Source: Rebecca billardiae RCC1528 (lineage: Eukaryota > Protista > Haptophyta). Taken from it: a stretch of 64,000 nucleotides of DNA. The notes beneath the pieces are model-generated. The model was not told the DNA's origin. It saw only the letters and a list, made by a program, of their open reading frames with translations, and ran no database searches. The DNA is taken from contig OZ251234.1 in the NCBI GenBank assembly GCA_965240325.2, forward strand, positions 62,001 to 126,000, in the 5' to 3' direction. The translations under genes were made by a program, and so were the position numbers. This document shows, piece after piece, positions 1 through 64,000 of the stretch (its first letter is position 1; every line of letters starts with the position of its first letter).

Positions 1-145
1 CACGCGGCCAGCGTGCCGCCGCGCCGATCCGTCGAGCGGCAGCTGCGGGGCGGGGCGGGGCGCTGGCGGAGCAGACAGCGGCACAGCGCGCGCCGCAGCC
101 ACGCGGCAGCGGCGGGTGCAGCCGTGCCGGCGGCCGCGCGCGCGC

Positions 146-731
146 TCAGGACGTGCCACGCCGCCGCGCCATGCGCGGGCGCGGCCACCACCACGCGCTC
201 GCCGGTGCGGACGGTGCGGCGCACAGCCCCTTGGCTGAGGCGCCGCCCGCCTGCTGCTGCTGCGAGTGCGCGTGCGCACCCGCCGTGCCGCCCAGCGGGG
301 AGGCGAAGGTGGTCGGCGCGTTCGAGGCGAGGTCGGAGGCGGCGGAGGAGTACGAGGCGGCGGACGCCGAGGACAAGGAGCGCTCGCGCAGCGCGGGCGG
401 CGGCGCGCGGCCGCCGGCAGCCGCCGCCGCCGCGCACGGTGCGGGCGCGGCGGGCTGCGAGGGCCCCGGCGCCGGTGCGGCGCCGGCGCCCGCGCGCGCA
501 GCGCCGAGGGCTGGCGCGCGCGGATCGGCGGCGGTCGGCTGTGCGCGCAGCACGCGCGACGTGGCGTCGGCGAGCACGCCCCCCGTCGCCGCCGGGTCGT
601 CCGCGCGCGCGGCCGCGCCGTCCGCCGCAGCGCTGCCGTCGCAGAAGGGCCGCAGCGGCGCGTCGTCCAAGCGCGCGGCCGCGGCGAGCAGCGCGGCCGC
701 GAGCTGCGTGCGCGGCGTGGGCGCGGCGGCG

Positions 732-762
<31 letters not shown>

Positions 763-2836
763 CCCACTCGACGCGCGCCGCGGCCGAGAGGCTCGGCCTC
801 CGGCGTGGCGGCGGCGGCGGCGGCGGCGGCCCCGCGTGCCCCACGTGTGCGCCGCCTGCGGTGCCGCTGTGCAGGCAGTAGAGAGGCGCCTGGCTGCGCG
901 CGCACCCCAGCGCAAACGAGGCGGACACGGCCGAGGGCAGCGTGGGGCGGGCGCGTGCGTGCCGCCGCTTGGACGCGAGGCAGCTGCGCGCGGGTTCGGG
1001 GCGGCGGCGCGAGGCGCGCGGCGCGGGGGCACGCGTGAGAGCGCGGACGCGGGGCGCCGCACTCGCAGCCGCCACGCGCCGCGCGCCGCCTCGCTTCGCA
1101 CCGAGGCTGCTCCCACCGCTTGGCGTGCGGCGCGAGGGCGGGGAGGCCGTCGCCGAGCGGCGTGCACATCGCGTACGCGCCGGCGATCAGCTCGACGCCG
1201 AGCACCGCCGCCTCGCGCGCGGCGCTCGAGAGGTGCTCCGCCTCCGCCTCCGCCTCCGCCTCCGCCTCCGCCTCCGCCTCCGCCTCCGCCTCCGCCTCCG
1301 CCTCCGCGCACACGGCGCGCAGCGCGGCCAGTGCGCACGGCACGCGCGCACACCCCGCCTCACCCTCGCCCTCGGCGTCCTCGGCGCCGGCGGACGAGGC
1401 GGCGGACGAGGAGGAGGGCGAGTACGCCGACGAGGTGGACGGCGTGCGCACGCACGAGGGCGAGCACGGCGCCGCCTCGTCGAGCGGCGGCTCGGCCGCG
1501 CGCAGCACGGCGCGCGCACACAGCAGCGCGCCGCGCGCCGCCTCGCGCGCCGCCCCGGCCGGGCCGGCGGCGCCGAGCGCGCCCGCGCGCGCGTAGAGCA
1601 TCGCCTGCAGCGCGAAGCTGGCCACCTCGCACTCGCGCCGCGCGCTCGCCGGCAGCGCGCGCGCCGCCGCGCGCGCCGCCGCGCGCGCGCGCACCGCGCG
1701 CTGCTCGCCCGCGCCGGGCGCGCGCGAGCGGCGCGCGGCGAGCGCGCCCGCCGCCGCCGCCTCCGCCGCCGCCTCCTCCGCCGCCTGCTCGTCCTCGCTG
1801 TCGAGCGGCGGCGCGTGCGCGGTGTGGGCGGCGCCCTTGGGCGAGGCGGCCGCGCTGCGCACCACCAGGCCGGCACCCACCGACTCGAGGCAGCGCTGCA
1901 GCCGCCACACGCCGCCGCCGCCGCCGCCGCCGCCGCCGCTGCCGCCGGCCGCGGCGCGCGCCGGCTGCGCGCGCGCCGCGGCCGGTCGGCGGGCCTCGAT
2001 GACGAGCTCGCGCAGCTCGCCGAGCGCGCAGCCGCCCGCGCAGCCGAGCCTCCAGCGCAGCCGCGCGCACAGCTGCGCCTCCATCAGCGCCACCTCGCGC
2101 CAGTGGTACCGCCCGTGCCCCGCCACCCGGGCGTACGCGCGCAGCGACTCCATCTCTGCAGGTGGCGAGTCCTCGTCCAGCTTGGTGGCGACGAGGAGGC
2201 AGCTCATCGCGACGAGCTGGAGCTGGTCGTCGGTGACGGGCGGGCCGTCCCACCACACCACGCCCGCCCCGCCCTCGCCCTCCGCCTCCGCCTCCGCCTC
2301 CGCCTCCGCCGCCGCGGCGCGCGCGTGCTCAGCGCGCGCATGCGGCGCCGCACCCTCGAGCGCGTGCGCCCAGTCCGCGCGCGCGTGCTCGAGCGCGAGG
2401 AAGCGGTCGAGGAGCGAGACGGCGTGGAAGAAGGTGCCCATGCACACGCCGAGCGCCTCGTGCACCGAGTCCAGCCTGCGCGCCGGGCGCGGGTGCGGTG
2501 CGCGCGCGCGCGCGGAGCGCCGCTCAGCGCCGGGAGCACACGCACGCACTGTGCAGCCGCAGTGCACACGCCACGCGCGAGCCACGCGCGCGCGCGGCCG
2601 GGGCGGCGGCGGGGGAGGGCGCGCGGGCGCGCGGTGCGCGGCGGGGCGGGAGGCGCGGCGCGATCGCGCCGCGCGCACCACTCGACCATGCACGCGCGGT
2701 ACACGGCGCGCTGCTCCGCCACCTCGGGCGGCGGCGGCGGCGGCTCGCGCGCGCACGCGCGCGCCGCCGCGCGCGCGCCGCCGTCGGCGGCGTCGCGCAC
2801 GTCGCGCGCGGCGTCGGTGTGGGCGTGAGGGCGCAT
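146..2836 (-). CDS. Cyclin (cyclin N-terminal box) with long low-complexity C-terminus; spliced
   Basis: ATG at 2836 (MRPHAHTD..). Exon 1 ends ..RACMVEW; after an intron (~2476-2678) it reads LDSVHEALG..TFFHAVSLLDRFL..LQLVAMSCLLVATKLDE..EVALMEAQLCARLRWRL, a cyclin box. A second GTGCGA..GCGCAG intron (~984-1101) joins the 146..1075 frame. Confidence 0.8.
1236..1307. repeat. (CTCCGC)n hexamer repeat encoding a Glu-Ala run in the cyclin; shorter copy at ~2280-2308
   Basis: Directly visible tandem hexamer. Confidence 0.9.
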
Positions 2837-3280
2837 GCTCTGCACGGTGTGGCGCTGGGCTGGGCGCTCGGGCACCCGGCGGCTTGTCTCGGCTGCACGA
2901 GCCCGCTCGCGCTTGAACGAGCACGAAGGCTGCTCGGCCCACCGTTAGCTCGTGCCCACTGCCGTACTCGGCCGAGCCGAGCCGTCTGCGTGCCGGCTCG
3001 CGCGCCACCGGTGGGCCGCGCCTGGCTAGTCGGTACCACGTGCCCGTTCAAACGACGCTGCGTGACGAAACCGCGGCTCTTTGGCCTCTTTCTCTCCTCG
3101 AAAAGCGCGCGGACTTTTCGCGCCCAACGAAAGGTTCCGGACCGTTGGCTGCTGGTCCGGAACCCCGGCCGGTAGGGTCGGGTCGGGACTGGGCGTTTCA
3201 AGGCTTCTCAGCGCGGCCGGACGTGCGCTTTTTGACTTGCGCAGCACGCCGCTCGGCGCGCGCCCGCTCGGCGCTGCGCG

Positions 3281-4420
3281 ATGGAGGTCCAACACAGGGC
3301 GCGGCTCGGCGAGACGACGCTCGAAGCGATCCTGCGCGCCAAGCTGCTCACGCGCTTCCGCTCGCTCGGCGCCGCCTTCCTCGCGATGGATCGCTCGGGC
3401 ACGGCGACGCTCTCGGCGGACGACTTTGCGCGCGGCGTGCAGCTGTACGCGCCCGGCCTCGCCGCCACGCACGCGGAGATCGAGGCGATGGTGGGCAAGT
3501 ACGACGCGGACGCGGACGGGCGAGTGACGTACTCGGAGTTCGCCGCGGCACTCTCCTCCGCGCTCCCGGCGTACTACACGCCCACGCCGCGCACGCCTCG
3601 CGCGCCTGCAGCGGTCGCGCTCGCGGGCGCGCAGGCGCGCGCACAGATGCTCGGCGGCGGCAGCAGCGCGGACGGCGGCGTGGGCGCGAGCGCAGCGGGC
3701 GGGGCGCTCGTTGCCGGCACGCCACAACTCGCGCCGTCCAACCCGGCCGATGCGCCACCGCCGCCGCCGCCGCACGGCTCCGAGCCGCAGCAGCCGCCGC
3801 AGCTGCCGCCGGCGCCGCCACCAGCGCCGGGTGCGGCTGAGACGGCCTCGCAGCCGCCACCCGCGGGCGTGCCCTCGCAGACGCCGCGCACCGCGCCTGC
3901 GGGCAAGCCCGCGGGCGGGCTCGCCCAGCCGCTGGGCGGCGTCGGCGGCGGCGTGAGCTTCCTACCCCACGGCGCGATGCCTGTGGGCGGCACCGGCCCC
4001 ACCTCCACGCTGCTGCCGCTGCGGCTGCTCTCGCACCGGCTGTCCGTCTGCCGCTTCCCCGCGGGCTCGGCGCTGCCCGCGTGGGCCACGTCCGCGCCGT
4101 TCTTCTGCCTGGCGCAGGCGGGCTCGGAGCTCTCGGTCGTGTGCCCCGAGGGCGCGGTGCCGCGCGAGGGCCTGCCCCACGCCTTCCGCGCCGAGCACGG
4201 CTGGCGGCCGCTGCGCGTGGGCGAGTCCCCGCTGCAGCTCGACCTGGTGGGCGTGCTGGCGGCCGTGTGCGCCGCGCTCGCGAAGGCGCGCGTGCCCGTC
4301 TTCGTCGTCTCCACCTTCGACACGGACTACGTGCTCGTGCGCGCGCACCTCGTCGACGCAGCCGTGCGTGCGCTGCGCGAGGCGGGACACGCCGTGAACG
4401 TCGACGCATTCGGACTCTGA
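3281..4420 (+). CDS. EF-hand pair fused via a Pro-rich linker to a CASTOR/ACT_7-type tandem ACT module
   Basis: EF loops DRSGTATLSADDF and DADADGRVTYSEF; C-terminus ELSVVCPE..GWRPLRV..LDLVGVLAAVCAALAKARVPVFVVSTFDTDYVLV. Confidence 0.85.
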   Translation: MEVQHRARLGETTLEAILRAKLLTRFRSLGAAFLAMDRSGTATLSADDFARGVQLYAPGLAATHAEIEAMVGKYDADADGRVTYSEFAAALSSALPAYYTPTPRTPRAPAAVALAGAQARAQMLGGGSSADGGVGASAAGGALVAGTPQLAPSNPADAPPPPPPHGSEPQQPPQLPPAPPPAPGAAETASQPPPAGVPSQTPRTAPAGKPAGGLAQPLGGVGGGVSFLPHGAMPVGGTGPTSTLLPLRLLSHRLSVCRFPAGSALPAWATSAPFFCLAQAGSELSVVCPEGAVPREGLPHAFRAEHGWRPLRVGESPLQLDLVGVLAAVCAALAKARVPVFVVSTFDTDYVLVRAHLVDAAVRALREAGHAVNVDAFGL

Positions 4421-4661
4421 GTACTGCTGCATGTCAATAATATGCTTATTGTACTTCAACTGCCACTTGTCACTCGACGAGACGAAAGACGACCTACAAG
4501 TAGCAGGCGGCGTCAGCCCGGCGGGCGGCGCGACGCCGACTGCTGCCCGGGTCTGCTCCTAACTCTAAGTCGGCGACGCGGGCCGCGCGGGGTACACCGC
4601 CGGGCCGGGCCCGTCTGGCGTCTGAGTCTCCGCGGCGGAAGGCTCGACGGAACGTCACGTA

Positions 4662-6925
4662 CAGGTGCTATGGCCTATTTCTGGACGATGCCGTTTTCTG
4701 GACAAGCGCGTGGCCATGGTGAAGCGCACCGACGAGTCGCCCGCCAAGCGGCGCAAGACGCCAGCAGCGCGCATCGCCAACCCCCGGAACCAGGCGGAGT
4801 ACGCCATGAACAAGTCCAACCACGACGAGAAGCAGCGGCAGCTGCGCACGGCGCTGAAGTCGTGCCGCGATGAGGCAGACGCGGGGCGTGCGAAGGGCGC
4901 GGTCGACCGCGCGATCAGCTCGGATCGGTGGCCCGCCTTCATCACGTCTACCTCAGCCCGCCGGACACGACGGGGCTGACGCAGCCGCTCGACCAGATCA
5001 ACCAGGTGCTGCACTACTACTGCTCGGTGAGTACCAAGAAGTGGGCGCGCTACCAGCAGTCGAAGCTGCTCGCGCAGCGCATGCGCGAGGTGCGCGCCGA
5101 TCTCGGCGACGATGACGATGAGATCAACCTCGAGGATGCAGTCGACGGCGACGGCGATGACGACGATGATGAGGGCGGCAGCGACGACGACGGCGACGGG
5201 GGCGACGACTCGGCCGAGGAGGGGCGGCGACGCGGCGCGGGCGAGGGCGCGAAGAAGTCTCTCTCGAAGCGCGACTTCCACCTTCTCCTGGGCACTCGTG
5301 GGAGGGCTTCTGTAAGAAAGAGAGCGTCATCGGCGCCTTCAAGCGCTGCGGCATCACCGCGAGCGGCGTCGATATCGGCTTGATGCAGCAGGACAAGTTC
5401 GCGGTCGCCGATCTGCTACTCAACCCCGAGCGCGTGTTCGAGGCTACTCCCGCGGCCGCGGAGGGCGCCGGCCACCGCGGTGCGGTGCGCCGCGCGATCG
5501 ACTACGGCGCCGGTGGCATCCCGGCCGAGTACACGCCCGTGTCCTCCACCCACCGTGCCGGCTCGACGCTCGACCTGCATCCCCGTCTCTCCGAGCAGCA
5601 GACGGTGATCGAGAGCCTCCGTGCTCAGATCAAGTGGCACGAGACGACGGTCAAGATGCCCAACGCCGAGGAGGCGGAGGCGCTGCTGCCGTTCGACGTC
5701 GTGGGCAAGAAGGTCGAGGGCGGCCGGAAGCGCGCAAACAAGGAGAAGTTCGGTTCGGCCGAGCTGCTCTGCTTCCTCGAGGGCCAGGAGGCAGCCGATC
5801 AGGCGGCTGTGACGGCGGCCGCCGATGCCGAGGCAAAGCGCGCTGCGAAGGCGGCACGGCGCGCCGAGACCGAGGCCGCGGCAGCTGCGAACGTCGACCA
5901 GCGCGATGCGCTCGAGCGCGCCTTCAAGGCCTGCGAGAGGGCGCGCGCCAACTCGGCTGAGCCATGCGCGTGCGGCGCAGATTCGGCCGCGACGTGCACG
6001 TGCCGGACGCATCACTTCTGTCCGCATTGCAGGCGCGTGCAGAAGACGGCATGCAAGAAGCAGAAGTGCCAGCCGCATCTCGTGGGTGCGCCTTCGGAGG
6101 CTGTCATCGACATCGACACGACGATCACGATGGATGACGCTTAGACCCTAGCAGTAGGTTTGTATCACGGGGGTAGCTGTCGTTAACGACTCGCCGCAGC
6201 GGAGTGATGACAAGCCTAGCCTTTGATATATGATCGGCCGGGACGAGACTGCTCGGGTACTCGTCTGTCTCGTGTGTCACGGCAGTCCAGTGCGGCTCCG
6301 GCAGGCACTCGGGCATCCGACACAGGGGCGTCAGCATGCCGACGCCGACGGCGCGCCGCTTCAGGCCGCGCGCAGCAGCGCACGGTTACCCCGGAGTGGG
6401 TGGCGACGCTGTCGCAGGAGGGCGTGGGCTCACAGAACTGGTGATCTAGCACATGGTCGGCTGATGAGACTGATCGCGTGCAGAGCTGAGCTATCAGATA
6501 GCTGCATGACAACGCGGGTGCTTTGTGAGAACGCGTAGCATGTGCCAGGCACCGAACGCAGGTGAATGGACTAGTGGAGCAGAGAACGCGTGGTATATGC
6601 CTGGACTAGGTCGTCAAGTAAGTCCAGCGAGCTACTGCGGCCCTTCCTGTCCGGTCTCAAGCATTCCTGGCCCACCCAACATGCGCGCACAGCTTCACGA
6701 CCGCACGTCCACGGTTTGTCCAGAAAACGGCATGTGCCCAGATCTGGGCTATGACGAAGTCGAGCACGTTGCTCACCAACGCGATGGCCGATGACGATGA
6801 GACTTCGTGTGCCTACCTTTAACTCCACGCTGGTTCGCGTGGTGGCATCGTGGGCGGGCTAGTCCGCCATGGCTGGACGTGAGAGCTGCTTGGATTTTCC
6901 GTCCAGAAATAGGCCATAGCACCTG
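4662..6925 (+). mobile_element. pogo/Tigger-like (Tc1/mariner superfamily) DNA transposon, non-autonomous
   Basis: Perfect 26-bp TIR CAGGTGCTATGGCCTATTTCTGGACG at 4662-4687, reverse complement at 6900-6925, flanked by TA at 4660-4661 and 6926-6927; internal transposase remnants. Confidence 0.9.
4716..6144 (+). pseudogene. Degenerate pogo-type DDE transposase with C-terminal Cys/His cluster
   Basis: Three frames: N-terminus MVKRTDESPAKRRK..; PPDTTGLTQPLDQ (DDE_1 third-Asp motif); WEGFCKKESVIGAFKRCGI; then CACG..CTC..HHFCPHC..CKKQKC. Frame changes near 4945 and 5295; the central catalytic region is missing. Confidence 0.8.
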
Positions 6926-7180
6926 TACGTGAGTAAACTGTACAGTGTACTGCTGCCGCCGCTAGGCTCAGAGTCGTCACCGTGCTACTCTGTGGTGATA
7001 ACGATTTGCGCATGCAAATTGCAAAGAAAGACGACGACTACAGTTTACTACAGTTTACTAAGAATAAGAGACGCACAGTAAGAATAAGAGACGCACACAG
7101 CTCAGGCAGGCGAGACAGTACGTGCTGGCTGTCCGCCGACGCGTCGGCCATCGCCCCGAAAGACGACGACGGTAGGTACT

Positions 7181-8934
7181 ATGGGATTGTGTGCCGCGCC
7201 GGCGAGCTCGCATTGCCTCTGCGCGCACCATGCCCCACTCTTTGCCGCCGTGCTGCCAGAAGAGTACCATTTCATCACGCCCGAACAGTCCGCAGTGCTC
7301 GTGATCGCTCTCGCGCTTGTCTTGGTCGCACTCCGAGTCGTCAGTGCCGTCCGGGCGCGAGCACGAGAGGAGTGCATCCTGCCCGATGGGAGGGCACGAT
7401 CGGACGCAGAGAGCCCGCCCTTGTCCTGCGTCAAGCCGCACGACGAGGCACGCGCTGTCGACCCAACGTGTCCAACGGCAGCCACGGAGCCACAAGTCGA
7501 GCTGCACGTCATCAATCATGCCAAGTTCTTCCTGAACGCAGCCATCTTCTGCTTCCACGCGCTCCAGATGGTGTCGGGCATAACGAAGACTGGGTGGGCA
7601 GCTGCGTACGTGGCGTGGGTCAACTCGTTTGCCATGATCACGTTTGCATTCCTGAGCGGAGTCGTCTCGAAGGGCGAGCTCACGCCAGAGCGCGCGCAGC
7701 GCGTGATGTCCACCACCATGGTCACGTACGTGGTGCTCAACACGATTTGGAACCTCAACACGACCTGGGCATACGCCGTGTTGACGAGCGCGGACGCATC
7801 CTATGCGGCAGTGAGCCTGCCCGACTGGTCACACAGCAGGCCGATCGTCGCGTGGTGCGTGCAGCGCCCTGCCTGCGGCCTGCCCTGCGGCCGCGTGCAC
7901 GGCTGCACGCGCTTCCAGGGGACTGAAGTGAGCTTGCTCAGCAGCCCCTGCGCTCACCGCTGGCGCGCACCCGCGCCGCGGCACGCAGGTACCTCGAGTG
8001 CTGGATGACGTGGAAGATGCTGCTGCCGTTCCTGCGCACGGTCCCCGACCTGCGCATGCGCTTCGGCCTCGCGTGCTTCCTCTCGTGGTATGGCGGGTAC
8101 TGGATGATCCCCAGGCTTGGCTCGTGGCACGGGGATACAGTCATCGGCATGCTCCCTGCGTTCGTCCTTGGGCACGTCACGCCGTACTCGGTGTTCACAC
8201 AGGTGCGCCCGCAGGTTCGGTGTGCTGCGGCCGCGCTGCACTGCCTCTGGGCCTGCATCTGCGTGTGGCTGGCGTACGGCTTGCCCGACGAGTGCGATGC
8301 TCCGACGCACGGCGGCCACTTCACCGCAGTGAGCCTGGTCACGTGGTCGAAGCGCATGTCCCACCGCAGCTACTTCTCAGCCGAGGCACTCGACGAGATC
8401 TGCGCTCACCATCAGGTGGGGGGCGTCGAGCCAGTGCCCCTGCGCCAGGCGTGCCAGCTGCGGTACTACTACTGGTGGACCTCGCGCGCCGCGTACCACC
8501 TGCTCGCGCTGCTGGTCGGGGGCTCATTCGTGCTGCTCATGCCCAACCGGCCGACGGCCTTCTCTCGCAGTGGGCGGCACGTGCTGTATGCGTACCTGAT
8601 GCAGGATTTCTGCTTCGTGCCCTACGTCCCGCGCCTGTTCAATGCTCTGGGGCTGCGTGCATGCGCATCGCCGCTCATGCTCATGCTCCTTGCAGGGCTA
8701 AGCATTAGCGCTGCCTACCTCCTGACCACTGCGCCTGTGCGGCATGCGCTCTGCTTCGCGTTTGAGCCCACGTGGCTGAACTGGCTGTGGAAGAAGCCGT
8801 ACAAGCCGTTGCCGCACGTTCGCTCCGCCCTTTTGCTATGTGCTCTCACCTGGCTCTCCTCGCCAAATCTCGTGCCCTTTCTGAAAGCCCGCCTGGCTGT
8901 TTGCGGCAGCGCGGATGGCGATGCCGCGCCATGA
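7181..8934 (+). CDS. Acyltransferase family 3 (membrane O-acyltransferase); intron 7855-7988; start uncertain
   Basis: INHAKFFLNAAIFCFH, VNSFAMITFAFLSG..SK and spliced AWYLECWMTWKMLLPF match Acyl_transf_3 motifs; many hydrophobic helices. Confidence 0.7.
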
Positions 8935-9366
8935 TGCCGCTGCATGACGACGACGAGCCTGCATCGTCATCGTCAGAGATGTCGTCATGAGTCGAATGTC
9001 GATCGATCGGCGTCGCCCTCACTCCGCCGATCAGCGCAGCCATACGGCGGTCGTGACAATACGTATATATATATACACATCACACTACGACACACATTCA
9101 TATATATATGTGTACGTTACCAGCAGTAGCATAAAGTGCTGTCGTCATCAGACATCACTGATGACGAGTGACGCCTGACGGACAGCAGCCCGCCGGGCGT
9201 CGGGCAGCGCCGAGCAGTACGTGCGGCTCTGATGTGTGCCACTGCTGTACATTCGGCTGACGTGCCGGCGACGCCTCGCCGACACACGACGGCCCTGCGC
9301 CTCGCCAGCCCGCCCGCGCGCGGCCGGCGGCCGCTGCCGCGCCGATGGGTGCCGCGCGCGCCTCAC

Positions 9367-10554
9367 TCACTGCGGCGGCTTGTTGGTCGGCGCGCGCCGC
9401 AGCGGCAGCCGCTCGAGGCCGACCGAGTGGCGCGCGAGGTTGAGCGTGTTCTTCATCAGCATCACGATCGTCATCGGGCCGACGCCGCCGGGCACGGGCG
9501 TGATCGCGCCTGGAGAGGGCGCGGCGGGGGCGGCGCGTGTCGGCGCAGCACTCGCCCGGCGCGCGCGTGCGCCGCCCGCGCTCGCGCGCGCGCGCGCACC
9601 GGCGACCTTCTGCGCCGAGTCGAAGTCGACGTCGCCGACGAGGCGGTAGCCGCGCTTGGCGCTCGGGTCCTCCTTCGAGTTGATGCCCACGTCGATCACC
9701 ACCGCGCCCGGCTTGAGCCACTCGCCCGGCACGAACTCGCGCTTGCCGATCGCCGCGATCACGATGTCCGCGCGCTTGACGTGCGCGGCAATGTCCTTGG
9801 TGCGCGAGTGGCAGACGGTCACGGTGGCGTCCATGGACTGGAGGAGCTGCGCGACGGGCATGCCGACGATGTTGGAGCGGCCGAGCACAACCGCCTCCTT
9901 CCCGCTCACCTCGATCCCCGTGCGCTGCAGCAGCTCGACGCACCCCGCGGGCGTGCACGGCACGGCGAGCGGCGGCACGCCCCCGCGCAGCGCGAGGTTG
10001 CCGATGTTTGCCGCGCTGAAGCCGTCCACGTCCTTCTCGACGGCGACGGCGGAGACGACGCGGTGCTCGTCGATGTGCTTGGGCAGCGGGAGCTGCACGA
10101 GGATCGCGTGCACGCTCGGGTCGGCGTTCAGCGCGTGCACGCACTCGAGCACCTCCTGCTCCGAGGCGGTGGCCGCAAACGTGCGGTCGACCGAGTGGTA
10201 CCCGAGCGACTCGGCCATCTTCTTCTTGGAGCGGACGTACGAGGCGGAGTCGGGGCGGTCGCCGACGAGGACGACGGCGAGGCCGGGCGTCACGCCGTGC
10301 TCGCGCTTCAGCCGCTCGGTCGCCGCCTTGAGCTCCGCCCTGATCTCCTCGGCGACCTTCTTGCCCGAGATGAGCCGCGCGCCGCCCGGCGTCGTCGCCG
10401 CGGGGCCGTCGCACAGCGCGACGGCGGAGGTGTGCGGGGCGCGCCGGCCGAGCGAGCTCGGCGCGTAGGGCGAGGCCATCAGCGCGCCCGCCGCCATCCC
10501 GGACACGCCGAGCGCCGCCGCGGCGCGCATCCACGATCGCGCGCGCGCGTGCAT
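9367..10554 (-). CDS. folD: Bifunctional methylenetetrahydrofolate dehydrogenase/cyclohydrolase with probable organellar presequence; 90-bp intron 9510-9599
   Basis: ISGKKVA, PGLAVVLVG, YVRSKKK, ILVQLPLP, EKDVDGF, PCTPAG, GRSNIVGMP, VIDVGIN, TPVPGGVGPMT. Confidence 0.96.
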   Translation of the reverse strand: MHARARSWMRAAAALGVSGMAAGALMASPYAPSSLGRRAPHTSAVALCDGPAATTPGGARLISGKKVAEEIRAELKAATERLKREHGVTPGLAVVLVGDRPDSASYVRSKKKMAESLGYHSVDRTFAATASEQEVLECVHALNADPSVHAILVQLPLPKHIDEHRVVSAVAVEKDVDGFSAANIGNLALRGGVPPLAVPCTPAGCVELLQRTGIEVSGKEAVVLGRSNIVGMPVAQLLQSMDATVTVCHSRTKDIAAHVKRADIVIAAIGKREFVPGEWLKPGAVVIDVGINSKEDPSAKRGYRLVGDVDFDSAQKVAGARARASAGGARARRASAAPTRAAPAAPSPGAITPVPGGVGPMTIVMLMKNTLNLARHSVGLERLPLRRAPTNKPPQ

Positions 10555-10862
10555 GCTGCCTGCCCACGCTGTGCTGATGAGAAGCGGCGCTGCCGGTGAA
10601 TCTGCAAGCTGCGAGCGGGCGCACAAGCCCACAGCCCGGCCCGGACTCGGCGCACTCACGTCCGGCACGGTAATTGATCACGTGGCAGCGCCCCAGCGCC
10701 GCGCCGCACGCACGCCCGCGCTCGAGCGTTCGAAGCCCCCGCGTCAAGCCGCCCGCAGCTCGCACCGAGCGCCGGCGAAGGCCCCCGTGCACGGAGCCGC
10801 GAAGCCGCACGCGCAGCACCCCAGCACCCCTCGAGCCCCACCCCACCCACGCCGCTCCCGCC

Positions 10863-11317
10863 ATGGCCGCCGTCCCGCCCTCCGCCATGCCGCCACCCGG
10901 CGGCGGCGCCGCGCCGCCGCCCGCGCCGATGCCGACCGGCCAGCCGCTGCGCGGCGTCGTGAAGCAGGTGCTCTCGGGCGACACGCTCGTGGTGCAGGGC
11001 GCGCAGGCGCCGTCGGGCGGCCCGCCGCCCGAGAAGCAGATCACGCTCGCCCACCTCTCCGCGCCGCGCCTCGGCAACCGCAACGCGCCGGACGCGCCGT
11101 TTGCGTGGCGCGCGCGCGAGTGGCTGCGCGCGCTCACGATCGGCAAGCCGGTGGTGTTCGTCGTGAAGTACGCGAACGCGTCGGGGCGGAACTTTGGGGC
11201 CGTCACGATGGCCGACGGCACCAACGTCGGCCTCGCCGTCGTCGCCGAGGGCTGGGCGCGCGTGCACGCGCCGCGCGCGCCGGGCGGCGACGGCGCGTCC
11301 GCCGACGGCGCCGCGCT

Positions 11318-11348
<31 letters not shown>

Positions 11349-14300
11349 GTGGAGCAGCTGCTCGCGGCGGAGGGCGCGGCGCAGCAGGCGGGCAAGGGGA
11401 TGTGGACGACCGAGGACGGCGCCGCGCAGCGCGAGACGCGCGTCGTCGACTACGCCCCCGACCCCGCCGCGCTGGTCGGCCGTCTGCGCGGGCAGCGGTG
11501 CGAGGCGGTGGTGGAGCACGTGCTCAGCGGCTCCTCGCTGCGGCTGCTGCTGCTGCCGCACTTCGAGCAGGTGACGCTGCTGCTCGCGGGCGTGCTGACG
11601 CCGTCGATCCGCCGCGGCGCGGACGGCGGCCCCGAGGAGGCCCAGCCCTACGCGCGCGAGGCGCGCTTCTTCACCGAGTCGCGCGTGCTGCACCGCACCG
11701 TGCGGGCCTCGCTCGGCGGCGTCGACAAGAGCGGAGCGCTCGTCGGCTGCGTGTTCCACGTGTCGCAGGAGATCGACCTGGGCGTGGAGCTGCTCAAGGC
11801 GGGGCTGGCGCGCGTGGCCGACTGGTCCATCCAGTACTCCCCCGCCGCGCCGCAGCTCCGCCACGCCGAGGCCTCCGCCAAGGCCGCCCGGCTCGCGCTG
11901 TGGCGAGGCTACTCGCCGCCGGTCGCCGCGGGCGGGATGGGTGAGTACACGGCGCGCGTCGTCGAGGCGGTGTCGGCGGACACGCTGGTGGTGGTGCCCG
12001 TGCCGCCCGCCGGCGCCGGCGCCGGCGCGCCGGCCCCCGCCGACGAGCGCCGCGTCTACCTCGCCTCCGTCCGCGCGCCGCGCCTCGGCAACGAGCGGCG
12101 CGGCGACTTGGGCGAGCCATACAGCTACGAGGCCAAGGAGGCGGCGAGGCGGCTGGCGGTCGGGCGGCGCGTGAAGGTGGTGCCGGAGTACGTGCGCAAG
12201 CTGCCGGCGACGGAGGGCGGCGAGGGCGGCGGCGGCGGGCCCGCGCGCCCCGAGGCCGAGCGCGTCTACGCCACCGTCTTCACCGGCGAGCGCACCAACC
12301 TCGGCGAGAAGCTGATCTCGCTCGGGCTCGCTCACGCCAACACGCTCGGCCGCTCGGACGAGCGCTCGGCGCACATCGACGCGCTGATGGAGGCGGAGCG
12401 CGGCGCGAAGGAGGCGAAGGTGGGGGTGCACTCGGGCAAGAAGAGCTCGGCGCTCACGCCCGCCGGCTGCCAGGACCTCACGCTCCCGGGCAACCGCGAG
12501 CGCGCCCGCGCCTTCCTGCCCGCGCTGCAGCGCGACGCGCGCGTGCGCGCGGTCGTGCTGCATGTCGTGAACGGCGGCCGGTACAAGCTGCTGGTGCCCA
12601 AGGAGGCGTGCGTGCTCTCGTTCGCGCTGGCGGGGGTGCGCTGCCCGCAGACGGCGCGGCGGGACCAGCCGGGCGGCGTCGCCGAGCCCTACGCCGACGA
12701 GGCCCTCGCCTTCGCCCGCGCGCACCTCCTGCAGCGCGACGTCGAGATCGAGGTGGAGGCGGTCGACAAGGCGGGCACGTTTCTCGGACACGTCACGCCG
12801 CTCGACACCAAGAAGCCCACCGCGCCCGCGCTGCTCGAGGCGGGGCTGGCGCGGCGGATCCCGCCGGCGGCGGACCGCTCGCGCCACGCCGCGGAGCTCG
12901 AGGCCGCCGAGCGCCGCGCCCTCGACGCGCGCCTCCGCATCTGGGCCGACTACGAGGAGCCGGCCGAGGCGGCGGCGGAGGAGGAGGGCGCGGGCGCGGA
13001 GGCGGCCATGCTGCTCGCGTCCGCGACCGCCGCGCTCTCCACGGCCGAGGGCGGCGGCGCGGGCGGCTCGAACGGCGCGGGCTCCGCGGCGACCGCCGCG
13101 CTCGTCGAGGCCCTCGGACGCCTCACCGTCCTCGACGTCTCCGGCACCGACGTCGTCGACGGCGCGACGTTCTACGCGCAGCCCGCGCGCGCGGAGACGG
13201 CGCGGCACGCGGAGGCGATCGCGACCGCCCTCGCGCGCGCGGCCGAGGCGCCGCCGCTGCGCGAGGTGAAGGCGGGCGCGACGGTGGCCGCGCCGTTCGC
13301 GGCGGACGGGCTGTGGTACCGCGCCAAGGTGCTCTCGCTCTCGCCCGGCGCCAAGGGCGGCTCCGGCCGCGCCTCCGTCTCCTTCGTCGACTATGGCAAC
13401 CAGCAGGCGCGCGCGCGCCGCACGCGCCGCCGCGCGCGAGCGCTGCGCCGCGCGCCGCGCGCGCGCCCGCACGCGCGCTGTGACGGACCCCTCGCCCGCG
13501 CCGCCGCCGCCGCCGCCGCCGCCACCGCGCGCAGGACGTGGCGGTCTCCGACCTGCGGCCGCTCGACCCGTCGCTGCTGCCCTCCGCCATCCCGCCCCTC
13601 GCCGTGAAGTGCTCGCTCGCCTACATCGCCGCGCCGCCGGTCGGCACGGACGGTGCGCGCACCGCGCCGCACCGCACCGCACCGCACCGCACCGCACCGC
13701 ACCTCGCCCGCGGCACCGGCGCACGCGGCGCGTCCGGGCGGTCCCGCGCGCGTGCTGACGCGCGGCACGGCTCCGCGCCGCCCCCTGCGCAGGCGAGCCC
13801 GACGAGGAAGGCGTCGAGTGCGCCATGGCGCTCTCCGAGCTCGTGCTCAACCGGCCGGTGCGCGCGCGCGTCGAGTCCAAGCAGCCGTCCGCGCACGAGC
13901 TGAGCGTGAGCGTGCTGCTGCCCGAGCGGGAGCGCGCGGCGAGCTCGGCCGAGGACGCGGCGGAGGGGGCGAGCGGCAGCGCCAAGACGCCCACCGTGCC
14001 GGAGACGCTCAACAACGAGCTTGTCTCGCTGGTGCGCGCGCGCGCGCCGACACGCCCCGTGCGTGCGTGCGACGCCGCCCGCCGCCACCGCGCGCGCTCA
14101 CGGCCGCGCCGCCGTCGCGCGCGCGCGCAGGGCCTGGCGCGTGTGCTGAGGCGGCCTGAGGCGCGCAACCACACGACGGCCGCGCAGCTCGAGCTGCTGC
14201 GCGCCACGCAGGAGGTGGCCAAGAAGGCGCGGTGAGGCGCCGCGCGCGCGCCCCGCGCCCCGCGCGCGCACCGCACCCCCTCGCCCCGCGCCGCTGCTGC

Positions 14301-14451
14301 TCACCCGCCCCTCTGCCCCTCTGCGCGCCTCTCTGCGCCGCGCACCAGGCTGGGCATCTGGAAGCACGGAGACGTGGAGGAGGACGACTGCAAGGAGTTC
14401 GGCTTCACGCCGCGCAACCCCGAGGCCCCCGCGTGGGGCAAGAAGAAGTAG
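10863..14451 (+). CDS. SND1: Tudor staphylococcal nuclease (SND1/p100); several 3' introns
   Basis: Four SN repeats (VKQVLSGDTL, VEHVLSGSSL, VVEAVSADTL, VLHVVNGGRYK), Tudor FAADGLWYRAKV..FVDYGN, spliced terminal LGIWKHGDVEEDD. Confidence 0.95.
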
Positions 14452-15328
14452 ACGCCGCCCCCCGCCGCCCTGTCTGCACCCTCTCTCCCTCGTCTGCACC
14501 CGCTGTCCGCTGTCCGCCGTCCGCTGTCCGCCGTCCGCTGCCGCACCGAGTCGTGACACGGCCGTGACACGGCCGTGTCGCCCGCGTGACCCGTGTTTGT
14601 GACGCGGCCGCTGCCGAACCGCAACCGGTGTGCGCGCGGGGCCGAGCCTGTGGAGCCGCCGTTGGCATTGGCACCGCCGCACTGCGGACCCCCGCACTGT
14701 GGCACGCGGGCACCACTCGCACACCAGCGCAGATATCAGCCGGCCCGCGCCCGGCCTGTGGCTGTGCTGTGCCTGATGCGCCGCGGCCGGCCCGCGGGCC
14801 ACGCCCCGACTTGTCGGCCGCCTCCGATGCGCGTACTGACGTACTCGGGCTCGGCCCGCTCGGGCGCTGCAAACGTCCACCGTACGACTACTGCTTAGCC
14901 TGAGCTGTGTGCGTGTACAGGTGACCGTCACGTCACGGGCGTGCCCTCCGTTGATCATCGTCAATCGCTTGCTTCTCATTCGACGAGGTCAATGGTCATC
15001 AGAAACTGTGCTGTAAGTGCGGGTAATTGCGGGTGTGCAAGTCCGGGTTGCTTGTGCCGCCGTGTCCGCCGCCGGCGAATCATATCGGCGTCGCCTTTCG
15101 AGGCGCGTTCGAGGAATAGAGCTCAGCCGGCTTGATACGTCGTAAATCGTGGTCCGGTACCCGCGCAGGCTGAAAAGGGCGAAAAGCCCAATAAAAGTCC
15201 ATTGATGGTCCTGCACTCCTTGTCCTGCGGAACCAATCGGCGGAACGCCCGCCCGCTCTTTGTGACCGCCCGGAGAGTCTTCGGGCGGCCCGGCCCGCAC
15301 CTCGTGCTTGCGCCCGCTCGACACGAAA

Positions 15329-16655
15329 ATGGACGTGCGGCAACGGCGCGTGGCGTCGCTGCAGCATGGCGGCGCGAGCGGCTGGCGCGAGGTGAGCTGC
15401 GACGGCAAGTCCCTCCCCTGGTGGGGCAAGCCGACGGAGACGCCCGCCGTCTTCGCCCTCGAGCGCAGCGCGCAGGAGCTCGTGCACGAGCAGTGCACCG
15501 CCGACACGCGCGACCACGAGGACCACACCTTCTGCGGTGCGCGCGCGCGCACCGCGCGCCGCGGCGGGCGCGCCACGCCGCCGCCCCGCCCGCCACCCCG
15601 CCCACCCGCACCCGTCCCCGCCGCCGCCCGCCGCGCAGGTGTCATGTTCGACCTGGCGTGCGACACGGCGCTGCCGCTGGACTACCTCGAGGTGCAGAGC
15701 GTGTGGGTGCGCGGCCAGCTCGGGCCGATGACGGTGTGGACGACGCCGCACTCGTACGAGGGGAAGCACGAGGCGCGGTGCGACTGGACCAAGCGGTTCG
15801 AGCGCACGCTCCCGCCCTCCGCCGACGAGCTCGTCGAGCTGAAGCTTGATCCGCCGGTGCGGCTGGAGGTGGGCGAGAGCATCGGCGTGTACGTGCACTC
15901 GGGGCTGCCCGGGGACGAGGGGCTGGTGTACGACGAGCAGCGCTCGCACATCACGTGCGAGACGAGCACCTTCAAGGTCCTCCCCGGCCTCGCGCACCTC
16001 TCCAACCGCCCCTTCGGCCGGCACGGCATGTGGGGCCGGCCGTGGCGGCAGCACCGCGAGTTTGTCGGCCGTGTCGGCTACGGGCTGCGCTGGCTCATGT
16101 GGAAGCCCGCCGTGCACCACCGCTTCCCCAAGGAGTTCCAGGGCGTCGTGCGCACGCTGATGATGGTGCGCCGCCCCGCCGCGCCCCGCCGCGCGCCGCC
16201 CCGCCGCTCCCCGCGCGCTCACGCCCCCTCCGCGCGCGCCCCTCCCTCGCGCCTCCCTCGCGCCTCCCCCGCAGGCCTCGCGCCGCCCAGAGTCGCCTCT
16301 CTACCTGCTGCAGGACGAGGTGGTGCTCTTCATCGCCAACAAGTGCATGTGGACGGACTTTGGCACGAGCTCGCTGCAGCACGCCGCGCAGAACGTCACG
16401 CCCTCGCAGCGCGCCGCCGCGCTCGCCGGCCGCGCCGCGCAGTCCGCCATGGCCTCGCTCTTCGGCGCACGGCGGCGGCGCTCGGGCGGCGCGCCGGCCG
16501 CGGGCGCGGGCCCGTCGGCCGAGCCGCAGGGCGGCGCCGCGCGCTCTGAGCTGCTCGCGCTGCTCGAGGTGCTGCGCGCGCGCACACTCGCAGCGCAAGG
16601 CACGGCGGACGCGGACGCCGAGCACTCGGCATCGGAGGAGGAGGAGGAGGAGGAG

Positions 16656-16723
<68 letters not shown>

Positions 16724-16784
16724 TGACGACGACGAGTGCGAGGAGCAGGAGCAAGAGGAGGGCGCGGCTGAGAGTGAGGCCTGA
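15329..16784 (+). CDS. Hypothetical protein with beta-rich domain, WxPxxHxxFP helical motif and poly-Glu/Asp tail; introns ~15537-15638 and ~16166-16274
   Basis: Strong codon bias; GTGCGC..GCAG introns restore a continuous frame HTFC-GVMFDL..WKPAVHHRFPKEF..LLQDEVVLFIANKC. Confidence 0.7.
16636..16735 (+). repeat. (GAG)n/(GAC/GAT)n trinucleotide tract encoding poly-E/poly-D
   Basis: Directly visible. Confidence 0.9.
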
Positions 16785-17621
16785 CTGACTGGCCGCACCG
16801 CGTGCGCGCGCAGCACACACGCGCCGCTGGGTGCCGCCCTGCGCGACAGGCCCCGCGCGGCGCGTCGGTCGCTGGATCAAAGCCGGCATCGTGTGTTGCC
16901 CTGCGCAGACGCAGCGCAGGCTGCGCTGCGCGTGTGACCCTGCACGCGCCCCGTGTGCGAGGCGTCGCCGGCACCGGCAACGCTCACCGCGTCCGCCCCC
17001 GAGGCCGAGCGGACGGTGCCGCGGACGGGACGGCGTCATGCGGCGCGTGCTGACGCATGACAGTGTCGCCGTGCACAGTGTGTACAGAGCTTGCCGTGAG
17101 TCGGCCCGGCGGCCGGCTGCGGAGTGGCTGCGGTCGCGGGCCGCGGGCGGCCAACGGCAACGAGTGATCTCGAACGATTCGGCGCGTGTACAGCACTTGT
17201 TGAACACGCCGGTCGGAGTGTGTGAAGTGCGGAGATGCCCAGGCTGCAAGCTGCATTGTCAGTCATGAATCTCATGACTGTCATGTCACATCGACTATCG
17301 AGAATCAGTCCGGGCCGAGTGCACTCCAGATCGTTGCCCAGTCAGCTTCTTGCCTCTTGAGTGAGTCACTGAGTCTTGACTCTTGGCCTCTGTTCATGCC
17401 AGAATTTTACCCGCATGCAGGTTCAGACTGTCTCCGACGACTGACATACGTATCGATAGTGAGTACCGTATTACTGAAAATCGGGAGGACTCGCCGTGAA
17501 GCACACCCCGGCGGCGGCGGTGTCGGCGGAGAATCGGAGATCGGAGCGAAGAAAGAAGCGGAGCAGAGCGCGGAGCCCGCTTTTCCGATCGCGACCCGCG
17601 GGCGACGCGCATCTCAACATC

Positions 17622-18263
17622 ATGTCGACCATGGACACGCCCGCGCCGAAGAGTCGGGCCCACAAGGCGGGGCTGGTGGTCGCGCTGGTCTGCGCCACGC
17701 TGGTCGTCGCCGCGTGCCTTGTCGCCGGCGGAGGCGCTGCGCCGCCCGCGGAGGGGCGCCACGAGCGCCACCGCAGGCACCAGCACGACCGCGCGCAGGC
17801 GGAGGCGCCTTCCCCCTCGCCCTCGCCGCCGCCGCCGCCACCGCAACAGTACTGCGTGTACAACAGGGCGGACAACCGCATCCACATCGGGATGGCCGCC
17901 GGCGTGGCGTGCGGCGAGATCTCGGCGAAGCAGCACGACGTCGGCTGCGGCCGCCGCGCCACGCACAGCCCGCCGCACGAGTGCCAGCGGATGAACAAGA
18001 ACGACTGTGCGCGCAAACGCTGGGGGTGCCCCGCGCTGCCGTGCGCGGGCTGCTCTGACGCCCGCGCGCCCCCGCGCCGCCGCCCCCCGTCCGCAGGGAT
18101 ATTCGAGACGTATCACAAGCAGACCGGCCTGTGCGAGTGCCTGTTTGGCAGCAAGACGTCGGCGTGCAAGCTGGTGACAGCCGAGGAGGCGGCGGCTCTG
18201 GACAGCCCGCCCCCGCAGGCGTGCCTGGAGGGCTACGCCGCCTCGCCGGACAGCGCGGCGTGA
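17622..18263 (+). CDS. Small secreted or membrane-anchored Cys-rich protein; probable intron ~18025-18096
   Basis: Hydrophobic GLVVALVCATLVVAACLVA, Pro-rich linker, about eight Cys. Confidence 0.6.
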   Translation: MSTMDTPAPKSRAHKAGLVVALVCATLVVAACLVAGGGAAPPAEGRHERHRRHQHDRAQAEAPSPSPSPPPPPPQQYCVYNRADNRIHIGMAAGVACGEISAKQHDVGCGRRATHSPPHECQRMNKNDCARKRWGCPALPCAGCSDARAPPRRRPPSAGIFETYHKQTGLCECLFGSKTSACKLVTAEEAAALDSPPPQACLEGYAASPDSAA

Positions 18264-18894
18264 TCGACTAGGCAAGCAAATCCAGGCAGCTCGCGCGCCG
18301 CACGGGAGGTCCACGCGCACGTTGGCCGCACGTGTGGGTCGCAGGAGGCGGTGAATCACGCCCCTCGCTCCCTCGGGGCGGCCGCGCGGCCAAACGCCCG
18401 CACGGGCACGCCGCAGCCCGTCAGTCGCGGGCCGCTGTGGCCGACTGTCTCGCGCTCGGATCGTCGCCGGATGCATCGTCGTCTGACTCCGTCGCGCCAG
18501 CAGCACGGCCAGTGGCAAGCACAGCACGCACGCTGTTCCAAGCTTGCAGTAGTGACACGTGGCATACGATATCCGCGCCATGTTTAGTGATGTTATAATC
18601 GTCGTCATGCGATGATGACATCAAATACGACTGCCGACAATGGCACTGAGTGCGGCACAAAACGAGTCAGTGAACTAGTTTGTCAGTTTGACCGCTTGGA
18701 AGTTCTGAATCATACGTACAGAGTATTCCGGGGGCCTTCTGATGCCCTTTATTCGTGAGTATTCAGGGTATCTGCGAGCGCATTTTGCTATCGATCAGTT
18801 TGGGGTGTGGATGCGCCCGGCTGCGTATGATAGTTGGACGGTTTGCCGACCGCCCCGCCACGCCGCAAAGTACCACCGCCAGCTCCGCGTACCG

Positions 18895-19674
18895 ATGGCG
18901 GCACTGATTTGCAAGGGACTGTGCCTGCCGTGCAAGGCGCTGGGCGAGTGTTTCAAGGGCGCGTGCCAGTGTCTGAATGACCTGTTCGAGCCCATCGGAA
19001 AATTTCTCTGCAACCCCGAACACCCGTTCTCGACATGCTTCTTCCTCTCCTTCCTCACCACCTCCGTGCCGGCGCTGCTCACGCTGGGCATCCTGCTGTC
19101 GAGCTGGGGCGGGCTCGCGCAGTCGTGCGCCGCGTCTGGGCTGCACACGACCACGATTGTGCACGTCGCCATCTTCCTCGGCCACTTCCTCTTCGCGTAC
19201 TACCTGAACAAGTCGTTCCTCGAGGTTGAGCGCGGTCACGACGTCGTGAAGAAGTTCAAGCAGATGTTCCTGTACGACCCCGTGGTGCTGCTGTACATCG
19301 CATTCGTCATCTTCAACGTCGTGTGGCTCGGCTACACGCAGACCGCCATCGGCGAGGCCCACGCCGAGGGCTGCTGCGACGCGTACCCAGACGCGTGCAG
19401 CCTGTCGCAGGCGGTGTTTGCGCTCGAGATCGCGTTCCTCGTGCTCATGCCCGGCGTCGTGGCGCTCTCGCTCTTCAACGAGTGCTGCGTGGGCGATCGC
19501 AAGCGGGTGGAGGAGGCGCGGAAGCGGCAGCAGGAGAAGTACCAGGCGCGTGGCGGCCAGATCTCGCTCGGCGGGCGGTTGATGGGCCTGAGCGGCGCGG
19601 GCGGCTCGTCGCAGCCAAACGGCGGCGGCGCTGGCGTGGCGCAGGCGCAGCCCGCAGGTGCAGCGCGCGTCTGA
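18895..19674 (+). CDS. Four-TM membrane protein with Cys-rich N-terminus
   Basis: Coding-like codon usage; four hydrophobic segments; MAALICKGLCLPCKALGEC start. Confidence 0.75.
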   Translation: MAALICKGLCLPCKALGECFKGACQCLNDLFEPIGKFLCNPEHPFSTCFFLSFLTTSVPALLTLGILLSSWGGLAQSCAASGLHTTTIVHVAIFLGHFLFAYYLNKSFLEVERGHDVVKKFKQMFLYDPVVLLYIAFVIFNVVWLGYTQTAIGEAHAEGCCDAYPDACSLSQAVFALEIAFLVLMPGVVALSLFNECCVGDRKRVEEARKRQQEKYQARGGQISLGGRLMGLSGAGGSSQPNGGGAGVAQAQPAGAARV

Positions 19675-19982
19675 GCACCATGCGGGCGGCTGTGCCCTCG
19701 GCCGTGGGCGTTCAGCCGAGCGGCGTGGGCGTTCAGCGCCGCGTGGCACCTTCTCACTCTCACGCAACAGTCCGGCGACCGGCGCGGTCTTGGGAGGCTG
19801 TGCATAACCCGCTGCCAGTGACTAGCTGTTCCGACGCGTGTGCTTATTGGCGCATCAGAAAGACCTCGCACGGCGGTGACGCAGATAGTGGATAAAGGAT
19901 CACGTATGACGGCCGCCCGACCGGGACGGGCAGTCTCAGCGCTCGCGGTGTTTAATTTCGCCCGTCATCACGTCGTCGTGAG

Positions 19983-20013
<31 letters not shown>

Positions 20014-20094
20014 TCAGCCAAATCTCCAATAAATCGTTCCCGCGCTGAGCTGCTCGAGCCAACGGAACCGGATGACGCGGCATTGACGCCCACG

Positions 20095-21558
20095 ATGGCC
20101 ACGTCGCGGCGACGATGGATGGCGCTGGCGGTCTTGCTGGCCGTGTCCCGCGCCTCTGGCGGCCTCATGCGCGCGCAGAATGGCGCACGTTGCTACTCGC
20201 AGCCGCCTGTCACCCGGCGCCCGCCCACGCGCCGGCTCACCCCCGTGCTCTGCGCGGCCGCGCGGCCCGAGCGCGAGCGCGAGCGCGCTCGGCCGCGCCG
20301 CTCGTGGCTGCTACCGCTCGAGAGGCCCGCGGGCGCGCCAGCGTGGCTACCCGACGGGTTGGTTAGGCTACGTCCCGCACTGCAGCTCGCTGTGATGCTC
20401 GTGCTCTTCGGCGCGCACCTCGGCGGCGACGTTGTCGCGGCGCGCGCGGCGATCGCCGGGCGTGCTGCTGGCGCGCAGCAGGGTGCGCGCGCGCCGTTGG
20501 GCGCGCTGGCGGCGCTGGCCCCCGCGGAGAATGCGATCGGCGCGCTCGCCGTGGGCCTCACGGGCGCGTACGTGCTCCGCCGCCGCGTCGTCGCGCCCCT
20601 CGGCGTGCCCTGGCGCCTCGAGCCCGGCGCGCGCGGGCGCGTGCTGCCGTGCGCACTCACGCTGTGCCTCGCCTATGCGCTGGCGGCGCGCGTCTGCTGG
20701 CTCGTCGAGGCGGCGGCGGCGGTGGCGGCGAGCACGGGCGCGCTGGTGAGCCCGGGGCTCGAGTGCGCGCTCGAGGTGCTCGCCTCGCACTGCGCGTGGG
20801 TCCTCCTCGGCGTGCGCACGCTCGGGCAGAGCCTGCGCCCCTTCTTCGCACAGCCGAGCACGCCCAGCACCGCGCCCACCGCGCCCACCGCGCCCACCGC
20901 GCCCACCGCGCCCACCGCGCTGCGCCCGCCTGCCGGGCAGCAGCGGGGCGCGGAGCAGCAGCAGCGGGGCGCGGCGCAGCCGGCGGAGGGGAAGGCGGCG
21001 GGCGAGGGCGGGGCGCAGAGCGAGGGCGCGCGCGCGCCCACGCTGTGGTTCCGCGCGCGCTGGCGCGCGCCGTGGCTGTGCTGGGCCGTGCTGGCGTACG
21101 CCGGCAGTGTCGCCGTGTACGCGGCCGGTGAGGCGGCCGCGCGCGCCGCGCTGCCGCAGGCGCTGTTCGGCCGGCCGACGCTCGTGACGAGGCTGGTGCG
21201 CGGCGAGGGCGCGGGCGCGGGCGGCGGCGGCGGCGGCGGCGCGCTCGGCCCGGCCGCGCTGCTCCTCGGCTCGTTGGCGCCGTGCGTGTCCGCCCCCGTG
21301 TGGGAGGAGCTGCTGTACCGCGCGTTTGTGCTGCCCGCGCTGTGCGCGTGCGGGCTGCCGCTGTGCGTGGCGCTGCCGCTGCACGGGCTGCTCTTCGGCG
21401 CGCACCACGCCGAGCCGCGCGCGCTGCTGCCGCTCGCGTGCCTGGGCACGTGGTGGGGGTGCGTCTACGTGGCCTCCGCCAACCTCGTCGTGCCCACCGT
21501 CGCGCACGCGCTGTGGAACCTGCGCGCACTCGGCCTCGCGCTCGCGAGCTGCGGCTGA
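20095..21558 (+). CDS. CPBP/Abi (CAAX protease-like) intramembrane metalloprotease, probably plastid-targeted
   Basis: APVWEELLYR, LLFGAHH, VAHALWN motifs; N-terminal signal peptide plus Arg/Pro-rich transit-like region. Confidence 0.88.
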   Translation: MATSRRRWMALAVLLAVSRASGGLMRAQNGARCYSQPPVTRRPPTRRLTPVLCAAARPERERERARPRRSWLLPLERPAGAPAWLPDGLVRLRPALQLAVMLVLFGAHLGGDVVAARAAIAGRAAGAQQGARAPLGALAALAPAENAIGALAVGLTGAYVLRRRVVAPLGVPWRLEPGARGRVLPCALTLCLAYALAARVCWLVEAAAAVAASTGALVSPGLECALEVLASHCAWVLLGVRTLGQSLRPFFAQPSTPSTAPTAPTAPTAPTAPTALRPPAGQQRGAEQQQRGAAQPAEGKAAGEGGAQSEGARAPTLWFRARWRAPWLCWAVLAYAGSVAVYAAGEAAARAALPQALFGRPTLVTRLVRGEGAGAGGGGGGGALGPAALLLGSLAPCVSAPVWEELLYRAFVLPALCACGLPLCVALPLHGLLFGAHHAEPRALLPLACLGTWWGCVYVASANLVVPTVAHALWNLRALGLALASCG

Positions 21559-22296
21559 GCCGATCACGCCGGCCTGATCGCCGGGCTGGCCAAGCTACGG
21601 CCGTACCGGAGTGCCCGCTGGTGGGCGGCGCGGGGCCTCGCGATCGCGCGGATCGCCGATCCGAAGACGTCACATCGAGCAGAGACGATCGCTGCAGTGC
21701 TACGCGTACCGCGCTGCCTACGCGCGAGACCGTCCGCGTGACGATGAGCCACCGAGTGACCGACGCGGCCGGATGGCGGCTGCGGCATTGCGCAGTGATG
21801 ATCGCCCGCGACTATCGGGCTCGGCGAATCGTCTGATCTGCTACGAGGCGGTGGACATCGTCATCAGCGCGCAGTCATCATCATGTCATCAGCATCAGTC
21901 GTCGCGATTGATACTCATTCACATTGCGAGTGCTCCTGGCTCAGTGGCTCAGAGAGACTGACTCAGTCTCAGACGGACAGAGTCCGAAGGCTGCGCGCCC
22001 GACTCGCCAGCGGCCGCCGCCCGGGCGGCGCCGCGGTCACTCCGGTCCACGGATGCAGTGCCCGTGTAGCCAGCCATCAGCAGCATCATTCACTCTTCAG
22101 CACGACGCCAGCGATGAGCGGGCGCCGCGGCGCCGCCCTCGTCCAAAACTCCAAATGAGGCAAAACGGTGTCATCAATCAATCAATCAGTGCATCACACG
22201 GCCACCGGCTTCGACGGGACCCGGGGGCACCCCGCCCCCGCTCCGCACGCCACGCCACCCCCGCCATGCGTGTGCCCAGCGCAGCCGCGGCGGCGC

Positions 22297-23686
22297 TCAC
22301 TCGGAGGGCGGGCTCGCCGGGTGCCCGGCGCTTGGCGCGCCGTCGTCCGAGCCCACGAGCCGGCGGCGCACGCGGTGGCGCGCAAACCAGCGCATGCGCG
22401 AGAAGACGGGCGAGGGCGCGTGCGGCGGCGTGTGGTCGTCGACCGAGGGCGGGGCGGCGTCGTCCTCCTCGTCCTCGGAGGCGAAGAGGAGCGCGGCGCG
22501 GTGCGGCCCTGCGAAGCTGGGTGGCGCGGAGGGCTGCGCGCGCGCGCAGGGGTGCGCCGAGGCCGCGGGCGCAGCCGTGTCAGCCGCCAGCCGAGCCGCC
22601 GCGGGGCGGGGCGGCGCGCGCGCTCTCGGGCGCGGCGCGGCGCGGCGCGGCGCGACGCACCGCCTCGGCCTCCGCCTCGGGCTCGGGCTCCGCCGCGGCG
22701 GAGGCAGCGGTGCTGCCTTCGGCCGCACTCGACGCCCCGCCCTGCTGCCGCCCCGCGCGCCCCGCCTCCGCCCCTCCCGGCTGCGCGCTCGGCTCGAAGG
22801 CGTAGAAGGGGAGTGAGCCCAGCACGCGCAGCAGCAGCTCTGCGGGCAGGGCGGACAGCGCGCACTCGCGCTGGGAGCCCGCCCAGAGCACGCAGCGCAC
22901 GGCGGCGCGGAAGCGCGGCGGGAAGCGCGCGTGCGTCTCGCACGACCACGCCAGCGGCTGCAGCGCGAGCGGCGGCAGCGCCTTGAGCGCGCCGCTGCCC
23001 GGGTGGCGCAGCGGGGCGAACTGGACTGGCTGGAGGCGCGAGACGGAGAAGCCGTCTTCAGAGGTGCGCACCACCTTGACGAGGTACTGGTGGCCGCCGC
23101 CGTACGGCTCGTCGTCGTCCGCGTCGAACGGGCCGACCAGCACGCCGCCCACGCGCAGCAGGCGGAAGAGCGCGCGCGCCTCCCTCGGCGCGGCCGCGGA
23201 GATGTACACGCGGTCGTACGCCATCGAGGCGTGCACCGCCAGCTGGTACGCGTTGGCGCAGAAGAACTCGAGGTGGTCGGCGGAGCGGCGGGCGGCGAGC
23301 GAGCGCGCGAGGTCGACCAGCTCGGGCTGCGCCTCCACGCCGTGGTTCACCGTGTGCGGCCCCGCGAGCAGCGCGACGACGGTGGAGAGGTAGCCGGTGC
23401 CAGAGCCGAGGTGCAGGAACGAGTGGCCCTCGCGCACGTCCAGCGCCTCGAGAGCGGAGGCGTAGATCGAGGGGGCGGAGAGGTGCACCACGCCGAGCTT
23501 CACCGGCATGTCCGAGTAGTTCAGGTCCGCGCGCTCCGTGCCCACGTACTCGCCGCGGTCGACCGCGAGGAGCGCGCGCGCGATGTGCGCCGAGCTCAGC
23601 GTGCCGTCGCCCTGCAGCCGGCGCACCATGGCCTCGTTGGAGTGCTCGCGCTGGTCGATGCAGCCGATCAGGTCCATCAGGTGCAT
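22297..23686 (-). CDS. Protein-L-isoaspartate O-methyltransferase-like (PCMT/PCMTD); intron ~22582-22659
   Basis: ALLAVDRG, HLSAPSIYASALEALD, FLHLGSGTGYLS, YDRVYISAA, LRVGGVLVGPF. Confidence 0.88.
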
Positions 23687-24127
23687 GCCGACCGGGGGGC
23701 GCTGGCGGCGCTGGCGTGCGGCGGTGGCGGGAGGCGCGCGCTCGGCGGGGGGCCGCGGGGACGTCCGAGGGGGCTTTCCGCTCCCGGCTTGTTCGGGTGG
23801 GCGGGCGTCCGCGCTCGGAAGGCCGTCCAACTCGGAAACTCATCACGGCGAGGCGCCGGTTGGCCCCCCCTCTGTTGGCCGGCGGCGGCGAACGAGGGGG
23901 CGCCGTTGCACTCAGGGCGACGATTCCCGCGCGCACCCACCTCTGTGGCTCAACTTTGCGGCCGGAGTGACCGGACGACGGGAATGACCGCTCATGTCCA
24001 GGCCCGTACGCACGGACGCACGGCAGTGACGACGAGATGCCTGTCGTCCAGCCGAGCGCGGCGCGTGCGATGCACGTGTGCTCGCTGTGCGCATCATCGG
24101 CGGCGCGGGCGGGTGAGGCCGCGTCGC

Positions 24128-24728
24128 TCACTCGACTCCTCCGAGCTGCGCGGGCTGCGCACCGCCACCGCCATCCGCGCAGGGGCGGCGCCGCGCCCCC
24201 TCGAGTGCCGCCTCCGCAGCCTCTGCGCGCAGCTCGGCCTCGCGCTCGCGCTTCGCGCGTAGCACCGGTGCGAATGCCGCGAAGAGCTCGGCCTCGCGCT
24301 CGTCTAGCGCCGACACCACGCCGCGCAGCCCGTCGTGCACCAGCGACACCTCCGCCGCAAGCGCCGCCGCGTCCACCCGCCGCTCGCGCGCGCGCGCGGA
24401 GAGCGCGCGCGACGCCGCGTGCGCTCGCCCCATCTGCTCGAGCCGCCACGTCCGGATGTGCGCTCCCTGCGGCGCCGGGCCGGTCAGCGCCTCGAGCGCG
24501 AGGGATGCGGCGGCTTCCTCCGCGTCTGGCGCCAGCGCGCATGCGTGCGCGTGCGAGACCGCCGCTGGTTGCCCCGCCAGCGCCGCCCTCGGATCTGCAG
24601 CGGCGGCCGCCGGCGCGAGCGCTGCGGACACCGCCGCCGCCGCAGGCAGCCCGGGGACCGAAGGCACCGCTGCCCGCGGCGAGGCCAGCGCGCCCGGCGT
24701 CCGCACAGCTGCCGGCATCGGCGCCGGA

Positions 24729-24761
<33 letters not shown>

Positions 24762-26377
24762 TCTGCTGCTGCTGCTGCTGCCTCTGCTGCTGCCTCGGGA
24801 TGCGGAGGAAAATTGTGCGCGACGGGCGCCGCATGCGCCGCGGCGGCGAGCGCGGCGGCGGGTCGGCATGCAGCGGCGACGCTCGCCCCCGCGCGCGCGC
24901 TCGACGCTCCGGCCGGCGCGGCCTCGGGCGGCGGCGCCGCGGGTGCGCGCAGCGCAGGCAGCGCTGGCGCCCAGGGCAGCCGCACGCGCAGGGTGAAGCA
25001 CGCCTCCTGTGGCGCACGCTCCAGCAGCGTGTACCCCAACCGCGCGGCGCGCTGCTCGAGGGGCTGCGGCTGCGGCAGCAGCGTGCACAGCACGTCCGCC
25101 TCCTGAAGGCGCAGACCCGACGGTGCGGAGGCGGAGCCCGCCCCCTTTCCCTCCCTTTCAGCCTCCTGCCTGCCGAGCAGCCACCACTCAGGGCCGCGCT
25201 GCACGGCGGAGGGCCACTTTCCCAGCCGGCGCACCGTGTACTGCAGGCGCTCAGAGCCCGGAAGGAGCGCCGCGTCGATGCGCAGCTGGCTGCCCGACAC
25301 CCTCTTCCTTTGGTCGTCGTTGCCTGCAAAGTGCGCCCGCCCCACGCGCACGCTCTGCCCCGCGCGCGCTGGCAGCAGGATCGGTCCGGACTGCTGCGCC
25401 CCGGACTCTGGCCCGGCCACGTGCTCGAGCCGCGGGCTGCACTCCGGGTAGAAGAGGCGCTCGTGGCGCACGTCCACGTCGGGTGTGTGCGAGAGGTGGT
25501 GCAGCACGCGCCCGCGCACCACCTCCAGCCGCTCCTGCCACGCCGCCTCGCAATCGGCCGGGATTTGTGCCGCGCGACCCGCCGCGCGCGCCTCGGTGCA
25601 GCCGCACTCGCCCGGCGCGGCGGCCGCGCAGCAGCGCGGGTCGAAGCGGAGGAAGACGACGGGGCGCGCGCCGAAGACGCCGACGAATCGAGAGGCGCGG
25701 CTCACGCGCGCCTCCTCCGGCTCCGCCGCGCGCGCCTCCTCCGCGCACTCGAGCGCCAGCACGTGCGTCTCTGCGTCCAGCAGCCACGTGCACGGACCAG
25801 CAGAAGCGCACGCCGTGCCGGGAGCGGCGGGCGGCGTGTCGGGCGTGGGCTCGACGTGGCGCCACGCGTCCGAGCCCACGAGCAGCCTGACCAGCCACGC
25901 GTGCAGCTCGCGCTCGCGCGCGCCGAGCCCCGCGGGCATCGCGCCGTCTGGCCCTGCGCGGTCAAGTGCGCAGCCGCTGCAGCACGTGCCGTCGGCGCAC
26001 CGCCGGTTGGCGCGCACCCGGAAGCACGCGCTGCATGTCGGGCCAACGACGTCCTCGAGCTGCTCCCGTGTGGCTGCCATGTGTGTGCTTGCGCACGCCT
26101 CGCACCAGCGCGCGCTGGAGCTCGGCCCGCCCACCGGCCCGTATCGCGGGACCTTTGCGCACGGCGCCGCCGCCCCGCCGCCGCCGTCGCCGCCGCCGCC
26201 TCTGCAGCGCTTGCGCGCGACGTTCTCGAGCTGCTCGCCTGTGGCTTCCGTGTGCGCGCGCGCGCAGCGCACGCAGAAGCGCGCGCTCGAGCTCAGCCCG
26301 CCGACAGGGCCGTAGCACGCCGCGGCTTGGCATCCGTCGCGCTCGCAACGGCGGTACACAGCAGCGCCTTCCACCAT
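24128..26377 (-). CDS. EsV-1-7-like Cys-repeat protein with degenerate giant-virus-type endonuclease, FHA-like domain and coiled coil
   Basis: Two C-x-C..YGPVGG.SSSAR(F/W)C..C...H..LE(N/D)V repeats; WLLDAETHVLALECAE..RPVVFLRFDP; VRVGR..KRVSGSQL; helical C-terminus. Confidence 0.7.
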
Positions 26378-26457
26378 CGGCAGGCTGCGTCGCAGCCAAA
26401 CGGCGCAGCGGCGGTCGCCAGAGTCCGGGCCGCCTGGTCGGCAGGGTCGCTTGCTTG

Positions 26458-27327
26458 ATGGCGGCCACGATGCCCGTGCGCGGCCGAGCGGAGGTGTGCG
26501 CCGAGCTGGATGACGCGGTCGTGGCGTGCGTGGAGGCGCTGCAGCGCTACCTCGACCTGCAGGTGGTGATCAGCGACGCCTTCAAGCGCGGCCACCTCAA
26601 CCTCGCGCGCACCCGCACCGCCGCCAGCATGCCCGGCCCGTTCAGCGACAAGTTCCCGAGCGAGCTCGAGGCGACCGCGCTCGTGCGCGTCTTCGAGACG
26701 TCGAGCGGCGAGCTCGAGCTGAGCGTGGCGGCGCGCCCGGCCGACGGTGCGGCCGCGGACGCCAAGCCCACCGCGCGCACGACGCCCGGCGCCAGCCTGC
26801 CCCCCATCGGCGGCGCGCACCTGGACGCGGCCACGCCTGGGCCCAACAGCGTGGGCGTGCTCGTGGGCAACATGTGCACGTTCGAGGACGAGCGCGGGGT
26901 GAACCACGTCTCGTCCGTGCAGTCGAACGTCAGGTTCGCGCCCGGCGGCGTGAGTGGCGTGCAGGCCGCCACGTTCGCCGCGCTGGTCGCCGAGGGCACC
27001 GCGCGCGAGGCTGCGGCGGCAGGGGGCGGCGGCGACAGCGGCGGCCGCGCGCAGAGCTCGCTCGACACGCCCGTGATCGACGCCCCGCGCGTGCGCGCGC
27101 CGCCGCGGCAGCACGACCCGATCAAATGGTTCGGCGTGCTCGTGCCCCCGCCGCTGCGCGACGCGCAGCGCGTCTTCGAGCGCGCGCTGCCCACCACGCT
27201 CGAGCTCGCCGCGGCCTCGCTCGCCGTCGCAGCCGCGCGCGAGCGCGTCGAGGCGCTCACGCGCGAGCGTGACCTCACTGACCAGCCCGGCGCGCAGCCC
27301 GGCGCGGCGGACGGCGCGGAGGCATGA
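26458..27327 (+). CDS. CCDC115: V-ATPase assembly factor Vma22/CCDC115
   Basis: LD..V..LQRY....ISDAFKRGHLNLARTR and DPIKWFGVLVPPPLRDAQRVFERAL signatures. Confidence 0.88.
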   Translation: MAATMPVRGRAEVCAELDDAVVACVEALQRYLDLQVVISDAFKRGHLNLARTRTAASMPGPFSDKFPSELEATALVRVFETSSGELELSVAARPADGAAADAKPTARTTPGASLPPIGGAHLDAATPGPNSVGVLVGNMCTFEDERGVNHVSSVQSNVRFAPGGVSGVQAATFAALVAEGTAREAAAAGGGGDSGGRAQSSLDTPVIDAPRVRAPPRQHDPIKWFGVLVPPPLRDAQRVFERALPTTLELAAASLAVAAARERVEALTRERDLTDQPGAQPGAADGAEA

Positions 27328-27641
27328 CAGCGGCGGGGTGGGGTCGCGCAGCTCGCCGTGCCCGTCAGCGGGGGCGCACGCAGTCACCGCTCTGATGGGC
27401 GGCTCCGCCGCGGCTCGACCAGCAGCGCATGAGTGACAATGCTGAGAGTACATCTATCACCGACATGGCCGCGGACGCGGTGGCCGACAGACGGACTCGG
27501 AGGCCCGTGGCCGTGCGCGCCGCGTCTGAGGTCGTCCAGGCCCGTCCAGCCAGCATGTGCTGGGCTGATGGCCTTCAGATGAGTCGGATGATGACGACGC
27601 TGATGATGACAGACGGCGCGGTCGCTGACGATGATATTATA

Positions 27642-27882
<241 letters not shown>

Positions 27883-28374
27883 TATTTAGTCCGGGGTGAC
27901 CAGGACTATCGTCGGGCGCCGGCGGAATATATCGTCGGTCGATCGATCTGCTGTAGTCTGTTAGTGTTCGGATCTGCATGTTTGAAATACTATATATATA
28001 CCGGACGTACGACGATTCAGCAGGATTCGCGACTGCTACTCACGGACAGTGACACGCGTCACACGCCACACGGCCACACGGCCACACGGCCACGGGCACG
28101 GCAGTGCGCGCGCATGATTTGTGCCCGCGATTGGCGCGACTACTGTGCAGGCAGCTGTGGCACGACCAGCGGCGTGGCACTACGCCCGCGGCTCCGCGGC
28201 CCGGCGGCCGCGGCCCGCGTCTCACGTCGCGCACGGCGGCGCTTCGTTTGCACGGAGGTATGCTCATCAGAACCACCAGCTGCAGCATATCAGCAGCAGC
28301 AGCTCGAGTCCAGCGGTCGGGTCGCGCATGCGAGCCGCACAAACTGCTCCCAGCCGCGCCCGTGGCAGCCCGCC

Positions 28375-29694
28375 TCACTTGCCGAGCGCTTCGCGCAGCA
28401 GCTCCGTCTCGCGCGCCACGGCGGCGGCAAACGGCAGCGGCTGCGACGCCGCGCCGGTCGGCCCTGGCTGCTGGCCCGCGGCGCGCGCGAGGGCGGCCTC
28501 CTCCAGCGCGCGCAGGCCCTCGCGCACGCCCTCGGCGGCGGCGGCTGAGCGCGCGGCGCGCGCGAGCCCGCCCTTGAGCGCGACGCCGCGCCACAGCCGC
28601 CACAGCTCGGCGCTGCCAAAGTCGCTCGGCCCCGCGCCCGGCCGCGCGTCCTCGCCGAAGCCGAAGCGCTTGTAGCACGCGCTCAGCGGGTTGCTCGCGG
28701 CTGTGAAGAGGTGTGAGCACTCGCCGGGGCGGAGCCAGGAGAGCTGCGAGCCGGTGGAGCAGAAGCCGTGCGCGTCTCGGAAGCAGATGCCGCTGTCCTC
28801 GTCGCGCAGCACCGACGCCTGCCACCCGAGCCAGCCACGCGCGTCGTCGGCGCCGAGCGCGCCCGAGCGCGCGCGCTCGAGGACGGCCGCGGTGTGCTGA
28901 GCGCCCGCGCGCTCGCGGCCGCGCGGCTCGAGGCTCGAGTGCGCGCGGCCGCCGGCCTCGAGCGCGGCCTTCCAGTCGAACGGCGCGCCGCCGTCCCACC
29001 AGCCGCGCGCGCGGCACAGCGCGTGCAGCCCGTCCGAGACGGCCAGCGCCCCGGTCCGGATCGAGAGTCCGTTGGAGATGTTGCGCGCGCAGCCCGCCGC
29101 CACTCGCTCGAGCGCCCAGTGGCGCACGCCGGCCGTCTCGAGCACGTACGCCTCGGTCGCGTCGGCGAAGAGGAAGCCGTTCTCGTACGTCCACCCGCCG
29201 CCGTCGTCCGAGCACGCCCCGCCCTGCCCGTGCGCCTCGAGCAGCGCGCAGCACACGTCGGCCGCCTCGCGTGCCGTCGGCCCGCGCTCGAGCGCCAGCC
29301 GCAGCAGGTCCATGCCCAGCAGCCGCGGCTCGTCGCCGAGCTCGGCAGCGAGCAGGCTGTGCACCGCCTCGTTGCCGCCGACCACGCCGTGCTCGTTCGC
29401 GCCCATCTCGCAGCCCCACAGCCAGCTCGGCCGCGAGAGCACCACGCCGAGCGTCGAGGGTGCCTGCGCGATCTCAACGTGCGTGCACCGCACGCGCGAG
29501 CCGGGCGCGTGCGTCGCCGGCGGCACGAAGACGACCTCGTGCTCCTCTTCGGACGGGCGGTCCGAGTTCTTGCCGAAGAGCGTGCACGCCGGCCCGCCCG
29601 GCCCGGCGACCACGACGAACGTGTCGCACGAGCGCGGCGGTGGGCGCTGCGCCGAGCTCGCCATGATCGAGAGCGCGCCGACGACGACGAGCAT
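28375..29694 (-). CDS. SCRN: Secernin (peptidase C69 family)
   Basis: SCDTFVV, FGKNSDRP, LSRPSWLWGCEMGANEHGV, LLGMDLLRLALERG, AYVLETAG. Confidence 0.93.
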   Translation of the reverse strand: MLVVVGALSIMASSAQRPPPRSCDTFVVVAGPGGPACTLFGKNSDRPSEEEHEVVFVPPATHAPGSRVRCTHVEIAQAPSTLGVVLSRPSWLWGCEMGANEHGVVGGNEAVHSLLAAELGDEPRLLGMDLLRLALERGPTAREAADVCCALLEAHGQGGACSDDGGGWTYENGFLFADATEAYVLETAGVRHWALERVAAGCARNISNGLSIRTGALAVSDGLHALCRARGWWDGGAPFDWKAALEAGGRAHSSLEPRGRERAGAQHTAAVLERARSGALGADDARGWLGWQASVLRDEDSGICFRDAHGFCSTGSQLSWLRPGECSHLFTAASNPLSACYKRFGFGEDARPGAGPSDFGSAELWRLWRGVALKGGLARAARSAAAAEGVREGLRALEEAALARAAGQQPGPTGAASQPLPFAAAVARETELLREALGK

Positions 29695-29957
29695 GGACGG
29701 CCGGCCGGATCGGCGGGTTCGCGATATATTCTTGTACTAATTCTTGTACTAATTCTACATTGAAAGACACTGCTAGTAGTGTAATACAACGCGTCCGCCC
29801 CCGGCCGCGGGGCGGACCACTGCGCGGCTGACGGGGCGTTCTGAAGCCGCGCCGCGCGCTCGTCCACCCGGCCACTGCGCTTCAGCCGCATTGTGCTGCT
29901 GTCATTGATCTGTTGACGACACTGACAGAGTTCTAAGCCATCGCCTGCCATCAGAGG

Positions 29958-30566
29958 CTACCGACGCTGCGACTGCTTCGCTTGAAGCAGCTGTCGTGAC
30001 GCTGGCAGCATGGCCGCTGTCTGATTGAGCAGCGCGTGCATGCCGTCACGGCTCTCAGCTCGCGAGTAGCCGGATGCATCGGCATACTCATGGCAGACGG
30101 TCGTTTTGATCATCGTGCGCCACCGCCAGTCCGCGGCCTGCGACGCCATGGTCGCCGCAACGGCGCTACCACGCGGTCGCCCGGCGGCTGGCGGCAGCGA
30201 TGGGCAAAGTGGGCTCGGAGAGCCGTCAGCCTCGTTCGGGATGGCAAAGCAGCTCCGCTTGAACGCGATGATAGTGCGCGCCGGGATGTGCGTCGATGAA
30301 GGCCCATACCACGAGAAGGAGTTGCACCTGGGCCCGCACTTGTGAAAGATCCGCTGGCCAATCACGTCGTCAAAATGCCACGGGCCGACGGACAGGTCCG
30401 ATCCCCTTGGCGCGCATCCGTCGACGAGCACAAAGTTGCGCGCGTAGCCGGTGCTCGTGCGCGACACGGGGGTCAGGCAGCCGAAGATCACGAGCGCCGC
30501 GCCAAAGACGAGCAGGACCACCACCCCAGCAGTGCCCCCCGCGCACGGGATTGGCAGAGCCGCCAT
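29958..30566 (-). CDS. Hypothetical protein with N-terminal membrane anchor
   Basis: GVVVLLVFGAALVIFG anchor; divergent from SDE2; no recognised domain. Confidence 0.45.
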   Translation of the reverse strand: MAALPIPCAGGTAGVVVLLVFGAALVIFGCLTPVSRTSTGYARNFVLVDGCAPRGSDLSVGPWHFDDVIGQRIFHKCGPRCNSFSWYGPSSTHIPARTIIAFKRSCFAIPNEADGSPSPLCPSLPPAAGRPRGSAVAATMASQAADWRWRTMIKTTVCHEYADASGYSRAESRDGMHALLNQTAAMLPASRQLLQAKQSQRR

Positions 30567-30676
30567 CGCCACTCTGAACTCTCTGATTCCCGCCGAGTGC
30601 GACGACCGGCCGTCGCCACCAACCAGAAGGGCCAAGGCCCAGGCGCCCTCGCCCCGGCCCCCTCCGCCTCTCCGCC

Positions 30677-31531
30677 ATGAGCCTGCTCGTCACGCGGCTC
30701 GACGGCTCGACGCTGTGCGTCCGCACGGGCGGCAAGCCCATGGGCGTGTCGGCCCTGATGGAGGCCATCGCCGACGCCGAGGGCGTGCCGCCGTCCGAGC
30801 AGCGCCTCGTGCGCGGCGGCAAGGAGCTGCGCGCGGGGCCGGGCGAGCCGCTGCTGAGCGGGCCGCTGCCGCCCGTCACGCTGTGCCTGCGCATCTGCGG
30901 TGGGAAGGGCGGGTTCGGCGCGATGCTGCGGGGCAAGGCGCTCGTTGCCGGCCAGAAGAAGACCACCAACTTCGACGCGTGCCGCGACCTGAACGGCGTG
31001 CGGCTGCGCGCGGTGCAGACGGAGAAGCGCATCGCCGAGTGGCGCGCGCAGCAGGAGAAGAAGGCGCGCGCGCGCGGCGCGGCGGGCGGCGCGGCGGCGG
31101 GCACGCGGCCGGCCGCGGCGGGCCTCGCCGACGCCGCCGGCTCGGCCTCCGCCGACGCGTCCGCCGCCTTCGACCTCGACGGCTACTACGAGGCGAACGA
31201 GGCGAAGCGCGAGGGCACCGCGTCCGCGGTCGCGGCCGGGCTCAGGGCGAAGCGGCAGCGCGACGAGCTGGAGGAGACGGTGCGCGAGGCGGCGGCTCTC
31301 GAGGGCGCGCCGGTGGGGCTCGCCGCGGGCGCGCCCGCGGGCGCGCCCGCGCAGGCACTCGCCGGCGGGGCCGCCAAGGCGGCGCGGGTCGGGCCCGCCG
31401 CCGCGGCCGCCCCCGGCTCGACCGCCGCGCGCAAGGCGCCGGCTGCGCCGCCCGCGACGGCGTGCGCGAGCAAGTGGACGGTGCTCGACGAGCCGTCGTC
31501 CGGCGACGATGACGACTCGGATGAGGAGTAG
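30677..31531 (+). CDS. SDE2: SDE2 (ubiquitin-like fold plus Sde2 N domain)
   Basis: [18 protein letters not shown]; [11 protein letters not shown] cleavage motif; [16 protein letters not shown]. Confidence 0.93.
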
Positions 31532-31933
31532 GGCCGCCCGCGGCGAGGGCCGTCGGTGGGCTGTTGATCACCACTGAGACTGTCGCCGGCGCATGAAGCC
31601 AACTTACTGTCCGGTGCCAAGCGTTCGGGCGCGCCCATCCGCCCAAGCTGCCTAGTCCGGGCAGACGGGCGAGAATGCCGGTTGGAGATCTTGACAGTGA
31701 CGAAGTTTCGACCCCCTTTCTGCCGGCTACCATAGTAGCACGGCACGCGCACCGGACGCGCCACACGGTGGCAGCCGCGTCCACTCGGCTCGATGACGCC
31801 AGCGAGCCGGGGCTGCGGGCGCGGAGGATGAGTCGGTTGGTCAGGCGCACCGGTGCAGGCAGTTGCCCCTGCCCCCAGCACCACACACGGCGTCCGCCTG
31901 CTCGCGCTCGTCTCGGGCGCTGCACGCGTCGAC

Positions 31934-33243
31934 ATGAGCGAGAGCAGCTCGCTGCGCTCGCCGCTCTCGGATGGGCTCGACCCTCTCTGCACGGCTCTCC
32001 ACCTCTGGACCCCCGCCGCGGGCGTCAGCTCGCCCGTTGGCCAGCCACACGCGCCGCGGCTGGGCAGCGCGTACCAGGTGGGGGCCCTGCCGGCGCCGAG
32101 CGGCGAGGAGGAGGCGAGCCACGAGCCCACGCCGGGCGTGTGGGAGGAGGAGCCGCCGCGCACATGGACGGACTCGGAGGACACGCGCTTCCGCGAGGGC
32201 GTCCTCCACTTCGGCACTGATTTCCGCCGCATGTGCGCGCAGATGCGCCCGCGCCGCGCGCCGCTGCGCGTGCGCGCGCGGGGCATGCAGGCGGCGGGCG
32301 GGGCACGGCGTGACGCGTCTCCTCGCGCCGAGACTCATGTGCTCCCAACACCCCGCCCCTCCCCGCCCGGCCGCAGCCAACGCCTCCTGCTCCCGGAGCT
32401 GCCGCTGCGCGAGCTGGTGTCTCATTACTACCTCTCCCGGGGCAAGGGCTGGCGGCCCGCAACGCGCCGCGAGTTCGGCGGCGACGGCGAGGCGTTGATT
32501 GGGCACGATGCGGCGCGCAAGCGGTGTGTGCGCGTGGACCCACCGTCGCCCGCCGCCGCCGCCGACGTGCGCCCATGCAGCGCTCGCAGCGCGCGCGCCT
32601 CACCCGCCGTCCCCCGCGCCACCCCTTGCCCGCGCCCCCTTCCCTCCGCAGGGCTCGGCCGTGCGGCACCGTGGGCTGCATGCTGCACGACTACCACGCG
32701 GGCGTGCACCTCTTCGCGGCGGTGGAGGGCAAGCGGAGGAGGCTCCCCAAGCACCCCGGCCCGGCCACCATGCACAGCGCCAAGGCTCCGCGCGCCAGGC
32801 CCGCCTCACCGCCACTGGCGGCGTGCGCGGACGCCGGCGCCGCGTCCCCGCCCCGGGCGCTGCCGCCGGCAGCGCGCAGCCTGAGCCGGGCCAACTCGTA
32901 CGACGACGGCAAGGCGTCCGAGGCGAGCACGCACGAGAACCCGGCCACCGACGCGCGCTGCCTGGCGCAGGCGTCGAGCCCCGACGACGCGATGCCGCTG
33001 GTGCTGTGCGCCGCCGCCTCCGCACTGGACACGCCGCGGCACCGACCCGGCCGAGCGGCGGAGGCGGCGGCGCGGCCGCTGTCCGAACGGCCGGAGCGCG
33101 TGCACACCAAGGGCCAGTGCGGCACCGTCGGATGCCAGCTCAAGGACCGGCACGCGGGCCTGCACCTCTTCGACAAGCCCGCAGGGCCCCGCGTGCGCAT
33201 GCCCTCGGCACGATTGCTGGCAAGCGGAGGCGGCTCAGATTGA
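31934..33243 (+). CDS. ELM2-SANT/Myb chromatin protein; introns ~32233-32377 and ~32524-32651
   Basis: PRLGSAYQVGALP (ELM2-like); WTDSEDTRFREGVLHFGTDFRRI..LPELPLRELVSHYY (SANT); two CGTVGC..H repeats. Confidence 0.8.
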
Positions 33244-33599
33244 GCCTGCATCAGTTGGCCGTCATGACGATTGGCGGCATCTCACTCACGGGTACACGGA
33301 CTCGGCTGCCGTGCGGAATGCTCTGAATGGCCGCGGCGCGCGCGCGGCTCGCGCGCGCGGAACATAAATCTGAATACGTACATATAGGCTGCTAGTGATG
33401 GTTATATGACCGCGTTCCGCGGTCCGCTTCCGTAGAACCAACGCAGTTAGAGGCCCGCGGTGCACCCTCCGTCGGCCGTCGGCTGTCACTGTCAGTCTGA
33501 CATGTGTAACAGTTCGCCTGAGGACTGTCGCCGCGCGGGCCGCGCGCGGGGAAGCGGCCGCTGGGGCGGCGCGCGCGCGCAGGGCGAGAGGCGCCGCGC

Positions 33600-34950
33600 G
33601 GCGCGGGCCGGCGCGTGCGCGCGTGCGGGCGCACCTGCTTGAGGTGCTCGCGCTGCGCCATGCGCTCGACGACGGGCCGCTGGTCGCTCAGCCGGCGCGC
33701 CTCGTGCCGGCAGAGCGAGAGCGCGCGCCACTCGGCTGCCCCGGCCTGCCGCTGCGCAGCCGCGCACCGAGACCGAGCGAGCGGAGCTCGGGGTGGAACG
33801 AGGCGAGCGGCGCGTCGCGCCTGCCGCCGCGCGTGCGCGCGACTGCTCCACCGCGCCGCCGTGCTCGCCCGCCGCCTCCTCCGCCGCGTCGGCGGCCTCG
33901 AAGACGGCGGCGGCCAGCCAACGGCAGGCTCGGAGCCTGTGCGCGCTCCTGAACCGGCGCCGATCGCCTCGACGGCCGTCTACTCCGCACAGCTGGCTGC
34001 TCGAGCTGCTGCACGGGGCGTCGCGACGAGGGCGCCGCGCGCGCCCAGCGCGTCCGTCGCCGCGTCGCGCAGCGCGTCGCGCTCGGCGTCGCGCTTCGCC
34101 AGCTCGGCGCACAGCGCCTCCGCGCGCACGTGCTGGCATGCACGGCCTGTCTGTCAGTGTCTGTGTGCCTGTGACGCCGCCCATCTGCGCGCGCAGCTCG
34201 GCTGCAGCTCGGCTGCAGCTCGACGGCGGACTCGTCGCGGCTGGCGGCGAGGGTGCGCAACGCGTCGACGGCCGAGGCCTGCAGCCCGGTGATCGCCGCG
34301 TCGACGCGCGCGGCGCATTCCCAGCGCAGCTCCTCGCGCTACGTGGCCGCCGCTTGCGTGCAGCAGTGTCTTGCGAGCGTTCGGGACTGGCTGGCTGCTC
34401 GTCCTCACGCTGCTGCACCTCAGCGCCGCCGTCGACCGAGTTGAGGAGGAGCTCGCGCTCGGCGTCGAGGAGCGAGCTCGCGTGCTCGAGCTCGCCCTTC
34501 AGCTGCGCGAACTCCGGGCGCATCCGGCTCATCTCCGCTGCGTGCTCGGCGCGCTCACTCATCCTCGAAGCGTCCGAGCGACAAGCTCGTGAGCGTGCTC
34601 CGGACTCGGCTCGCCCTTGCGCGCTCCTCCTCGAGCGACGAACACGCCCGCGGGCAGGCTGTTGCCCGCCGCCTCCGCCGCGATCTCGCCGCCCCCGCCG
34701 CCGCGATCTCGTCGCGCATGCTTTGCAGCGGGGCGCTGTGGGCGCGCCGTCGGCACGGCCTGGCGACGGACCGGACCGAGCGAGACGCGCGCGACGCCTC
34801 GGGGAGAGCCGGAGCGGAGCGCGAGGGCGAGAGCAGAGCGCGAGGGGGAGACCAGCGGCCGGCCGGCTCCCGCCACCGCGCGCGCACCGCGGCGTACGCG
34901 GCGCCGACACGCACGTCCCCGGTCAGGGCGCCGCAGCGACGAAGCGAACG
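33600..34950 (-). pseudogene. Frameshifted coiled-coil gene remnant
   Basis: Coiled-coil-like fragments (LQSMRDEI, LEEERAR, ERAEHAAEMSRMRPEFAQLKGELEHASSLLDAERE, LRTLAASRDESAVEL) in different frames; no clean intron solution. Boundaries approximate. Confidence 0.4.
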
Positions 34951-35251
34951 CGAACGAGCGAGCGAGCAGCTCGAGAGTCGAGGGCCGTCCGTGCTCGGTC
35001 GAATAAGTGAGCGTAGGGCGCCCCGCGCGCGCCTGGCGGCTCCCAGTATCCAACTTATTGCGAATAGGTAGCAAAACTTGATCACTTCCAAGTGCCCGTG
35101 TATGGCCTATGTTTCCAGCACCAAGTGATGCATCGGTAAATAACAGCGCGCCGCGCGCGCACGCAGTACGCCGACATGCAGTAGTTGAGGAGGACCCTGA
35201 CCATGCACATCAACATGCACTTTCAAAAGGTTGCGCTTAGGCCCGGTTTGT

Positions 35252-35465
35252 AGGCGGGTAACTTGTTACGTTTTAACAAGCCGCCATAGGCGCCATTCAA
35301 AGAATCTCGTTTAACATTAGTGCACAGGCGGTTCATCCATCGAGGCAGGCGGGTAATGTGGTTGAACAAGCGCTATTCAAAAGAATATCTTTTAATATTA
35401 TAGGGCGGTTCATCCATCGAGACAGGCGGGTAGGTGTTTAAACAAAGCGCTATTCAGAAGCATCT
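35252..35465. repeat. Degenerate ~80-95-bp tandem repeat, about 2.5 copies
   Basis: Units start AGGCGGGTA at 35252, 35347 and 35424; shared AACAAG..CGCYATTCA..GAA and GGCGGTTCATCCATCGAG. Confidence 0.8.
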
Positions 35466-36784
35466 GGCCTCATAGCTGTTTTCGACCCAAAACAATCAAA
35501 CGTCGCTCGGCAAACTCGTACTCCAGCATACAAGAATGACAAAAATACTCACTTGTTTCACCCCCGGGGTATCTGATCCCACGTCCGTCCATCGACTTAT
35601 GCGGAATGGCGTGGGCGCGCTTATTTCGTCAAGCGCGTAGTTGCTAATGCAGAGCACTATGGGCCAACGTACCCCTCGAAAAAGCGAAAAGTCACCCTCC
35701 AACACCCCTCAAAATCGTCCCCCGTCCCCTTTTCTTTGATCAAAAGATCTTTTTGACGACAACGTAGTGAGGGCCCCCGGCGGGGCTCCACGCTACGCGC
35801 TCCGCCCTACACCGCGGGCCATGATGATGATGATGTTGATTCTACTCATCATCAGAAGGTGCTTCGGAGTCGTGCTGCCTGCTGGTGGCCGCGCGGCCGC
35901 GCCGGCCTGAGGGCTGAGCGGGGCCTGGCGCGGACGCGATGCCTCCTGACACTCACTCAGTGACAGACCCGAGTCCCCGGAGTCCCGGGCCGTACTGTGC
36001 AGTGTTGGATGGCGTCAATCACGCCTTAACCAAGTGTTCAAGTGTTCACGTTAAAACATAGTAAACTGTAGTCCGCCGCCATTGCCTGGCGTGCCACCGT
36101 GGGCGTCACGGTGCAGCCGCCGGGCCGCACGGGGCCGCCACGGGCCGCACGGCGGTCAGTGTACGGGCCGGTTCGTTCATCGTTGGCAGCCATCATGCCG
36201 ATCATCGCAGTATAGACGGGCTGTGAAGGAGCTATAGCTGCTAACCATGTGGCAAGGCGTAGTCCCAGACTCAGTCTCAGAGAATTATCGATTGCATCAC
36301 TCACACTGTATGTACTTCGCGGCATCACTCTGACTCAGCGGTGTGCCCGGGGGCGGCAGCCAACCTTGCTCGTCAGACTCACGACGTGCGGAGGGGGCCA
36401 GACGGAGTATTGGCAGGTCTGCACCCTCGCGCGACATGCCCCAGAGGGCAGCATGGCCGTCTCAAGGGTGATCCATCCTGGCCCCTACATGCCCATCCGG
36501 CCTCTCCCACGCGGCCGAGCTTCATGCGCGTCGGTCGGTCCCACGAGGACGTGGACGTGGGTGGAATGTGGATCGGTGAGAGGGGTGAAACAAGTTTTTT
36601 GTCGAAGGGAAGCTGTCACGCATGCTCACGCGCTCGTGCAGCCGCGCTGACCTGCCTACGCCACGCCCCGGTAACCCGGCCGTGGCGCTGGGCGGACGCG
36701 GGTGGGGCGAGCAAAATGCCCCTTGCCTCGATCCGAAAAGAATGAAAAAAGCAAACGGCTGCTGGGACGGCCAACGATGGCAGG

Positions 36785-38548
36785 ATGGTGATGCTGCTCA
36801 TTGTCATCACATGGGTGGCTGCGACGCGCTTCATCACTGTGGGCCTCAGCGGCAATGCCACTACCGCCTGGCCCCAGCCGTTCACCGCGAGCATCACGCG
36901 CACCGCCGCGCCGCTGTACGATCCGGCGCGGCCGCACCGCGCGTTTGCGCTTGTTGTGCACGGCCGGATTGGCAAGCTGCTCGGGCCGTCGCGCTTCACG
37001 TCCGACGCGTGCCTGCCATCCAAGCTCGCCCTCACCGTCGCCTCGGCGTCGCACATGGAGCACGTCGTGCGCGCCAACGCGCACAAAGGCGGCGTGGATG
37101 TCTTCGTCCACTCGTGGAACTACGGCCTCGCCACGGCGTTCATCGACAGCCTGTACGGCGACGCGCTCGTCGCGAGTATGCACGAGCCGACGGAGCACCT
37201 GGAGTCCGGCGCGTCGCAGGCGCTCTCCCTCGGCCGCGGCGTGCAGCTCGTGCGCGCGCACGAGCGCGCGCGCGGCTGGCCGTACAGGCTCGTGCTCGGC
37301 GCGCGCATCGACCTGGTCTTTGCCGCGCCCGTCCCGCTGCGCGCGCTCGCGCCTGAGTCGATCTGGCTGCCGACGCACTGCTGCATGCAGAAGCCCAAGG
37401 GCGCGCTCGAGCGCAGCACGGCGCGCAAGGCGTGCGCGCTCAACGACGGCCGCGTCGTCGCGCCGTGCCGCGTCTCCGCGAAGACGTGGAGCCGGCCGAG
37501 CGAGCGCGGCGTGGACCTGGGCTTCTTTGTGCTCGACTGGTGGGCGGCGGCAGACTCTGCCACGCTGGGGGCGTGGCTGGACATCGGCGAGCACTGGGCG
37601 GCGTACAAGTGTCAGCTCGACGCGCGGGGCATCAACAATCGGATGGGCCACGTCACGTGGTCGGTGCTCCTCCACGACGCGCTCAACGCGACCGCGCGCG
37701 TGCGCTTCACGCACCGCGTGCCGAGCGCGTTGGCGCGCCAGCTGCTGCTGCACGGCCACGCGGTGCCGCCGAGCTGCATGGCGGTCCGGGGCGACCCGCT
37801 CGCGCGCACGGGGGAGGAGCTCGTTCGCGAGCTCGCCGGCTGGTCGGACCCACGGCTCGCCGCGCTGCTCGGGCTGCCCGACACCACGTTTGCCCGGATG
37901 GCGACCATGTGCCCTTTGCTGCCCGCCCTCACTGAGGCGGTCGAGGCGGGGCGCGCGCCGCCCGTGTGCTGCTCAAATGGGCGGCGGGACATGTGCACGC
38001 TGGGCGGGCTGCCTCCGGCGCCGAGCGCAGCGGCGTGCACGCAGCGGGCCTCGGCGCGCATGCGCGCATTCGTGCCCGCCGAGCACAGAGCCGTCCTAGA
38101 CCAGAACCGGACCCGCGCCGATGCGGCGCGCTGCTACGACGAGCGCGCGCGCAGGGGCTGGATCAGCGCAGCGCAGCGCCTCCAAGGCATGCCCGTCTCG
38201 GAGGCGTTCGTGCGCGGGCGCGCGGCCATGGAGGCGCTGCGTAACGAGCTGGAGTCGGACGCTGCCGGTGTGCCGCGCCCGTTCGCCCCTCGGCTGCGCT
38301 TCAATGCCGCGTGCGCAGCGCTGCGTGGCCGTGGTGACGCCGAGGCCGGGATGCCGCCGCCGTACCGAGCGGGCGACCTCACGCAGTCGAGTCACTGCAG
38401 GATGCAGCCGCGCGACCGCGCCCACGTGTTCAGCCAGGCGATCAATCAGGCGGCGGAGGAGCAGAAGATGAGGAAGGAGGCGGCCAGGGAGGCAAATGAG
38501 ACGAGGGCGTGCCCAGCAAGCGACGCAGACAGAGCGCAGCAGATATGA
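36785..38548 (+). CDS. Secreted or type II putative glycosyltransferase-like protein
   Basis: N-terminal hydrophobic segment; FALVVHG, VDVFVHSW, SQALSL..HERARGWPYRLVLGARIDLVF pattern typical of GT-A-like proteins. Confidence 0.6.
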   Translation: MVMLLIVITWVAATRFITVGLSGNATTAWPQPFTASITRTAAPLYDPARPHRAFALVVHGRIGKLLGPSRFTSDACLPSKLALTVASASHMEHVVRANAHKGGVDVFVHSWNYGLATAFIDSLYGDALVASMHEPTEHLESGASQALSLGRGVQLVRAHERARGWPYRLVLGARIDLVFAAPVPLRALAPESIWLPTHCCMQKPKGALERSTARKACALNDGRVVAPCRVSAKTWSRPSERGVDLGFFVLDWWAAADSATLGAWLDIGEHWAAYKCQLDARGINNRMGHVTWSVLLHDALNATARVRFTHRVPSALARQLLLHGHAVPPSCMAVRGDPLARTGEELVRELAGWSDPRLAALLGLPDTTFARMATMCPLLPALTEAVEAGRAPPVCCSNGRRDMCTLGGLPPAPSAAACTQRASARMRAFVPAEHRAVLDQNRTRADAARCYDERARRGWISAAQRLQGMPVSEAFVRGRAAMEALRNELESDAAGVPRPFAPRLRFNAACAALRGRGDAEAGMPPPYRAGDLTQSSHCRMQPRDRAHVFSQAINQAAEEQKMRKEAAREANETRACPASDADRAQQI

Positions 38549-38857
38549 CGCGCGATCGAACGAAGCCGATGGCGTCATCGCCATCGGGCGCGCCAGGCCC
38601 AGCCCGCAGCCGCGCCGCGGACGACGACCCGCCTGTCGACCCGGTCCCGGATCATCAGCAGCAGACGACTACGCGCAGCCTTGACGAATCATATATCGCG
38701 ATCGTCATCGTCGTCGTCGTCAGCGCGCAGCATATGCTGCGCTGCTGATGTGCTGCTGCCATGATGACGACTGCTGCCATTGATGATGATGATGCGCGCA
38801 ATATTCTCTCTCTCTCTCTCTCTGACTCTATGCGCGCCTGCGCTCCGCGTGCTCGCG

Positions 38858-41137
38858 TCACTGCACCGCGCACGCCGCGCTGCCAGGTTCCAAGCCGCCG
38901 CCCTCGGCCGCTGGCGCGCCCGCCGCGGGCTTGGCGTCCGCGCTCAGCTCCATCAGCCACGCGAGCTCCTTGTCCCCCTTGAGCGCCTCGTACCGCGCGC
39001 GCACGTCCGCGGCGCGCGTGAGCACGGGCACGTCCGAGCCGTGCGGCGCGCGGAAGGTGTGGTCAAACGGCGTGCGCGGCGCGGGCTTGACGACCGCGCT
39101 GGCTGGGCGCAGCCCGGCGGCCTCGGCGAGCTCGGCCCACGCGTCGTCGTCGTCGCCATCCGCGCCGGGCGCGCCCGCGCCGCGCTCCGCCTCCTCCTGC
39201 GCGCTCGCCAGCTGCAGCTCGCGCGCGCGCTGCGCCACCTCCGCGCTGAGCGGCCGCTCGTGTCCGTCCTCCTCCGCCTCCACGTTGTGCCGCAGCGCCG
39301 TGAACGTGTCGGGCCGCAGCCGCACGCTCTCGAGCGCGTTGAGGGTGAAGGTGTTGCTCGTGATGCGCCCGCCGGCGGAGTGCTCGACGAACACGCCCGC
39401 GCCCGCGTTGCGCGACACCGTGTTCCCCTCGATCACCGGCGCGGCGCCCGACTTGACGACGATGCCGGCCGCGTCCGCGTCCGAGTGCACCTTGTGCCGC
39501 CCGCGCGAGCGGTGCGCGCCGCCGCGCCCGTTGCCCGCAATCACGTTGCGGGCGATCAGCGCGGTGCAGCCCTCGCCGACGAGCATGCCCGAGAGGCGCC
39601 CGTCCTTCATCGCGTTGTCCGTGACGTGCGCGCTCGCGCCGCCGCGCAGCTCGACGCCCGGCCCGTGGTTGGCGGTCAGCTCGTTGGCGCGCAGCGACGC
39701 GCGCGTGCGCGAGCCCCGCACGAGCACGCCCGCGCCGCCGTTGGCGCGGATCACGTTGGCTGCGAGGGTGGCGGCGGCGGCGTGGCAGAGCTCGACGCCG
39801 TGCTGCGTGCACGAGCGGATCGTGTTGTGCCGCACGATCGGCCGCGCGCCGCCCTGCGCCAGCACGCCCACCTGCACGCAGCGGCTGAGCTCGCAGCGCT
39901 CGAGCAGCGCCTCAGAGCCGCGCGAGAGCTCCACGCCTGCGAGCGCGCACGTGCCGACCGAGTTGGCGCGCAGCGCGGGCTGCAGCGGGCCGGCGCCGGC
40001 GCAGAGGATGCCCACGCGGCAGCCGAGGATCGTGTTCCGCTCGACCAGCGCGCCGCGCATCACCAGCGGCCCACCCCCCGCGCTGCCGCCCTGCGCCCCC
40101 GCGCCGCCCGCGCCGCCCGCGCCGCCATCGCCGCCCTCGCCGCCCTCGGCTGCGGGCGCGGCTTCCCCCAGCCCAGGCGGCAGCTCCGGCGGCTCGGCGA
40201 CCTCGTGCGCCGCGCTGCTCTGCGAGCCGGGGCGCTCGCCCGTCGGTGGGCGCTCGGCGTCGACCGAGGCGTACACCTCGATCCCCGTCGAGCCGATCCC
40301 CTGGAAGTGCGACTGCGTCACGCGCACCGCTGCCGAGCAGCCGACCAGCACGCACGCCGGGCCTGCGAGCTTGGTGCCCTCGTGGGAGAAGGCGCACCCG
40401 ACCACGGAGCCCGCCATCGGCGCGCGGAGCTCGACGCCGGCGATGGCGTACGCGCCGATCTTGGTATCGGCGACGTGCACCTCCGACGCGCCCGACGAGC
40501 GCACGCCCACGCCGCGCCCGCCCTCGAGCGCGCACCGCTGCACGAGCGCGCTCGCGCCCTCGGAGCACACCACCGCCGCGTGCGCCGTGTGCCGCACCGT
40601 GCTGTCGACCAGCGTGGTCTTGCCGCCGGCGCAGACGACGCCGATGTGCGCCGGGCCGATGGTGCAGCGCTCGAGGTGCGCCCCCGACAGCGCGTTCACC
40701 CGCACGCACAGCCCCGCCTTCTCGTCCGCGGCCAGCGTGCACGACTCGAGCGCCACCCGGCCCGCGAACACCTCGACCGTCGGCTTGCCGGCCGAGCCGA
40801 TGAGCGTGATGTGCACCATGTGCACCGTCATGTCCGAGATGGTGTGCATGGGGTCGGCCTCGTCCGAGAAGTGCCACTTGCCCGACGGCCGCATGCTGTG
40901 CTGCGCGGACACCACGTCCAGCGCGCCGGCGGTGACCGCGACGGCGGTGAGCTCGACCGGCCCGCGCTTGCCCGAGCCGTACTTGCCGCTCTCGTCGCCG
41001 ACGAGGGTGATGGGCTTGTTGAGCGTGAGGCGCTCCTCGTACCGCCCCGGCGTGATGAAGATCTTGTCCCCCGCCACCGCCACCCGCACGGCCTCCGCCA
41101 CCGTCGGGCACTTCCTCGACGGCACGAAGAGCGGCAT
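38858..41137 (-). CDS. Right-handed parallel beta-helix (PbH1/CASH, FBXO11-like repeats) protein
   Basis: TVAEAV..GDKIFITPGRYEERLTLNKPITLVG then repeated N-x-x-GV..-N.I..N units. Confidence 0.85.
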   Translation of the reverse strand: MPLFVPSRKCPTVAEAVRVAVAGDKIFITPGRYEERLTLNKPITLVGDESGKYGSGKRGPVELTAVAVTAGALDVVSAQHSMRPSGKWHFSDEADPMHTISDMTVHMVHITLIGSAGKPTVEVFAGRVALESCTLAADEKAGLCVRVNALSGAHLERCTIGPAHIGVVCAGGKTTLVDSTVRHTAHAAVVCSEGASALVQRCALEGGRGVGVRSSGASEVHVADTKIGAYAIAGVELRAPMAGSVVGCAFSHEGTKLAGPACVLVGCSAAVRVTQSHFQGIGSTGIEVYASVDAERPPTGERPGSQSSAAHEVAEPPELPPGLGEAAPAAEGGEGGDGGAGGAGGAGAQGGSAGGGPLVMRGALVERNTILGCRVGILCAGAGPLQPALRANSVGTCALAGVELSRGSEALLERCELSRCVQVGVLAQGGARPIVRHNTIRSCTQHGVELCHAAAATLAANVIRANGGAGVLVRGSRTRASLRANELTANHGPGVELRGGASAHVTDNAMKDGRLSGMLVGEGCTALIARNVIAGNGRGGAHRSRGRHKVHSDADAAGIVVKSGAAPVIEGNTVSRNAGAGVFVEHSAGGRITSNTFTLNALESVRLRPDTFTALRHNVEAEEDGHERPLSAEVAQRARELQLASAQEEAERGAGAPGADGDDDDAWAELAEAAGLRPASAVVKPAPRTPFDHTFRAPHGSDVPVLTRAADVRARYEALKGDKELAWLMELSADAKPAAGAPAAEGGGLEPGSAACAVQ

Positions 41138-41756
41138 GCCGCCGGGGCAAAGCCGCCGTTTCTCACGCGCCCACGCCCAGCCGGTCAAGCCCCTTACGCT
41201 GCTGCAGTGATCCGACGACGTTTCATTTCTGTGCTTCACTGCTTCGTTCTCGTCTTTTTCGCGCGCTTCATCGAGTTTCGTCGTGCTGGCTGCCCGCCTG
41301 GCTCCAGAGTCCAGTGTGGCATCCTCGTCCGTCTACCACAGTATTCGAACTGTATTTGTCCTTAATGAACTAGCTGCAGTACAGTCTACACCTCCAAGTT
41401 CGTCTGCTATATAGAGTACATGCGTGGTGTCAGTCGTGTCGACATCATCATCATGCGCGGCAGGCGGAGCGCCCGCGGAGCCGCGCAACGGACGACGCAG
41501 ATTGCCGATGACGGGTGATATAAGACTGCCGCTGGCAATCGCGCAGCGTTGCAATCATTGGTTGGTAGTCGTGACTCCACCGGGCCACATCGCTCAGCCG
41601 CCGAGTGATGATGACGGCTGCTCACAGCTCTGAGCTCAGTCACGGCACGGCTCAGCTCAGCGTCACGCCGAGGGTGGCCCGTCGCGCCGCACAGCGGCTC
41701 GACGCCAGCGGTAAGGCTGTGAGGATGCGCGCGCAGCACACGGCTATCTCAGCCAC

Positions 41757-42375
41757 CTACGCCGACTGGAACCCCAGGCCGTGCGACTCGGCGTACCGTT
41801 CCTGTGACCGGGGGTGTCAGTGCGCGCGAGGGAGGGGAGAGGGGGGAGGCGCCCCACCGCCACGTCAGAACGCGTGGCCGCTGGTGCGCGGGGCGCGCTG
41901 CGTCGCGGGCGGAGCGGCGGGCGACGCGGCGCACCAAGAAGCGCATCATGCGGTCCCACGACGGCGGATCGCGCATGACGTACACGCACTCCACTGAGCG
42001 CGGCTTGCCATTGACAAACTTTGCGTTCACGTCGGTCGTCACGAGCTCGCCCTCGTCGTCCACCATGAACATGCCGGTGATCTCGGACTGCGGGCCGTCC
42101 GTCGCCTCGAGGAAGGAGGGCTGGTCGAAGAGGAACGTGGCGGTCCCGGTCGAGCCGTCCTTCGAGCGCGTCAGCTTGATGTCCGGCACGATGGGCTCGT
42201 CCACGCCCTTGATAAACTGAATCTGCGCCGGCACCTCCGCCATCGCGACGCGCGAGGCAGCGGCACAGTGCGCCGTGCGCGCCGGCGCGGCAAAGGCCAG
42301 CGCGCTGCGCGAGACCGCACGAGATGGCGACATGGCGGCGAGTGCACCCGTCAGCGCGACGGCCAGCATGCTCAT
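41757..42375 (-). CDS. psb28: Photosystem II assembly factor Psb28, nucleus-encoded with bipartite presequence; intron 41783-41933
   Basis: [56 protein letters not shown]; spliced end [14 protein letters not shown]. Confidence 0.95.
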
Positions 42376-42517
42376 GATGGCGCACGAACGATACGCGACG
42401 ATCGAGCAGAGCCGGTCTTGCCTCGCGCGGCTTCGATGGGCTCGGCCGAGCCGCGGGCGTTGATTACGATCTCGCGGCGGGGCGAGATCGCGAGATCACA
42501 GCCGTGCGGGCGCGGCC

Positions 42518-43162
42518 ATGCTGATGCGCGCGAGCGCGCCCGCGCGCATGGCGCTCCGCCGATGTGGCAGCGCGCGCGCGCCACCCGTGGGCCCGGCGCG
42601 CGCCCTCGCGGCGAAGCCCACCGCCCCTACCGACCCCGACGACGCCGACGCGGACGTCGACCTCATGGAGCAGACGATCGGCCTGCACCGCTCGGCGGCC
42701 TCGGCGGCGCTCCGACAGATGCCCGGCCGCGATCGCGCGAAGCGCACCTTCCGCGGCGGGCAGGCTGGCGGCGCGGCCACGCCCACCGCGGCCGCCGGCG
42801 CCCTCGGCACGTCGCAGCCCGCCGAGTACACCGGCCCCATCGCCCGCCTCGCCTCCGTGCGCGTGCGCGGCGACGACGCCATCGAGGCCGTGCGCGCAGA
42901 GTACGAGGCGCAGGTCCGGCCGATGTACGAGGCGGCGGAGGGCTGCCTCGGAGCGCAGCTGCTCTTCGACGGGAACACGCGCACGGCGACCTCGCTCACG
43001 CTCTGGGCCTCTGCCCAGCACCTCGAGGCCGCCTCCACCACCGAGCGGTACCGCAGCGCGATGGGTGCGCTGGGCGTGCACTTTGTGGGCGCGCCTGAGC
43101 TGCAGACGCTGCAGCTGCACGCGTCCACGCACGCGCTGCCACGGCCCTCGCGGGAGGGGTAG
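42518..43162 (+). CDS. ABM-like dimeric alpha/beta-barrel protein with transit-like N-terminus
   Basis: IARLASVRV..YEAQVRPMY..EGCLGAQLL..ATSLTLWAS pattern. Confidence 0.6.
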   Translation: MLMRASAPARMALRRCGSARAPPVGPARALAAKPTAPTDPDDADADVDLMEQTIGLHRSAASAALRQMPGRDRAKRTFRGGQAGGAATPTAAAGALGTSQPAEYTGPIARLASVRVRGDDAIEAVRAEYEAQVRPMYEAAEGCLGAQLLFDGNTRTATSLTLWASAQHLEAASTTERYRSAMGALGVHFVGAPELQTLQLHASTHALPRPSREG

Positions 43163-43792
43163 CGCGCGACGCGCGGCTGCGACGAGGCGCGCCGGCATCA
43201 TCATCTGCCTGGCGTCAGCAGCGCACTCGCGCGGCCGGCGGCACCGTGCCCGACAGCGCCAGCCACTGCCAGTAGAACGTAGTAGTATATCCGCCGACGG
43301 TATCGCAGAATCTGACTACGTCAGTCTCAGTCTGTCACTGTCTCACGCTCTTGAGTCTTGACAGACAGGTCTACATCACTCTTGCTCGGGGCATGCACGC
43401 GCGCAGACAAGCATCAGCAGTTCTGGCCGCGCCATATATATATAATGATATACGCGACGTACTTCCGAGCAGAGTTATCGGATTAACTGATGATGGCGCG
43501 ATGCTGATGACGGACGACCGGACCAGATACGGCGGGATATATACAGCCTATACAGGCTATAGCCGCCGCCTATAGCGTACGGTAGTTCAGTACTCTCCCC
43601 GCCTCCCGGCACGGCCGCGGTCGTAGTATAGTCCTCGCAGTCCTAGACCTACGACTACTAGGCTTCACTAGTGACACTACTGGTCTATAATGGCGGAGTA
43701 ATATGCCGAATGCGTCGTTCATCGAACAGATCGATATCGACGAATGACGATCTACCGGACTACTACTCTACTTATACTACCTGCTACTACCC

Positions 43793-45466
43793 TCAGGCGC
43801 AGAAGTCATCAGCGGCGGCGCTGCCAGCGGCCAGCTCAGGAATCCGATCCGCAGGCAGCGTCACGCCCACAGTGACAGTCCCAACTGCCGCTGCTGCGCC
43901 TGTCGTGTCTGTGGCGGCGGGCTCTGCGGCACCCGCGGGGGCGTCAGCCCCGGCGGCCGCGCGCGCGAGGCACGTCTCGAGCCGCTGAATCACCACAACG
44001 AGCCGGAGCAGGTCCAGCGCCAGCTCCGCCGCCTGCGCGCACAGCTCGCGCAGCAGCGCCACCCGCGCGCCCTCCGCCACGCCAGCCTGTGCGAGGGCGG
44101 CGCCGTGCGCGGCCGGCTCGGTGGCGGTAAGCAGCACGCGCCGGAGGGCGGCGTGCTCGCTCGGGCTGAGGGGCGCGCAGCGCCCGACGTGCTGCGCAAG
44201 CCGCGCGAGCGGCGGCCAGAGCCGATCGGGAATGCCGCCGCGCGGCCGCGTGTGCGCGTCGCACGCGTGCGTGCCGCCCCCCTCGCCCTGCTCCGTCCAC
44301 AGCAAGCGCGCACGGCGCGCGGAGGCGCCGCCGTCACCGTCCGGCTGCATCTGCGCGGACGCGAGCAGCAGCTGCACGCTCGCGGCCGCCAGCACGCCCT
44401 GCTTGCGCGCGCGCACCGCCTCCGCGCCGAGCAGCCCGTCCGCCAGCGCGCCGCGCGCCACGCGCTCGCAGCGCTCGAAGTAGGCCGCCCAGACCGGCGC
44501 CAGCTCGGCGCTGCCGCGCGGCTCGCCTGTCGGCCGGCGCGGCGCGCGCGCCGCCACCGCGGGGACGCAGCTCACGCCGCTCGGCGGGCAGCCGAACGTG
44601 TCGGCCACCGCCTCCCACGTCCGCAGGTCCGCCTCGCGCAGCCCGCGGAACACCTCGAGCGCGCCGGAGACCACCGAGTCAGAGGCCAGCGCCTCGTACG
44701 CGCACGCGGGCCCGGCGAGCAAGCCCGCGGCCACCGCGCACGCGAGCGCGGCCGGCGAGAGCGTCAGCAGCAGCAGCAGCCCGAGCAGTGCGAAGAGCCA
44801 CCACCACACCTCGCACTCCAGCGCCGCCTCCACGTAGTAGCGCACGGCGACGCAGAGCAGCGGCACGAACTTGGCCGCGCCGATCAGCGCGGCGCCCCCC
44901 AGCCCGAGCGCCGCGCCCCACACCCCCAGACCCACGCCCACGCCCACGTCTCGCAGCGGGATGTCAAAGACGGCGCCGTCCCAGCCGAGGGGGATGCCGC
45001 GCAGCTCGCGCACGATCGTGAAGACCGAGCGCGTGTTGAAGCGCCAGAAATCTGCGCTCCAATCCCGCGCCTCGGCGAGCGCGCCGCCACAGCCGCCCAG
45101 CAGCGGCACGCCGTCGTCCCAGACAGAGGCGGCGAGCGTGAGGCTGAAGTAGGCGGTCGCACACAGCAGCGCGCCGGTGCACACGAGGAAGGGCCACGCG
45201 AGCAGGCAGGCGGGCAGCAGCAGCAGCCCGAGCGCGCGCACGTTCGGCCCGATCGCCGCGTAGCCCCACAGCGTCTTGAAGGAGAGGTACACGTCGTGCG
45301 GCAGGCACACGAGCGCGGTGCCGGTGGCGCTCGCTACCACCAGCAGGATCGGGAGCGGCGCGTACAGCACCGCCTTGGCGAGGCCGAGGAACGGCAGGCA
45401 GCCGCAGCAGCAGCACACCCACAGCGGGTTGTCCGGATGCGCGCGCGAGCTGCCGCTGCTTCCCAT
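43793..45466 (-). CDS. Multi-TM membrane protein resembling the plant At3g27390-like family
   Basis: LGLAKAVLYAP..LPHDVYLSFKTL..IGPNVR..LLLP..LAWP; FDIPL; MGSSGS plus CCCCGC possible acylation. Confidence 0.65.
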   Translation of the reverse strand: MGSSGSSRAHPDNPLWVCCCCGCLPFLGLAKAVLYAPLPILLVVASATGTALVCLPHDVYLSFKTLWGYAAIGPNVRALGLLLLPACLLAWPFLVCTGALLCATAYFSLTLAASVWDDGVPLLGGCGGALAEARDWSADFWRFNTRSVFTIVRELRGIPLGWDGAVFDIPLRDVGVGVGLGVWGAALGLGGAALIGAAKFVPLLCVAVRYYVEAALECEVWWWLFALLGLLLLLTLSPAALACAVAAGLLAGPACAYEALASDSVVSGALEVFRGLREADLRTWEAVADTFGCPPSGVSCVPAVAARAPRRPTGEPRGSAELAPVWAAYFERCERVARGALADGLLGAEAVRARKQGVLAAASVQLLLASAQMQPDGDGGASARRARLLWTEQGEGGGTHACDAHTRPRGGIPDRLWPPLARLAQHVGRCAPLSPSEHAALRRVLLTATEPAAHGAALAQAGVAEGARVALLRELCAQAAELALDLLRLVVVIQRLETCLARAAAGADAPAGAAEPAATDTTGAAAAVGTVTVGVTLPADRIPELAAGSAAADDFCA

Positions 45467-45862
45467 GCCGCGCCACGGCGCCGGCCGGGCGCGCGGAGAC
45501 CAGTCTCCCAAGCGACTGGTCAGTGGAGTACGGTACACTGTTGGCCAGTCTGTTGGCTACTCAGACTTGGCTCATGCAACAATCAGAACTTACGCTACAG
45601 CCCTTGATCAGCAGTACAATCTGTACAGTGCCCATGTTACAGTGTCAGCTGTCTACGACGGTGATACCGACTACGACGCTACAGCACAGTCGATCCGCAG
45701 CACCCTGGCCCTGGGTGCCCAGATCAGTCATCTGATGCATCATGCCTGATGAGTCGCATCATCAATACAGTAGCTAGTCTTTCGCGCCGAGCTCCGCGCA
45801 CGGTGCAGGCCGAGAGCGCTCGGCGTGCAGCAGTGTCAGTGAGCAGGCCGAGACTCGTCGCG

Positions 45863-47902
45863 TCATTCTGCGAGTCGTCGTGCCTCGTGCGCGGGCGCTG
45901 CCTCGTCTGCACTCATCTCGGACGAGTCCTGGTCGTACTCCTCGGCCGCCTCGTCGACGAGGGAGAGCCGCTTCGCGTGCCTCCCCCCGCCGTAGAAGCC
46001 GAGGCCCGCCTCGGCCTCGTCCGCGCCGCCCGCGCCGACATCTGGGCGGGCCGGGAGGTCTGGCAGCACGCCCGCCAGCCTCGCGCGCAGCCGCTCGCGC
46101 ACGCCCGCAGGCGCGGCGCGCGAGCCGGCTAGGGCGGCGGGCTGGCGGCGCGCGCGCGCGCGGCGCGCCGCGCGGCGGATGAGGAGGAGCTGCAGCGCGA
46201 AGGCGATGACCATCGCGCCGATCGCCGCGCCCGCCACCGCCCTGACCGCGGCGCTCAGCGCCCCCGTGCGCGCCCTCGTGTGCGCCCCCGTGTGGGCGGG
46301 CGCGTCGCGCGGTGGCGCGTCGGCAAAGGCGGCGCCGCCGCCGTCGGCGAGCGGCGCGGCCGGCGAGGGCGCCGAGGGCGCCGAGGCGTTCTCTTCGCGC
46401 AGCGGCTCGGCGGCCGGCTGGTCGGCAGGCGACGGGCTGGAGAGGAGCTTCGCGAGCAGCTCCAAGCCCGCACGCGCCTCCGTGCCCGCCGGAGCCGGCG
46501 CGCCGTCGTCGCGCGCGCCGCGCGCGCGCGCGGCCGTGGGCGCGGCGCGCAGCAGCAGCGGCGTGGCCGGCGGCGCCGAGCCGTCGTGCGCGCGCTCGTA
46601 GGCGGCGTTGGCGGCCTCGCGCTGTCGCTCCTCGAGCTCCCGCTCCGCCTCCGCCCCGTCGCGCAGCGCGTCGCGCAGGTCGCTCAGCCAGTCGCGCGCG
46701 CGCCCAACGTCATCTGCGCCGAGCCGTGCGCACGCGCCCGCCAGCGCGTCCAGCCGCTGCGCGCGCCGCTTGGCGGTCGGGGGCGGCGGGAGCGGGGTGA
46801 TGGGCTCGTTGGCGCCGCCGATGCCGAGCGCCTGGAGCGCCTTGTCAGCCTGGAAGCGCGCGCGCGACTCCGCCACCACCGCGCCCTCCACGTCCTCCCG
46901 CCCCGCCTCCTCCGCCGCACGGCGCGCCAGCGCAACGGCCTTGCGCGCTCGCTGCGCCGCGCGCCGCAGCGGCTCGGGCGCATCCTCGCGCGCGGCGCGG
47001 CGCACGAGCTGGGCGAGCCAGCGGTGCGCGCGGCTGAGGACGGGCGGGTCCGACTCGGCCGCGTCGGCCGCGATCGTCTCGGCCAGCGCCTGCCGGTCCA
47101 CCTCCGCCACCGCCTCCGCCAGCGCGCCGCCATCTAGCTGCAGCTCACCAGAGCGCAGCATGGCCGCCCACGCGGCACTGTCTGCGGCGCGCAGCTGCGA
47201 GCCGAGCCACGAGGCGGCGTCCGGGGAGGAGCCCACGCCGAGGCCGGCCAGGAGGACGCGCGCCTGGCGCAGCGCCTCGCGCCGCAGCACGCGCGCCGCG
47301 TCCAAGTCGCCGTCCGCCTCCGCGGCGCGCGCCGCGCTCAGCGCCGCTGTCCACTGCGCGGCGCGCGCCGTCGCGACCGCCAGCTCTGGCGGCACCGCGG
47401 GGAGGGCGGCCGCGGCCTCGACGGTCTCCTCGAGCAGCTCGCGCGCCTGGTCGATGAGCTCGTCTCCCAGCCCGATGCCCACCGCGCACATCTCCCGCGC
47501 CAGCGCCTCGCGCTCCGCGCCCTCGACCGCGTCCGCGAGCGCGGCCGTGTCGATCTGCAGCACGAGATTCGAGAGCGTCTCGCCGTCGAGGGAGCGGAGC
47601 TCGGCGGGGAGCCACGCGGCGTCGGGCGGCGGCGTGGGCGAGGTATTGTTGTGCGGCTCGCGGAACGCCTGTAGGCCGCGGCGCACCGCGCGCTGCACCG
47701 CGTGCACCGCCGCGGCGCGCTCGGCGCGCGGCAGCGCGCGCGCGTCCGCGAGCTGACGCACCCACGCGGTGAACGCGCCGAGCGCGGCCGGCGGGAGCTC
47801 GGCGGCGGCGCGTGTGATGGCCGCGGCGTCCTGGGGCGCGTGCGCGCCGGCGGCGCGGGGTGCCGCGCACAGGGCCAGCGAGAGCAGCGCCAACGCGCGC
47901 AT
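45863..47902 (-). CDS. Hypothetical type I membrane protein (signal peptide, helical ectodomain, one TM)
   Basis: MRALALLSLALCAAP signal; TM AVAGAAIGAMVIAFALQLLLI followed by RR. Confidence 0.65.
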   Translation of the reverse strand: MRALALLSLALCAAPRAAGAHAPQDAAAITRAAAELPPAALGAFTAWVRQLADARALPRAERAAAVHAVQRAVRRGLQAFREPHNNTSPTPPPDAAWLPAELRSLDGETLSNLVLQIDTAALADAVEGAEREALAREMCAVGIGLGDELIDQARELLEETVEAAAALPAVPPELAVATARAAQWTAALSAARAAEADGDLDAARVLRREALRQARVLLAGLGVGSSPDAASWLGSQLRAADSAAWAAMLRSGELQLDGGALAEAVAEVDRQALAETIAADAAESDPPVLSRAHRWLAQLVRRAAREDAPEPLRRAAQRARKAVALARRAAEEAGREDVEGAVVAESRARFQADKALQALGIGGANEPITPLPPPPTAKRRAQRLDALAGACARLGADDVGRARDWLSDLRDALRDGAEAERELEERQREAANAAYERAHDGSAPPATPLLLRAAPTAARARGARDDGAPAPAGTEARAGLELLAKLLSSPSPADQPAAEPLREENASAPSAPSPAAPLADGGGAAFADAPPRDAPAHTGAHTRARTGALSAAVRAVAGAAIGAMVIAFALQLLLIRRAARRARARRQPAALAGSRAAPAGVRERLRARLAGVLPDLPARPDVGAGGADEAEAGLGFYGGGRHAKRLSLVDEAAEEYDQDSSEMSADEAAPAHEARRLAE

Positions 47903-48002
47903 GTGGCGAGGCCGGCCCTCGCCGTCGGGCGCGAGCTTTGTCAAGCAAGAGGGCGCCGCCGAGCCAAGAGCCCAAGACGGTTTCGCCCGCGCGGCCGGAT
48001 GA

Positions 48003-49648
<1,646 letters not shown>

Positions 49649-50012
49649 CGGCCAGGGCGGGCACTCCGTCGCGCGCGTCGGCTGGTCACGGGTGCCTCGA
49701 TGCTCGGCGCGACGGCAGATGGCAGCATGCACGTGCATCAAGTGATCAATGAGTCTCACGTCTCACGATCATCGAGATTGTGCCTGAGGTACAGCAGTAT
49801 GAGATATGACAGGGCGCGTCCGGCCGACAGGCTTCGACACTGACGCGTCTGACAGCGCACTTATGGGCACCATGTGTCAGTCAAGGCAACATGGATGTGA
49901 GACGCAGTCAGATTCAGCTACTACTGTGAAACGGTCATCATGTCGTTATAATACTACTAGTAAAAACAAAACGGTCGAGAAGCGGAAAGCCCGGCCCGCC
50001 CGCGCGGCGCCA

Positions 50013-50948
50013 ATGATGATGATGGTGATAGCATCGATGGCGGCGGTATTCGCCAGACCAGCTTCGAGACGACTGGCATTGGCGTCCAGCCTGCGTGGCG
50101 GCGTGGGGCCCTCGCGTCATGTCGAGGCGCGTAGTATCACGCATCTGTCCTCGATCGTGATGCACACAGCCCGTGGCGTCGCCACGAGCGCCGACGTCCT
50201 GGCCAAGTGTCGTCAAGTAGAGGCCGCAGACATGGAGGCGCTCGTGGGCCACACGATCGGCGACATCGAGCTGTACCGCGAGGCATTCGTGCACAAGAGC
50301 ATGCAGGATACGGTAGGACTGTCGTTTGAGCGGCTCGAGCTGCTCGGAGACGCCGTCCTTGGCCTCCTCGTCACGGAGAGCCTCATGGAGTGCTTCCCGC
50401 ACGCGTCTGAGGGCGAGCTCTCACGCATGCGCGACGCCCTTGTGTCGGGCAAGCAGCTCGCGCGCTACGCACGGGCGCTCAATCTCGGCCGCTGGATCGT
50501 GGCATCATCAGACGAGCGCCGTCGCAACATCGGCCAGAACCAGCGCATCCTGGCGTGCGTGCTCGAGGCGGTGCTGGGCGCGCTGCACCTGGACTTGGGG
50601 CTCGGCCCGTGCAGGGCCTTTGTGCGCAGCCTGCTCGAGCAGCACACAGACCTCGAGGCGCTCGCGGGCGCGCGCAACTACAAGGACGAGCTGCTCTGGC
50701 ACGCCCAGCTCAACGGCCTGGGGGCCGTCACGTACGAGCTCCAGCAGCTCGGGCCGCACCACAAGCCCACCTTCACCAGCCAAGTGCGAGTCGGCGGCAG
50801 CGTGCGCGGCCACGGCACAGCCAGGTCGAAGAAGGCGAGCGAGATGCTCGCGGCGCAGCACGCAGTGAGCGCGCTCAAGTTGGATCGATCGGCAACACCG
50901 TGGTGTTGCGGAGAGCAGCGCGCGACCGACTCCGAGCAGGGATCGTGA
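50013..50948 (+). CDS. rnc: Ribonuclease III (single RIIID plus dsRBD) with N-terminal targeting-like extension
   Basis: AFVHKS, FERLELLGDAVLG, EGELSRMR, NYKDEL..GPHHKPTF..GTARSKKASEMLAA. Confidence 0.92.
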   Translation: MMMMVIASMAAVFARPASRRLALASSLRGGVGPSRHVEARSITHLSSIVMHTARGVATSADVLAKCRQVEAADMEALVGHTIGDIELYREAFVHKSMQDTVGLSFERLELLGDAVLGLLVTESLMECFPHASEGELSRMRDALVSGKQLARYARALNLGRWIVASSDERRRNIGQNQRILACVLEAVLGALHLDLGLGPCRAFVRSLLEQHTDLEALAGARNYKDELLWHAQLNGLGAVTYELQQLGPHHKPTFTSQVRVGGSVRGHGTARSKKASEMLAAQHAVSALKLDRSATPWCCGEQRATDSEQGS

Positions 50949-51710
50949 GACTATCGGGCCCGCCGGGCGGCTGACCATAGCGGCTGACCGCTCGGACCGT
51001 CCGCGGTCCGCCCGCGCCCCGCGGACTACTAGTACTACTGACGTCCGTAGTAGTTACTGTACGACTGAGTATATATATATACTGTCGTCTTAGCTAAGTG
51101 ACTACGACTCGGCGGTCTCATTTATCATCACGGTCACGGACACTACTAGTGTCACTACACGCGGCGGCGCGACCGGTCGTCTGACTAGTGCCGACGACCG
51201 GGGCCCTGTCAATGACACTAGTCGGTCAAGTCACAAGTGTCGCCCGGCCGTAGCCACTAGCCAGTGCCCAGTAGCCAGGCGGGCGCCGCGGCCCGCGCGT
51301 AACGTCCGTAACGACCGGACGGCGACACGGCAGGCCGCGGACGACGTTAATCACGTGACGTGCGGGCACTCGGATATGCTGCTGCTGATTATCAGATTCA
51401 TGCAGACGAACGGTATGCGCGCAGGGTCACTGCTGCTGCTGCTGCGGCTGCGCGCTATCCGCGCCGCACATCCGGCAACGCATAGTCCGAGTCAGCGCTA
51501 CTGCTACAATCGCGAGAGCATGTAGAGTATGAGTAGCGCACGTTCATGTATTGGCACTGGCTCTGGGTCTAGCGCCAGTGGCGCCTGCGCCGTGATGTCG
51601 ATAACGTGTCGTGGCTGTGGTCTGTGGTAGTAGTGATCATGATGTCGAGTGCCGATTTTTCGCGGGTTCACGTAGAGTCAGAGTGCCCGGCCGGTGGCGT
51701 GTGCAGCCGA

Positions 51711-52604
51711 CTAGTAGCCGACGCGCACGAAGGCACGCTCAACCGCCTCGTCGCGCGAGAGCGCCAGCGCGAGCGTCCAGCGCCCGAGGTCGCAGTACGA
51801 GAGCGTGCCGTTCACCAGCAGACCGGCCGGCTTGGTCTCGAGCTCGCCCTGCGAGGGCCGCTCCGCCAGACCGCCCGGCAGCGTGGCGCTCCAGGACACG
51901 GCACCGCCGTGCTCGCGCAGCACGCGCAGCACCTCGTCAGAGTCGCACACCGCCGGCTCGAGCCCAAGCGCGCGCACGGCGGTGGCGCGCAGCACCTTGA
52001 CCAGCATAGGCATGCGCTCGGCCGGCACGGCGCACATGCAGCTCGCCTGCAGCACCAGCCGCGACACGCCGTGCTGCTTCGCGCCCTCGAGCGCGGCACG
52101 CGCGAAGCCGGGCATCAGCCCGACTGGGTGCTTGGCGCCGAGCTCGGCCTCTGTAGCGCCCGCGACGCACACCGCGACGGAGACGCCCTTCATCGCCGCG
52201 CGCACGGCGGCCTCGTCGCGCAGGTCGCCCACGGCAGCCTCGAGCCGCGCATGCGTGCCGAGCACGCGCTCGAGCTTCTCCGCGCTGCGGACGAAGGCGC
52301 GGACGGTGTGGCCCGCATCGAGTGCGCAGCGCACGAGGCGTACACCAGTGCGTCCCGTCGCGCCGTACACGACGATGCGTTCCGCGCCCCGGGGCGCGAG
52401 GTCGAGGCGCGACGGCGCAGCGCGCGCCGGTGCGGCCGGTGGCTTGGCGCTCAGGGCACGCACTGCCACCGACGCGGCGACGACGGCGAGGGCCGCGGCC
52501 ACAAGCTCGCTGCGAGGATGGGCGCCACCAGCGAGGTAGCGGCTCGCGCCCGCGAGTCCCGCGAGAGCAGCCGCCACGCCGAGAGCGTCGCGTGCGGAGG
52601 GCAT
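51711..52604 (-). CDS. NAD(P)H-binding oxidoreductase (flavin reductase/BLVRB-like)
   Basis: IVVYGATGRTG, GHTVRAFVRSAEKL, VGDLRD, WSATLPGGL. Confidence 0.88.
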   Translation of the reverse strand: MPSARDALGVAAALAGLAGASRYLAGGAHPRSELVAAALAVVAASVAVRALSAKPPAAPARAAPSRLDLAPRGAERIVVYGATGRTGVRLVRCALDAGHTVRAFVRSAEKLERVLGTHARLEAAVGDLRDEAAVRAAMKGVSVAVCVAGATEAELGAKHPVGLMPGFARAALEGAKQHGVSRLVLQASCMCAVPAERMPMLVKVLRATAVRALGLEPAVCDSDEVLRVLREHGGAVSWSATLPGGLAERPSQGELETKPAGLLVNGTLSYCDLGRWTLALALSRDEAVERAFVRVGY

Positions 52605-52840
52605 GGCTCGCTCGGCGGCCCGCCACAGTCAACGCTCCTTTGCACATCAATAAAAGATGACTTTTGGATTCTTTTCAGGGCTTGCATGATGTTTGATCCA
52701 TCTACGGGTGCTGGCTCGACCAATCGAATGAAATGATGCCGCGAGTACAGTAATATCGATCGCCGACATCATCGCCGAACAGAAAGGTGACGTAAGGAGC
52801 GACGATTCGGATGGAAAATGACTATATTGTCCCGCAATAA

Positions 52841-52970
52841 ATCATGATGGAATCCCTGCTGCAAACGTAGTATCCTATGGCGATTTTCGCTGGTCGTAGT
52901 GATCTTGTCTGATCAACAAGCTCGGCGTCGTCGGTCGACCGGGACTCAGGCGAACGCGCGCGGGAACCAT
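52841..52970 (+). repeat. Direct repeat, copy 1
   Basis: ATCCCTGCTGCAAACGTAG..CAACAAGCTCGGCGTC..GGTCGACCGGGACT.AGGCGAACGCGCGCGGGA.CCAT, also at 56393-56561. Confidence 0.9.
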
Positions 52971-52985
52971 CACGCTCACGTGGAC

Positions 52986-53957
52986 ATGCCGAGCACGTCA
53001 GCTGGCGACGCCGACGAGGACCGCGCTCGCCGCGTATTGAACGTGCTGCTCGAATCCGGGGCAGTGAAGAAGGTGGCCAAGAGCACGCTCCAGACCATCG
53101 CTGCTGCCATCTCCGTCGTGAGGCACAAGCAGGACGTGGGCCCTGCGGCGGTGAAGTACAACGTGCGCAAATGGTCGATCTACAACTTCCTTCCCAGGGT
53201 CCGCGTCGTGCTGCAGGACGAGGGCGCACTCGGCAGCGGCGGCGCGGCGCGGTTGATCACCGATCTCACCACGCGCCCCGCAGGCCAGCTCCCTCCCTCC
53301 TCCTCACCCGGCCCAACAGCTGGCAGCCGCTTCGCGGCACTCGCCGCGCTCGACGGGGAAATGCCCGCTGCAGAGCAAGCACAGCCGCAGCGGGGGCGCC
53401 CGGCCGGCTCGCTCAGCCTGCTGGGCACGCTCTACGGCATGCCGGGCGACACGCGCGCCAGCCGGTGCGCTGAGCACAAGCTGGCCGGCATGGTCAACAC
53501 TCAGCGCCTCGCCGTCCCAAAGCGCAGGCTGGAGCATGGCACCGGCGACCAGGGCACGCGCGCCGCGAAGCGACTGGACAAACACACCAGCCGCGTTGCG
53601 GCTATTCCGGACGCCGCGCCGCAGCTTTACCCACCGCCACCGCTGGTCGCAGTCAGCATCGTCCGCTGGCGCTCGTCAGATGGCACGATCCATTCGGTTG
53701 ACGACGGGGTGGTCTATGATGGTGCGTGGGCCCTTGACCAGCGGCATCAGTGTGGCAACGCAGGTGACGACGCACTCCGGGCTGCCCCTGGCAGCTATGA
53801 AAACACCCAGGGACTACCAGCAAGCGTCAACACCAACGCTGAGCCAGGACTGCCATCACCATCGACGATGGCGGTGGGAGCACGACGGCAGCAACCACAG
53901 ACTGTCATACCCGTGGTGATGGCAAGGAGGGTCAGGTCCCATGACGCTGCAGGCTGA
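52986..53957 (+). CDS. HTH (psq-like) ORF, probable transposon-derived remnant
   Basis: IAAAISVVRHKQDVGPAAVKYNVRKWSIYNF resembles a psq/CENP-B N-terminal HTH; remainder is low complexity with weak codon bias. Confidence 0.4.
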   Translation: MPSTSAGDADEDRARRVLNVLLESGAVKKVAKSTLQTIAAAISVVRHKQDVGPAAVKYNVRKWSIYNFLPRVRVVLQDEGALGSGGAARLITDLTTRPAGQLPPSSSPGPTAGSRFAALAALDGEMPAAEQAQPQRGRPAGSLSLLGTLYGMPGDTRASRCAEHKLAGMVNTQRLAVPKRRLEHGTGDQGTRAAKRLDKHTSRVAAIPDAAPQLYPPPPLVAVSIVRWRSSDGTIHSVDDGVVYDGAWALDQRHQCGNAGDDALRAAPGSYENTQGLPASVNTNAEPGLPSPSTMAVGARRQQPQTVIPVVMARRVRSHDAAG

Positions 53958-54271
53958 TGAAGCCGTGAAGCGTGGCTCGTCGTGATGATCTCCCGACGAT
54001 CATCACGACGACTTCTCGTTCAAGCGAGCGCCGGCATCAGGCAGCCGATTCCGAGACGCCACCGGACTGACCGAGGCGGCGGCACGGTGCTGAGCAGCTG
54101 ACGGCACGGAACAGGACTCTGAACTCTGAAGTGGCTGAGTCGAGTGATTCGTCACAGTCGGACTAGTCTAGTGGCACCGCGCTCGACGACGACAGTCGCG
54201 CCCCGGTTCGGGCGGGTTCGGCGGGCCGGTTGGAACCGCTCATGTTCGGACCGGCGGAGCCCCTCCGCACT

Positions 54272-55947
54272 TGACAGGTTGCACGGAGAAATGACCGCCC
54301 GCGACTGACAGATGTTACATTCACAGTGGACGCGACCTGTCCACCCGTCTTTCGGTACATCGCGCCCGTCCCATGGCGGCCGGCGCGTGGCGCGAGTGCT
54401 TGGAAACCACGGAGCACACGAATGCCGGTGGTTTCCGACCTTCGCCGCCACGGCCCGCCTCCCCGTTCGCCCGCAATCGGTACCGCAGTCTGGTGCCCAG
54501 TTCCTCTCACTCCCGCGTCGGCAGTGGCGCGAAGCCGAAGCGCATCGGGAAGAAGCACAACTGGGACCTGGATACAGGTGGTAGATAGAGCCTTCATGGA
54601 GGCTGCTGTCGCGAACGAGCAGGATGCGCCGGTTGCGGTATGCGCGTGCACCTTTGCACGAACGTGTGCTGGTCTCCTGCTGCACTGCTCGTGCCGTAAG
54701 CACGAGCGGCGCAACCGTGCGCACGCGCTCAGGTGGCTCGGACCACACACGCGAGTGCTTGTGAAGCTCGCCTCACGAGGCCTTCGTAGAAGAAGGCGGG
54801 CAACCGTAGTGCGCTAAGGAAGCAGAAGGAGATGCTCGCCAAACGCGTGCAGCGCGCGAGGGCGAAGCTTGCTACGGCGCGCGCGGCCTCTGCTGTTGCA
54901 GCTCGGGCCGCTGCTCCGGCCGTGCAGGCGTCTGGCGCAGGGTCCTCGGACAAGCAGGCGAACTCTGGGCAGTCTGCCTTTGCCGCCGGCAAGAAGTATC
55001 GGAAGCGCACGCATTTGGTCGTGCGCGTGGCGCGCTCGCGCGTCGTGACGCAGCAAGCAGGCGATCCTTGACAAGCGCCTCGCTGACGCTCAGCAGGCCG
55101 AGGCGACGAGCGCGGCGCTCGACCACGCTGACAGGCACGCCCTGAGTGAGGGTGAAGGCACCTTTCGAGACAGCACTCATCAGGCGCTCGACGTTGAGTA
55201 TGTCATTGATCGCGCGCGTGTGTGATCACGGCAGCAAGACTAAGTCGCGCGAGGTGGAGTAGGTGGTAGCGCGCCTCTTCGCCGCATCATCCGCAGTTGA
55301 CTGGCGTGCGCTAGCTCGCTCACGTCGCGCGTGGCAGCGGTCTGCTTCCACCCTGTGCGCACAGCGCGGCGCCGGCTGCACCGCCCGTTCCACTGGACGC
55401 CGGCTCGCTCGTCGTTGACGACTTCTTCTTCAACCCGGTCGCGCGGGCGCGGTGATGGTACACTCCGGCAGGCAGATGCGGCGCACTGCTCTATGCGAGC
55501 GTGTGCCTTTCCACGACGTCGACTCAGGCTGCTACGCGTGGCATCCAGCTCGAGGCGGAGGTCGTCAGGGCTCGCCCAAGGTCGAGTCTGCCTTGCGTGT
55601 GCTAGGTCGCCGAGGTGCGGCCGCAGGGTGCTCGCTGGCTGACTCCTGACGATGACGAGGAGTTGCGCGCCGTCGCAACCTCTCGCACGTAGTATCGTGC
55701 CGACCGAGTCGAGTCGGATGACGCTCGTGGCGGCTCACTCTTCAAATGACGCGGTCGGGCCCTTGGCGAGCTTGGGAGGAGGGCTCGGTCTGCTACATGT
55801 GCGTCAGTAGTCACGGCCTAAACCGTGCGCAAGACTCATTGAGTCGTACATGGCGCGGCAGCAACGGCCGCACCCGCGAGGGCCGGGCAGCCATGCTCCA
55901 AAGGGCCGAAATGTAACACCAAGGTCAGTTTCCCGTGCAACCTGTCA
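54272..55947. mobile_element. Degenerate TIR-bounded element
   Basis: TGACAGGTTGCACGG at 54272-54286 and its reverse complement at 55933-55947; imperfect extension (GAAA.TGACC, TGTTACATT 54313/55910); fragmented internal ORFs. Confidence 0.55.
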
Positions 55948-56392
55948 CTTACGCGGTCCGAGCCGAAGTGCGGCCTGCCCGCCACCTTGAAGCGGCAAGC
56001 TGCTCGTCAGTCACAAACAAGAGTGACGACAAGACAGTGCCAGTAGGCCTCTAGGACTTCATCCGGTCACGGCGCGACCGCACTCTGCTCTCTTATCGAC
56101 GGGCAGACTCTTGATGCCGCCCGAATAATATAGCGACGCATGTAATAATAATAGATATATATTATACATAGCGGCGGCTATAGCCCGCCCACCGCGCACG
56201 CTCGGCCCGCGCCGATTCCCTATATATACTGATTCAGCATCATCTAATTCTATCAATGGTGCGCTGCTGATATCGTCGTTTTCATTTATATTGGCCCTTT
56301 AATTATATTCAGAGCAGTCGTAGGAAAAGCCAAAAGGGTCCGGTATTGATTAGGACATGAATTATTGTAATATATATTTATTTTGTAAACAG

Positions 56393-56561
56393 ATCATGAA
56401 ATATATAAATCCCTGCTGCAAACGTAGTAGTATATCATCTGATGGCGATTAGATATCGCTGGTCGTAGCTCAGTGACTCAATCACTGATCACACTACTGA
56501 CCAGTGTCAACAAGCTCGGCGTCGGTCGACCGGGACTGAGGCGAACGCGCGCGGGAGCCAT
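56393..56561 (+). repeat. Direct repeat, copy 2, abutting the stop codon of the methyltransferase-macrodomain gene
   Basis: Collinear with 52841-52970 but about 39 nt longer. Confidence 0.9.
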
Positions 56562-58081
56562 TATTCGCGCCACGCCTCCTCGAAGCCCGCGCGCATCGCC
56601 TCCGCAGCGAGCGTGGCGTCGAGGCCGCCCCAGCCGGTGCCAAACGGCGGGCACAGCACGCGCGCGGCGCCGCATGCGCGCGCGCGAGCGAACGCGGCGG
56701 CGGCCGCCGCGCGCACGGGCGCGTCCGTCTCGAGCGGGCGGGCGGGGAGCGCCATCGTGGGCGCCGCGACGAGCCAGCGCACGCCCGAAGCCGCCCATGG
56801 CGCCGCGGCGCCCACCTGACCGCCCAGCTCCACGGCAAGCGCCGCCCCGACAGGCAGCTCGGCGAGCAGCCCTCCGCCACCGCCCTCGGCGCCGCCAGCT
56901 GCCGCAGCCGCGGAGATCGCGCGCTGCAGCGGGTTGGGCGTGGCGCTGTCGGGCGGGCCGGCCTCCCAGCCGAGCAGCGCGCACACCGCCGCGTCCCACC
57001 CACCGCCGAGGCAGCCTACCGTGTTCGCCGGGCACACGACGGCCGTGCCGCCCCCCTCCACGCTCAGCTCGCGCACGTCTCCGCGCCACAGCTGCACGCG
57101 CGGCACGCAGCCGAACGCGCGCGCCAGCGCGGCAGCGGCCGCGTCGCCGCTCTCGCGCGCGGAGCAGACGAAGGTGAGCGCCTGCGACGCGCGCACCCAC
57201 GCCGCGGGCGGCTCGCGAGCCTGCGCCGGAGCCCCCGCCACCACGCCCTCCGGCCGCCCACCCGCCGGCTCGCGAGCGAACTCCGCCACCCAGCACGGCG
57301 GCGCGACGGCTCCTGGCGCGGCGCGGTAGCTGTCCGTCCAGTCGAAGCGGCCCTCGGCGAGGGAGAGGAGGCGCAGGCCCGCGCCGCGGGGCTCGGGCGC
57401 GCAGAAGGGCTCGACGACCTCCTCGCGCGTGAGCGCCGGCGGCCCGCTCGAGGCCCCCGCCGCGCCGCGCGCCGCGTGCTCGCCCTCGCGCCGGCCGCAG
57501 AGCACGAGGAGGCGGCCGCCCGGCCGCACCAGCCGGCTGATGGCGCGCGCGGCGGAGGGGCCGTCGCCCGGCGGGTCTCGCAGGCAGTGGAAGCTCTGGC
57601 AGTCGAACACAAAGTCGAACTGCCCGTCCGCCCGCAGCTCCGCCCAGCCCGGGCCCTCGCCACCGCCGCGCTCGAGCGCAGTCGCGTCGGCGCACACAAA
57701 GGCGATCGCGCGCTGCGCGGCCGGCGGCAACTCACGCGCCGCCCGCGCGTGGGCGAGGTCGACGGCCCTGGGGGCGAGGTCGACGCCCACCACGCGCGCC
57801 GCGCCACGCGACGCCATGTACACGCAGCTCGCGCCCGAGCCGCAGCACAGCTCCGCGCACCGAAGGCCGGCGACCGGGTGCCGCCGTTCAAACGCGACGA
57901 GCTGCGAGGCGGCCGCGCCCGTGTCCCAAGGGGGCGGGGTCTGCGGGGCCGCCGCCCAGTACGCGTCCCACTTGGAGGGGCCGCTCATACCGGCAGCCGT
58001 CGACAGCCCGCCGCTCGCCAGGTACAGGCCCACGCGCGCGAGGAGTTGGAGGTGTGACGAGCGGGCCACGGCCGCCGCCAT
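56561..58081 (-). CDS. Class I SAM methyltransferase (TPMT/thiol-MT-like) fused to a macrodomain
   Basis: WDAYW..PPWDTG, ELCCGSG, VVGVDLAPRAV, FDFVFDCQSFH; then WRGDV, VVCPANTVGCLGGGWD, VAAPTM, PPFGTGWGG. Confidence 0.85.
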   Translation of the reverse strand: MAAAVARSSHLQLLARVGLYLASGGLSTAAGMSGPSKWDAYWAAAPQTPPPWDTGAAASQLVAFERRHPVAGLRCAELCCGSGASCVYMASRGAARVVGVDLAPRAVDLAHARAARELPPAAQRAIAFVCADATALERGGGEGPGWAELRADGQFDFVFDCQSFHCLRDPPGDGPSAARAISRLVRPGGRLLVLCGRREGEHAARGAAGASSGPPALTREEVVEPFCAPEPRGAGLRLLSLAEGRFDWTDSYRAAPGAVAPPCWVAEFAREPAGGRPEGVVAGAPAQAREPPAAWVRASQALTFVCSARESGDAAAAALARAFGCVPRVQLWRGDVRELSVEGGGTAVVCPANTVGCLGGGWDAAVCALLGWEAGPPDSATPNPLQRAISAAAAAGGAEGGGGGLLAELPVGAALAVELGGQVGAAAPWAASGVRWLVAAPTMALPARPLETDAPVRAAAAAAFARARACGAARVLCPPFGTGWGGLDATLAAEAMRAGFEEAWRE

Positions 58082-58151
58082 GGCCGTGGCCCGTGGCCAC
58101 TGGCCAGGTCGCGGGCGGATGCTGACGCGGTCGCGTTGAGCGAAGACGACG

Positions 58152-58862
58152 ATGGCAGCCGGCGGCGGCACGCGACGCGTGGCGCTCATGCTCTTGGCGG
58201 CAGCCGGGCCGCAAGCTCGCGCTCTGCTCAGCGTGCGGGGCACGGGCGTGCGATGGTCTGCATTCGCGCCGCACGCCCGCCCCGCACGGCCGCACGCGCC
58301 CTCGCCCGTCATGTCTGACGAGCCAGCAGACTGGGCCGACGGCGTAGACTCGCTGATGGCGTCAGTCGCGCCCGACTATGGCGACGACGAGGGCGGCGAG
58401 GGCGGGGCCGAGCTGACGGGCGACCCGCGGCGGCCGTTCGCGCCCTGGTTCGCGCGGCTCGAGCCGCTGCCCTCGAGCGACGTGTACGAGCACGATGCCT
58501 CGGCGGACGGGCGGTTTGGCTGGCGGCAGAACCGCGATGTGACGCAGCTCGTGTGGTGGGTGGCGCCTGGCACGCGCTCGGCCGACCTGAGTGTCGAGAT
58601 TGGCGCGTGGCGTGTGCGCGTCACTGCGCACGGCGAGGTGCTCGCCGACGCGAAGCTCCCCGCCAAGATCAGCCCCTCGGACTCGTACTGGGAGCTCTCC
58701 GACCCGCCGGCCGCGGCCGATGCGCAACCGGCTGAGCAGCCAGCCGCCGAGGCCGAGGCGGTGGCTGAGCCGCCGGAGGGCGCGCGCTGCCTGCTGGTCG
58801 AGCTTGCGAAGGGGCCTGCCTTCTCGCACTGGCCCGCGCCGTTCATCAGCGATGAGCAGTGA
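58152..58862 (+). CDS. CS (p23/NudC-like) domain protein, probably plastid-targeted
   Basis: FGWRQNRDVTQL..PGTRSADLSVEI..KLPAKISPSDSYWEL..LLVELAK..WP; signal peptide. Confidence 0.8.
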   Translation: MAAGGGTRRVALMLLAAAGPQARALLSVRGTGVRWSAFAPHARPARPHAPSPVMSDEPADWADGVDSLMASVAPDYGDDEGGEGGAELTGDPRRPFAPWFARLEPLPSSDVYEHDASADGRFGWRQNRDVTQLVWWVAPGTRSADLSVEIGAWRVRVTAHGEVLADAKLPAKISPSDSYWELSDPPAAADAQPAEQPAAEAEAVAEPPEGARCLLVELAKGPAFSHWPAPFISDEQ

Positions 58863-59009
58863 TGACGGCGCGCATGTCGTCCCGGTCGTGTGGCGCAGCG
58901 CGGCGCTCGGCCGCGGCGCCGGCGGCGGGCGGGGTCTGGGCCTGCCAGGGCCTGGCGCCGGTGGCGCGCGGGGCGCTGCGGCAGTCGTACGACATACATA
59001 TTAACGACG

Positions 59010-59060
59010 TATATATATATATATATATATATATATCATGCATATCATCATCATATATAT
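59010..59060. repeat. (TA)n tract
   Basis: Directly visible between convergent genes. Confidence 0.85.
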
Positions 59061-59364
59061 CCGTCGTATCGTCAGCGTCGGCGGCACTACCGTTAGGCGT
59101 TAGCAGTACTCAGCTTAGTTATACGAATAATTAAGGGCTAGCTAACGCGCTGCACCGTATAAGTAAGCCGCGTACATGAAAAGGGTCACCGGGTCACCCC
59201 TGCGGCTGCGGCGCGGGCCGCAGGCCGCGGGCGCGGTCCGACCGTCCCGGACCCCCGTCTCAGTCTGCCGCCACGGGCCGCCACTGCCGCCGCCAGCCGC
59301 CAGTCGGCCCGCTGGCGGCCTAGCCGAGCGGCGAGCGGGCGCGGCCGCAGGCTCGCCATCGGCA

Positions 59365-62046
59365 TCAGCTCAGCGACGAGCCACCGTTCCGCCGCTCGGC
59401 GGCTGACAGCGGTCCGCCTGACGAGGCTGGGCCGAGCCCGCTGATGAGGGCGGCGTCGCCCGTCGCTCGGTCGGCGGCGCCGCCGCGCTCGGCGCGCTGC
59501 CGGAGGCCCTCGATCTCGGCCTGCATCGCGCGCATCGTCGCCGCGAGCTCCTTCTGCATCGCGACCATCGCGCCCATCGACGCGGCTGACTGCTCCAGCA
59601 GCTCGTGCGCGAGCGGGACCGCGCCGCCCGCCGCGTACGCCGCGCCGTGCCGCCACGCCTCCTCCGCCTCGAGCTCGGGCGCAGGGGTGGAGGTGCCCGC
59701 GTCGCTCGAGGTGGCGAGCTGCGCGTACGACATGGAGCCCGTGTACGCGAACGCGCCGGGGAACGGCGTGCGCACGCCGCCCACGCCCGTGCCGCCCGCG
59801 CGCGCGTGCTCCGGGATGTCGGAGGGCATGGAGAGCGCGCTCGCGGGCAGCGGCTGCAGCTCCGCCTCCGCCAGCTGCTCGTCGTCCGCGTCCGCGCACA
59901 GCTCGCCCAGCAGCTGCCGCGCGGTCGCGCGGCGCCAGCGCCAGCGCCACGGGCGCACGCCCGTGGTGGCGAGGACCGCCAGCCTGAGCAGCACGTGCAG
60001 CACGCCGCACACCACGAAGATCGTGCCGAGCGAGTAGCACGCCGCCGTCCACTGCGGCATCGAGAGCGCGTTGGCGCCGAGCAGCGCGAGCGAGAGACCC
60101 GGCCCGACCGGCCGCGAGAGGAGGAAGAGCGCCGCGGTCGCGCGCTTGAACTTTGCAAAGTAGAGCATCATCAGCGTCGTCGTGACGACGAACGAGGAGA
60201 AGATCACCAGGTAGATCGAGAACATCACCTTGTCCGCGAGCGTCAGCACCGACGCCTGCGGCGTCTGCTGCTTGAGCGAGACGTGGAACATCACGTTGGC
60301 CAGCAGCGTCGACGAGCACAGCGAGAAACGCATCTCGATCGCGGCGGGCGGCACGAGGTACGTGGCGAGGTTGACGAAGGAGATCACGATCGGCGCGAGG
60401 AACGCGGTGAGCACCGCCGCCACCTGCGGGAAGCGGAAGTTCACCGAGAAGTAGAACCGAGAGGCGGGGCGGCGGCCGCCCTTGCAGCCGCACGACTCCC
60501 TGTCGTACCCGCTGCCCTCGGCGTAGTCCTCGACCGGCACGCAGTCGCACATCTCCTCGAAGAGGCTGAGCCCGTCGTTCGCGCACTCGCGCACCGGGCG
60601 CAGGTAGGGCGGGCCGCACGACTCGGTCACGCGCCACGAGTAGTCCAGCAGCCGGTTGTCGATCGTGCCGGGCAGCCGGATCGAGTCGGAGAGGCCCGAG
60701 TACTCGGGCATGTGGCAGAAGATGAGCGACGGCTCGGTCGAGACGCCGTCAAACTGCTCCTCGAGGATGAGCTCGAGCGCCTCGGTGTTGAGCGGCCACC
60801 ACGTGACGTTGGTGCGGAAGAAGAAGCGGCTCTGCACGCGCACGTGGTCGACGGTCGAGCGGTTCGAGCCGACGACGGGCGAGACGGTGCGCAGCCGGTC
60901 GATGTTGACGAGCCCGAGCCCAAAGTCGGAGAGCTGCGACGCGGCGCTCGGCACGTACGGCACCCAGTGGCGCAGGTTGCCGCACTCGGTCATCCCCGGC
61001 TCCGCCAGCGCGTCGGGCGTGCGCAGCACGTCGTTCCCGTCTGCGTCCACCTCCTTGTGCAGGTACACCTCGAAGTCGCCGTAAAACGTGCCGTGCTGCA
61101 GGTCGATCTCTGCGAGGTTGAGCACGTTCACGCCAATCCCCACGCGCCGCACGGTGCCGACCGGCGGCTCGGGCTCGTCGCCGCCGCCGGCACCACCGCC
61201 GCCGCCGCCGCCGGCACCGCCGCCGCCGCCGCCGCCGCTCCCGCCGCCGCCACCGCCGCCGCCGCCGCCGCCCCCGCCGCCGCCGCCGCTGGGCGGGTCC
61301 GGCTCGGGTGGGCCCGTGCACTTGCCTGGGTTATAGAGCACCGCGCCAGGGCAGTCGGCGGCCTGCAGGCCGGCGTCGGACTCGGGCAGGCAGGTGCCCG
61401 CGGTGGCGCACCACGCGCACTTGTGCGAGTGGTTGAGCGACGGCTCGTTGAACGCCAGGCAGCCGCCGCAGTCCGTGCCGCCCTCGTTCGCCTCCTTGCA
61501 CGGGTACTCGGCCGAGATGGTGATCCGAGGCTCCGCGCGGAGCCCGTGGCTGTTGGTCGCGCCGGAGGCGAGGAGGCCGGGCGAGAGCGACACGTGGAAG
61601 CGCTCGTCCGAGCGTATGCGGTACCCCTTCAGCTGCGGCACCAGCACCACCAGCGTCTGGTTGTCCACGCGGCTGACCGAGAGCGACGAGGCGTACGTCG
61701 TGATGAGCTCGTTCCAACCCGAGTGGCCGCCGCTGCCCTCGGCCGCGCCGGCGAGCGAGTTCGCCACGTCGAGCAGGGAGATGGAGGGCGCGAAGCTCTC
61801 GTTCTCGAGCCGGATGCGCAGGTCGTGCCGCGTCGCGCCCACGGCCTCGGCCGTCACGCCACGCCGCGCGCCCACGCGGATCAGCGTGCCCGAGAGGGCC
61901 GCGGCGCGCCGCTCGACGTACGTCTGGTTGGCTGCGGAGGAGGGGCATGGGGAAGCGTCGGAGCCGTCGGGGCACGTGCGCTCGCCGAGCACGCCCGCCG
62001 CCGCGCCGAGAAGCGCCGCTGCGAGCGCTGCCCGTTGCGAGCGCAT
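59365..62046 (-). CDS. Pentameric ligand-gated ion channel subunit, Cys-loop-less (GLIC-like), with N-terminal extra domains
   Basis: Signal peptide; VGIGVNVLNLAEIDLQHGTFYGDF; WWPLNTEALELILE (Pro-loop); M1 FLAPIVIS; M2 RFSLCSSTLLANVMFH; M2-M3 loop TPQASVLTLADK. Confidence 0.85.
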   Translation of the reverse strand: MRSQRAALAAALLGAAAGVLGERTCPDGSDASPCPSSAANQTYVERRAAALSGTLIRVGARRGVTAEAVGATRHDLRIRLENESFAPSISLLDVANSLAGAAEGSGGHSGWNELITTYASSLSVSRVDNQTLVVLVPQLKGYRIRSDERFHVSLSPGLLASGATNSHGLRAEPRITISAEYPCKEANEGGTDCGGCLAFNEPSLNHSHKCAWCATAGTCLPESDAGLQAADCPGAVLYNPGKCTGPPEPDPPSGGGGGGGGGGGGGGGGSGGGGGGGAGGGGGGGAGGGDEPEPPVGTVRRVGIGVNVLNLAEIDLQHGTFYGDFEVYLHKEVDADGNDVLRTPDALAEPGMTECGNLRHWVPYVPSAASQLSDFGLGLVNIDRLRTVSPVVGSNRSTVDHVRVQSRFFFRTNVTWWPLNTEALELILEEQFDGVSTEPSLIFCHMPEYSGLSDSIRLPGTIDNRLLDYSWRVTESCGPPYLRPVRECANDGLSLFEEMCDCVPVEDYAEGSGYDRESCGCKGGRRPASRFYFSVNFRFPQVAAVLTAFLAPIVISFVNLATYLVPPAAIEMRFSLCSSTLLANVMFHVSLKQQTPQASVLTLADKVMFSIYLVIFSSFVVTTTLMMLYFAKFKRATAALFLLSRPVGPGLSLALLGANALSMPQWTAACYSLGTIFVVCGVLHVLLRLAVLATTGVRPWRWRWRRATARQLLGELCADADDEQLAEAELQPLPASALSMPSDIPEHARAGGTGVGGVRTPFPGAFAYTGSMSYAQLATSSDAGTSTPAPELEAEEAWRHGAAYAAGGAVPLAHELLEQSAASMGAMVAMQKELAATMRAMQAEIEGLRQRAERGGAADRATGDAALISGLGPASSGGPLSAAERRNGGSSLS

Positions 62047-62296
62047 GAAAAAGCCTCGGGGAAGACGAGGCAGATCTACAGCCACGCCCCGTCCTCCTTC
62101 GCCCTCCCGCTGTCCGCGCTTTGCAATTCGTCAAGTCCGGAGGATCATGTGCCTCCCGTCCGGGTATACAATCTGAAGTCTCGTCTGCTTGGGTCTTGCA
62201 TTCGGAATTCGCCGGACACCGCAGCCGCTGCACTCCCGGACTTTGGCGAGCCCCGCATTGTAGCCACGCGGCCACTCGCTTCACCAGCTCGCAAGC

Positions 62297-62994
62297 ATGG
62301 CACGCGCGCGTGACGCGCTCGGCAGCGCGCGGGCGCGCGGCCACGCGTGGCCACGGCCGCGCGGGCGTCGGCTGCGGGTGATGCTGAACGTATGCGCGCG
62401 CCACCGCACCCCGGCTGCGTCGACTGCCCCGCCGTCCGCGCCCAACAGGGTCGCGTGCGCAACAAGGTGGTCAAGCGCTCTGCGCGCCAGATCGTCGAGA
62501 AGTACTACCAGCGGCTGACGATGGACTTCCAGACGAACAAGCGCATCTGCGAGGATGTGGCTATCATCCCGTCGAAGCGCCTGAAGAACAAAATCGCTGG
62601 CTTCGCGACGGTGCGCCATGCGCCCATGCGCGTGCGATGGCGCTGGCTCGGCGGGGTGGGTAGGGTGCCCCACACGCAGCGCGCTCACGCATACCCGCCT
62701 GCGCGTGCGTGGGCCATCGCCGCGCAGCACTTGATGAAGCGCATTCAGCGCGGGCCAGTGCGCGGCATCTCGCTCAAGCTGCAGGAGGAGGAGCGCGAGC
62801 GCCGCCTCGACTTCATCCCGGACGTGTCGCAGGTGGACGTGGAGAACATCCCGGTCGATGCGGACACCAAGGCGATGCTGCGCTCGCTCGACCTGCACAA
62901 CCTGCCTGGCTTGCAGGCGGAGGTCGCGCCCATCGGCGGCGGCGGCGGCGGGGGCGGTGGCAACCGCGGCCCGCCGCACGGCGGCCGGCGATAA
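62297..62994 (+). CDS. RPS17: 40S ribosomal protein S17 (eS17); exons 62297-62299, 62449-62610, 62728-62994
   Basis: [68 protein letters not shown]. Confidence 0.97.
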
Positions 62995-63581
62995 GCGGGC
63001 GTGGCGCGGTGGCACGTTCAGCTGGCCGGTGGCGCGCTGAGCCGACGGCTCGGAGCTGCGCCGGGGAGCGCTGCTGGGTGAACGTGGCGATGTCTGGCGC
63101 AGTGGCAGGCTGCGCGAGCCTACCTCTGCCGCCTCGCGCGGCAGCTGTCGACGATGGGCTGTTTGAAGCGGCCCTACTGCTCACGCGGTTCGGTGCTCCT
63201 GAATCGCGTGTGGCCGAATCACACGACGTGCTCGATGCACACAGACGGTCGTGAGACGTGACCGAATCACGTGTCAATGTCAGTCGATGCAGCGGTGGCC
63301 CGGTGGGCTAGACTCTGAGCTGTCGAGTCTCTGACTGTGCGGGCGCAGACTGTCTCTGCTAGTGAGACTACCACGGCCAGTGGCCGCAGGGGCGGTCACC
63401 GGCCGAGGGCTCCGGAGCCCGGGACGGTGCGGCTGAGGCCTTCGGAGTGCGCAGGCACGCAACAAGTGGTCATCACAGAGCTCGCTCTCAAGCACACGAG
63501 TTGGGGGGCCGGCCGCCACAGCGGCGCGCGAATTTTCGGTTTCGCCGGCTGCCCGGGCGTGGGTTCCGGCCGCGGTTCACG

Positions 63582-64000
63582 ATGCCGGGCACGAGCAAGC
63601 CGCTGGCGCGGCTGCCGCCGCGGCGGGCGGACATGCGGCAGAAGCCCGTGAACGTCTTCGACTCGGGCCACATGTCCATCGACAACATCAAATCCGTGTA
63701 CATCACCGCCGCCATCAACGCGGAGAAGCGACAGATGCGCTCGATCCCTGGGCTGGTCCGCGCGCCGCCCGACACGGCGGGCGCCGCGGGCGTGGCACCC
63801 GCCAGGTTCGGCGGCACGCAGACGCCCGTTCTCGGGCGCGACGCTCCCGTCTGGTGGTACGGCGGGCCTCCGCTCAAGGCCTCGACGCGCGGCTTCACCG
63901 AGGAGTGGCAGCCGGAGATCCCGGCGCCGCGCGTGAAGGCGCCGATGAAGCTGCCCGCGGACGACGTTGTGGCCACGCCCCCGGAGGACACGGAGAAGCC
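63582..64000 (+). CDS. Hypothetical protein, 5' part, runs off the window
   Basis: Open frame from ATG 63582 (MPGTSKPLARLPPRR..) with coding-like codon bias to the window end. Confidence 0.6.
   Translation, partial: MPGTSKPLARLPPRRADMRQKPVNVFDSGHMSIDNIKSVYITAAINAEKRQMRSIPGLVRAPPDTAGAAGVAPARFGGTQTPVLGRDAPVWWYGGPPLKASTRGFTEEWQPEIPAPRVKAPMKLPADDVVATPPEDTEK

Follow-up and report, generated by a model that had tools for sequence, protein, structure and literature searches.

[quoted passage not shown] According to the available portion of that survey, the proline of the β6-β7 loop is the only absolutely conserved residue of the superfamily, and a physiological role is known for none of the protist pLGICs; the same portion mentions neither N-terminal or fused domains nor an extra transmembrane (TM) helix or a C-terminal extension. 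All known pLGICs are stated to have four TM helices (10.1101/2025.02.27.640520), and N-terminal accessory domains, as in DeCLIC, have been treated as a prokaryotic feature with a modulatory role (PMC9897478; 10.1101/2025.02.27.640520). The sole mention of "five TM" that we found concerns Alvinella Alpo2, where the authors explain it as an MX helix, and our search of publications for pLGICs with a fifth TM helix turned up nothing relevant.

The gene described here is a complete single-exon CDS of 893 codons plus stop on the minus strand (59365..62046, from the ORF list and translation; ATG at 62046, stop codon 59365-59367) of a 64-kb window, by which we mean the whole stretch of algal DNA analysed; all features below lie on the same strand. 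The ORF is colinear with three relatives and the alignment showed no frame breaks. No paralogue was found within the window, and the MMETSP and EukProt transcriptomes contain relatives of the gene. Its product is, we think probably, a single subunit of a very divergent pLGIC of the GLIC type that lacks the Cys-loop and has extra ectodomains, an enlarged loop C and a fifth TM helix (TM5).

We examined the relationship to pLGICs at the level of both sequence and fold. A Pfam scan of the whole protein returned nothing at E<=1, and the core reached the gathering score of neither pLGIC model, PF02931 nor PF02932, the best score being that against PF02932 (E 1.1, 9.9 bits). Pfam pLGIC models reached E<=0.001 in only 11 of the 55 family members; because Pfam misses most of them, genome surveys of channel repertoires probably under-count this family. 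The direct sequence match to GLIC is likewise weak (E 0.01-0.2), and a word-index homology search found three relatives only. A search with a profile built from the gene's clade, on the other hand, picked out 563 of 1.8 billion proteins at E<=1e-3; in the matches of 300-350 aa (E 1e-15 to 1e-19), Pfam recognises Neur_chan_memb or Neur_chan_LBD. Using hhalign, the clade aligned with nine bacterial channels of 300-350 aa from the extracellular domain (ECD) to M4 (99.8 %, E 5e-30, 269 columns), and these nine aligned with GLIC over the full length (E 5e-31), so that significant sequence homology to pLGICs is reached through a transitive chain, from the clade to the bacterial relatives to GLIC. 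An AF2 model of residues 296-700 (pLDDT 88.8, pTM 0.84) gave at least 500 Foldseek matches in the PDB, and all 50 of those listed are pLGICs; the best among the matches listed is GLIC (E 1.7e-17, TM 0.74), and the GABA-A receptor also matches (E 6e-16). Prokaryotic pLGIC clusters of the ESM-Atlas (TM 0.63-0.84) cover model residues 1-371, so that the canonical pLGIC fold ends at M4. In summary, the profiles establish homology between the core (aa 296-660) and bacterial pLGICs, and the model predicts for the core a GLIC-like fold with the superfamily's layout of a ten-strand β-sandwich ECD (aa 296-538, 60433..61161; AF2, Foldseek, hhalign) and, after it, a four-helix TM domain (TMD; M1-M4). The comparison with GLIC by fold and by profile, which the initial annotation had suggested as a check, was positive, and both the sequence profiles and the predicted fold give good support to its proposal of a Cys-loop-less pLGIC with an unusual arrangement of several domains.

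The Pro-loop motif, W417-P-L-N-T-E422 (60781..60798), contains the expected proline, P418, which is conserved in 55/55 aligned relatives within an [WYF]P[FML][DN] motif. There are no cysteines between residues 403 and 431, and the Cys-loop pair, 13 residues apart, is absent; the WPLN reading of this loop without a disulfide was thus correct. Across the family, the consensus reads [WYF]P[FML]D.Q; the clade of the gene has WPxNxE. The pair formed by the Pro-loop Asp and the pre-M1 Arg is highly conserved in pLGICs but not universal, and 29 other relatives pair a Pro-loop D with a pre-M1 R. In the gene, these two columns hold N420 and F539, and all eight members of its clade have N at the Asp column and F or T at the Arg column, and all of them (8/8) have E422 and, at 538, a basic residue in place of the canonical pair. 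Since the pair is missing at its usual positions, coupling could be altered or lost; we favour a gating-interface pair that would be re-registered in this clade, involving N420/E422 with R538/F539, rather than simply lost.

The membrane domain starts with M1 (aa 541-564, 60355..60426; model helix 246-269 and alignments), followed by the M2 pore helix (aa 567-594, 60265..60348). A HMMER alignment to GLIC sets the M2 register, with E571 at -2', M572 at -1', R573 at 0', S575 at 2', S579 at 6', L582 at 9', N584 at 11', H588 at 15', K592 at 19' and P596 at 23'. M2 therefore shows the pLGIC pattern of a basic residue at 0', small polar residues at 2' and 6' and a hydrophobic residue at 9', and the description of M2 as GLIC-like with Leu at 9' is borne out by Leu582. 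R0', H15' and P23' are each found in 54/55 relatives, and the pore-lining positions kept across the family are R0', S/T at 6', L8', a hydrophobic residue at 9' and P23'. The Met in the EMR motif does sit at -1', as had been noted, but the accompanying remark that it fits neither selectivity rule was misleading, because E571 occupies -2' exactly as in GLIC, which is cation-selective; the Met itself is not conserved, the relatives having Thr. In the anionic receptors GlyR and GABA-A, M2 carries Arg at 19'. K592 at 19' resembles this Arg, which may speak against a cation-selective pore. M3 (aa 603-630, 60157..60240; model helix 308-335) is marked by the near-invariant residues T602 (50/55) and D605 (54/55), and M4 (aa 634-660, 60067..60147; model helix 339-365) follows after a loop of three residues and aligns with GLIC M4, including its R and P.

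Beyond M4 lies an extra fifth helix, TM5 (aa 664-694, 59965..60057; model helix 369-399), which is the strongest hydrophobic segment of the protein (Kyte-Doolittle 2.35). Two helices had been assigned to this region by the initial annotation; hydropathy, the AF2 model and the GLIC M4 alignment give one, which excludes a six-helix topology and leaves five. The C-terminal tail (aa 695-893, 59368..59964) begins with the basic cluster RPWRWRWRR and, judging from the positive-inside pattern, is inferred to be cytoplasmic. A juxtamembrane block and a distal block of the tail are conserved with the relative P0001, and the tail alone had no match in Pfam. The coiled-coil tail proposed initially reduces to one short element: a heptad scan found one amphipathic, heptad-patterned helix of about 28 residues (aa 827-854, 59485..59568; a/d = M,Q,L,M,M,I,L,A), with a similar pattern in P0001 and P0002, and the rest of the tail is Ala/Gly/Ser-rich.

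Almost every long relative from eukaryotes (haptophyte, diplonemids, labyrinthulid, sponge) has TM5, whereas the nine 4-TM bacterial relatives lack it. Among the 4-TM relatives, P0101 lies in a bacterial gene context. In the tree, the nine-row 4-TM group is split from the 46 other rows by a branch with SH-aLRT 99. In a sister subfamily, Pfam detects a SAM domain after TM5 in P0065 and P0067. P0070 (Hondaea) was considered as a case of SAM directly after M4 without TM5 and was rejected; its gene model probably skips the TM5 segment, because its close relatives P0065, P0066 and P0067 carry it. We found no description of this widespread marine-eukaryote family in the literature.

In the ECD, loop C (β9-β10) is enlarged by a 43-residue insert between model strands 172-186 and 229-243 (60472..60618; AF2 model and alignment), with cysteines at 477, 488, 500, 502, 519 and 521. 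The six cysteines are conserved across the eukaryotic family, and the insert is absent in the bacterial relatives. In other pLGICs, the loop B and loop C regions form the orthosteric pocket. These two regions are the most conserved segments of the ECD here, and MPEYSGLSDSIRLPG is invariant in 4/4. The initial annotation took the protein for a chemosensory channel, a role that is putative: the strong conservation of the presumed binding loops across distant protists is more in keeping with a single, conserved stimulus than with a chemoreceptor that diversifies.

The N-terminal half of the protein is made of additional modules. The signal peptide proposed initially corresponds, by eye, to a hydrophobic N-terminus at aa 1-21 (61984..62046; MRSQR, a 15-residue hydrophobic stretch, then VLG|ER), matched by an equivalent one in P0001. 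The unknown domain noted behind it, of about 160 residues (aa 22-180, 61507..61983), is indeed Pfam-negative and unassigned to a family, and it is common to six relatives. Its AF2 model (pLDDT 79.5) had no Foldseek match in the PDB at E<=0.001; the matches are weak, generic and Ig-like (VIA, Z <=5.9), with a bacterial Ig-like match in the language-model atlas (score 0.79) as a lead only. This domain is probably an Ig-like β-sandwich with helical inserts. DeCLIC was not seen among its fold matches (Foldseek, VIA), although matching this weak does not prove that the folds differ. Next comes the PSI-type eight-cysteine module (aa 181-243, 61318..61506), whose pattern C..C....C.WC....C.P, including W212 and P221, is invariant in nine relatives, in line with the PSI-like module first noted. 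Its scores against Pfam PSI PF01437 are sub-threshold (E 0.8 for the gene, 0.12-0.004 for five relatives; 10.5-17.9 bits vs 23.1), the region gives weak fold matches to the plexin ectodomain (Foldseek, VIA), and we found no report of a PSI domain fused to a pLGIC. The poly-Gly hinge that was also proposed at the outset is the linker at aa 252-290 (61177..61293), encoded by a (GGC)37 microsatellite (TRF, period 3, 37 copies, 61179-61289); the relatives have a shorter and different linker. There are six N-x-S/T sites, two of which lie inside the PSI/ECD span (aa 205-413).

Our best inference for the function is an extracellularly gated cation channel. Five identical subunits would assemble in the plasma membrane or in some other membrane of the secretory pathway, with the ECD, the PSI module and the N-terminal domain outside the cell, as the signal peptide, the six N-x-S/T sites and the PSI cysteines suggest. 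An extracellular stimulus would act at the subunit interface beneath the cysteine-knotted loop C and open a cation-permeable pore, in which the Glu at -2' may act as it does in GLIC. TM5 would bring the chain back to the cytoplasm, and the tail of about 200 residues, with its basic cluster and heptad helix, could take the role of the animal M3-M4 intracellular domain in trafficking, anchoring or modulation.

As in GLIC and DeCLIC, the stimulus that opens the same protein might instead be protons or divalent cations rather than an organic ligand, with the enlarged loop C and the N-terminal domains being modulatory or structural. The closest solved relative is indeed the proton-gated GLIC, the nearest 4-TM relatives are bacterial, and the near-invariant His at M2 15' and conserved acidic ECD residues speak for it; in addition, Ca2+ and pH act on DeCLIC, the sole NTD-bearing channel whose structure has been solved (PMC9897478; 10.1101/2025.02.27.640520). 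However, the strongest ECD conservation falls on loops B and C rather than elsewhere, and the His at 11' of GLIC is replaced by Asn584, so we regard gating by protons or divalent cations as unlikely. Still less probable, and in our view improbable altogether, is a non-conducting or mainly adhesive or signalling receptor, in which the partner of the Ig-like and PSI modules would be a protein or a glycan and the body of the pLGIC would act as a pentameric scaffold signalling via the tail. Adhesion and guidance receptors typically carry such modules, and there is the weak plexin match; both the long tail with its conserved heptad helix and the absence of the Asp-Arg coupling pair from its usual positions would suit it; on the other hand, the pore-lining positions stay channel-like throughout the family, and it is the N-terminal domain that varies or is replaced among relatives, while the channel core is conserved. 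Finally, DNA of this GC content (~71-73 % locally) easily yields long ORFs, and the opposite strand indeed carries a 902-codon ORF across the same DNA, with several shorter shadow ORFs overlapping 59365-62046, but a chance ORF or pseudogene has a negligible probability and is for practical purposes already refuted, as homologues (E 1e-185 to 1e-85, then hundreds more by profile search) and a confident fold (AF2) were obtained for no frame but that of the minus strand, cysteines and motifs are conserved among the relatives, and the frame is intact relative to them.

Beyond the single gene, we put forward a broader interpretation tentatively, with nearly as much to be said for it as against it: that the family is an undescribed, ancient and widespread class of eukaryotic pLGICs (haptophytes, diplonemids, labyrinthulids, a calcareous sponge) that departs from the rule of four TM helices and in which TM5 and a cytoplasmic signalling tail, with SAM in some members, are an alternative to the animal M3-M4 domain and loop C is a disulfide-knotted mini-domain, and that the PSI/Ig clade with its re-registered Asp-Arg switch may couple the recognition of an extracellular macromolecule to opening. 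If true, pLGICs would have another means of acquiring an intracellular domain, through a cytoplasmic C-terminal tail conserved along with the five-helix design, and the family would be a natural test case for the effects of M4 and the lipid-facing periphery on gating. How much change a binding site and an ECD-TMD interface can absorb is a question to which the cysteine-knotted loop C and the relocated Asp/Arg pair are relevant, and a haptophyte-type surface channel with adhesion-type ectodomains may be a concrete candidate for a sensor of the environment or of other cells.

Compared with known systems, GLIC and similar short prokaryotic pLGICs are the best structural and sequence match, among the matches listed. 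GLIC shares the ECD β-sandwich with M1-M4, the lack of a Cys-loop, the 3-residue M3-M4 loop, Glu at -2', a hydrophobic 9' and Pro at 23'. However, it ends at M4, has no N-terminal domains, has a short, cysteine-free loop C, retains the Pro-loop Asp/pre-M1 Arg pair and carries its His at 11' rather than 15', whereas the algal protein adds the Ig-like and PSI modules, the 43-aa Cys-rich loop C, a β2-β3 insert carrying C355, TM5 and the tail of ~200 aa. DeCLIC and other NTD-bearing prokaryotic pLGICs are alike in having an accessory extracellular domain N-terminal to the ECD, but DeCLIC is prokaryotic with four TM helices, and the algal protein is eukaryotic, with its Ig-like and PSI modules on a poly-Gly tether. 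The Cys-less eukaryotic "Pro-loop receptors", as described in PMC4795631, similarly lack the Cys-loop cysteines and keep the invariant proline. The PSI domains of plexins, semaphorins and integrins have the same eight-cysteine spacing with a C-x-W-C core, and the module here differs in scoring below the Pfam threshold. Metazoan Cys-loop receptors (nAChR, GABA-A, GlyR) share the overall fold, but they have the Cys-loop disulfide that the algal protein lacks, and their intracellular domain lies between M3 and M4, where the algal loop has three residues and the cytoplasmic part is reached via TM5. The loop C disulfide of nAChR alpha and the animal intracellular appendage nevertheless have functional parallels in the algal protein, with six cysteines in a 43-aa insert in place of the vicinal Cys pair.

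The gene lies on the minus strand, in a 906-codon ORF (59365–62085) whose first ATG, at 62046, gives, from a single exon, a protein of 893 amino acids (aa). At the G+C content of the surrounding DNA (~71–73%), ORF length alone is poor evidence for a gene, and an unsupported 902-codon ORF, rich in Arg, Ala and Gly, runs antisense across the whole gene (59605–62313, plus strand); homologues and a confident fold were found for the minus-strand frame only, not for this shadow ORF. The protein consists of a signal-peptide-like segment (aa 1–21), a domain without a family match (aa 22–180), an eight-Cys module of the PSI type (aa 183–243), a poly-Gly stretch (aa 252–290), a large conserved core (aa 296–700) and an Ala/Gly/Ser-rich tail (aa 701–893), and all six of its N-x-S/T sites are N-terminal to the membrane region. 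An imperfect trinucleotide microsatellite, (GGC)37 (61179–61289, 85% matches), codes for the poly-Gly stretch, and strains are likely to differ in its length. The closest relative, P0001, has a far shorter Gly/Asp linker. The adjoining ORF (62347–62994, plus strand) contains two blocks ([18 protein letters not shown] and [26 protein letters not shown]) which we take to be ribosomal protein eS17; since an unrelated stretch separates them, an intron is suggested, and this is consistent with a eukaryotic nuclear genome.

A Pfam scan of the protein gave no match at E ≤ 1, and phmmer against the PDB gave weak matches (E 0.06–0.2) to the transmembrane region of GLIC, the proton-gated channel of Gloeobacter violaceus. 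A word-index search found three relatives, P0001 (69% identity over the core) and P0002 and P0003 (~41%), and a four-sequence core profile matched only pLGICs (pentameric ligand-gated ion channels) in the PDB (E ~0.01), aligning aa 638–660 with M4 of GLIC. Since the family scans had left the protein open, an exhaustive profile search was run, which yielded 563 proteins at E ≤ 1e-3, 48 of them at E ≤ 1e-30. Its matches of 300–350 aa (E 1e-15 to 1e-19) bear Pfam Neur_chan_memb or Neur_chan_LBD, above the gathering threshold in the case of P0085, and one short match has a bacterial gene context (Lon, the planctomycete cytochrome PSCyt1 and a bacterial-type AspRS as neighbours). With hhalign, the algal clade (the gene and its PSI/Ig-bearing relatives) aligned to nine short proteins from beta1 to M4 (99.8% probability, E 5e-30, 269 columns), and the same nine aligned to GLIC over their full length (E 5e-31). 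Hence, sequence homology of the core to GLIC-type channels is established transitively, while the Pfam pLGIC models reach E ≤ 0.001 in only 11 of the 55 family members.

The AlphaFold2 model of aa 296–700, built with the 55-sequence alignment (A3), has a beta-sandwich with five helices after it (pLDDT 88.8, pTM 0.84). The pLGIC fold proposed in the initial annotation was recovered by Foldseek against the PDB, which gave at least 500 matches at E ≤ 0.001; all 50 rows listed were pLGICs, and the best match among those listed was GLIC (E 1.7e-17, TM 0.74 by target, whole chain), with GABA-A receptors next. Matches in the ESM-Atlas were prokaryotic pLGIC clusters (TM 0.63–0.84, rmsd 2.3–3.5 Å) spanning model residues 1–371, that is, to the end of M4. 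The identification of the protein as a pLGIC is thus secure. The initial annotation was largely right, including the WPLN Pro-loop and the missing Cys-loop, but its helix count and its reading of the selectivity filter are corrected below.

P418 of the Pro-loop is the sole invariant column across the 55 relatives, and as no cysteines flank it, the protein is Cys-loop-less. The loop reads W-P-L-N-T-E, against a family consensus of [WYF]-P-[FML]-D-x-Q. The M2 register was taken from the GLIC alignment and cross-checked via named GLIC mutants among the Foldseek matches and an aligned T25′A chain; it places E571 at −2′, M572 at −1′, R573 at 0′, S575 at 2′, S579 at 6′, L582 at 9′, H588 at 15′, K592 at 19′ and P596 at 23′. 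A Met at −1′ had been said to fit neither selectivity rule, but with Glu at −2′, E-M-R is the GLIC arrangement; this Glu is invariant in the clade, while the Met is replaced by Thr in relatives. The Glu points to cation selectivity. Anionic GlyR and GABA-A receptors have Arg at 19′, so Lys at this position adds some doubt. R0′, H15′ and P23′ are near-invariant (54/55 each). The His at 15′, shared with the bacterial four-helix group, is family-specific; GLIC has Asn at 15′ and a functional His at 11′.

The M3–M4 loop has three residues, and M4 (634–660) is followed by a strongly hydrophobic segment (664–694, TM5), which has the highest Kyte–Doolittle value in the protein (2.35) and is also a helix in the model. 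Five membrane helices were therefore found, M1–M4 and one extra, instead of the six initially annotated. A hydrophobic helix 4–20 residues past M4 occurs in nearly all long relatives, whereas the short bacterial relatives stop at M4, and a maximum-likelihood tree computed with all 55 rows and 390 columns, none omitted, separates the nine-row four-helix group from the other 46 rows by a branch with an SH-aLRT of 99. Because the basic cluster RPWRWRWRR directly follows TM5, the positive-inside rule would place the tail in the cytoplasm. In a sister subfamily (P0065, P0067 and P0070; Hondaea fermentalgiana GBG32399.1 and relatives), TM5 is followed by a SAM domain, an intracellular module (24.2 bits, above threshold, in P0065; 19.9 bits, below threshold, in P0067). 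Close relatives of P0070 have TM5, but its own gene model skips that segment, and an intron was probably mis-called there. The tail gave no family match; the closest relatives share its juxtamembrane block and a heptad-patterned helix of 28 residues (827–854).

In the extracellular domain (ECD), loop C (beta9–beta10) is enlarged by an insert of 43 residues containing Cys 477, 488, 500, 502, 519 and 521, which is modelled less confidently (pLDDT ~65). Four to six of these cysteines and the pair C355/C444 are conserved through the eukaryotic family, whereas the bacterial relatives lack the insert. In all eight members of the gene's clade, the canonical Pro-loop Asp is Asn and the pre-M1 Arg is Phe or Thr, with a Glu two positions downstream of the Asn (E422) and, one position upstream of the Phe or Thr, a basic residue (R538); 29 other relatives retain the Asp with Arg pair. 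The change may represent a re-registered charge pair.

Across nine relatives, the cysteines of the PSI-type module follow one invariant pattern; the Pfam PSI score is below threshold. The domain at aa 22–180 is modelled as a beta-sandwich with helices (pLDDT 79.5) and gave generic Ig-like fold matches (Z ≤ 5.9) and weak plexin PSI-IPT matches. The N-region varies in the wider family, other members having ~400 unrelated residues, one with a weak Bmp/PBP match. In the diplonemid-type branch, comprising P0015 (Diplonema ambulator) and ~15 relatives (830–1210 aa), ~400–700 residues precede the channel core, and the N-region of P0015 weakly matches Bmp/PnrA-like periplasmic-binding proteins (E 8e-4); here the same five-helix channel may be joined to another kind of sensor domain.

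Named members, always annotated as hypothetical or uncharacterized, come from Haptolina (MMETSP), D. ambulator, D. papillatum, Hemistasia, the labyrinthulid Hondaea and the calcareous sponge Sycon ciliatum. The sponge member (P0017/P0163, XP_065198598.1, 'uncharacterized'), a 474-aa five-helix protein with 8/8 ECD cysteines, is of interest for early pLGIC history in animals. We infer that the protein is a stimulus-gated channel at the cell surface, probably permeable to cations, whose tail TM5 would bring into the cytoplasm. In a full-text literature search, neither a fifth TM helix nor a PSI fusion nor a Cys-rich loop C was seen reported for pLGICs, which is not proof of absence, and no earlier description of this sizeable family was found. 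Cys-less pLGICs are known in protists, haptophytes and green algae among them (PMC4795631; PMC11085791), and in prokaryotic channels N-terminal domains have been described, e.g., in DeCLIC; the four-helix transmembrane domain has been called universal (PMC9897478; 10.1101/2025.02.27.640520).
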